Positions 1 to 40,758 of a stretch of DNA of 40,758 nucleotides are shown in pieces. A model generated the notes under the pieces. That model made no database searches. It was not told where the DNA came from and was given only the letters and a program-made list of their open reading frames with translations. Source of the stretch: an uncultured Candidatus Saccharibacteria bacterium (GTDB lineage: Bacteria > Patescibacteriota > Saccharimonadia > Saccharimonadales > CAZARM01); contig CAZARM010000001.1 of the NCBI GenBank assembly GCA_964487615.1, positions 98,226-138,983 on the forward strand, given 5' to 3'. Position numbers and translations under genes: made by a program. Positions within the stretch are counted from its first letter, which is position 1. Every line of letters begins with the position of its first letter.

Positions 1-257
1 ACATCGAAGAAACCATTGGTATCTTGTTTGGTTTGCTCACAAAGTTTCAGAACCGACTTCATCTCCGGGCTCCAGTCGCCTTCGGGCAGTCCGCGGTTTA
101 TACGAGACACTTCACTGTCATATTTATAAGTGCTGTATTTGTTGTCGACGGATTGTAGGTAATCAAAGACTTCTTCAATAACATGTTCTACGTCGTCGTC
201 AACAATTTCAACGATAACTGGCATACCCATGATCAGCCTTGTCCGCTTGGTACTCAT
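1..257 (-). CDS. apbE: FAD:protein FMN transferase (ApbE family), 5' part, runs off the window edge
   Basis: Not in the ORF track. Manual translation from ATG at 257 gives MSTKRTRLIMGMPVIVEIV...FDYLQSVDNKYSTYKYDSEVSRINRG...TNGFFD, matching the ApbE N-terminal motifs (MG..., S.y..dSE.srlN, T.G.FD). Starts 3 nt after the stop of the FMN-binding gene. Confidence 0.85.
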   Translation of the reverse strand, partial: MSTKRTRLIMGMPVIVEIVDDDVEHVIEEVFDYLQSVDNKYSTYKYDSEVSRINRGLPEGDWSPEMKSVLKLCEQTKQDTNGFFD

Positions 258-260
258 CTG

Positions 261-725
261 CTAAGCCTTGGCTAGAGCACTTGATAAAGATTGTATGAAG
301 GCTGCGCTGGTGTCTGAGGCTCCCGATACTACGTTAACTCTGGAGCTTTGGGCCTTAATAGCCTCTTGTCTTAAGTAGGGCATGGCCTGATTGTTAATTT
401 CGACGGATGTGCGGCGGTCATTTGGGTATTGCAAAAATCTAACATCGGTAATTTGACCATCCTTAATATCTACCTCTACCTGAATGTTTCCATAATATGC
501 GTCTGCTATATCACCGTCATAGGTGCCGTCTTTGTATTGAGCCATCTGCTGGTTGCCAGACTTCATCATATTTTGGCTGGTTGTTGTCGACTCAGTGGAT
601 TGAGCACTTTGAGTGGCCTCAGGCTTAACAGCTATTGTAACTGGCTGAGCACTTTCGTGTCTTTGCTGCAAGCTGTAGATGACAAAGGTAATAATGACAA
701 AACCAGAAAGTAAAAGCTTCTTCAT
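261..725 (-). CDS. Membrane-anchored extracytoplasmic FMN-binding domain protein
   Basis: N-terminal TM segment, Ser/Thr/Gln linker, YKDGTY.G...YGNIQV.V.I..G.IT pattern and flavinylation-type motif VSGASDTS. Adjacent to apbE. Confidence 0.85.
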   Translation of the reverse strand: MKKLLLSGFVIITFVIYSLQQRHESAQPVTIAVKPEATQSAQSTESTTTSQNMMKSGNQQMAQYKDGTYDGDIADAYYGNIQVEVDIKDGQITDVRFLQYPNDRRTSVEINNQAMPYLRQEAIKAQSSRVNVVSGASDTSAAFIQSLSSALAKA

Positions 726-840
726 ACTTCCCCAGACTATCTTAATATTGTTGACGCACGCCGAATGGTATATGTTGGTGCTTAAAAGTCGCTGAGTAAC
801 CTAGGCTCAAAGAGATGGCTTACTCATGTAGTTCGGGCCT

Positions 841-2346
841 CTACCTGAGTTTGCGGGAATAGGAAATCCGGCTCAGTTTTGCCTTTGATACTTGATCTGA
901 GTTTAGGTCGGTTGCGGCTATCATCGCTTCTCTTACTTCTTGCAAAAGACCCTTTTGGAGCTTCAAGTCAGCGGTGGTTGCTCCGGATAATGAAGCGAAT
1001 TGCATGTACGGCAAGGCTTGCGCAAGGCCCTCCTTACCAAGGGCCCGCTTGGCTGCGGCCACCGCTTGCTTGGCACCAACTTTGGAAGCCGACGAGGCGA
1101 TGAATTCCACATTGTCTTTGTAGGATGCGCTTGGCTTGACAGCACACTCCGAAAACCCAAAATCAATCAGCCACGGCAGGCCGGTTTTCTTTTCTATCAT
1201 CACGTTCGCTGCGCGCAGGTCTTTATGAATAATGTGGCTTTTGTGTAACTGGACAATCTGCTGCCATACTCCGCCAAGTAGTGAATCAGTTATTTTACTC
1301 TTGTCGATTTTGTTGAGTCCGGTGGATGTTATCAACTTAGTGGCCATAGCGTAGCTATTAGAGCCTACTCGGTAGATGCCAATAACTTCGGGAGCCCGTA
1401 TCCCAGCACTTTGTGAGGCCAGCATAGTCAGATAGGCTTCATGCTCAATTGCTCGTTTGGGGGTTAGTGACGGAACTTCGTCTTCTAAGCGGCGATACCA
1501 AACCCGACGCATGAGTTTGAACAGCCAGTCGGCGGCGTTATTGTCTTGATTGAAGACTTTGACAAAAACATTCTCACCTTTGTACTCGCCAAAAAATGGT
1601 ACCGACCCGCGAGCATCAACTTTAGCTGGCTTGAGCTTAACGCCTTCCATACCAGCCTTCGATAATCTCTTAGCCAGTTTGTCTGCGATGATCGGCCGAT
1701 ATGGCGAGCCAATGGTCAACATGATAAAGCCATAGCAAAAAAGCCCCACCAGCCAACCGGCAATAATATCGAGCGGCAAGTTGACTCCAATAAAAATCCC
1801 CGAGCACCCAAACAACAGTGCTGCATAAATAACCCATTTCCTATATACCTTTGGGGTATAGACGGCCATTGTTAGTCCAGCTGCCAATAACACAGCCGCT
1901 TGGCTGGATGGGAAGCCGTAGCCCATAGTCTCGATTCGGGGCACTACTTCGGCAAAGAATGCACTTGGCCTGCTCCTAGCAATCCAGCCCGATAAAACAT
2001 TGGCAATAGCATAGGCGGCGAACGCCGCCAAGAATACCCTCAGGGCAATATCCTGTCGACGAAACAGCAGCGCTCCACCGATGGCGATTACAGCAATTAG
2101 AACTGATCCTAGAATTGCTATCAGCACAAATAGACTTTTTAAGGTATCGGGCAGTCCGTATAGGAGGTTGAAGATAGATGATTCAAATAACCGAATCGTA
2201 GACCCGGAGGCCGCCAGGCTGGTTACAAAAAGCGCAACTAACGACGACAAAGCATAGAAAATGTAAACTGGATTATGGACGTAGGCTTGCGTGCTTCGAT
2301 TTGCGTTCACATCTGCCAGTATCTTCTGTTTATGATTCATGGTCAA
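841..2346 (-). CDS. Membrane protein: degenerate PAP2 domain fused to a protein/lipid-kinase-like domain
   Basis: About six TM segments with PAP2-like RP, FPSSQ and SGIFIGVNLPLD. C-terminal VFVK, HKDLRAANV and DFG kinase motifs. Confidence 0.75.
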   Translation of the reverse strand: MTMNHKQKILADVNANRSTQAYVHNPVYIFYALSSLVALFVTSLAASGSTIRLFESSIFNLLYGLPDTLKSLFVLIAILGSVLIAVIAIGGALLFRRQDIALRVFLAAFAAYAIANVLSGWIARSRPSAFFAEVVPRIETMGYGFPSSQAAVLLAAGLTMAVYTPKVYRKWVIYAALLFGCSGIFIGVNLPLDIIAGWLVGLFCYGFIMLTIGSPYRPIIADKLAKRLSKAGMEGVKLKPAKVDARGSVPFFGEYKGENVFVKVFNQDNNAADWLFKLMRRVWYRRLEDEVPSLTPKRAIEHEAYLTMLASQSAGIRAPEVIGIYRVGSNSYAMATKLITSTGLNKIDKSKITDSLLGGVWQQIVQLHKSHIIHKDLRAANVMIEKKTGLPWLIDFGFSECAVKPSASYKDNVEFIASSASKVGAKQAVAAAKRALGKEGLAQALPYMQFASLSGATTADLKLQKGLLQEVREAMIAATDLNSDQVSKAKLSRISYSRKLR

Positions 2347-2375
2347 ACACGGGTATAGTCTAGACGGAGATTGCT

Positions 2376-2873
2376 ATGAAAAAAACTAACCGACAATCCA
2401 GCTTCTACCCTGACTACATCGCCGGTACTGTGCTGGAAATTAGAGCTGACGAGTTGATTAGCCTAGGCATCACCCATGTAGCTTTTGATATTGATGAGAC
2501 TGTCGTCCCCAGCGGTTATCACACGCTAACAGCTCCGTATGTCAGCTTTCTTGGGAGCTTAGAAAAAAACGGTCTGAAGCTGCTCATCGCCAGTAATTCA
2601 AGCCGAGATCTAAGCAACATTACTCAGCATTTTAACGCCGTGGTAATTAAGCCATCAATATTTTCTTTTAAGCCTTTTAGACATTACTACCACCGCGTGA
2701 TCAAAGCATCCGGAACGGATGCAGGACATATTGCCATGGTAGGTGATAAATTATTGAACGATGTGATCGGTGCCAAGCATGCTGGACTCCTGACCATCCT
2801 AGTAGCACCCTTTGTCAGGCGTCAAAAATTCCACCACAAATATTACTTCCGTCTAGCCTTAAGGCAATCCTAG
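2376..2873 (+). CDS. YqeG-like HAD family IIIA phosphatase
   Basis: DIDET motif I, SN motif II, KP, and VGDKLLNDVIGA motif IV. Confidence 0.85.
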   Translation: MKKTNRQSSFYPDYIAGTVLEIRADELISLGITHVAFDIDETVVPSGYHTLTAPYVSFLGSLEKNGLKLLIASNSSRDLSNITQHFNAVVIKPSIFSFKPFRHYYHRVIKASGTDAGHIAMVGDKLLNDVIGAKHAGLLTILVAPFVRRQKFHHKYYFRLALRQS

Positions 2874-2878
2874 ACAAC

Positions 2879-3307
2879 TTACGTGTTCGCTGAGGGGTCA
2901 AAATCGGGGCTCATCCATATTGGTTCCCATCCGTGACCGTCGAGATCTACGACTTCATAGCCGAACATCTGGTCTGCAGGGACTCCCATGTCAACCTGGT
3001 AATAATCACCACCGTTTTGTTTAGCCGCGTCGGCAAACCGCTGTACGGCTTCCTTTGAGTCCAAAGATAGGGCAAGGAGTACGCCGTTAGTTTTGGCGGT
3101 ATCAGCAATATCTTTGCCACGCAGAAACTTTTTGTAAAAATCATGCTTCAGTAGCATCACTACTATATCGTCGGACCACATCATGCCACTGGCCTGATCG
3201 TTTGAAAAGACTGGATTCTTTTTAAAGCCCAGCGCCTCATAGAATGCTGTCGATCCTGCCAGATCGCTAACCGGCAAATTGACATAGATTTGTTTGCTCA
3301 TATCCAC
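2879..3307 (-). CDS. VOC/glyoxalase family protein
   Basis: IYVNLPVSDL..STAFYEALGF...DLDGHGWE pattern. Confidence 0.9.
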   Translation of the reverse strand: MDMSKQIYVNLPVSDLAGSTAFYEALGFKKNPVFSNDQASGMMWSDDIVVMLLKHDFYKKFLRGKDIADTAKTNGVLLALSLDSKEAVQRFADAAKQNGGDYYQVDMGVPADQMFGYEVVDLDGHGWEPIWMSPDFDPSANT

Positions 3308-3403
3308 TCCCTTAGTTACATGAACTGTAATCTAATTGTTTCATAGGCTTAAGATAACATGTAAGAAGCCTGCCCATGCCTCTTCTATGCCAATGCGACA
3401 GCA

Positions 3404-3754
3404 CTACTTCTTCTTTTCGAAGAATACCATCAGGTAGCCATTGGGGTCGCGCAAGCTAAACTCTGTACGGCCATTCACCGTTGCCTGAGGCTCGCTTTCT
3501 GGCTTGTAGCCGGCAGCCATTGCACTTTTATAAAACGCATCGATATCTACACTGACTAATACGAGCGGCCCGTCCTTTGGGCTATCGTCTATATCATTGG
3601 CTACGTGGAATTCGGCCGAAAACCAGTTGACATAAACGGTCGCAATTCGGCCATCGTTCTTATCAACTCTGAAGCCAAGTTCCTCATAGAACTTTAGTGT
3701 TTTATCCAGGTCAACCACCTTATAGACTAATGCGGAGATGCTTTTGGGCTTCAT
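3404..3754 (-). CDS. VOC/glyoxalase/bleomycin-resistance family protein
   Basis: VVDLDKTLKFYEELGF...DIDAFY...EFSLRDPNGY pattern. Confidence 0.85.
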   Translation of the reverse strand: MKPKSISALVYKVVDLDKTLKFYEELGFRVDKNDGRIATVYVNWFSAEFHVANDIDDSPKDGPLVLVSVDIDAFYKSAMAAGYKPESEPQATVNGRTEFSLRDPNGYLMVFFEKKK

Positions 3755-3831
3755 ATGTCTTCCTTGATTTGTAATTTACAAAACTAGTATAGGCCTGCAA
3801 GCTTTTTTAAAGTAGGTGTATATTAAGAATT

Positions 3832-4104
3832 ATGTTAGACGAACGTTTCACCGCTAAGCTAGAGAAAAGTCCGCATAAAGGCGGCTGGACCTATGTGGTG
3901 TGGCCGCAGGCAGCGGAGTTCTTTGGGACGCACGGAGCTGTCAAAGTCCGCGGGACTATTGATGGGCAAGCATTCCGGAGCTCGTTTATGGCGATGGGCA
4001 ACGGCGTCCAGATGTTGCCCGTGAAGTCAGACATTCGGAAAATAATCGGCAAGCAAGCCGGAGACTCGGTAGAAGTTCACCTGCAAGAACGACTGATGGA
4101 TTAG
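3832..4104 (+). CDS. DUF1905 domain protein
   Basis: GGWTYVVWP...VKVRGTIDG..FRSSFMAMGNG..MLPVK..IRK.IGK..GD.V pattern. Confidence 0.85.
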   Translation: MLDERFTAKLEKSPHKGGWTYVVWPQAAEFFGTHGAVKVRGTIDGQAFRSSFMAMGNGVQMLPVKSDIRKIIGKQAGDSVEVHLQERLMD

Positions 4105-4146
4105 CCGCAGGAGTATACTAGTAATACATAAACAGGAGTTGGCTAC

Positions 4147-4533
4147 ATGTTAAAAGATTCACACGCGTTCAGTGGCTTTTCAGTCGATTACCTGACTAAA
4201 GCCAAGGAGTTTTACGGCGAAGTACTAGGGCTCAATTTCGAGGAAGACCAGATGGGGTTAACTCTAAAGATTGCTGGTGGCAATGACGTCTTTGTGTACC
4301 CTAAAAACGACCACCGACCAGCGACTTACACTGTGCTCAATTTTGTGGTCGATGATATCGACAAGACTGTTGATGGGCTAGTCAAAAATGGTGTGGTGTT
4401 TGAGCGCTATGACAATATGCCGGCCTCACAAGACGAACGGGGCATCTTGCGAGGTCGAGCCGCCAACCAGGGCCCAGACATAGCCTGGTTCAAAGACCCA
4501 GCCGGCAACATCCTGTCCGTTTTACAGAAATAA
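4147..4533 (+). CDS. VOC family protein
   Basis: [20 protein letters not shown]...[13 protein letters not shown] pattern. Confidence 0.9.
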
Positions 4534-4536
4534 CTC

Positions 4537-5022
4537 TTACGAACCGTTGTAGGCTTGCTCTAGGGCTGCAATGTCGAGCTTCTTCATCTTTAGCATGGCA
4601 TTCATGACCCGGCCAGATTTAACTGGATCGGGGTCGCTAAGCAATTCGCCAAGGCGCTTGGGGATAATCTGCCAGGACAAGCCGAATTTGTCCTTCAGCC
4701 AACCACACTGTTCTGATTCGGGAACGGCCGATAGTTTGCCCCATAGTTCGTCGACCTCTTCTTGAGTTTCGCAGTCAACCATGAACGATATGGCTTCACT
4801 GAATTTGAAGTGCGGGCCGCCGTTTAAGGCCATGAACCTCTGCCCTTCCAGTTCAAAATCGACTGTCATAACGGTGCCAGGTGCCATGCCGGTAACTTCT
4901 TGACCTTCGCTGCCGTAATGGCTGGAGTTATTGATCTTGGAGTTTTTGAATATTGAGACGTAGAATTTCGCTGCTTCTTCAGCCTGGGTGTCAAACCATA
5001 AATGGGGTGTGATTTTTTGCAT
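4537..5022 (-). CDS. VOC protein, PhnB/3-demethylubiquinone-9 3-methyltransferase-like
   Basis: QKITPHLWFD.QAEEAA.FY...LNGGP.F...QCGWLKDKFGLSWQI...MLKMKKLDI pattern. Confidence 0.9.
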   Translation of the reverse strand: MQKITPHLWFDTQAEEAAKFYVSIFKNSKINNSSHYGSEGQEVTGMAPGTVMTVDFELEGQRFMALNGGPHFKFSEAISFMVDCETQEEVDELWGKLSAVPESEQCGWLKDKFGLSWQIIPKRLGELLSDPDPVKSGRVMNAMLKMKKLDIAALEQAYNGS

Positions 5023-5073
5023 AGAGCTCGCCGCCTCTCGATTTATACTGCTACATTTAAGTGTAACAAATTA

Positions 5074-5104
5074 AACAAGACCCGTTCGCCTGACGGGCCT
5101 TGTT
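5074..5104 (-). terminator. Probable intrinsic terminator
   Basis: Imperfect inverted repeat AACAAGACCCGT / ACGGGCCTTGTT just 3' of the 5121-5675 gene. Confidence 0.5.
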
Positions 5105-5120
5105 CTTGTGTTAGCCTGAC

Positions 5121-5675
5121 TTAGAATCCTTGACGCGAGGCCGTCACCACATGGTCATCGAGGAAAGTTACGGTTACTAGTTTGTCGCCCTCCCGATAGG
5201 TGCAGACCTCTTGCTTGCCGGCCGTCGTAGAGTTGACCAAAATAGCGCAGTTTTGATCTATGCCCTGGGCTTCGCCGCTGGTTTGCTCTTTAGTATCGCC
5301 ACGGTCAATGCCGGCCGCAAAGCTAATTAGGGCTGAGTGCGAACCCGATGGGGTCGTGTTGCCACCTCCTCCGCTGCCCCCACTGCCTCCGCCGCTATTA
5401 GAACCATTATGGCTTCCCGAGCTAGAGCCGCCAGAACCACCCGAGCCACTGCCGCTGCCAGATCCCGGCACTATGTCGCTAAGTTTTTTGGTTGTTGGGT
5501 AAAAGGCGCTGCCCAGGTCATCCCCATTGCCCCCAAAATCCCAACGTAGCCACTTGAGTCCAAAACCAAGCAGCAGGAAAAGTAAAATGAGTATTAGTAT
5601 CGCTAACAGTACATTTTCCATTTTAGTGCGCTGTTTTAGCTCTTTTTTTGAAGTTTTATTTGATGTTTTTGCCAT
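5121..5675 (-). CDS. Membrane-anchored protein with Gly/Ser linker and C-terminal BLIP/DUF3862-like small domain
   Basis: Basic N-terminus, one TM segment and a long GS linker. The C-terminal I.rG.Tk.q...C...C.Y...v.V.F.dd.Vv..s..Gf pattern is recognised by eye. Confidence 0.6.
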   Translation of the reverse strand: MAKTSNKTSKKELKQRTKMENVLLAILILILLFLLLGFGLKWLRWDFGGNGDDLGSAFYPTTKKLSDIVPGSGSGSGSGGSGGSSSGSHNGSNSGGGSGGSGGGGNTTPSGSHSALISFAAGIDRGDTKEQTSGEAQGIDQNCAILVNSTTAGKQEVCTYREGDKLVTVTFLDDHVVTASRQGF

Positions 5676-5780
5676 GATCAGTTCCTATTTGTTGTTTATA
5701 ATCGTAAGCATTTTAACAAATTATTTTAATTTGCAAAGTAAGCTAGCTCTCTCATTATCTTGGCAACAGGCAGCAAGAGA

Positions 5781-6845
5781 TTAACCTACGGGCTCAAGAG
5801 CCGTTTCGTTCATCGGAACGATTAGAGAATGCAGAGCCAAAGGCGTAACCACAGGCTCGGGTGCATGTGTAGTGCGAGCCAGCCCAAGCCGAGTGATGCG
5901 TAATATCATAGATTCGTAGTCTAGCCCAATGTTTAGTAAGCAGGCTTTGGGGAAATTGCCAAAATTATTGATTAGACTTGGCAGCAAGTTAGCCTCCAGG
6001 AACTGTGGCACACCGTGGCGATCTAGGCGAATATCTATGCGCCCGTAGTCCCGGGCCCCAATTGCCTGGAATACACTTATCGCCAGGGCGTTAATTTGGG
6101 ATTTGACAGCTTCATTTGCAACCATTCGGTGGGTTTCGGTGTCGGCAAGCTTCACTTTCTCGCTGAGAATACGCGCACCAGACGCATCCAAAGGAGCGAT
6201 TAGCTCAATTGGCATAGTCCAAAACCTGCCGGAAGGTGCGTCTTTCAAAATAGCCACGCTGAATTCTCGGCCCGGCAAATATTCCTCGACAAGCGAGTCG
6301 GAATTGAGCTCTGTAATGCTGCGCACTTTAGACACCAGCTGAGCAAAGTTATGAGCGACTGAGTCGCTATCAATACCCAAGCCGCCTCCTCGGTTAGTCG
6401 GTTTAATAAACACCGGGTAAGAAAACGGCATATCCATACTAGGCGGCTGCTGACGCTGTATTACATAAAAAGGCGATGTTTTGAGTCCCATGTCTAGAAC
6501 ACGCTGTTTCGCCTGATCTTTGTTGAGTTCAAGTTCATGGGCTAAGTGATTTGATCCAGTGTATGCGATATCGTGCTCATCCAAGTAATGCGTTAGCCAG
6601 ATTTTGCGCGAATCGTCTTGACCTAAACGAGGGTCATGCGGAATAAATTTCATGCCCAAAAAAACGAGGTCCGGCTGGCGGGCAACAAGCGCTTCCAGGT
6701 CGCCTAAGTTATTGACCAGACTAATCCTAACGTGCGTGTAGCGCTTGGCCAGAATAGCCCGCACAGACGCGCGGGATTCAGCGCCCATTGAACTTAAGCT
6801 TACGTGAGTAGAGCTTACGATTTCAATATGTCTAGGAATTTTCAT
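5781..6845 (-). CDS. Atypical D-Ala-D-Ala ligase-like ATP-grasp enzyme
   Basis: YTGS..LA..L..NK..AK, PVFIKP, VEEYLPGREFSV, RDYGRIDIRLD and FLEAN motifs. ATG at 6845 preferred over 6857. Confidence 0.8.
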   Translation of the reverse strand: MKIPRHIEIVSSTHVSLSSMGAESRASVRAILAKRYTHVRISLVNNLGDLEALVARQPDLVFLGMKFIPHDPRLGQDDSRKIWLTHYLDEHDIAYTGSNHLAHELELNKDQAKQRVLDMGLKTSPFYVIQRQQPPSMDMPFSYPVFIKPTNRGGGLGIDSDSVAHNFAQLVSKVRSITELNSDSLVEEYLPGREFSVAILKDAPSGRFWTMPIELIAPLDASGARILSEKVKLADTETHRMVANEAVKSQINALAISVFQAIGARDYGRIDIRLDRHGVPQFLEANLLPSLINNFGNFPKACLLNIGLDYESMILRITRLGLARTTHAPEPVVTPLALHSLIVPMNETALEPVG

Positions 6846-6925
6846 AATACAAACCAATCACAGGCTTAGGTAACCAAGCCCGACTTAATTTATCATGGGA
6901 TAGCTCTGCTTAGAGGTCTACGTCG

Positions 6926-7186
6926 TTAGCGGCGGTCGACTTGAGGACGAGCTTGATTTACGGTCAGTGCGCGACCGTTGACTTCCTTGCCATTCAATTC
7001 CTTGATGGCATTCTGGGCTTCAGTATCAACTTCCATTTCGACGAATCCAAAGCCTTTTGATTGGCTGGTATCGCGATCCTTGATGACATTGGTGCTAGTG
7101 ACTTTGCCGTAGGTGGCAAAAAGTGCCTCTAGTTCTTGATCTGTGACACTATAGGCTAGCCCGCCTACGTATAGTTTCATGGCCAT
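6926..7186 (-). CDS. RRM (RNP-1) RNA-binding protein
   Basis: RNP2 LYVGGL and RNP1 KGFGFVEM. Confidence 0.95.
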   Translation of the reverse strand: MAMKLYVGGLAYSVTDQELEALFATYGKVTSTNVIKDRDTSQSKGFGFVEMEVDTEAQNAIKELNGKEVNGRALTVNQARPQVDRR

Positions 7187-7397
7187 TATAATTTGTCCTT
7201 CCTATTTACTTTGTCGCATACGAGCTTAGTACTCTGACCGAGATGATAGGAAGTCTTGTGATCGACTAGTTAAAACACCGGAGAAGTTATAGTAACCACT
7301 TGCGTAATCTAATCTTAGCACATTTGATAGCAATTTCATAATAGTAATTGAAATTTTGCAAATAGCTGGACGGTGTTTTGTTTCGTCGTTGGAGTAC

Positions 7398-8411
7398 TTA
7401 TTGGTCGTTCAAGTATGGTTTGTTAACCGCCACGACTATGGAGTGGATTAGGGTGGGGCCGTTCACAAAATCATAGCTGGAGTCACGGGCTTTGGTAAAT
7501 ATGACTAAAACGTAGGGATGCTGGCCATTATCGACAATGGCGGCATCGTGGACCCGATCTTTTAGGTAGCCCGTCTTGTGATAGACGACTGCCGTTCTTG
7601 GCAGCGCGGCTACGATATATTGAGTGTAGTTAGCCGCCTTCATATGCGACAGTAACAAATCAGTGCTGGACTTGCTAAGCAACTCGCCCTTGTATAACTT
7701 TTGTAGCAACAGCGCGACGTCTTCGGAGCTGGTTACATTCTTAACATGATCGTAATCTTTCATGCCAATGTCAGCGGCGAACTGGGCAAAACGTGTTGAG
7801 CCCAGCAGTTTGTCGAAGTTTGCCCACGCTGTATTGTCACTCTGCTCAATGAGCAACTTCAGCTGCTCCCCACCTGTTCCAGTGCCTACTGGATCATCTA
7901 AGTTTCGCGCACCGCTATCAATGTCTTTTAGGTACAAACTGGCCGTCATAAGTTTGGATATGCTGGCCGCTACAAACGGGTCGGTTATTCCGTAATGTTC
8001 GGTGGTGCCGGTGCTCAGGTCTCGGTAAGAAACACTGATGTCCAGTTCAGGATTAGCCGCGATTAGACCGTTGATGCCGTTCGCCAGCTGGGTTTCGTCA
8101 ATCGTAATCGCTGGCACCTGCAGCTTCTGGGGTTCTTTTGTCGTACTTTCTGAGCTAACTACACCGGCGCTTGAGTGTCGAGACCACGGTGACAGCTTAT
8201 AAGCACCGACTCCGGCAATAGCCACAATCATCAGTAAAACTAACCACGTCTTGGATGCTTTATTGGGCTTGTGTTTTGGCGCAGAAATCGGCTTGGCTGT
8301 CTGCGCGTACTGAAAACTCGGCCGCCTGGGTGCATTTGCAGAACCCCGAGGGCCTGCAGGTCGTCGGGGTTTAGGGTTGCCAATAAAATCAAAGTTGCCT
8401 TGATACGACAC
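7398..8411 (-). CDS. Membrane-anchored class A beta-lactamase-like serine hydrolase (penicillin-binding fold)
   Basis: One TM segment plus SxxK (ASISK), SDN and KTG motifs. Confidence 0.85.
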   Translation of the reverse strand: MSYQGNFDFIGNPKPRRPAGPRGSANAPRRPSFQYAQTAKPISAPKHKPNKASKTWLVLLMIVAIAGVGAYKLSPWSRHSSAGVVSSESTTKEPQKLQVPAITIDETQLANGINGLIAANPELDISVSYRDLSTGTTEHYGITDPFVAASISKLMTASLYLKDIDSGARNLDDPVGTGTGGEQLKLLIEQSDNTAWANFDKLLGSTRFAQFAADIGMKDYDHVKNVTSSEDVALLLQKLYKGELLSKSSTDLLLSHMKAANYTQYIVAALPRTAVVYHKTGYLKDRVHDAAIVDNGQHPYVLVIFTKARDSSYDFVNGPTLIHSIVVAVNKPYLNDQ

Positions 8412-8462
8412 AAATGAAACTAGATAAGCACGTGCTTAAAATTTGCGACAGAACGTTTTGAA

Positions 8463-8747
8463 CTAAACGCCTGGGTTAGTAGGCTGACCGCCAACACCAG
8501 GATCGGCAGCAGGTGCTTCAGGAGCTGGGGCAGCGCCAAAATCAGGGCTTGGTGCAGCAGGAGTTTCTGGTGTTTCAACTGCTGGAGCTGGGACATCAGA
8601 TACGGGGGGTACGCTTGGTTCTTCAGGCATAGCGGTTCCGGGGTCACTAGTTGGGGCTGGCATTGGTGCTGGAGCAGCTGGTTGGCCGTCCTGGCTGAGT
8701 CCGCCATCTTGAGGTTGGTTAACTACTGGTTGTGCGTTATCGTCCAT
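8463..8747 (-). CDS. Small Pro/Ala/acidic low-complexity hypothetical protein
   Basis: ATG preceded by a strong SD (AAAGGAGA). Fills the gap between same-strand genes. Confidence 0.6.
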   Translation of the reverse strand: MDDNAQPVVNQPQDGGLSQDGQPAAPAPMPAPTSDPGTAMPEEPSVPPVSDVPAPAVETPETPAAPSPDFGAAPAPEAPAADPGVGGQPTNPGV

Positions 8748-8833
8748 GACGAAATCTCCTTTTATGTTAGTCCTAGAGCTTTACCCTATGTATTATAGAC
8801 GCTCAAAGATCATTCGTCTAATTAACGACCAGG

Positions 8834-9166
8834 CTATTGTTTATGCACATTGGGCCAGACGATTTTGGCTAATACATGGTGTGGATCGATCGCACCAAAG
8901 TGACGGCTGTCTGTACTAGTCTCGGCATGTTCGCCGACGACAAACAGACTGCCGTCACCCAAGACTTCCTGGATACGCTTAATCTTTTCTTTGCCGTCAT
9001 GAAGGAAAATAACGATGTCCTTTTGGCGAAAGCGTTTGGTCCATCCCCAGCCAATCACCAGGGTACGTGGAGGCAGCACAGGAACCATGCTGTGCCCGTA
9101 GACTCGCCGGATGATAAGCGGATACTTATTTTTTGGTTTCAAAGAAGATTTTGGCGATTTCATCAA
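8834..9166 (-). CDS. sodX: Nickel-SOD maturation protease (S26-like)
   Basis: V.G.SM.P.L, IKRI and G.....STDSRHFG motifs. Overlaps the 3' end of sodN. Confidence 0.85.
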   Translation of the reverse strand: MMKSPKSSLKPKNKYPLIIRRVYGHSMVPVLPPRTLVIGWGWTKRFRQKDIVIFLHDGKEKIKRIQEVLGDGSLFVVGEHAETSTDSRHFGAIDPHHVLAKIVWPNVHKQ

Positions 9167-9500
9167 TCATCTCAAGCAATTTCTTAGCTTCAGTCGGATC
9201 ATTATGGTGCTTGCACTCTCCAGCCTGTTTGGTAGCTTTCCAGAATTTGTCATGCAGATCAGGGTACTTTTCCAGGTGTTCTGGCTTAAAATAATCTGTC
9301 CAAAGTACCCAAAGGTGGTGTTTCACCAGCTCAGCTCGTTGCTCAACAATTATCACCGCCCTCAGCTTATTATGCTCATCCAAACCATCGTACTTCTCCA
9401 TGATAGCCAAGATGCTCTGAGCCTCAATACGCGCCTGCGCCGGGTCATAAACACCACACGGTAAATCACAATGTGCATAAACTGGTTTAATTCGAAACAT
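9126..9500 (-). CDS. sodN: Nickel superoxide dismutase
   Basis: Ni-hook HCDLPCGVYDP after a 9-aa propeptide, plus LWVLWTDYFK. Confidence 0.97.
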   Translation of the reverse strand: MFRIKPVYAHCDLPCGVYDPAQARIEAQSILAIMEKYDGLDEHNKLRAVIIVEQRAELVKHHLWVLWTDYFKPEHLEKYPDLHDKFWKATKQAGECKHHNDPTEAKKLLEMIDEIAKIFFETKK

Positions 9501-9590
9501 ATTTCCCTCCTGTTTTTGCTATTTAAAGTATATATCATTTCCATGACTCTGATCATTGACAACTGGATACTTAGTGTTAAAGTAAAATTA

Positions 9591-10079
9591 ATGGCTGCGA
9601 GAGTATTCAGTTTTAATTCGTTTGAATGCTGGGATTGTCCCATGCAGGCGAACTGTGCTGCGGGTCAGCTATTGGAACGCATAAATACTGAAACTAACGA
9701 AGCGGTGGATGGTATTTATCAGTTCCACGGTGATCGACTAGTGCCAGCAGTGGCAGACGGAGAAGTTGTTGACACGTTGATCGACGACTTAGGAAAGAAT
9801 ATGGCCGACGCTTCTGCTAGAGCAACGCGCGTCAGGCGCGGCCTTGAGGTCGCCTTTGTTGATATGGTGAACGCAGACAGCTTAGACGATTCAAGATTTA
9901 TAGAAGCTAACGATCACGCTGTCGAAGTCGAACGAATAATTGATGAATTAGCTGAATTACCTCACTCTACAAAAACGTTAGAGGAAGATGAGATGAGCGA
10001 AGCATTACAAGCAGTTGCTGAGGATATCGTACGCTTTGCCGAACAAGGACTCTGCGCGGCAGCAACAGTGGCAGAATAG
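9591..10079 (+). CDS. Hypothetical protein with N-terminal Cys cluster (CWDCPMQANC) and acidic helical body
   Basis: Long ORF filling the sodN-trmD gap. ATG at 9591 avoids overlap with sodN. Confidence 0.6.
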   Translation: MAARVFSFNSFECWDCPMQANCAAGQLLERINTETNEAVDGIYQFHGDRLVPAVADGEVVDTLIDDLGKNMADASARATRVRRGLEVAFVDMVNADSLDDSRFIEANDHAVEVERIIDELAELPHSTKTLEEDEMSEALQAVAEDIVRFAEQGLCAAATVAE

Positions 10080-10080
10080 T

Positions 10081-10731
10081 TTATCCTTGGGATTTTTCTT
10101 GACGCCATTTCTCTATGGCGGCGTGATTGCCGCTAAGCAACACGTCCGGTACCTTCATGCCTTTAAACTCTTCGGGTCGTGTGTATTGGGGGAATTCTAG
10201 GGTGTCGCCTTCTGAAAAGCTTTCAATCTCGGCTGACTTTTCACCGCCCAAGACTCCGGGGAGTAATCTGACCACTGCGTCTACAAGCAGCATGGCCGGC
10301 AGCTCGCCACCGGTAAGGACAAAGTCGCCAATACTTAGTTGCTGATCAACGACTGTAGTAATTCGTTCGTCGTAGCCCTCATAGCGAGCACAAATGATAA
10401 TCATGCCTTTGTTTTGCTTGGCTACTTTGCGCACCATCGGCTGTCGCAGGCGCTCGCCACGAGGTGTCATAAGGTACACTTGGGCTTCAGGATCCTGTTT
10501 TTTGCAGTGCTCAACGGCAGCAAACAGTGGTTCCGGCTTAAGCAGCATCCCGTCACCACCCCCGTAAGGAGTATCGTCCACCGTTTTGCGTTTGCCCAGA
10601 CCAAAATCACGCAGGCTTACATAAGAGTAGTCCACAATTCCTTTATCTTTGGCCTTGAAGAGCATGCTGGTCTCTAGTGCGGGAGCAAACATTTCAGGAA
10701 ACAGACTGATGATTTGAATTTTCATCTTCAT
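10081..10731 (-). CDS. trmD: tRNA (guanine-N1)-methyltransferase
   Basis: VDDTPYGGGDGM, RYEGYDER, SIGDFVLTGGELPA, PQYTRP and LLSGNH motifs. Confidence 0.98.
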   Translation of the reverse strand: MKMKIQIISLFPEMFAPALETSMLFKAKDKGIVDYSYVSLRDFGLGKRKTVDDTPYGGGDGMLLKPEPLFAAVEHCKKQDPEAQVYLMTPRGERLRQPMVRKVAKQNKGMIIICARYEGYDERITTVVDQQLSIGDFVLTGGELPAMLLVDAVVRLLPGVLGGEKSAEIESFSEGDTLEFPQYTRPEEFKGMKVPDVLLSGNHAAIEKWRQEKSQG

Positions 10732-10749
10732 TATGACATTATACTATTT

Positions 10750-11100
10750 ATGTTCGTCGAAAACGATAGTTTTACGATCGATTACCTGGAACACCACGGT
10801 GGTTTAAGCCTAACTCCCGTGCCGCAATGGACTCATCTATGTGACTACGAGCATATTACAACTGTCGGCCTCACCGCGATTGGCAGTCCTTTAAGGGGTT
10901 ACAAACTTCCACTCTATGCATTTTCCGAATTCTTAGACTCTATGCAAACTATTACTGAAACTCCTATATCACCAGCTCTTGCGCCATGGGAGGATGACCC
11001 ACGATTTGTAGACTCAATCAAAGAGTCGTGGCGCGAAATGCGCGATGCTGCTGAATTTGCACTTCAGTTAGCTGGCGTGGCATACGCTAAGCAAGTTTAA
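10750..11100 (+). CDS. Hypothetical protein
   Basis: ORF divergent from trmD and followed by a hairpin. No family recognised. Confidence 0.5.
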   Translation: MFVENDSFTIDYLEHHGGLSLTPVPQWTHLCDYEHITTVGLTAIGSPLRGYKLPLYAFSEFLDSMQTITETPISPALAPWEDDPRFVDSIKESWREMRDAAEFALQLAGVAYAKQV

Positions 11101-11102
11101 AC

Positions 11103-11127
11103 AAAAAGATCCGCATACTAGCGGATC
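11103..11127 (-). terminator. Intrinsic terminator (U-tract on the minus strand)
   Basis: GATCCGC-ATACTA-GCGGATC stem followed by TTTTT on the minus strand. Confidence 0.7.
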
Positions 11128-11283
11128 GTTCTGTCACATAAAGCTCCAATTCTTTCGAATCGCTCGCATGAGCTTTTACTTGTTTTTGTTTGTTTTGTTG
11201 CTGCTAGGTCACAGCCGAATGTACGATAACTATACTGTAGTTAGATCACATGAAGCAAGTTAATTATCACAACACTATCGACT

Positions 11284-11748
11284 CTAGATATCTAGGTCGT
11301 CTAGGTCTTCTAATTCTTTGCGAGTTTTAGATACGGACTCACTGGTAGTTTGTTCGGGCTCGTCATCTATATCGGTGGCTACCTCGTCGATAGTGGCTGG
11401 CTCATCTGCTGGCGAAGCATGTGAGTCATCATCAGCAGCTACAGAGTCATCATCCCGTGGTGCGGCTGACTGCTGACGGTCATCATCCGCGTGTCGCGGC
11501 TCACCGTTATCTACAATCTTCAAATTGTAGCGAGCATCGTTCTTGGTGCCCAAAGCTCGCAGTAGCGTGCGTAAACTCTGAGCTGTTGCTCCCCGTTTGC
11601 CGATTACGCGGCCTAAATCCTCGGGGTCAACGGTTAGCTCTAGTAATACGCCTTTTTCGTCTATTCGGCGCTCTACGATGACACTGTCAGGCTTCCCGAC
11701 TAGCGACTTAACAATAAACTCTATGAACTGTTGGTCAATGGTACTCAC
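11284..11748 (-). CDS. khpA: KH-domain RNA-binding protein KhpA (YlqC) with acidic C-terminal tail
   Basis: EDLGRVIGKRGATAQSLRTLL motif. Lies downstream of rpsP. Confidence 0.92.
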   Translation of the reverse strand: MSTIDQQFIEFIVKSLVGKPDSVIVERRIDEKGVLLELTVDPEDLGRVIGKRGATAQSLRTLLRALGTKNDARYNLKIVDNGEPRHADDDRQQSAAPRDDDSVAADDDSHASPADEPATIDEVATDIDDEPEQTTSESVSKTRKELEDLDDLDI

Positions 11749-11839
11749 GGATGGACTCCCTTCAATTACGGACTCTGCAATCAGTATATCAAAACCAGAA
11801 AGCGATTCTGGGCGAGGAAACTCTCACAAGGGCGAATTC

Positions 11840-12373
11840 CTAGGCTTCGGTTTTTTCTTCTGCTTCGGCGGGCTCAGCTGTTTCTTCGACTGCAGCGGCG
11901 GCAGGCTCTCCAAGAGCAACTTCTTCTACTGGCTCTTCGGCTGGGGTTTCCACGTCTTCAGCAACTGCTACGGGCTCTTCAGTTGGAGCAGCTGGCGCTT
12001 TGGCAGGAGTTTCTTCTGCGGCTGTGGGCTCCGTCACTGGTTCTTCGGTCTTTGGTTCTTCAGGACGGGTGCTACGACGCTTGTCGGCATTGCGAACTTC
12101 ACGCTTTTTAGCGTCGCTAGTAGCCACCCAGGCTGGCAATTTGACGCCTTCGCTTTTTAATAGCCGAGCTACACGCTCAGAGGGCTGAGCGCCATGAGAC
12201 AAGTAAAAAGTGGCCTTTTCTTTATCTACTGATGTTTCTTTGGTGTGGGGATTGAAGTGACCAAGTGAGGCCACAATCTTTCCACTGGTTGGGGTCCGGC
12301 GTGCGTCCTGGACGACGACGCGGAATTGAGCGTGACCTTTACGGCCAGTACGCTGCATGCGAATGACTAACAT
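11840..12373 (-). CDS. rpsP: 30S ribosomal protein S16 with long Glu/Ala/Pro tail
   Basis: MLVIRMQRTGRK...FRVVVQD...LGHFNP...GAQPSERV pattern. Confidence 0.97.
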   Translation of the reverse strand: MLVIRMQRTGRKGHAQFRVVVQDARRTPTSGKIVASLGHFNPHTKETSVDKEKATFYLSHGAQPSERVARLLKSEGVKLPAWVATSDAKKREVRNADKRRSTRPEEPKTEEPVTEPTAAEETPAKAPAAPTEEPVAVAEDVETPAEEPVEEVALGEPAAAAVEETAEPAEAEEKTEA

Positions 12374-12458
12374 TCAATTTACTCTCTTCCCTGTTAAGTT
12401 TCTTAATAACCAAGCTATTCTACAGATTATCACCTCTGTTGTCAACAAATCTATCGGC

Positions 12459-13100
12459 TTAACCAACAAACCGCATCCCGCCGTCAATGTTATTAATTTT
12501 CTGCACGCACGACTCTGTCTTTTGGTGGATCGCGAACTCATCTAGGGCAAATACTAAAGCTCCCATAGCCAACAAAGTTTCACCAGTTCTTGTAAGCTGA
12601 TCCACGTGGCTCTCATCCACCAAACCCGTAAACGTTTCCCGAGCCATAAACGCTGCACCAACCCCTCCTAAAAAGGGTGGTCCCATGCTTATAGTGGCTA
12701 CGAAATTATCGTTTCCGCTTATGGCTTTAAAATCTGGGAGCCTGTGTTCAGCTAAGTCCTCTCCGTCTTGCTGTAGAACCGTTACGAAATCGCCTGTTGC
12801 AGCATCTTCGGTACCACTGTCCAGGCTGTGACGAAGAGAAAACAATAATACCGTTTCGTCTGCTCTTTTTCGTGCACGAAGCTTTTCAAGCGGTGATGCA
12901 ACCGTGGCTGCCACCAAACTGGCCAGGGCGAAACCATCTGCAGTTCGTCCTTCCGCAGGCGAATCTGCAATAAAAAGACCCGAGCTCAGACCAACAGCTA
13001 GCATTGCACGGCTAAACCACTTAGAAATCTTTAATCGGCGCTTAACGTCGTGAATAGCGTCTTCACGTGTATATGCTTCGGGCACTTTCCGCTCTCTCAT
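12459..13100 (-). CDS. Hypothetical membrane protein
   Basis: Long ORF with several hydrophobic segments. Start uncertain (13100 or 13136). Confidence 0.6.
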   Translation of the reverse strand: MRERKVPEAYTREDAIHDVKRRLKISKWFSRAMLAVGLSSGLFIADSPAEGRTADGFALASLVAATVASPLEKLRARKRADETVLLFSLRHSLDSGTEDAATGDFVTVLQQDGEDLAEHRLPDFKAISGNDNFVATISMGPPFLGGVGAAFMARETFTGLVDESHVDQLTRTGETLLAMGALVFALDEFAIHQKTESCVQKINNIDGGMRFVG

Positions 13101-13220
13101 GTGTTTATTCTGACATATACTTGCCACTATGTCCAATAGTTATATACGCGTACGTCATTTGTTTTGATTTAGTCAATCCATTAATCCATTTCGTCTTTAG
13201 CGAAATGCCCATGGTCTTCC

Positions 13221-13444
13221 CCCGGCTAAAGGAGCACCTGACTAAATGTAGTTATAAATAAGTGTCTTTGAGTGACTGACTCGTGCTTCTGTTGTAGTTG
13301 CTAGTAGCAAGTGCAACTGGAGTGCTTGGCAGTCAAACTTATTTATAACTACAGATAGATAAAGTGTGACGCTCGCCGGGCGCTTCTTTGGTTACTTGCT
13401 TGTCGACACAAGAAAGTAACTCGACCTAGGCAGAAAGCCTAGGG
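13221..13444. repeat. Long nested hairpin element (structured RNA or MITE/REP-like repeat)
   Basis: Perfect 17-bp IR 13247-13263/13337-13353, outer CCCGGC/GCCGGG, inner stems, then two more hairpins at 13391-13420 and 13425-13443. Confidence 0.7.
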
Positions 13445-13470
13445 TGAAATGGTTTTTGGAAAAGAAGAAA

Positions 13471-14169
13471 TTACTTGGCTTGGTAAGCAGACAGCGCCGC
13501 CTCAGCCGCAGAAACCTGCCCCGCCTGCTTGCTGGGCCCCTGCCCCTGCCCCTTCAGCTCACCACCGACGTAGACACCAACAGTAAAGACCTTGTCATGA
13601 TCAGGACCGACTTCTTCTAATACTTTATAGATTGGAGTGTGGCCTTCTTGGCTTTGGACTAGCTCTTGCAAGTGTGATTTGGGATCCATCCAGGAGCCGG
13701 TTTTGAGGATTTCATCAAAGGTTGTCAGTAGATTCTTTTCTATAAATGCCTTGGCGGCGTCATAACCGCGCTCCAGGTAGAGGGCTCCAATGACCGCCTC
13801 AAAGGCGTTGGCTAGAATCTGCGCCCGAGCCCGTGGTGTACCGCGCTTCTCACCACGACTGAGTCGTAGCAGGGGTTCAATCTCGCAACGTGAGGCCGCG
13901 GCACTGATGCTTTCGGTGCGTACCAGGCTGCTCCGCCAGTTCGTCAGTACGCCCTCAGGCTCCGTAAAATTGCCATAAAGATATTCGGTAACAACTAACT
14001 CGAGCACCGCATCGCCTAGGAACTCAAGGCGTTCGTTGTGCTCCTTTGCGGTTTTTTTATGTTCGTTAACGTAGGATCGGTGCGTAAAGGCCATCAGCAG
14101 CAGGTCGATGTCTTTAAACGGACCGCCTAAGTGTTGCGTTGCAAAAACCTGATATGCGTTGGTATCCAT
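13471..14169 (-). CDS. rnc: Ribonuclease III
   Basis: HNERLEFLGDAVL signature and C-terminal dsRBD (DPKS.LQE...GPDHDKVF). Confidence 0.98.
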   Translation of the reverse strand: MDTNAYQVFATQHLGGPFKDIDLLLMAFTHRSYVNEHKKTAKEHNERLEFLGDAVLELVVTEYLYGNFTEPEGVLTNWRSSLVRTESISAAASRCEIEPLLRLSRGEKRGTPRARAQILANAFEAVIGALYLERGYDAAKAFIEKNLLTTFDEILKTGSWMDPKSHLQELVQSQEGHTPIYKVLEEVGPDHDKVFTVGVYVGGELKGQGQGPSKQAGQVSAAEAALSAYQAK

Positions 14170-14196
14170 CCTATATGTTCCTGTAATTCGCTCTCA

Positions 14197-14694
14197 TCAT
14201 AGGTTATCGCTTCTTATCTTCTTGAGGCCCAGCAATATTAGCTTACCGATATCATCATACTCAATTTTATCAAGCGCCTCTGGAGCGGGAAACCATTTAA
14301 TGCCATTCATCCAATCCTCGGCTTGCAGTTGATCGGACTTCCCGAGCGCCTTGACCAAGAAAATCTCTGTGGTCATCAACACTAAGCTAGACATCCGACG
14401 GTAGCGAAAGTTAATCTTGCCCAACCAGTTTAGGACTTTCATCTCCTGCAGGCCGGTCTCTTCACGGATTTCCCGCTCAGCTGTATCACGCGCGCTTTCG
14501 CCCTCTTCAATGTGGCCTTTGGGAATGGTCCAGCGGTTTTTGGCGTCTTGAATAAGCAGGATCTCAACTTGGTTCTTGGGGTTACGTCTGAAAATTACGC
14601 CGCCAGCAGTTGGCTCACGGACTACTTCTTGAATCCCGGGCCGGCGTGTTCGGACGTATTTCTTGAATCCTTGGAGTGGTTTAGGTCGTTTCAT
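14197..14694 (-). CDS. NUDIX hydrolase
   Basis: Nudix box [23 protein letters not shown]. Confidence 0.93.
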
Positions 14695-15163
14695 TAGTTG
14701 GTTCTTTCTTGACTCGGGGCTTGTTCTCGTCAGATTCTGGTAAGTGCTTTTTCAGCACCGTACCAAGGACCCCGTTGATAAACTTGGATGAATTATCACC
14801 TCCAAAGCCTTTGGCCAGTTCGACGGCTTCGTTGATGACAACTTTGGGTGGTGTGTCGTGCTCGTTTAATAGCTCGTAGGTGCCTATACGCAAAATGATG
14901 CGGTCTATACGCGCGATCTGGTCGATTGGCCATTCTGGCGCAATTGGTTGGAGGAGCTCGTCAATCTCTGTCTGCTTGAGTGTAATTTGATTTACTAGCC
15001 GCTCAATGAATGCCCGATCCTCCACCATGTCGCGGTAGCGGGCGATATTACGGGCTAAGACGTCTTTGAGTTTGAATGTCACATCATTGCAGTCACGACG
15101 AAAATCCTGTTCATACAGAGTCTGTAGAGCGATGATGCGGCCGAGGTGACGATTAGCACTCAT
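14681..15163 (-). CDS. nusB: Transcription antitermination factor NusB
   Basis: [31 protein letters not shown]...S.KFINGVLG pattern. Confidence 0.97.
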
Positions 15164-15253
15164 TGAGCTATCTCATAAGCTATATTGTTAAGTTAATCTT
15201 GTTTGCGGATGTTATTGGTATTAGGCACTGCCTATAGTATAACCTGAAAAAGC

Positions 15254-15406
15254 TTATACTTTGGCGATCTTCTTGCCTGTCTCTTTGTTTGTAGTGTGGA
15301 CCTTCACCGGTGACGTGGCGTTAACTTTGCGTGCTAGTTCTAGCACCAAGTGGCTGCGGCGCGTGCCGGTGCGGCGGGGACTGGTTCGTTTCTTGGGCTT
15401 TCCCAT
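15254..15406 (-). CDS. rpmF: 50S ribosomal protein L32, Cys-less form (50 aa)
   Basis: Below the ORF-track cutoff. Translates as MGKPKKRTSPRRTGTRRSHLVLELARKVNATSPVKVHTTNKETGKKIAKV, with the L32 PKK.TS..R...RRSH motif and SD AAGGAG. Confidence 0.85.
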   Translation of the reverse strand: MGKPKKRTSPRRTGTRRSHLVLELARKVNATSPVKVHTTNKETGKKIAKV

Positions 15407-15536
15407 GAGAAATCAACTCTCCTTATCTTTTACCTGTATTTGCAAGGCAGTATAGCTTATTCATACGGTTTTCTCAACCCCACAACAGATCGCGACTATT
15501 GACAAAAAGTTTGTTATATTGATATGATAATTTCTT

Positions 15537-15911
15537 ATGAGTGATGCTGATCCAGGCAGAGATAATGAAGCACGTAGTAGTAGACGTATATGGGCACTGT
15601 TTCTGGCGCTTGGAATTGGTGTTCCGGCTGTCGGAGCGTGGGCATATACAGTCGATATACCGGAAGGCTGTGTTGCCGACCAACCAGCCAAAGTCACTCT
15701 TGATGTCAGCAGCGGTGAACCTGACTTTGATGTTATGGCTCATAGTGTAATAGGTGCTGGTCCAGATCATTACGGAGACGCTGCTCAATACCTCAAAGAT
15801 TGGAACCGCAAAAGAGATGATGGTGGTATGCGGACAGCCGAAGACGTAAGGCAAGGTAATTTTTATCTATACAAAGAAATATTCTGTGCTGACGAAGGTG
15901 CTGACGAATAG
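15537..15911 (+). CDS. Hypothetical membrane-anchored/secreted protein
   Basis: One N-terminal TM segment, two Cys, and a -10-like TATGAT just upstream. Confidence 0.6.
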   Translation: MSDADPGRDNEARSSRRIWALFLALGIGVPAVGAWAYTVDIPEGCVADQPAKVTLDVSSGEPDFDVMAHSVIGAGPDHYGDAAQYLKDWNRKRDDGGMRTAEDVRQGNFYLYKEIFCADEGADE

Positions 15912-15929
15912 TACGCGTAAAGCTTTCTG

Positions 15930-18827
15930 TTAGATTACAAAGTTTATCAATTTAGTGGCTACATAAATCTCTTTTTTAACCACTGTGTCTTTCAAAAATG
16001 TAGCCACTTTTTCGTTCGCTTTAGCGGCCGCTACTATTTGCTCTTGGGTAGCGTCATGTGCAACTTCAACCTCACCACGTAGCTTGCCGTTGACCTGCAC
16101 AACGATAATCATGTTGTCGGACTTTAGCAACGCCTCGTCCCATGTTGGCCAATGATCGACATGGATGGTGTCCTTATGCCCCAGCTGACTCCAGAGCTCT
16201 TCACTTAAGTGGGGCGCAAATGGCGCCACCAGTTGTAATGTACTTTCAATCGCAAACCGCCAATCATCTGATTGCTGCATGCCATGGGCTTCTTTGACTT
16301 TATAGAACCCGTTGACGGCTTCCATCATCGCGGCAATTGCCGTGTTGAAGTGGCCGTCCTCCATGTCTTGGGTTACTTTCTTGATAGTTTTGTGGGTTAT
16401 TCGCTTCAAGTTGCCAGCGGCTTCTGATGGCGTGTCGCCTTTTGGCGCAGCCAAGAACGTCAGAGTTAGCACCCAAATTCGGTTTAGGAATCGGTAGCTG
16501 CCGGGGATTCCTTGCTCATCCCACAGCACATCTAACTCTACCGGCGCGGCAAACATTTCGTACAAACGGATGGCGTCGGCACCGTAGCCTTGCTCGATAA
16601 CTTCTAGTGGGTCTATACCATTACCCTTGCTCTTACTGAACGCCGAGCCATCATGAGCTTTGATCTTGCCGTTATACACCATCTTCTTGAATGGTTCAGG
16701 TGTATCGACCAGCCCTAGTTTGTGGAAGAAGCGGGTAAAGAAGCGCGCATACAGCAAGTGGGCGGTAGCGTGGTCAGCCCCGTTATAGAAATCTATTGGC
16801 ATCCATTTGCTGGCTAGGTCAGGATTCCAAGGCTGCTGATTGTTCTTTGGGTCAAGATAACGTAGGAAATACCAGCTGCTGCATACGTAGCCGTCCATGG
16901 TATCCGTCTCTCGCCTGGCTGGGCCGCCGCACTTGGGGCATGTGGTATTGACCCAATCATCCACGCCGGCCAACACCGACACGTTACCGCCAGTTGGCTG
17001 ATAATTCTCAATGACCGGTAGTTCTACTGGCAAATCTGCCTCTGGCACGGCAACCGCACCGTCTTTAGGACAGTGGATTATAGGGATCGGTGCGCCCCAA
17101 TAACGCTGACGACTGATCAACCAGTCCCGCATTTTGTAGTTCACTTTTTCCTCAGCAGCACCGTTGCCAGCTAGATCAGTCACGATTTTCTCACGCACCT
17201 CAGACGTTCTGAGACCATCGTACTTACCCGAGTTGTACATGATGCCTTCGCCGTTTCGTAATAAGTCTGCTCCTTCAATGTACGCTTTAAACGTACTCTG
17301 GGCACCTTCGCCGTGAACCAAGTTCATAACTTCTGCTGCTGTAAACCAATCAACCTCATTGATGCCCTGTTCCTCTTCAGATATTTCCACTTGTTTTAGA
17401 TCTTTCAGTTTAGTTACAAAAGTATGTACTGTGGCCCGGCGGTTCGTCTTTTTGAACTCATGATAAAACTCGGCAATATAGGGCTGGCCAAACGACTCGA
17501 GTCCCTCGGTGTTTTGGTAGCCGGTTTCCTCAACAAGCTCGCGCTTGGCAGCTTCTGCCGGCGTCTCATCATTATCAATGCCACCCATAGGCAAACTGTA
17601 AGTTTTGTTTTCCCAGCTAATACGCCTAGCCAACAGGTACTTGTCTTCTGTCGGATGCTTGACGATGGTTTGGGCCACAACCCTTTCGACCATCTTAGCT
17701 CCTTCTCTCGTCGGACTAATAGTATCAATAAACTCGGCTAGCACTACGGGCTTGATTGGCAGATCGAACTTCTTTGCGAACTCAAAGTCCCGTTCATCGT
17801 GAGCGGGTACGGCCATGATGGCGCCCGTGCCGTAACCTATCAGTACATAATCGGCGATCCAGATGGGGATTTTTTCCTCATTGACAGGATTGATGGCATA
17901 AGCACCGGTGAATACACCAGACTTATCTTTGTCAGCATCCTGCTGACGCTGGACTTCGGTTTTTTTGAGTGTCTGGGCTACATAATCTTCAACTGCTTTC
18001 TTTTGTTGATCAGTCGTAATCTTTGCGACTAAGGGGTGTTCTGGGGCTAGCACCATGAATGTAGAACCAAATAATGTGTCGGGGCGCGTGGTAAAAACCT
18101 CGATTTTGAACTCTGAACTCTGAACTCTGAACTCTATCTCTGCTCCTACACTGCGTCCAATCCAAGCTTTTTGACTAGCCTTGACAGATGGTGTCCAGTC
18201 CAAATCATCGGTGGCTTCCAAGATCTCGTCTGCATACTCGGTAATTTTGAAAAACCATTGTTTCAAGTTCTTCTTGATCACCGGGTTGCCGCAACGCCAG
18301 CATTTGCCAGCCTCTACCTGTTCGTCTGCCAGTACGGTTTTATCGTGGTCGCACCACCATTGCGCCGATTCTTTTTGATAAGCCAGCCCGTGTTCAAACA
18401 ATTTGCTAAAACACCACTGCGTCCATTTGTAATACTCTGGATCGGTAGTATTGATTTCTTTAGTCCAGTCCACGGCCCAGCCCATCGCCCGATATTGGTC
18501 GTGATACTTTTCGATGGCTTTGATGGTCGATTCTTGCGGTGGCACACCGGTTTTAATCGCGAAGTTTTCTGCCGGCAGACCAAAGCTGTCCCAGCCAACT
18601 GGCTGATAGGATTCAAAGCCTTGCTGACGCTTAACCCGGGTGATGACGTCTGGGATCGTAAAGTTACGCACATGCCCCACGTGAATCCCCGCACCGCTGG
18701 GATAGTTGAACATCCCAAAGCCCACAAACTTGGGCTTGGCAGAAGTAAAGTCAACGTTATAAACGCCTTGCTCTTCCCAAGCCTTCTGCCATTTTGCTTC
18801 AATTTCTTTTGGGTTATACCGTTTCAT
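15930..18827 (-). CDS. leuS: Leucine-tRNA ligase with inserted NUDIX domain
   Basis: YPSG.G.HVGH, GWDSFGLPAEN, VFTTRPDT, GTGAIMAVPAHD, DWLISRQRYWG, RETDTMD and AFSKS (KMSKS variant). Confidence 0.98.
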   Translation of the reverse strand: MKRYNPKEIEAKWQKAWEEQGVYNVDFTSAKPKFVGFGMFNYPSGAGIHVGHVRNFTIPDVITRVKRQQGFESYQPVGWDSFGLPAENFAIKTGVPPQESTIKAIEKYHDQYRAMGWAVDWTKEINTTDPEYYKWTQWCFSKLFEHGLAYQKESAQWWCDHDKTVLADEQVEAGKCWRCGNPVIKKNLKQWFFKITEYADEILEATDDLDWTPSVKASQKAWIGRSVGAEIEFRVQSSEFKIEVFTTRPDTLFGSTFMVLAPEHPLVAKITTDQQKKAVEDYVAQTLKKTEVQRQQDADKDKSGVFTGAYAINPVNEEKIPIWIADYVLIGYGTGAIMAVPAHDERDFEFAKKFDLPIKPVVLAEFIDTISPTREGAKMVERVVAQTIVKHPTEDKYLLARRISWENKTYSLPMGGIDNDETPAEAAKRELVEETGYQNTEGLESFGQPYIAEFYHEFKKTNRRATVHTFVTKLKDLKQVEISEEEQGINEVDWFTAAEVMNLVHGEGAQSTFKAYIEGADLLRNGEGIMYNSGKYDGLRTSEVREKIVTDLAGNGAAEEKVNYKMRDWLISRQRYWGAPIPIIHCPKDGAVAVPEADLPVELPVIENYQPTGGNVSVLAGVDDWVNTTCPKCGGPARRETDTMDGYVCSSWYFLRYLDPKNNQQPWNPDLASKWMPIDFYNGADHATAHLLYARFFTRFFHKLGLVDTPEPFKKMVYNGKIKAHDGSAFSKSKGNGIDPLEVIEQGYGADAIRLYEMFAAPVELDVLWDEQGIPGSYRFLNRIWVLTLTFLAAPKGDTPSEAAGNLKRITHKTIKKVTQDMEDGHFNTAIAAMMEAVNGFYKVKEAHGMQQSDDWRFAIESTLQLVAPFAPHLSEELWSQLGHKDTIHVDHWPTWDEALLKSDNMIIVVQVNGKLRGEVEVAHDATQEQIVAAAKANEKVATFLKDTVVKKEIYVATKLINFVI
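18107..18134. repeat. (TGAACTC)x4 perfect heptamer tandem repeat inside leuS
   Basis: Read directly from the sequence. Encodes the EFRVQSSEFK segment. Confidence 0.9.
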
Positions 18828-18871
18828 AATACAGCTCTCACCTTACCATAACAGAGGTGAAAACAAAAATT

Positions 18872-20431
18872 CTAAACTGCCGAGGAACGGAGTGTAAAAG
18901 CAGCTACCTTTTTAACGTACCTGTTGGCTTCTTGGATGTTATTCTGAAATTCTGTAGGCGACATAGGCCGCCTGCTTAACGCTCTTTGCCATCGTGCGTT
19001 AACCATATCCACTAACCTCCCTACAGCCTGGGCTGTCTCGGAATCTTCTGTTTCTATCTCGGCATAGTAGTCGCCTATCCAATGATTCTGAACATGAAGC
19101 AGTTCCTCGTAATCGGGTCCAAAAAGTTTGCTTACTGGTATAGTCCTCCCTTCATCTAACATTACCCGAGGATCAATAGTACGCACTTTCCCTTTTGGTA
19201 ATAACATCCTAAGCCTTCTTCCCTCCACCTGGGCGGATGACGAATTAAGCGTCTCGTCATCTGGCAACTTTCTGAGCAAAACGTTGCCTGGCGATCTGGG
19301 TCCCAGGTATGGCAAGCCAGCGTCAGGGTCATACTTGCCCATAATGTTTCTTTGATGCTCCGCGAGCGACTTTGCCGTATCAAGTATCCATCGCATTCCT
19401 GGATCGTCATTTGCCACCTCTTCAAAAAGCGTGTACATCAAGTGCGAAGAAGTATGTAGATAATCATGAGGAAAATGGTCTTGGAATAGGCGCGCGGTTG
19501 GATGGTCACACACAAAAAAGTATTTTTTGGCTAGGATCAGTAGGTCACTGACAAGGTCTTGCATAGGTTCAACCCAGTGCTCCGAGTTATTCCTGACATA
19601 ATTAACAGTCGATCTAAATGCAACCTTGCTGTTAACAAAAACCAACTGCTCCCCCTCACCATCATCTGGCACGGGTTTCCTGGCCATCATATCCAACGTC
19701 TGCTGAGAAAAGAATTCAACTGATCTGCGACTAAACTCATCTCGTGGAGAAGTTGCCAGTGCGTTGAGCATGCTTTCTTCTTGATTATACTGAAACCTGT
19801 CCCCATCCATCCTGCGAGCCGGATGGTTATTACTCAGGAAACTACGCCGAGCTTCCATACTCAATTCACCTAGAAAATCGTGACAAATCAATCTTGTACC
19901 CCGCAAATAGCGATGAGGTCCAACAAAAATACCTTCGTCAATAAACCGCTTTAAAAGGCCCGATCTTTCAAAGAAGGAGCCTCGGCTAATGTCATGGAAA
20001 GTCTCCCTTCCATGGCCTTGAACAAGGTCATCGTCCTCATGACCCCCCTCTGTGTGGGACGCATCGTTGTACTTTGCGTAAAGTATGTCTAAAGGGCCAC
20101 CGCCTAGCTCGCGACCAATAACAGCAAGTGAATAGCAGTGACTCAGTTGAGCATATTCACCCGCGTAAGGGCGAGTCTCGTATGGCCTTGGACGGCTAAG
20201 CTTCATGGCGTCCACAAGATATGGAAGTTCTTGAAAAGCTATAGCAATCGCGTCGTCAATAACCGGATCAGGGAACACGCTTCTATTGCCTACTGTCTCC
20301 ACTCCATGAAAGGGGTGATGCACCTCAACACGGTCACCTGACAGATACCTGAAATGAAACCGATATTCAAGTTCAGGCCGCTCCATGCCATAGTCTGGCA
20401 CGCCATAATACGTTGGGTCTTCTATCCTCAT
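18872..20431 (-). CDS. Divergent HD-domain phosphohydrolase-like protein
   Basis: LSHCYS...YNDASHTEGGH...FHD...MDGDRFQY mirrors the H...HD.gH..fsH...D.DR.dY layout of HD dNTPase-like proteins. C-terminal K.R.IDP.V motif. Confidence 0.55.
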   Translation of the reverse strand: MRIEDPTYYGVPDYGMERPELEYRFHFRYLSGDRVEVHHPFHGVETVGNRSVFPDPVIDDAIAIAFQELPYLVDAMKLSRPRPYETRPYAGEYAQLSHCYSLAVIGRELGGGPLDILYAKYNDASHTEGGHEDDDLVQGHGRETFHDISRGSFFERSGLLKRFIDEGIFVGPHRYLRGTRLICHDFLGELSMEARRSFLSNNHPARRMDGDRFQYNQEESMLNALATSPRDEFSRRSVEFFSQQTLDMMARKPVPDDGEGEQLVFVNSKVAFRSTVNYVRNNSEHWVEPMQDLVSDLLILAKKYFFVCDHPTARLFQDHFPHDYLHTSSHLMYTLFEEVANDDPGMRWILDTAKSLAEHQRNIMGKYDPDAGLPYLGPRSPGNVLLRKLPDDETLNSSSAQVEGRRLRMLLPKGKVRTIDPRVMLDEGRTIPVSKLFGPDYEELLHVQNHWIGDYYAEIETEDSETAQAVGRLVDMVNARWQRALSRRPMSPTEFQNNIQEANRYVKKVAAFTLRSSAV

Positions 20432-20492
20432 TTAACAGCAAGCCTAACTCCATTAGTGCCTTGAATGCAAGCATAAGCACCAGAGGTAGCGT

Positions 20493-21146
20493 CTAGTTGT
20501 CAGACTTTGTCGCCGCTCTAGCTGCGCGCTCTTTCAAAATGCGTCTGCGGCTACGTTCACTTGCGCCACCCCATATTCCTTTATCAATCCGGTTTTGGAG
20601 AGCAAACCCCAGACATAGCTCTGTAACAGAGCATTCTGCGCAGATCTTTTTTGCATTTTTAACGCCCTCGGTATCTTCCGGAAAGAATACGTCAGGGTCT
20701 ATAGACCTACACCTTGCCCGTGGTCTCCAGCTAAAAGAGGCGTCGTAGGAGAAGCCTTCAGATACTAGTTCATCCGTCTCGATTGAGTCCTCAAATGTGG
20801 CAACTCCGTCCTCAATTGCGTAACCTGCTTGTATTGCAGCCGACACACCAAACCAATATCTTTTTCCTCCCCTCTCTCCCTCATCATGTAGAAAAACGCC
20901 GAGTCGAGAATCTTGAACCCTTCTAACCAGGTGCAGGAAATCTCTGTAAAGCTCTGGTTTTAAACCAGTACCTGCCACAATAATCTCACGCCGGGCAAGC
21001 TCTGTTCCTGCCTTCGCATGCAAGAGCCGAATCATTCCTTCTTGTGATCCATTAAGTGGCTTTATGCCCTCACATTGTAGAAAATCATCAACCTCCGGGA
21101 GTGGAAGCACATGCTCAAATTCGAGACTATCATCAGCTATCGCCAC
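20493..21146 (-). CDS. WhiB-family Fe-S transcription regulator with ~135-aa N-terminal extension
   Basis: WRPRARC...DPDVFFP...AKKICAECSVTELC...GIWGGASERSRR: four Cys and the G[IV]WGG turn. Confidence 0.9.
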   Translation of the reverse strand: MAIADDSLEFEHVLPLPEVDDFLQCEGIKPLNGSQEGMIRLLHAKAGTELARREIIVAGTGLKPELYRDFLHLVRRVQDSRLGVFLHDEGERGGKRYWFGVSAAIQAGYAIEDGVATFEDSIETDELVSEGFSYDASFSWRPRARCRSIDPDVFFPEDTEGVKNAKKICAECSVTELCLGFALQNRIDKGIWGGASERSRRRILKERAARAATKSDN

Positions 21147-21307
21147 AATTACTCCTTGGTAGAAGTATTCTCTACCTCAGGCACGAATAAATCAACCACC
21201 CTCGCTAGAGTGCTTGACGCCACTCCGGGAAGTCTGCATTTGTGCCACGCTGAATGGAGTCGTAGGTTTCCATAAGTTTCTGGTCGAGCCTCAACTTTTG
21301 GATCGAT

Positions 21308-22474
21308 TTAGAACTGCTTTAAGTAGTTGGTTGAGAATACGGTGTCTTGCCGCTCGTTTTCGGCGTAACGTTCCTCTGCTAATCGAATAAGTTCTGTGAC
21401 TAAATCAACGCTTGATACGCCAGCAGCACGCCAGTTATGGGCATACAAATCGCCTGGTAAAGGATTTACCTCGTTGAAATACACGGTTCCAGCCTTATTA
21501 TCAATCAACATGTCCACACGAGCTGTACCTGAACAACCGAGCGCGCGGTAAACCGCCAGCCCCGTATCTTCAGCTTTCTTGTATAAGACCTCGTCCAATT
21601 TTGCAGGCAGCTCACTGTAGCCTTGGGCGCCCTTGGTGCCAGCTGACTCGCCACCCTTCTTACCACCTTGCATATACTTTGTTTCGAAGTCAAAGAAATC
21701 TTCCGGCTTTGTAAGGGGTCGTTCAAGCAAAGCTGGTCTGAGTTCATCATTACCCATCACCGGCAGCGTAACTTCAATCAAATTCTCAACACCCTCTTCT
21801 ACCAAAACTTTCTGATCATAGTGAAAGGCAACCTCAATGGCATTTTCAAGCTCAGTTCTGTTTGTCACCCGACTAATACCAATGCTCGATCCCAGGTGGG
21901 CGGGCTTCACGAATAGCGGATAGCGCAAGCTTTTCTCGGCTGCATCCACAAAGTCATTAGGATTATTAAGGTATTCATTTTTGGTGGCAAACTGCATCTT
22001 AGGCGTCGGAATCTGGTGCGCTTCGGCCATCAGCTTGGCCAGAACTTTGTCCATGGCCAGCACGCTAGCGTCCATATCACATCCCACAAAGGATACATGC
22101 GCCATACGCAATAGGCCCATCAGGCTGCCGTCCTCACCGTACGTACCATGAGTGGCCGGAAAGACAACGTCAACCTTGCGCTTGGTTTTTCGGCTAGTGA
22201 TTCTGCCTGGCTTTGCTAGTGTCATAGCCCCGTCAAATTGGACGCTGACAGGGTTTGATTTACTCAGGAAATTATCAATACCGCCCGAGCTGAACAAGCG
22301 GATATCTTTTAGTTTTTCGTCCCAGTACCAGGCTCCGTCTTTGGCTATGTAGATGGCTTCAACATTAAACTGTTTGGTCAATTCCAAGGGCTTAATGACA
22401 CTGGACAGCGCGGTGACTATGGAAACATCATGCTCGGTTGAGCGTCCGCCAAAGATAACCGCAACTGTTTTCAT
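21308..22474 (-). CDS. ddl: D-alanine-D-alanine ligase
   Basis: FGGRSTEHDVS, HGTYGEDG, LGSSIG, DFETKY and EVNPLPG motifs. Confidence 0.96.
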   Translation of the reverse strand: MKTVAVIFGGRSTEHDVSIVTALSSVIKPLELTKQFNVEAIYIAKDGAWYWDEKLKDIRLFSSGGIDNFLSKSNPVSVQFDGAMTLAKPGRITSRKTKRKVDVVFPATHGTYGEDGSLMGLLRMAHVSFVGCDMDASVLAMDKVLAKLMAEAHQIPTPKMQFATKNEYLNNPNDFVDAAEKSLRYPLFVKPAHLGSSIGISRVTNRTELENAIEVAFHYDQKVLVEEGVENLIEVTLPVMGNDELRPALLERPLTKPEDFFDFETKYMQGGKKGGESAGTKGAQGYSELPAKLDEVLYKKAEDTGLAVYRALGCSGTARVDMLIDNKAGTVYFNEVNPLPGDLYAHNWRAAGVSSVDLVTELIRLAEERYAENERQDTVFSTNYLKQF

Positions 22475-22504
22475 GCAAGTAGTATAGTCAATGAGGCTAT
22501 CAGG

Positions 22505-23914
22505 TTACAAATAATTGTCAGTCCAGTCGTTTTGCATGATCACCAAATCGCCCGCTGCCAGGGTATGTTCAAGTCCGGTGTAGTACTTCAGCGGATCATC
22601 CTCAATAACCACTTCACCAGCATAACTCCCTGCTTTAAGGCCGGTTTGGATAAACCCGGTGACCGAATTTTTCATGAGAATTAAGCGGTCCGGCTTGGCT
22701 TCGGCGATCAGTCTGCCAATTTCCTCATGAACCTTCTGTGTTTCGCTACCTTGGTCTACCAGGCCCGGCGTTACATAAATACGCCGGGTAGCCGTTAGAT
22801 CATTTATTAGTCTCAGCCCGGCACGAATTCCTTCCAAATTGCCATTGTATGTATCATCGATGATCCATGCTCCTTGGAGCTGGCGGGGTTCCATGCGATG
22901 TTCAAATGGTTGGGTCTTCACAGTTCCTGCTTGGATTTGGCCAGGGGTCAAGCCTAAGTCGTGAGCCATCGCTGCCACTGCCGCCAAAGGTCCAACTTGG
23001 TGACGTCCAAGCAGACCACTCTGGATATTAAGCGCAACGTCACCTCGTTTCATTACAAACTTGGTACCTTCATAATCGACACGTACGTCATCAATCAGCC
23101 AGTCACCGACATTACTCTCTCCGTAGGTGGGAATAATAGGCGCGGCTTCGTGCAGCTGGGAAGCAGCGGCATTCAAAAGTAGCTTGTCGTCTATTACAGT
23201 CTGCCTGATGGACAGCAGGTCGTCACCTAGGGCTTTTAGTGAAGGATAATGGTCCAGGTGGTTAGGCGCAATCCCCGTGATAACTCCGCGACTGGGATTT
23301 GTTAGATCGGCAAACCGTTTGATATCACCTGGCTTGCCTTCTCCGTATTCAAATATTAATACTTCTTCAGTGACGCCTACCTTTGACGTTACCCACCGCG
23401 CATGGCTAATCGGAACATTCATATTCCCAGGCGTAGCTTTAACTCGTTTACCTTCTTCTAAGACGGTCAGAAGCAACTCTTTCATAGTTGTTTTCCCGTA
23501 ACTGCCTAAGACCGCGATCTTAACAGCCGGATGGTTTCTAAGCTGTGCCCTGGCTCGTCCAAGCAAGGGTCGCCTAATCAAATAGAGTAGCTGATTGCCG
23601 ACCGCCACGCTAAGTCCTAGAACCAGTGCAATAAGCAATGGCAGGCCCAAGAGCATCAAGGCCGCAAATATCCAAAATTGCAAGATAAGCAGCCAAGCGA
23701 CAACCAGTATATCCACTAGCCCTATCCCATAAGCTAGTACTATCAACAGTTTTGCCTTCTTGGTATATACTAGTCGCCTTCTGCGTGTGACTCTGTACAG
23801 ATTAGGAAATCGCGTTAGCCATGACAAAAATTTTCTACTGTCGTATTCCACTTGTTGCAGCATGTAGACAAAGCGTTGGGGCATTATGGGGCTAAAGTAC
23901 GTTAGAAGCTTCAT
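22505..23914 (-). CDS. murF: UDP-MurNAc-tripeptide:D-Ala-D-Ala ligase with N-terminal TM segments
   Basis: GSYGKTT P-loop, TPGNMN, HRME and IIDDTYNGN. Adjacent to ddl. Confidence 0.88.
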   Translation of the reverse strand: MKLLTYFSPIMPQRFVYMLQQVEYDSRKFLSWLTRFPNLYRVTRRRRLVYTKKAKLLIVLAYGIGLVDILVVAWLLILQFWIFAALMLLGLPLLIALVLGLSVAVGNQLLYLIRRPLLGRARAQLRNHPAVKIAVLGSYGKTTMKELLLTVLEEGKRVKATPGNMNVPISHARWVTSKVGVTEEVLIFEYGEGKPGDIKRFADLTNPSRGVITGIAPNHLDHYPSLKALGDDLLSIRQTVIDDKLLLNAAASQLHEAAPIIPTYGESNVGDWLIDDVRVDYEGTKFVMKRGDVALNIQSGLLGRHQVGPLAAVAAMAHDLGLTPGQIQAGTVKTQPFEHRMEPRQLQGAWIIDDTYNGNLEGIRAGLRLINDLTATRRIYVTPGLVDQGSETQKVHEEIGRLIAEAKPDRLILMKNSVTGFIQTGLKAGSYAGEVVIEDDPLKYYTGLEHTLAAGDLVIMQNDWTDNYL

Positions 23915-24666
23915 GCGGCTAGAAATTCCTGAACAAGTTTAAGTACTTCTTGTGGCACAGAATGGTGAACAAAATGATCAGCCCCGCCAACTTCTACGAA
24001 TCGTGCGTTAGGGATAAGCTGGGCAAGCTTCTTGCCATCAGCTGGCGGAACGGCTGCGTCTTTCTCTGCATAAATAAGTAGGACTGGTTGTTTGAGCTTC
24101 TTGGCGTCTTCTTGAATATCCTGGCGCACAGTAGTTTTGAAGGTTTCCTGCAAATGTGGGGCGACCAACATATCTGAACCCGCTACACCGTATAATCGTT
24201 TGCGTAGTTTTTGCTTGGCACTCATAGGCAACCAGAAGGTTGCTACTTTGCCTACCTTAGCAATTACTTTAAATACTAGCCTTTTGACTGACTGGCCGTT
24301 GCGAACCCCTGAGGCTGCCAACAGGATAAGTTTGTCAGCCTCCAGCGTGCCACTAGCCAAGCCCCTTATGGCCAGAGCTCCGCCGTTGGAGTGTCCAATA
24401 ATAGCGTAAGGCTTGTCTGCCCCAACTTTACTCAGGAATTTTTTTGTAAAATCAGCATAGTTATCTAGGTTCCATGCAACAGATGGCATCTGTGTTTGGC
24501 CAAAACCAGGTAGATCGACTGCGATCACTTTATAGGAAGTGACCAGTTTGTCTTGTAGCGCTGTAAAAGTCCGTAAATCATCGCCCCAGCCATGCAAAAG
24601 CAATAACACAGGGCCGCTTCCTAGCGTTGAGTAGTTCGTCAGTAGGTTGTCGACGACAAGTTGCAT
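23911..24666 (-). CDS. Alpha/beta fold hydrolase
   Basis: LHGWG, DLPGFG, GHSNGG nucleophile elbow, and catalytic D and H. Overlaps the murF start (ATGA). Confidence 0.92.
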   Translation of the reverse strand: MQLVVDNLLTNYSTLGSGPVLLLLHGWGDDLRTFTALQDKLVTSYKVIAVDLPGFGQTQMPSVAWNLDNYADFTKKFLSKVGADKPYAIIGHSNGGALAIRGLASGTLEADKLILLAASGVRNGQSVKRLVFKVIAKVGKVATFWLPMSAKQKLRKRLYGVAGSDMLVAPHLQETFKTTVRQDIQEDAKKLKQPVLLIYAEKDAAVPPADGKKLAQLIPNARFVEVGGADHFVHHSVPQEVLKLVQEFLAA

Positions 24667-24715
24667 TGCAACAGATTATAGGGAATGGTTACGCTAATTA
24701 CTATGCTTAGCTTAT

Positions 24716-25648
24716 CTACTGTATCTGCTGGAGGCGGGACTGGAGTTCGTCGATTGTGATGGTGTCCGTTGGCAAGTTGACGTTCTTGATGGCATTATAA
24801 CCAGATAAATCTTCGGTTCGGGACCCATCGGCATAGACTATCCGAGTCAGCTGCCGTGATAAGACGTCGACGCTCAGCGTAAAGTTCAGCTTGTCAGAGC
24901 CAGTGTAATTAGCTGGGTCTAGGGATTCTAGGTGGTTCAGACCGCTAGCCTTGGCAAAATCTTTGAGCACCTGCACGTATTTGCTAGCATCAACGTTAAC
25001 GGTGTAGACATAGACTTGACGCAGACCATGGCGCTGCCGTGCGACTTTGGAGTAATCAACTTCGTAGACATTATTATCGGCTATGGATTTAAGCAGTTGC
25101 GATCGGGATTTTGCGGACAAATTGCCAAACGGAACTATCCCCAAGGTTGATTCGTTGTACAGTTCGCCATTTGTGACGGTTTTGTCGGAATCGTTTTCGT
25201 TATCGCCCCAGACGCCAAGGACTTTAGAGAAATCTAGCGACTGGCCGGATGTAGACTTTTGGTCGGTCTGGATAGAGGTGTAGCGAGTATAGTCCCGAGT
25301 TGGGGTGCCGATGGTTTCTGTTTGTACCACGGTCGAGGCATCACTGCCTTGGGTCAGTGTCGTCAGTGATTGGGCGGTTTGGGACGCCCCGATTGATAGT
25401 TGTGATATCTCATTCAAGTCCTGCCCATTGCCAGTCTGGACGACGTGGCGGCTAACACCGTTAGTGCGCAGGCTGTTCTCTAACATGCCAGTAAAGACTC
25501 GCTGCGGGTTGGTATACACCCGGTTCCACCAGATTACTCCTGACCCAATAAATAAAACGGCGGCCAAAATAGTTATCTCTAACGGCGAGATCCGACTAAA
25601 AAAGTTTTGCACCGAACCGCGTGAATCGTTTCCCAATACTCGTGCCAT
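24716..25648 (-). CDS. Hypothetical membrane-anchored extracytoplasmic protein (beta-rich, possibly LppX/LolA-like)
   Basis: One N-terminal TM segment and alternating beta-strand patterns. The fold assignment is a guess. Confidence 0.6.
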   Translation of the reverse strand: MARVLGNDSRGSVQNFFSRISPLEITILAAVLFIGSGVIWWNRVYTNPQRVFTGMLENSLRTNGVSRHVVQTGNGQDLNEISQLSIGASQTAQSLTTLTQGSDASTVVQTETIGTPTRDYTRYTSIQTDQKSTSGQSLDFSKVLGVWGDNENDSDKTVTNGELYNESTLGIVPFGNLSAKSRSQLLKSIADNNVYEVDYSKVARQRHGLRQVYVYTVNVDASKYVQVLKDFAKASGLNHLESLDPANYTGSDKLNFTLSVDVLSRQLTRIVYADGSRTEDLSGYNAIKNVNLPTDTITIDELQSRLQQIQ

Positions 25649-25706
25649 CCGTCCATTGTATCAGTTGTAACAGATTCGTGTATAATTTACGCGGTATAAG
25701 AGCCTA

Positions 25707-25783
25707 GGGGCATTGGCGCAGTTGGCTAGCGCGCTTCCATGGCATGGAAGAGGTCATCGGTTCGAATCCGATATGCTCCACCA
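25707..25783 (+). tRNA. tRNA-Ala(GGC)
   Basis: Cloverleaf GGGGCAT/ATGCTCC with G3:U70, anticodon stem CTTCC/GGAAG, TTCGAAT loop and encoded CCA. Confidence 0.97.
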
Positions 25784-25815
25784 AAATTTATGAAGTTGTC
25801 TAGGGGGAGTTATCT

Positions 25816-26049
25816 ATGAATAGCGCCAGCAGCGAGCAGCACTCACCACAGCCACTGGAACCGATTACGCAGAGAGCGGAAATCCCGATTGTGACGGCAG
25901 ACATACCCGACATATTGAACCCTTCAGCCAATATGATAACTCGTGTTATAACTGATGCTGATAGACTGCTAGCTCTTAAGCGAGGTCTGGTGCGCGGCGC
26001 TCAAAACCTGCACACCACTCCAGGTCAACGAAGTACCTTTGCTAATTAA
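25816..26049 (+). CDS. Small hypothetical protein
   Basis: SD GGGGAG before the ATG and a terminator right after the stop. Confidence 0.5.
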   Translation: MNSASSEQHSPQPLEPITQRAEIPIVTADIPDILNPSANMITRVITDADRLLALKRGLVRGAQNLHTTPGQRSTFAN

Positions 26050-26074
26050 AAGAGCCGTTTTACCGGCTCTTTTT
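26048..26074. terminator. Bidirectional intrinsic terminator
   Basis: AAAA-GAGCCG-TTTTAC-CGGCTC-TTTTT between convergent genes. Confidence 0.85.
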
Positions 26075-26178
26075 CGTGCGCGCCCACCCAGCGACAGGTG
26101 GATTTTGTTTTGGTTTTTGTTTCACACGCCGCTAGAGCGCACGATTCACTCTCAAGCATAACCTATTTGTCTGTCTTG

Positions 26179-29152
<2,974 letters not shown>

Positions 29153-29153
<1 letters not shown>

Positions 29154-30037
29154 TAGGCGTTCGACTCCATGTGCCGCAGCCGGGCAACACGTTCTTCAAT
29201 GGGCGGGTGGGTGCTAAACAGCGATGCTAGGTTCTTGCCTTTCAGGGGGCTGGCAAAGAATAGGTGGGCAGTTGAGGTGTTCTGCCGCTTTAACACGCCC
29301 CCACGGGGCCCAATCTTTTCCAGCGCACTGGCTAAGCCTTCTGGGTAGCGCGTAGTTAAGGCACCGGTAGCGTCAGCTAGAAATTCCCGTTTTCTAGAAA
29401 TAGCCAACTGAATAAGTGTGGCCGTGAGCGGCGCGAGGATTGCCCCAACCAGCCCTATAATAAACATCATGCCATTGCCACCGTTGTTATCGTCATCCCC
29501 GCCACCAAACCATAAAAACCGCATTATAGTGTCGGCAATCAGCCCAACCACGGCCACCAGTGCAAACGCTATCAATGAAACTCGAATGTCGTAGTTTTTG
29601 ACATGTCCTAATTCGTGAGCCAAAACTCCTTCCAGCTCAGTATCAGACATGATTTCCAGCAACCCACTGGTCACCGCAACTGCCGAGCGATTGGGGTTAC
29701 GACCAGTGGCAAAGGCATTGGGAGCTGGATCGTCCATGATGTAGACTTTGGGCATTGGCAGACCGTCAGTGATGGCCAGGTTTTCAACAATTCGCCAGAG
29801 CCTAGGGTTATCTCTTTTCTCAATCGCCTTGGCGCCATTGACGGCCAGCGCTAGCGATGAGCCGGTGTAGTAAGTTACCAGCACATAGGCTACTGCACCT
29901 CCCAGGATGTACAACGTTAGGTCAGAGGAGTTCAGGAAATAAGTGCTAAAGAACCAGGCCAGTACGGACACTAGTGCAATAAACACTGCTATGAGCAGGA
30001 CGGTTTTACGCTTATTGGACGCGATTTGGTTATACAT
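29153..30037 (-). CDS. htpX: M48 zinc metalloprotease HtpX
   Basis: PNAFATGR, HELGH, SRKREFLAD and STHPPIEERV motifs. Confidence 0.96.
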
Positions 30038-30042
30038 GAATT

Positions 30043-30073
30043 CGTATTGCGTAGTACGTATAACGTATTACGC
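30043..30073. repeat. Degenerate heptamer tandem repeat (CGTA-NNN)x4 at the 3' end of the four-helix-bundle gene
   Basis: CGTATTG CGTAGTA CGTATAA CGTATTA CGC. Confidence 0.8.
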
Positions 30074-30442
30074 TTTTCTCCCTGGCGCAGTTTTGATTAA
30101 TCCATTGATCATTTTGTGTAGGTTCTCAACCCTCTCTTCTATAATAAGGAGTTCTGATTGTTTTAGAAAGCCGAGATCGCAGGCAATGTAGCTATGACTA
30201 AGGGTCTCTGTCAAAGACCCCAGAGCAATACTATAAAACTGTATCTTGTCTTTAGGCCCGTTCCTGGAGAATCCTTCGGCGATGTTTGCAGCCACCGAGA
30301 CGGCTGAACGTCGTATTTGTGAAGAAAGTCCAAACTTTTCACTACTCGGAAAAGATTCCGTAGCACGATAGACATACGTACTAAGCTCTCGGGCGTATTG
30401 CCATGAGCGCAATTGAGTAAAAGAAGCAATCTTCTCTGTCAT
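30068..30442 (-). CDS. Four-helix-bundle protein (23S rRNA IVS protein-like)
   Basis: F..L..WQ.A..L...VY..T..FP..E.FGL.SQ.RRSAVSV.ANIAEG...F..IA.GSL.E pattern. Confidence 0.93.
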   Translation of the reverse strand: MTEKIASFTQLRSWQYARELSTYVYRATESFPSSEKFGLSSQIRRSAVSVAANIAEGFSRNGPKDKIQFYSIALGSLTETLSHSYIACDLGFLKQSELLIIEERVENLHKMINGLIKTAPGRKA

Positions 30443-30463
30443 CGGCTTTATACGAAATACGTC

Positions 30464-31024
30464 TTAAAAGTTTACGTCGGTTGGTTTGTTGACTGCGGCG
30501 GCTTCGGCCTCTTCAACTTCAAAAAACTCACGGACTTTAAAACCCAGCATGCCGGCAAAAATGTTGGTTGGGAACGTCTTGATCTTGATGTTCAGATCAC
30601 GTGCTGAGCCATTGTAGAAACGGCGCGATGCTTGAATCTTGTCCTCGGTATCAACCAGCTCTTCTTGCAGGTGCTTGAAGTTGTCGTTGGCTTTTAGGTC
30701 CGGATAAGCCTCGGCTACCGCGAACAAGCTCTTCAGTGCTTGTTGGAACTGATTTTCAGCATGGGCTTGCTCGGCTACGCCTTTGGCACCGATGGCATTG
30801 GCGCGGGCTTCGGTGACTTTTTCAAAAACTTCTTTCTCGTGCTTGGCATAACCCTTGACGGTATTGACCAAGTTAGGTATCAAATCGTAGCGCCGTTTGA
30901 GCTGCACAGAGATATCGCTCCACGCTTCGTCAACACGAACGTTAGCGCGGACTAAACCGTTATAGATTGCGATCAAACCGACTAGCAGGACTCCCAGAAT
31001 TACCAGAACAATTACGAGTGCCAT
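30464..31024 (-). CDS. lemA: LemA family protein
   Basis: YNGLV....V.EAWS.I.VQLKRR.DLIPNLV...E.YPDLKA...SRRFYN pattern. ATG at 31024. Confidence 0.96.
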   Translation of the reverse strand: MALVIVLVILGVLLVGLIAIYNGLVRANVRVDEAWSDISVQLKRRYDLIPNLVNTVKGYAKHEKEVFEKVTEARANAIGAKGVAEQAHAENQFQQALKSLFAVAEAYPDLKANDNFKHLQEELVDTEDKIQASRRFYNGSARDLNIKIKTFPTNIFAGMLGFKVREFFEVEEAEAAAVNKPTDVNF

Positions 31025-31079
31025 AGGACGTTTCTCCAAAGTTTATGTGTACTTATATTTTACCACAGTTAGCGCCTAC

Positions 31080-31700
31080 CTAGACGCTAAATAACCGCAC
31101 TCTGCCAAAGAACATCCGGGCTAAAATAACATGGCCATGCAGGCTCAGAAATATTATTGCTGTAGCGGCTAATAGCATTAGCCAGTCTAGCGTTTGGGCG
31201 CCCCCACCAAACACGATGGCAATTGCTGCAAAGAAGAATGGCAACAGCAGATGCAAACAGAATAACGTATAGATTACCCAAGCTAGAGACACGCCAAAGC
31301 GAAATGCCATCTCCCTCCACAACGTCCTTGAGAATGAGGCACGATCTTGATGGATCATATGCATCTGGGTGTTAATATCCCTGAGCTGCCTAGTAGCTCC
31401 CCGGGTCGCAGAAATCAAAGCGTACACCATAAGGCCCGCAAACGTCCACGACATAAAAACTACTGTCCGTCCTAATGTGTCATTGCTCAGTGCTTGGCCA
31501 ACTCTAGTCAAAACACTATCTTGGGAAGCTTGGACGAGCGATACGCTGGCGTCGTTACCTAGAAGTACACTTACTAACTGTCCCCCACGAACTTTAGTTA
31601 TTATCGCGCCCAGCAACAGAGTAAGCGTGCCAAACATGCAAAACGCAAAGCTGCCAACAGATACACTCACCACATCAGACTTCTTAATAATACTGGTCAT
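31080..31700 (-). CDS. Hypothetical membrane protein (about four TM)
   Basis: Long hydrophobic ORF co-oriented with lemA. Confidence 0.65.
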   Translation of the reverse strand: MTSIIKKSDVVSVSVGSFAFCMFGTLTLLLGAIITKVRGGQLVSVLLGNDASVSLVQASQDSVLTRVGQALSNDTLGRTVVFMSWTFAGLMVYALISATRGATRQLRDINTQMHMIHQDRASFSRTLWREMAFRFGVSLAWVIYTLFCLHLLLPFFFAAIAIVFGGGAQTLDWLMLLAATAIIFLSLHGHVILARMFFGRVRLFSV

Positions 31701-31750
31701 AATCGCTTAAGCTTCATTATGTCAGACTCCCTCCCCCCAAGTCGAGAGCC

Positions 31751-31881
31751 GGGGTCCCCACGAAGAGAGGATTCTTCGTGGGGCTAAAGCGCAAGAATTG
31801 TTGGAAGTCGCAACTCTGATCTTTGGGAGTCCCCGCGGCAAGAGGATTTGCCGTGGGGTTAAACGCAGGAATTGTCGGAGG
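31751..31881. repeat. Tandem pair of REP-like palindromic units (75-nt period)
   Basis: CCCCACGAAGA-GAGGAT-TCTTCGTGGGG (31756-31783) and CCCCGCGGCAA-GAGGAT-TTGCCGTGGGG (31831-31858). Each is followed by TAAA(G)CGCA(A/G)GAATTGT(T/C)GGA. Confidence 0.8.
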
Positions 31882-31936
31882 CTGTAAGTAAAAACGACTT
31901 CCGTCGTTTTACGGAAGCCGTAGTGCAATTACAAGC

Positions 31937-32022
31937 TGGTGCGCGGGGCGGGAATCGAACCCGCACGCCTTTTGGGCACGTGATTTTAAGTCACGACTGT
32001 CTACCAGTTCCAGCACCCGCGC
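31937..32022 (-). tRNA. tRNA-Leu(TAA)
   Basis: GCGCGGG/CCCGCGC acceptor, CGTGA-CTTAAAA-TCACG, long variable arm, TTCGATT loop and CCA. Confidence 0.96.
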
Positions 32023-32052
32023 AGATGTTGCTCCTTGGGGAGACGAAGCAAA

Positions 32053-32442
32053 TTATAACAGAGATAGGAGGGCTTTTGGGGTTTTTACTACTTTATCAAT
32101 TAGCACGTCCCGGCATGGATCACCCGTTGCAGTCGACAATGCGAAGATTGGCTTGCCCAGCGCGCAGGCATAGGCCATTTCCAGAGTCACGCTTACACCC
32201 GCGTAATCATCTTTGTTATAAACAAAGCAGACATCAGCTTTGCGCACCCAGTCAAAGTGCTCTAATGTTAGCCCCTTGAATAATTTCTTGGTGACATAGG
32301 GTGAGTGAATTAACTCTGTTTCAAAAATCGGTTCTTGAATACTAGGCTCAAATACCAATACACCCAGCTTCTCAAGCTGGTCGCAAAACTGCTTGATCTC
32401 TTTGTTATAACGCTTAGAACCACAAACAACGACTGACCTCAT
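32053..32442 (-). CDS. Nucleoside 2-deoxyribosyltransferase-like fold protein
   Basis: VVVCGS...HFDWVRKADVCFVYNKDDYAGVSVTLEMAYACALGKPIF pattern. Confidence 0.7.
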   Translation of the reverse strand: MRSVVVCGSKRYNKEIKQFCDQLEKLGVLVFEPSIQEPIFETELIHSPYVTKKLFKGLTLEHFDWVRKADVCFVYNKDDYAGVSVTLEMAYACALGKPIFALSTATGDPCRDVLIDKVVKTPKALLSLL

Positions 32443-32536
32443 ACATCTCCATTCAGTTTCAATCAACTTCTATATTTTTACCACGTTGCCAGTCCGAATC
32501 ATAGAGCTGACGACAACAGGGGAAACTGATACAATG

Positions 32537-32663
32537 AGCCTGTCCAAAATTTTAAACCAATCCGCCACGAGCGGATGTTTGAAGTTTTGAGAGGAACAAC
32601 CTAGCCACAGGCCGAAGCTTTTGCCCCTCAGGCAAAACGAGGCAGCGGCGTCAGTTGTGACGA
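32537..32663 (+). ncRNA. Structured tRNA-leader element, copy A (before tRNA-Cys)
   Basis: Follows an extended -10 (TGaTACAAT, 32527-32535). Hairpin CAAAATTTTAAAC/GTTTGAAGTTTTG, then GAGGA, a second multi-stem domain, and GACGA abutting tRNA +1. Confidence 0.6.
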
Positions 32664-32737
32664 GGCGCGTTGGCCGAGAAGTTAGGCATGGGTCTGCAAA
32701 ACCCAGTAGACGGGAGCGTTACCCGTACGCGCCTCCA
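32664..32737 (+). tRNA. tRNA-Cys(GCA) with non-canonical T-loop
   Basis: GGCGCGT/ACGCGCC acceptor, U73, CCA, TGGGT-CTGCAAA-ACCCA, and T-arm ACGGG-AGCGTTA-CCCGT. Confidence 0.9.
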
Positions 32738-32793
32738 TTGCTTTGATCCTGCTTAATACCATAGCTATTGAGATTCCCCGTGAATTACGCTAT

Positions 32794-33489
32794 CTACTGT
32801 TTTTTGCTACTTGGAGTAATTGGACTATGGGACATTCTTTGGTTTCGAGCAGCTATTGCTCGCATTCCCAGAATCTCCTCAATCAATGATTCTTCACTGT
32901 CATATGCATCTTGCACAACTCGTCCCACGTCACTAAATACGCCCAGATAAGGAGCATACGTTGCGGCGCTCTCAGGACTAGTCGCAGTACTGTCAAAAAC
33001 TCGTTCTCTTAAAACCGCGAACGTTATTCCGATCTGGCACCCCACACTATAGAGTGGGCCATCCATCGCTCCATAAATAGTTACGACTCGATTTTTAGAT
33101 CCAAGGTTACCTATCGACGCAATCGTACGCTGTGAAGGGATGATGGCTTGCGGCCCAAGCTCGACTTCATCGTGTAACAAAACTCTAGGTCCAATAGTGG
33201 AACCAGCCTGTATGGTTCTTGCATTAGTTGATTTTGAATAAACTGGGTTCGGGCATACTTGCGCCTCATGCATGATGAATACATCTGCCTCAATGCCGAC
33301 GTCTGGGCCAATCCTAACTTTGTCTCCAATTATAGATCTAGGTCCAATATGAGTGTCCGGGCCTATTAATACGTCGTCACCAACTTGCACTCCATGCGCC
33401 ACGTCTACACCTCGTCCAATAATGCAATGGGAGCCAACCTCTGCTGTGTCAGCAATACGAAGATAGAATGAACTGTCAATAACTCGCAT
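32794..33489 (-). CDS. Left-handed beta-helix (hexapeptide repeat) protein
   Basis: [IV]G.... hexapeptide repeats. C-terminal IGNLGSKNRVVTIY...SVGCQ.G domain resembles phage-type hexapeptide proteins. Confidence 0.75.
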   Translation of the reverse strand: MRVIDSSFYLRIADTAEVGSHCIIGRGVDVAHGVQVGDDVLIGPDTHIGPRSIIGDKVRIGPDVGIEADVFIMHEAQVCPNPVYSKSTNARTIQAGSTIGPRVLLHDEVELGPQAIIPSQRTIASIGNLGSKNRVVTIYGAMDGPLYSVGCQIGITFAVLRERVFDSTATSPESAATYAPYLGVFSDVGRVVQDAYDSEESLIEEILGMRAIAARNQRMSHSPITPSSKKQ

Positions 33490-33568
33490 TATATTCCTTT
33501 TATACCATTTTCTGTTGGCTGTCTCCACTTTTGTTTATAATAATACGTCCTGCAACAATGATCCCTCA

Positions 33569-33598
33569 TTGCACCAACCCCCAAACTTAAGGTATAAT
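33569..33598 (+). promoter_or_regulatory. Sigma70-type promoter
   Basis: TTGCAC-18 nt-TATAAT upstream of element copy B and tRNA-Gly. Confidence 0.6.
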
Positions 33599-33617
33599 CC
33601 CCCTCTGTTACGCTATT

Positions 33618-33730
33618 GTTCTGGCCAATTTTGTGAGAGGATTCACAAAATTGAGAGGAGGAAGCGACTAGAGGTTGGAGCAAGGGCAAATACTTTTGCA
33701 CTTACGTAAGCCGACCGTCGATTCCGACGA
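33618..33730 (+). ncRNA. Structured tRNA-leader element, copy B (before pseudo-tRNA-Gly)
   Basis: Perfect CAATTTTGTGA-GAGGAT-TCACAAAATTG hairpin. Shares AAAATTGANAGGAGGAAGCGA, TGGAGCA, CGTAAGCCGACC and GACGA with copy C. Confidence 0.7.
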
Positions 33731-33870
33731 GCAGGTGTAGCTCAGTTGTAAGAGTGAGGAGTGCCAGTGGCACCCCGCAAGGAGACTTCTCAGATTTGCG
33801 ACTTGTCGTAAGTATGAAAATCTCGGGGTCGCGGAACGTGACCTTACTTGCCAGGCCAAGGAAGCACTTG
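33731..33870 (+). pseudogene. tRNA-Gly-derived RNA with 86-nt structured insertion, no T-arm and no CCA
   Basis: 33731-33756 is 22/26 identical to the 5' end of the tRNA-Gly at 33911. 33843-33864 resembles its anticodon arm. CAGGTG can pair with CACTTG at 33865-33870. Confidence 0.65.
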
Positions 33871-33910
33871 ATAGACTGACTGAACCTTCACAATAATAAT
33901 CGATAAATAT

Positions 33911-33986
33911 GCGGGTGTAGCTCAGTTGATAGAGCGCTTCCTTGCCAAGGAAGAGGCCACGAGTTTGAGTCTCGTCACCCGCACCA
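33911..33986 (+). tRNA. tRNA-Gly(GCC)
   Basis: GCGGGTG/CACCCGC acceptor, CTTCC-TTGCCAA-GGAAG, T-arm ACGAG-TTTGAGT-CTCGT and CCA. Confidence 0.95.
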
Positions 33987-34030
33987 ATTAGACCCAAACT
34001 ATTTTGAAACAGTATAGTTTCAAACATTTA

Positions 34031-34052
34031 GAGCCTTGATGAGGCTCTTTTT
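34031..34052 (+). terminator. Intrinsic terminator after tRNA-Gly
   Basis: GAGCCT-TGATG-AGGCTC followed by TTTTT. Confidence 0.75.
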
Positions 34053-34066
34053 GTTACTATTAGACA

Positions 34067-34702
34067 ATGAGTGAATTAACACCTGAAGAGAGATTGACTA
34101 TTGCTACTTATGACCGACAGGCTGAAAACTGGTCGTCAGGTCACGGTACTGCCAACTTTTGGGGTGAAGAGATGGTTCGCTTCAAAGAACTGCTCCGTGG
34201 TGGTCGGATATTAGAAATTGGGGCTGGCGGTGGTCGTGACGCAAAGGAGCTTATTGAGGCAGGTTTTGATTATCTCGGAACTGATATTTCGACAGGATTA
34301 TTGGAACAGGCACGTAAGAATAACCCTGGCATTAGTTTTGAAGAGGTTAGCGTGTATGACTTGGACTATGAAGAACTATTTGATGGCTTTTGGTGTTCGG
34401 CAGTATTACTGCATATACCACGAAACAGGATTGATGAGGCTCTGCAAGCCATCAATAAAAACATGAAGCAAGGTGCAATTGGCTTCATCGCAGTTAAAGA
34501 AGGCGAAGGCGAAAAGCTAGAAGCAGATGATAAAAGCACTCAAGGTGACGAACGCTTTTTTGTGTATTGGACTGACGAAAACTTTTCAAAGAGTCTTGGA
34601 GCTAATGGATTTAACATAGTAGAACGTGGTTATCGCCCGATGAGCGAGCGAACAAAATGGCTAACCTACATTGTAAAAGTAGGTGATAAAAAACTAGATT
34701 AG
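34067..34702 (+). CDS. Class I SAM-dependent methyltransferase
   Basis: ILEIGAGGGRD, GTDIS and FDGFWCSAVLLHIP motifs. Confidence 0.92.
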   Translation: MSELTPEERLTIATYDRQAENWSSGHGTANFWGEEMVRFKELLRGGRILEIGAGGGRDAKELIEAGFDYLGTDISTGLLEQARKNNPGISFEEVSVYDLDYEELFDGFWCSAVLLHIPRNRIDEALQAINKNMKQGAIGFIAVKEGEGEKLEADDKSTQGDERFFVYWTDENFSKSLGANGFNIVERGYRPMSERTKWLTYIVKVGDKKLD

Positions 34703-34815
34703 CTCGCTAGACAGGTTGAATAACTTCACAAGATTTAACAGCTTAGCGTCAGCCACACTATCAATTGCGGATGTTTGTAATACGTCAACTATGCTGCACC
34801 ATTTTTATGTAACCT

Positions 34816-34842
34816 AAAAATACCTCGAACAGAGGTATTTTT
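34816..34842. terminator. Bidirectional-type intrinsic terminator
   Basis: AAAAATACCTC-GAACA-GAGGTATTTTT. Confidence 0.7.
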
Positions 34843-34856
34843 GCTATTATGATGCT

Positions 34857-35246
34857 ATGAAAACTATTCCAGAAGTCGATAAGTACATTAGCTTGCTGCC
34901 TCAGTGGCAGCAGAGTATCTGCCGAAAGGTACGTGACCTAATTCATCAAGCTGATGCAGATATTGTCGAGGAGATTAAGTTTAAGAATCGCCCTTATTTT
35001 ACGATGCAGGGAAACGTTTGCGCTTTGCTAGCTGCTAAAGACCACGTGAATGTGTTTATCTACGACCCGATTGCGCCAGACCCCTCGGGTCTTATTAATC
35101 AAGGTCATGGAAATGCTACTGCACGCTCAATACAGCTATATGAAGACGATCCAGTAGATGAAAAAGCCTTTGTTGAATTAATTAAAGCTGTAGCCGAAAA
35201 CAACCGCAAGGGTGGTTGGCGAAAACTCAAGAAAAGTTGGTCCTAA
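34857..35246 (+). CDS. DUF1801 (YdhG-like) protein
   Basis: VDKYI..LP.WQQ.IC..VR.LIH.AD....E.IK....PYF pattern. Confidence 0.85.
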   Translation: MKTIPEVDKYISLLPQWQQSICRKVRDLIHQADADIVEEIKFKNRPYFTMQGNVCALLAAKDHVNVFIYDPIAPDPSGLINQGHGNATARSIQLYEDDPVDEKAFVELIKAVAENNRKGGWRKLKKSWS

Positions 35247-35319
35247 TTTCATTGATAATGTCAGCATTTATCGGCCCAACCCCACCCAACGACCCAGAGT
35301 AAACTTTTAGGCGGTTAAT

Positions 35320-35673
35320 TTACGTTTTATTCAGCAGTTTTATGGCGCTAAAACCGATTAATGCGAGAATTGCTCCGCAGAATGTGCCCACTGAACCAAA
35401 TATGAGAAACGGCAGGATCTTTGTATTCAAGGGATTGGCTCCGTTATAGCTAGAAATCATAAACACATACGCTAGTGCAAAGCCGTATACCCCACCATCA
35501 ATGAGGGCTGCTTTTCTTGATATACTTAATATTCCTATAGAAAAACTGACTATTGCCCAAGGAATAAGTACGAGCGCAGGGCCACCTACAAAACCCATAA
35601 GACTTCCTAGCACTAGTGCCCCCAGAACAGATTTTGGGCCAGCCGATAACCTCTTGTTAGTTAAAGTAAACAT
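35320..35673 (-). CDS. Small hypothetical membrane protein (about four TM)
   Basis: Hydrophobic ORF with TATAAT 6 nt upstream of the ATG. Confidence 0.65.
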   Translation of the reverse strand: MFTLTNKRLSAGPKSVLGALVLGSLMGFVGGPALVLIPWAIVSFSIGILSISRKAALIDGGVYGFALAYVFMISSYNGANPLNTKILPFLIFGSVGTFCGAILALIGFSAIKLLNKT

Positions 35674-35925
35674 ATCGCAATTATAACGCGGTTATTTAGC
35701 GTAACTGTACTGGGGCTGCTAGATAAAGTAATACCCTTAGGGCAATGTGAACTCCTAATCGTATTAATTGTCAGCCACTAGATAACTAGTAAGTTCGCTT
35801 ACAGTTTGACTAATAGTGTTACACCAAATGAACTTTATGCGACACTTCAGTGTCCTTTTATCTTTTATAGTAGGTTTTAGTAGACTAACTGTATACTGAA
35901 GCAATCAATTCAAGAGGAGACAGAC

Positions 35926-36117
35926 ATGGTTACAGGATACTGCGTTAAATGCAAAGAAAAAGGTGTTGAATTGTCAGCACCAGAGGTTGTCCAAACTAAA
36001 AAAGGTGGTTTCATGGCCAAAGGGAAGCATGAAAAATGCGGAACAACTGTCTGTGCAATGATGTCCAAAGACACTGCTGAAAAAGCAGTAGCAGACGGCG
36101 CAACAAAAGCCTACTAG
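35926..36117 (+). CDS. Small zinc-ribbon protein (DUF5679-like)
   Basis: GYCVKCK...KG.HEKCGT.V.....K pattern, SD GAGGAG, and a terminator after the stop. Confidence 0.8.
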   Translation: MVTGYCVKCKEKGVELSAPEVVQTKKGGFMAKGKHEKCGTTVCAMMSKDTAEKAVADGATKAY

Positions 36118-36130
36118 ACTGATCAATATG

Positions 36131-36160
36131 AAAATACCCCCCAAGTAGGGGGTATTTTTT
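36131..36160 (+). terminator. Intrinsic terminator
   Basis: AAAATACCCCC...GGGGGTATTTT inverted repeat followed by T-run. Confidence 0.8.
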
Positions 36161-36208
36161 GTTTGCTAAAATAGAAATGAAACTAATTCTTACCCGGGGG
36201 AATAATCT

Positions 36209-36631
36209 ATGGCAACCATCAATCCTTACATTAACTTCAACGGCAATGCTCAAGAAGCCTTTTATTTTTATAAATCTGTTTTTGGTGGCGAATTCGGGAA
36301 GATTGTACGCTTCAAAGATCTAGAAGGCCCGGAGTTTCCTGTACCAGCAAACGAAGCAAATAAAATTATGCGTATTACGTTGCCAATTGGTGGAAATACT
36401 TTGATAGCCAATGATGTCCCTGAGAGTATGGGTCCAGTGAGTGAAAATGAAAACAGGTCCAAAATAGCGGTGGTTGCGAAAACTAAAGAGGAAGCCGACA
36501 AGCTATTCAAAGGCCTTTCCGAGGGTGGCAAAGTGGAAATGCCTATGGCTCAGAGCCCTTGGGGTACCTATTTTGCTATGTTCAGAGATAAATTCGGTAT
36601 TGAGTGGACGGTAGAATTCGACCCGAACTAG
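36209..36631 (+). CDS. VOC protein, PhnB-like
   Basis: INPYINFNGNA.EAF.FY.SVFGG...PWG.YF.M.RDKFGIEW pattern. Confidence 0.92.
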   Translation: MATINPYINFNGNAQEAFYFYKSVFGGEFGKIVRFKDLEGPEFPVPANEANKIMRITLPIGGNTLIANDVPESMGPVSENENRSKIAVVAKTKEEADKLFKGLSEGGKVEMPMAQSPWGTYFAMFRDKFGIEWTVEFDPN

Positions 36632-36687
36632 ACAGAACCCACTTGGTCACTTCTGCTAACTTTCTGCTTATGCCATAATACTGTCCT

Positions 36688-37485
36688 ATGCAAGATATGA
36701 TTACGGCCAAAGGTTTGACCAAGAAATTCAAGGATTTCACTGCAGTCGATGGGATTGATTTTGCCGTTAAAAAGGGCGAGATCTTTGCCTTTCTGGGCCC
36801 CAATGGAGCAGGAAAAAGCACTACCATCAAGATGCTGACAACTTTGTCTGCTCCAACTAGTGGAGCGGTAACGCTTGCAGGTTTTGACGTTATCACTCAG
36901 AAGGCAGAGGTACGAAACTCTTTTGGCATTGTTTTCCAAGACCCTAGTGTTGACGATGAACTGACGGCACTGGAGAACATGATGCTGCACGCTACGTTCT
37001 ACGGGCTGCCGAAAGCTGAAGCACTAGCTAGATCCCAGGAACTGCTTGAGATGGTGGAGCTATGGGACAGGCAGGCTAGCCTAGTGAAGACTTTTTCTGG
37101 TGGCATGAAGCGGCGGCTGGAGATTGCCCGCGGCTTGTTGCACCACCCTAACGTATTGTTTTTGGATGAACCCACCATCGGGCTGGACGCCCAAACCCGC
37201 AATGTTCTGTGGCGCTACGTTTCTGGAATGAGCAAGACCGAGGGAATGACGATTTTCTTCACCACCCACTATCTGGAAGAGGCCGAGCAATATGCCGAAC
37301 GCATTGCCATAATTGATCATGGTCATATCATTGCCAGTGGCACCACCGCACAACTCAAGGATAAAACCGGTACCAAAACTTTAGAAGCCGCATATTTAAA
37401 ACTAACTGGCGACAGCACGCGTGATGAAGACAGTAGTGCTGACAGCGTCGCCCGTAACCGTGCGCGAATGAGAGGGCGAAGATAA
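36688..37485 (+). CDS. ABC exporter ATP-binding subunit (DrrA-like)
   Basis: GPNGAGKST, FSGGMKRR, LFLDEPT and TTHY motifs. Confidence 0.95.
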   Translation: MQDMITAKGLTKKFKDFTAVDGIDFAVKKGEIFAFLGPNGAGKSTTIKMLTTLSAPTSGAVTLAGFDVITQKAEVRNSFGIVFQDPSVDDELTALENMMLHATFYGLPKAEALARSQELLEMVELWDRQASLVKTFSGGMKRRLEIARGLLHHPNVLFLDEPTIGLDAQTRNVLWRYVSGMSKTEGMTIFFTTHYLEEAEQYAERIAIIDHGHIIASGTTAQLKDKTGTKTLEAAYLKLTGDSTRDEDSSADSVARNRARMRGRR

Positions 37486-38231
37486 TGCGAGTTGTATTTG
37501 CACTTTGGGCGCGACAGATTAAGCGCTACATCCGGGCACGTTCCCGCATTGTTGGCGCTATTGGCCAACCGTTGTTGCTGTTGCTGGCGCTTGGTTATGG
37601 ACTAGGCTCTGCCTTTCAGCAGGCTGGTCATGGTAACTACTTGGCATTTTTGGTGCCCGGCATCATGGCGCAAACGGTGCTGTTTACGGCAGTGTTCTAT
37701 GGTATCAACGTTCTGTTTGATAAGCAGTTCGGCTTTTTGAAGGAGACTCTGGTGGCCCCCGTTTCAAGATTTAAGATCATGGTTGGCGGAGCGTTGGGTG
37801 GAGCTACGACCTCACTCTTCCAGGGGGCACTGGTCTTTATTATCGCCTTGGCATTGGGTGTTCACCCATACAATTGGTTGATGCTGCCAGTTGCCGTGCT
37901 AGTAATGTTCATGTTGGCCTTAGCGCTCACCAGTTTTAGTAGCGGTATAGCATCAATTGTGAATGACATACCTGGCTTCCAGTCGATTAACCAGTTCTTG
38001 ATTTTCCCGTTGTTCTTTTTGTCAGGTGCGCTATATCCCATCAGCAGTGCCCCAAAAGCGTTGCAAGTAATCGCTAGTATCAATCCCATCAGCTATGCTG
38101 TTGATGCCCTGCGTATCTGCCTGTTGGGGGCGGGACATTACGGCTTGCTGCTCGACTTTGTGGTACTGACCATTACACTCATAGCCCTGGTTATCTTTGG
38201 CTCCTACCGATTCACCAAAATCGAGGCCTAA
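37485..38231 (+). CDS. ABC-2 type permease (DrrB-like)
   Basis: About six TM segments, Y..FLVPG, G.LKE.LVAP, PLFFLSGALYP and NP.SYAVD motifs. Confidence 0.93.
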   Translation: MRVVFALWARQIKRYIRARSRIVGAIGQPLLLLLALGYGLGSAFQQAGHGNYLAFLVPGIMAQTVLFTAVFYGINVLFDKQFGFLKETLVAPVSRFKIMVGGALGGATTSLFQGALVFIIALALGVHPYNWLMLPVAVLVMFMLALALTSFSSGIASIVNDIPGFQSINQFLIFPLFFLSGALYPISSAPKALQVIASINPISYAVDALRICLLGAGHYGLLLDFVVLTITLIALVIFGSYRFTKIEA

Positions 38232-38265
38232 ACTAAAGTTTGCGTGGATTTGATACGATATAAGT

Positions 38266-38877
38266 ATGAGAAAAATAGTCGTTTTATCATTTATTACTTT
38301 AGATGGCGTTATGCAAGCACCAGGCGGACCTGACGAAGATACCTCATCAGGTTTTAAGTTTGGCGGCTGGCAAGCGCCGTATATTGCTGATGAGGCAATG
38401 CGGGAGATGACCAAGCAGCTCAGTATGCCGTTTGATTTGCTGTTGGGTAAAAAGACTTATGATATCTTTGCGGGGTATTGGCCAAAGCATCCAGAAATTG
38501 AAGTTGTAGCCGGTCCGTTTAACAAATGCACAAAATACGTTGTGTCGCACAAAAACATAGATCTGCCTTGGAAAGGTTCAGAATTAATTACCGGTGATGT
38601 GGTCGCCAAACTAAAGGAACTCAAGGCGTCGGATGGGCCAATGCTGCAAGTACATGGCAGTGGTAACCTGGTTCAAACCTTGCTGAAGGAAGACCTGGTT
38701 GACGAGCTGTGGCTAAAGATTCATCCGCTTACCTTAGGCAGTGGCAAGAAATTGTTTGAAGAAGGCACTATACCCGCAGCGTTTGAATTGATGGAACACA
38801 GCGTTACCTCTGATGGGGTGATATTTGCAAACTATAAACGTGCCGGAGAAGTCAAAACAGGAACAGTAGGGGAATAG
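38266..38877 (+). CDS. Dihydrofolate reductase-like / RibD C-terminal domain protein
   Basis: ITLDGVMQAPGG, LLLGKKTY, GSGNLVQ.L...DLVDEL...P..LG.GK.LF pattern. Confidence 0.9.
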   Translation: MRKIVVLSFITLDGVMQAPGGPDEDTSSGFKFGGWQAPYIADEAMREMTKQLSMPFDLLLGKKTYDIFAGYWPKHPEIEVVAGPFNKCTKYVVSHKNIDLPWKGSELITGDVVAKLKELKASDGPMLQVHGSGNLVQTLLKEDLVDELWLKIHPLTLGSGKKLFEEGTIPAAFELMEHSVTSDGVIFANYKRAGEVKTGTVGE

Positions 38878-38898
38878 ATATGGATAGCATTTCCTAAG

Positions 38899-39258
38899 AT
38901 GGAAGATCAAAAACCTCGGCTTTATACAATGAGCTTTACCAGGGTCTACCCTCTTTATATCGCTAAGGTAGAAAGAAAAGGGCGCACCAAAGCGGAAGTC
39001 GATGAAATCATTCATTGGATGACAGGGTATAGCCAGGCCGGCCTCCAGGCACAACTGGAAAAACAAACTGATCTTGAGACGTTCTTTGCGGAGGCTCCTA
39101 AGCTCAACCCTTCCCGTACTTTGATCAAAGGCATGATTTGTGGAATCCGAGTCGAAGATATCAAAGAACCAACCATGCAGGAAATCCGCTACCTGGATAA
39201 GCTAATCGACGAGTTAGCCAAAGGCAAAACCATGGATAAAATCCTGCGCGTAAAATGA
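38899..39258 (+). CDS. DUF2200 family protein
   Basis: M.F..VYPLY.AK.ERKGRTK.EVD...ICG.RVE.I....[16 protein letters not shown] pattern. Confidence 0.92.
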
Positions 39259-39399
39259 CAAGCTATTCCGTCGATGCATCGATTAATTCATAGCCACTTC
39301 TGCAGAAGAAGGCTAGCCTCACCTACCCCCAGCCTCCTTGAGGGAGACGATATTGTTAGTTTCTGATATTATTAGATCAATATTTTAAAACTAAACGAT

Positions 39400-40491
39400 A
39401 TGAGAAACACACATATGAAACGGAACAAATTATTCAGTCGTGCAATTACTTGTTTAATACTTCTTGGCTCAAGCTTATTGGCTTCGAGCTCAGTCTCCGC
39501 TGGTACAACCAGCTACACGTTTAACGCAAACTGGACGGAGTCAACGTGTACCGGCACCATAAACGGTAGTACGGGCATAATCAGCTACCATGTAACACAG
39601 GGTGAAACGGTAAACACCAAACTAGTTAACCAATCTACGTCAGATCTTAACGTTGTGTACGCTAAATCAGGCGGAGACGGTAGCTTTTATAAGTTCGTAA
39701 AGGCCGGTGCCAGTGATAGCGAAAGCTTCACCAACGTCCAGGGTAATATTAGCGTCACTCCATCAGCGAACGGCTCTGGTTGTGGTACACCCGGCTATCA
39801 GTATTCTGGGCCTGGTCCGGCCAGTGCATCTATTACTGCTGACCCGCCGGCAACGACCACAACACCGGCAACCCCTAAAAGCACATCTTCGTCTACGACC
39901 AAGACGACCACACCAGCAACTACACCCGCGCCAGGCAGTGATTCGTCAGCCTCGACTGCCGCCAACCCCGTACAATTAACGTCGGTTTTAGTGGCGGGTA
40001 ACCAGGTGCCTCTGGATAGCCCTATTGAGTTAAGCCAGTCCCAAGAATTGGGACTGGCTGGCCACACTACGGCAAACGGTGTAGTCAACCTTACCATCCA
40101 CTCAACACCACAGACTGACACAACTACGGCCAACGCAAACGGTGACTGGAGCTATACGGTCAACGGCTTAGAGCCAGGGGAACATTATATTGAGGCCAGT
40201 GTCACCGACCCGACTACTAAGCAGACTTCGGCAACTGCCACATTGGTTTCGTTTACCGTAAACTCTCAGCCTGCAGCAGCAACACCAGCAAATAAGAATA
40301 ATAGATCCCTCGTTGGTTTACTGATATTGGCGTTGCTAGTGGCGGCAATCGTAGCATTAATATTAGCAAAAAAGGGACGGCTCTGGCCCGCGAGGAATAA
40401 GAAGTTAAGCACTAAATCTAACGATATTGATGCTATCGAGGATAATGCACTGTCAGCAGAGCTAAGTAACGACGAATCTGAGGACAAATAG
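39400..40491 (+). CDS. Cell-surface protein: signal peptide, beta domain, Thr/Pro linker, Ig-like domain, C-terminal TM anchor
   Basis: L.G.T.....V..TIHS.P....T.ANANGDWSY....LEPG.H is an Ig-like pattern. Hydrophobic tail followed by KKGR. Confidence 0.8.
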   Translation: MRNTHMKRNKLFSRAITCLILLGSSLLASSSVSAGTTSYTFNANWTESTCTGTINGSTGIISYHVTQGETVNTKLVNQSTSDLNVVYAKSGGDGSFYKFVKAGASDSESFTNVQGNISVTPSANGSGCGTPGYQYSGPGPASASITADPPATTTTPATPKSTSSSTTKTTTPATTPAPGSDSSASTAANPVQLTSVLVAGNQVPLDSPIELSQSQELGLAGHTTANGVVNLTIHSTPQTDTTTANANGDWSYTVNGLEPGEHYIEASVTDPTTKQTSATATLVSFTVNSQPAAATPANKNNRSLVGLLILALLVAAIVALILAKKGRLWPARNKKLSTKSNDIDAIEDNALSAELSNDESEDK

Positions 40492-40552
40492 ACTCAATAC
40501 CTGCAAGCTTCGGGACAGTAGCATAATTTTGTGGTTTACCGTAGAATATCAG

Positions 40553-40671
40553 GGTCTTGTCCAATATTCTGAACCAAGGAACTGTTTAGAAAATTGATAG
40601 GAGGAAGCGATCAGAAAATGGAGCAGAAGAAACATTATTCTTCTGCGTAAGCCGACCATCATTTCTGACGA
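40553..40671 (+). ncRNA. Structured tRNA-leader element, copy C (before tRNA-Phe)
   Basis: Follows TAGAAT (40542-40547). Hairpin CAATATTCTGAAC/GTTTAGAAAATTG, stem GCAGAAGAA/TTCTTCTGC, and GACGA abutting tRNA +1. Confidence 0.7.
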
Positions 40672-40747
40672 GGCTCTTTAGCTCAGTTGGTAGAGCAGAG
40701 GCTTGAAGAGCCTTGTGTCCCCAGTTCGAGTCTGGGAGGAGCCACCA
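40672..40747 (+). tRNA. tRNA-Phe(GAA)
   Basis: GGCTCTT/AGGAGCC acceptor, GAGGC-TTGAAGA-GCCTT, TTCGAGT loop and CCA. Confidence 0.97.
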
Positions 40748-40758
40748 AAGAAAAAGCC

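Follow-up and report, generated by a model that had tools for sequence, protein, structure and literature searches.

The three leader elements in this window (the whole stretch of 40,758 nt that was analysed) belong to a previously uncatalogued family of strongly structured RNA, about 110 to 130 nt long, that is tied to tRNA 5' ends. A covariance model (R1), seeded with eight copies from the window and elsewhere in the source genome, returned 16 matches at E ≤ 1 in this 0.8-Mb genome, where the preliminary description had counted three copies. Its distribution is patchy, with 1 to 16 copies per genome: among the genomes sampled, 77 of 151 from the same order carry the element, as do 11 of about 144 from the rest of the phylum. 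The model had no matches in 1.25 Mb of unrelated loci, and no family among the Rfam 15 models matched the element, in agreement with the earlier view that it belongs to no named family.

The elements described at three sites of the window were confirmed there by R1 matches, ARAGORN tRNA calls and the sequence itself. The features are as follows.

32530-32535, + strand: −10 box TACAAT of copy A, from the promoter scan, with a −35-like CTGACG at 32507
32541-32663, + strand: leader copy A (R1, 31.3 bits), a divergent member with tail GACGA
32664-32737, + strand: tRNA-Cys(GCA), ARAGORN, base 1 directly after copy A
33593-33598, + strand: −10 box TATAAT of copy B, read from the sequence, not flagged by the promoter scan
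33622-33730, + strand: leader copy B, type 1 (R1, 102.6 bits), in seed alignment A3
33731-33754, + strand: orphaned 5' fragment of tRNA-Gly(GCC) ("pseudo-Gly"), from the sequence, no tRNA called there
33755-33910, + strand: insert separating the fragment from the intact tRNA-Gly, no Rfam match
33911-33986, + strand: intact tRNA-Gly(GCC), ARAGORN, with its own short leader
40542-40547, + strand: −10 box TAGAAT of copy C, read from the sequence, not flagged by the promoter scan
40558-40671, + strand: leader copy C, type 1 (R1, 107.8 bits)
40672-40747, + strand: tRNA-Phe(GAA), ARAGORN, base 1 directly after copy C

GACGA lies directly 5' of base 1 of the Cys and Phe tRNAs and of the tRNA-Gly-like fragment (33731). 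The strings said to be shared by copies B and C are present, as are the apical stems that differ in sequence yet pair in all three copies; P1 of copy A is long and carries an inner hairpin. The statement that a −10 box precedes each copy stands fully for copy A, while the boxes of B and C, although legible, fell outside the −35 criterion of the scan. A CCCC(T)CTGTT motif follows the box of copy B and recurs at other tRNA promoters of the source genome. The first 18 bases of the pseudo-Gly fragment are identical to 33911-33928 at 17 of 18 positions, the insert holds a promoter-like TTGATA-18-AATAAT at 33868-33897 (promoter scan), and the same order of leader, fragment, insert and tRNA is found in L031, L036, L043, L127 and L137.

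The fold comprises a hairpin (P1), a purine junction (A.AGGA), a nested domain (P2-P4) and the tail GACGN. Covariation, which had been proposed as a check, was evident in an alignment of 109 copies fitted to the model: standard pairs fill 93.8% of pair cells compared to 65.5% when shuffled, compensatory changes on both sides occur at 36 of 36 pairs, and the covariation score is 0.637 compared to 0.189 when shuffled and at most 0.119 when partners are slid. Conservation reaches 90% only in the junction A.AGGA and in GACG of the tail. The supposedly invariant GACGA proved to be GACGN, present in 110 of 122 copies, and the base before the junction with the next RNA is A in 80, U in 21, C in 21 and G in none of the 122. 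The leading base of GGA and the final base of GAC are G and C in 101 of 108 copies (GU 3, CG 1, other 3), and we read GGA...GAC as extending the base of P2 by one G-C pair and two G.A pairs, so that no more than a G and the following N stay unpaired before the next RNA. Ratios of G-U to A-C cells in the model-fitted alignment are strand-asymmetric, at 100:32 and, in the helices of copies in antisense context, 30:4, and therefore point to RNA. The earlier claim that G-U pairs favor a plus-strand RNA holds only moderately, as plain minimum-energy folds give similar G-U counts on both strands (165 versus 146).

The proposed link to tRNA 5' ends is borne out by the contexts of the copies. Of 122 copies, 75 end 0 to 5 nt 5' of base 1 of a sense tRNA; the 3' end falls exactly at base 1 in 32 of 42 copies, some junctions carry 1 to 3 extra bases, and across all matches in five genomes 33 of 51 adjoin a sense tRNA within 0 to 3 nt. 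One copy stops before the encoded G-1 of tRNA-His, the position at which RNase P cuts that tRNA, and tmRNA directly follows three of the 122 (L032, L038 and L068). A further 19 of 122 run into an oppositely oriented tRNA gene at its CCA end; at least one of them (L124) has such a tRNA gene on either side. In 17 of the 19, the sense fold is more stable than its reverse complement. Here, the RNase P site of the mirror-image tRNA would fall 3 to 6 nt past GACG, and not directly after GACGN. About 8 of 122 carry orphaned tRNA fragments, including pseudo-Gly, and keep high scores, as in copy B. Protein genes follow six of 122, three with the start codon within 0 to 1 nt: in genome G286, the start codons of rnc, rpmA and rpmJ lie at +1 or +2 of the leader, while in Hsp20-like and xerC-like contexts 16 to 18 nt intervene. 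Structure and strand asymmetry are kept in the antisense, orphaned-fragment and protein-gene copies alike. After the one apparent orphan of the source genome, the 77 nt starting at +2 are predicted to fold into a cloverleaf-like four-way junction (z = −3.55); downstream of a second orphan (L044), the fold is no better than random (z = +0.69). Boxes resembling a −10 element lie upstream of 43 of the 75 sense-context copies compared to 19.6 expected; antisense copies show no such enrichment (7 of 19 compared to 4.7 expected). In another antisense case, in G110, two leaders stand back to back without room for promoters.

Our tentative explanation is that the leader is an autonomous RNA module and that RNase P defines its 3' end by cutting at the adjoining tRNA-shaped RNA. 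The source genome encodes both RNase P RNA (rnpB, 246 bits) and rnpA (60 bits), the genes that were to be looked for. Because both are present, the release of a stable noncoding RNA by RNase P, one of three options put forward in the preliminary description, is the simplest reading; taken together, the three were partly supported. Transcription would usually start from a sigma-70-type promoter of the leader's own, 10 to 30 nt upstream, and the RNA would fold into the long hairpin P1, the purine junction and the nested domain P2-P4. The nearly invariant GGA...GAC would then lengthen the base of P2, so that two unpaired bases, a G and an N that is never G, precede the next RNA, which would almost always be tRNA-shaped: a tRNA, tRNA-His with G-1, tmRNA or a tRNA gene in mirror image. 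The genome-encoded RNase P would cut this boundary, generating the mature 5' end of the tRNA or tmRNA and freeing the leader as a discrete structured RNA, presumably stable, with its 3' end against a helix. Because its end coincides with the expected RNase P cut, the leader probably becomes a separate RNA. If the leader acts in trans, it would most likely do so through the conserved junction, as a binding site for a protein or another RNA. If this autonomous-module reading is true, the leader benefits from its tRNA-shaped neighbor, as a processing signal, no less than the tRNA benefits from the leader. In work on other bacteria, the protein of bacterial RNase P prefers a single-stranded leader; with only two unpaired bases before the cut, the leader could thus be cleaved slowly or only after unfolding. 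The autonomous module leaves the six protein-gene copies unexplained, as they have no obvious RNase P site.

The best-conserved bases sit at the junction with the downstream RNA and the helix stops 2 nt from the cut, which would also suit a leader acting in cis, whose junction structure tunes the timing or rate of RNase P maturation of the attached tRNA or tmRNA, or which protects or chaperones the precursor and has no life after the cut. The 75 copies on functional tRNAs and three on tmRNA are consistent with such a role, and RNase P cleavage is controlled in an engineered construct whose single-stranded 5' leader is either masked or accessible, as described in the accessible part of PMC7897497. 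We nevertheless consider a cis function, part of another of the earlier options, unlikely and a poor fit: structure is kept in the 19 antisense, about 8 orphaned-fragment and 6 protein-gene copies, N(-1) and the discriminator base show no covariation, just 7 of 86 leaders have their closest relative beside a tRNA with an identical anticodon, and about 22 of the 35 tRNAs of the source genome manage without a leader. A cleavage cassette, in which the conserved junction specifies a cut at the element's 3' boundary, made either by a self-cleaving ribozyme of a new kind or by a nuclease dedicated to that junction, would provide an exact 5' end for anything downstream, be it tRNA, tmRNA or leaderless mRNA. 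The tail does adjoin three kinds of 5' end (tRNA base 1, or G-1 in tRNA-His; tmRNA base 1; the G286 start codons), the strongest conservation is confined to the surroundings of the presumed cut, and N(-1) is never G. GGAGG occurs in just 16 of 467 upstream regions of the source genome, and this low use of Shine-Dalgarno sequences makes leaderless starts plausible. Ribozymes also have a precedent at the other end of tRNAs, where theta ribozymes trim the 3' side (PMC10879173, accessible part). However, with RNase P encoded, the cassette's own cut would be redundant at tRNAs, and the Rfam ribozyme models gave no match. We know of no self-cleaving class that can cut at its own 3' end unless it pairs with the sequence downstream. 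The 16- to 18-nt spacers in Hsp20-like and xerC-like contexts, the 1 to 3 extra bases at some tRNA junctions and the precise abutment to antisense CCA ends, which a cassette leaves unexplained, add to making it distinctly improbable. A further reading concerns translation: the GAGAGGAGG-like junction might pair with the 3' end of 16S rRNA as a Shine-Dalgarno mimic, either placing the start codon of attached mRNAs, with P2-P4 bridging Shine-Dalgarno and AUG, or titrating 30S subunits. The junction is Shine-Dalgarno-like, and in the three G286 mRNA contexts P2-P4 folding would leave about 6 nt between junction and AUG, but most copies are followed by noncoding RNAs, the junction GGA is predicted to pair with the tail, many copies have GGAAGAA instead of GGAGG, the source genome makes little use of Shine-Dalgarno sequences and Hsp20-like mRNAs have their own downstream of the leader. 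The 16S rRNA itself is absent from the assembly. We regard this reading as extremely unlikely.

Rearrangement of these loci is evident from the tRNA fragments next to leaders, as would be expected of a selfish or mobile DNA element that inserts beside tRNA gene ends in either orientation and whose hairpins would be needed in single-stranded DNA form or for mobilization. The patchy distribution and variable copy number, the same end (GACG) pointing at either end of tRNA genes, the lack of grouping by tRNA identity and two RAYT-like Y1 transposase genes in the source genome agree with mobility. However, Y1 genes do not track the leader across 41 genomes, being present in 9 of 27 with it compared to 4 of 14 without it, and those of the source genome have no flanking leader. 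Within-genome paralogs are not near-identical but diverged by many compensatory changes, and appear to be old; the G-U:A-C ratios are RNA-like; a search for reverse transcriptase found none; neither target duplication nor a conserved 5' flank was seen; and viral contigs gave no matches to a type-1 pattern that recovers 23 family loci. Mobility, the remaining option of the preliminary description, thus finds little support and seems highly unlikely.

Five known systems come closest to the leader. In MALAT1 and MEN-beta, RNase P cleavage at a downstream tRNA-like structure (mascRNA in MALAT1) makes the 3' end of the noncoding RNA. Like MALAT1/mascRNA, the leader is a structured RNA directly 5' of a tRNA-shaped RNA with an RNase P site as the boundary, and the tRNA-shaped part may be a nonfunctional mimic, a role that would fall to the antisense tRNAs and to the cloverleaf that follows the orphan. 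In contrast, the leader is bacterial, short and multicopy, lacks a triple-helix 3' end and mostly precedes real, needed tRNA or tmRNA, and its cleavage is predicted. The 3' external transcribed spacer of Escherichia coli glyW-cysT-leuZ is a regulatory RNA cut from a tRNA precursor, a by-product of tRNA maturation with its own function, as we propose for the leader. Such spacers are single, short and weakly structured and act by base pairing, whereas the leader lies on the 5' side, adopts an elaborate conserved fold, occurs with many different tRNAs and is conserved order-wide. REP/REPIN sequences with RAYT (Y1) transposases, and hairpin elements derived from IS200/IS605, are short multicopy intergenic hairpin repeats; the leader is likewise short, multicopy and hairpin-forming, in a source genome with Y1 transposase-like genes. 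It differs in its multiple domains with conserved unpaired purines, its precise tRNA-end junction, its diverged, compensatory copies and its lack of association with Y1 genes (41 genomes). The designed RNase P riboswitch shows that tRNA 5' leader structure near the cleavage site can gate RNase P, but is synthetic and ligand-dependent, while the natural leader is described here with a single fold and no ligand pocket (PMC7897497, accessible part). Theta (HDV-like) ribozymes of phage tRNAs, as far as the accessible part of PMC10879173 describes them, are also structured RNAs joined precisely to one tRNA end and linked to maturation; they lie 3' of the tRNA and cut their own 5' end, whereas the leader lies 5' and would cut its own 3' end. 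It also matches no HDV-type or other ribozyme model, and viral contigs gave no match to its type-1 pattern. The conserved positions, as read, lack the hammerhead core as well.

Two further units lie upstream of copy A.

31751-31825, + strand: partial unit, a GGGGTCCCC...AGAGAGGATTC...GGGG hairpin and the start of the second domain, by reading only
about 31826-31936, + strand: diverged leader relative, from alignment and sequence, with tail ACAAGC in place of GACGA

The diverged relative is not among the R1 matches at E ≤ 1, and shares 68% mean column identity with a model match (C19:4997-5106) and two type-1 leaders. It runs into the CCA end of tRNA-Leu(TAA) on the minus strand (31937-32022), so that the tRNA-Leu thought to lack the element has a diverged copy adjoining it on the opposite strand. 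On the minus strand, its apical hairpin scores as a terminator-like site right after tRNA-Leu in the promoter and terminator scan. The partial unit looks like a truncated tandem copy.

Three leaders, structured RNA elements of 110-130 nt, lie directly 5' of tRNA sequence in the window, as the preliminary description had reported, with GACGA as the last bases ahead of tRNA-Cys, tRNA-Phe, and the tRNA-Gly-like stretch at 33731. Their alignment (mean column identity, 68%) bore out both the strings they were said to have in common and the apical stems that differ in sequence but remain paired. The claim that tRNA-Leu is free of a leader has to be revised: ARAGORN places five tRNAs in the window, and tRNA-Leu-TAA is faced by a diverged leader. 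The features concerned are as follows.

25707-25783, + strand: tRNA-Ala (ARAGORN)
About 31826-31936, antisense context: diverged leader facing tRNA-Leu-TAA; aligns with the match on contig 19 of the source genome and with type-1 leaders, the regular members of the family
31937-32022, - strand: tRNA-Leu-TAA (ARAGORN)
32541-32663, + strand: leader copy A
32664-32737, + strand: tRNA-Cys (ARAGORN)
33622-33730, + strand: leader copy B
33731-33910: tRNA-Gly fragment and insert
33911-33986, + strand: tRNA-Gly-GCC (ARAGORN)
40558-40671, + strand: leader copy C
40672-40747, + strand: tRNA-Phe (ARAGORN)

Described initially as a family of three copies, the leader is much more widespread in the source genome (G000; 795,867 bp in 29 contigs, 48% G+C, 97.4% complete). 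Inspection of the 150 nt 5' of all 35 tRNAs revealed like leaders at a dozen more of them, and a profile HMM built from 12 copies located 15 sites at E below 1e-5, along with one further copy interrupted by a contig end. A covariance model, R1, built from the RNAalifold alignment of eight type-1 copies, matched 16 sites at E ≤ 1. Twelve of these 16 matches abut tRNAs (Cys, Phe, two Met, Arg-GCG, Arg-CCG, Gln-TTG, Lys-TTT, Lys-CTT, Gly-TCC, Val-GAC, and Pro-TGG); the others are copy B on its tRNA-Gly fragment, an "orphan" leader between tilS and ftsH, a copy directed into the antisense of tRNA-Arg-TCT, and the diverged copy on contig 19. At tRNA-Glu-CTC (contig 5, about 40569-40598), a 30-nt leader retains the family tail alone, represented by its last 10 or so bases (GGTCTGACGA). 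A full leader (L016) precedes tRNA-Glu-CTC in a relative, and the short form is likely a deletion remnant. The tmRNA of the source genome has an ordinary short leader. Promoters of many tRNAs in this genome, with a leader or with none, comprise TATAAT, 2-4 bases, and a CCCCTGTT-like motif (e.g., ggtataatctcccctgtt; window 33593-33609), a possible discriminator or start-site element specific to the lineage. ARAGORN also called a tRNA with a two-base anticodon, and assigned it no identity, at 72705-72776 (- strand) of contig 1.

The eight-copy alignment folds into 37 pairs that form a long hairpin (P1) followed by nested helices P2, P3, P3a, and P4, with 19 of the 37 pairs maintained via two-sided changes among the eight paralogs. 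In an alignment of 109 copies that was fitted to the model and hence favors it, standard pairs occupied 93.8% of 3,558 pair cells compared to 65.5% in shuffles, no shuffle out of 500 matched the observed pairing fraction, and two-sided changes occurred at 36 of 36 pairs; the plain MAFFT alignment and RNAalifold fold of the eight paralogs are independent of that fitting. Covariation, the check proposed at the outset, was evident in the same 109 model-fitted copies, with a score of 0.637 compared to 0.189 in shuffles and at most 0.119 when partners were slid by 1-3 columns, and a 41-sequence set gave the same picture in its structure statistics. Conservation of at least 90% is confined to ten positions: a single U on the 3' side of P1, the A.AGGA junction between P1 and P2, and the GACG of the tail. 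The first G of GGA pairs with the C of GAC (GC in 101 copies, GU in 3, CG in 1, other in 3), and P2 therefore reaches within two bases of the downstream RNA; judged from sequence, the remaining GA/GA would form two G·A pairs. P3 and P4 vary widely in length and sequence. The tail, thought to be an invariant GACGA, is GACGN in 110 of 122 pooled copies, and N is never G.

Matches to R1 were found in 27 of the 41 nearest genomes (E ≤ 0.01), and at E ≤ 0.001 in 77 of 151 genomes (66 of 121 genera) from the same order, with up to 13 copies each. Across the phylum, 13 of 151 genomes had matches at that threshold, 11 of them outside the order; one of these genomes, G286, carries 13-14 leader copies, and 14 of 26 genomes of its own order had matches (E ≤ 0.001). 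All wide searches used R1, which scores type-2 leaders (members with long P3 and P4) at only 24-42 bits, and large searches were run with strict filters, so that counts across genomes are lower bounds. As a specificity control, R1 gave no match in 160 unrelated loci (1.25 Mb; 80 genome and 80 viral loci among the 15-mer matches listed) that share a chance 15-mer with the leader. A gapped type-1 pattern that recovers 23 leader loci of the set matched no viral contigs.

The proposed linkage to tRNAs is upheld by the pooled 122 copies, in which the 3' boundary of the leader directly adjoins a tRNA or tRNA-like structure in the form of 75 sense tRNAs, 19 antisense ("mirror") tRNAs, and 3 tmRNAs. 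Among the 42 copies of an initial set, 32 stop precisely at base 1 of a tRNA called by ARAGORN, 1 faces an antisense tRNA, and 9 lacked a call, including two that adjoin tmRNA (ARAGORN) and one that adjoins a tRNA cut by a contig end. An unselected set, comprising all 51 matches in five genomes, yielded 33 sense tRNAs within 0-3 nt, 6 antisense tRNAs, and 12 matches with no call, two of which proved on inspection to be tRNAs (one model overshoot, one contig end). In a tRNA-His case from this set, the leader stops ahead of the encoded G-1, the established RNase P cut site of tRNA-His. A further 19 matches from another order divided into 6 sense, 7 antisense, and 6 without a call. Of the 28 copies in neither tRNA class, 3 adjoin the tmRNAs, 3 adjoin tRNAs that escaped detection on technical grounds, and 6 precede protein genes. 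About 6 precede the 5' fragment of a tRNA, which an interval of 110-190 nt separates from an intact tRNA of matching kind; 2 face antisense 3' fragments arranged likewise, and about 7 had no recognized downstream feature. No tRNA-shaped neighbor was found at the 6 mRNA contexts or at about 6 of the contexts with no recognized feature. Directly after the orphan leader of the source genome (contig 12, 15096-15174, - strand; L003 797-875) lies a 77-nt cloverleaf-like four-way junction that bears no tRNA sequence signatures and overlaps the last tilS codons on the other strand. The downstream cloverleaf of the other orphan tested, L044, was no better than shuffles.

Copy B exemplifies the fragment layout. 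The 18 bases that follow it agree at 17 positions with the beginning of the intact tRNA-Gly, and about 160 nt with a promoter-like TTGATA-18-AATAAT (33868-33897) then lead to the intact gene. Unrelated genomes show the same succession of leader, fragment, insert, and tRNA at tRNA-Ser, tRNA-Lys, and other tRNAs (loci L031, L043, L036, L137, and L127), and its mirror form occurs at CCA ends on contig 19 of the source genome (5107-5290) and at L082. We infer that these layouts were left behind by small insertions into tRNA genes; like integrating elements, the insertions would have supplied the gene with a replacement end and, in the window, with a promoter too. In another genome, a leader (L033) sits directly on tRNA-Gly-GCC, which fits an ancestral leader-tRNA-Gly junction in the window. 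Some of the 110-190 nt inserts have short motifs in common, such as CCCCGCAAGG and TCGGGGTCG.

Among the protein-gene contexts, rnc, rpmA, and rpmJ of G286 have their start codons at +1 or +2 after the leader tail, with leaders in the nusB-rnc and infA-rpmJ intervals, and the start of an xerC-like gene lies at +18. Compensatory changes set the three G286 leaders apart from one another, so that these are not recent copies. In two other genomes, G083 and G110, the leader is followed by a spacer and an Hsp20-like gene that has a GGAGG of its own. The possibility that the leader mimics a Shine-Dalgarno sequence is weak, since Shine-Dalgarno use is low throughout the source genome (GGAGG upstream of 16 of 467 long ORFs); 16S rRNA is absent from this assembly, and a 16S-end motif search also found nothing.

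Each of the 19 antisense copies reads toward an opposite-strand tRNA gene, from the side of its CCA end. By reading, their junctions are GACG-TGG in 11, GACGN-TGG in 4, and GACGN plus two bases and then TGG in 3, and one copy faces a tRNA gene with no encoded CCA. The RNA strand of these copies seems to be the leader strand: the leader fold is more stable than its reverse complement in 17 of 19 antisense copies, compared to 72 of 75 sense copies, and model-aligned helices contain more G-U than A-C cells (30 to 4 in antisense copies, 100 to 32 in sense copies). The G-U argument for strand made in the preliminary description thus holds in model-aligned helices but not in plain MFE folds, where G-U counts are equal on both strands. 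This parity counts against transcription of the leader strand, as do several features of the surroundings. Boxes of the -10 type are not enriched 5' of antisense copies (7 of 19 compared to 4.7 expected), one antisense copy is enclosed between two tRNA genes of the opposite strand, and the apical hairpin of the diverged leader at about 31826-31936 scores as a terminator on the tRNA-Leu strand. In G110 (contig 2, 132159-132675; L052 and L106), a tRNA-Gly-TCC gene has a sense leader at its start and an antisense leader at its end, immediately followed by a third leader and tRNA-Arg; the back-to-back leaders overlap by 3 nt at their 5' ends, leaving no room for separate promoters.

That the leader was not recognized as a named family is in keeping with searches of Rfam 15, in which the gathering scan of the window returned tRNAs only, E-value scans of copies A-C yielded nothing beyond chance microRNA matches (E of 6.7 and 9.7), and scans of 18 other leader loci returned only tRNA and tmRNA, at the neighbors. 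By reading, the GA-stem-GA of the consensus resembles hammerhead stem II; a hammerhead was rejected in that the consensus lacks equivalents of C3/U4 and GAAA and has no Rfam hammerhead match, and the leader contains no stem I because sequence past the presumed cut is free to vary. A T-box leader was rejected likewise, with no Rfam match and with tRNAs as the downstream genes. Decoys of the CsrB/RsmZ GGA type and retroelement-borne RNA were set aside as neither CsrA/RsmA (PF02599) nor reverse transcriptase (PF00078) was found in the source genome at 97.4% completeness. Derivation from REP/REPIN or IS200/IS605 elements was rejected too: Y1 genes are present in 9 of the 27 leader-bearing genomes and in 4 of the 14 that lack the leader, and those of the source genome have intergenic flanks of at most 75 nt with no R1 match. 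Duplex energies for pairing of the three window copies with the RNase P RNA of the source genome were within about one standard deviation of shuffles, and pairing of the last leader base, N(-1), with the discriminator base followed no pattern. HDV-like ribozymes, including theta, had no Rfam match; theta is a nested double pseudoknot that cuts at its own 5' end and sits 3' of a tRNA, whereas the leader lies 5' of a tRNA or on the opposite strand at its CCA end. The leader is thus a positional mirror of theta ribozymes (PMC10879173). We found no description of such a leader in the open-access literature covered.

RNase P cuts tRNA and tmRNA precursors exactly where the leader ends, and the source genome encodes both the RNase P RNA (RF00010, 246 bits) and its protein (PF00825, 60 bits), settling the earlier query over rnpA and rnpB. 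The simplest account is that RNase P would sever the leader intact at its boundary with the tRNA or tmRNA. A linker of only two bases does not sit easily with an ordinary RNase P substrate. We weighed a cis regulator of tRNA processing and a selfish element against an autonomous leader RNA for which tRNA-shaped neighbors would act as a 3' processing signal. The autonomous RNA is the reading we favor, because leader structure is retained beside mirror tRNAs, dead fragments, and protein genes, and because similarity among leaders does not follow the identity of the tRNA (a leader and its nearest relative share the anticodon in 7 of 86 cases and the genome in 23 of 86). An autonomous RNA fits with the cloverleaf-like fold that follows the source-genome orphan (z = -3.55), and the L044 orphan does not fit. 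Proposed release of the leader resembles the logic of MALAT1-type RNAs, whose 3' ends are made by RNase P, and of the spacer-derived regulators that bacterial tRNA precursors yield.

A leader-directed cleavage cassette is kept alive by the start-codon junctions and by conservation that is confined to the presumed cut site. It is nonetheless improbable, in our estimate, that the leader is a new RNA class that sets the cut at its own 3' boundary unaided by downstream sequence, whether as a self-cleaving ribozyme or as a recognition module for a dedicated nuclease. If it were, a self-cut leader would be the functional mirror of HDV-like and hatchet ribozymes and a portable cassette, giving exact 5' ends to tRNAs, tmRNA, and, in one lineage, leaderless rpmA, rpmJ, and rnc mRNAs. 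We rate the leader as a tRNA-punctuated noncoding RNA, and see a genuine possibility of a more unusual nature.

Conventionally, the 5' leader of a tRNA is regarded as a short, disposable sequence. In this 0.8-Mb genome, a large and strongly conserved fold stands ahead of as many as one third of all tRNA genes, and the family extends across an entire order of bacteria with reduced genomes and into further lineages of the phylum. Reduced genomes shed nearly everything dispensable, and about 1.8 kb of conserved leader therefore points to a real function. If RNase P releases it, the leader would be a bacterial counterpart of tRNA-punctuated noncoding RNAs and a candidate abundant small RNA in these organisms; if it directs its own removal, it would represent a novel type of processing RNA with practical use as a tool. 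In both cases, the leader constitutes a well-defined and testable RNA family with a covariance model ready to use. A Saccharibacteria transcriptome preprint remarks that small RNAs have not been validated in such organisms (10.1101/2022.03.25.485537).

Two further kinds of element were observed in passing. The source genome has two RAYT-like Y1 (HUH) transposase genes with tiny gene flanks, at 19286-19900 (+ strand) of contig 8 and 7732-8400 (- strand) of contig 18, encoding proteins of 204 and 222 aa. Genes of this type were present in 13 of the 41 related genomes, with up to 9 per genome. A hairpin of the form GGGGTCCCC-N4-AGAGAGGATTC-N4-GGGG was found in three copies, at 31751-31783 of the window, near 48852 of contig 6, and near 13221 (- strand) of contig 14, and its GGGG(T/C)CCCC start also serves as P1 in leaders of other lineages, namely L067, L068, and the mRNA-linked copies of G286.
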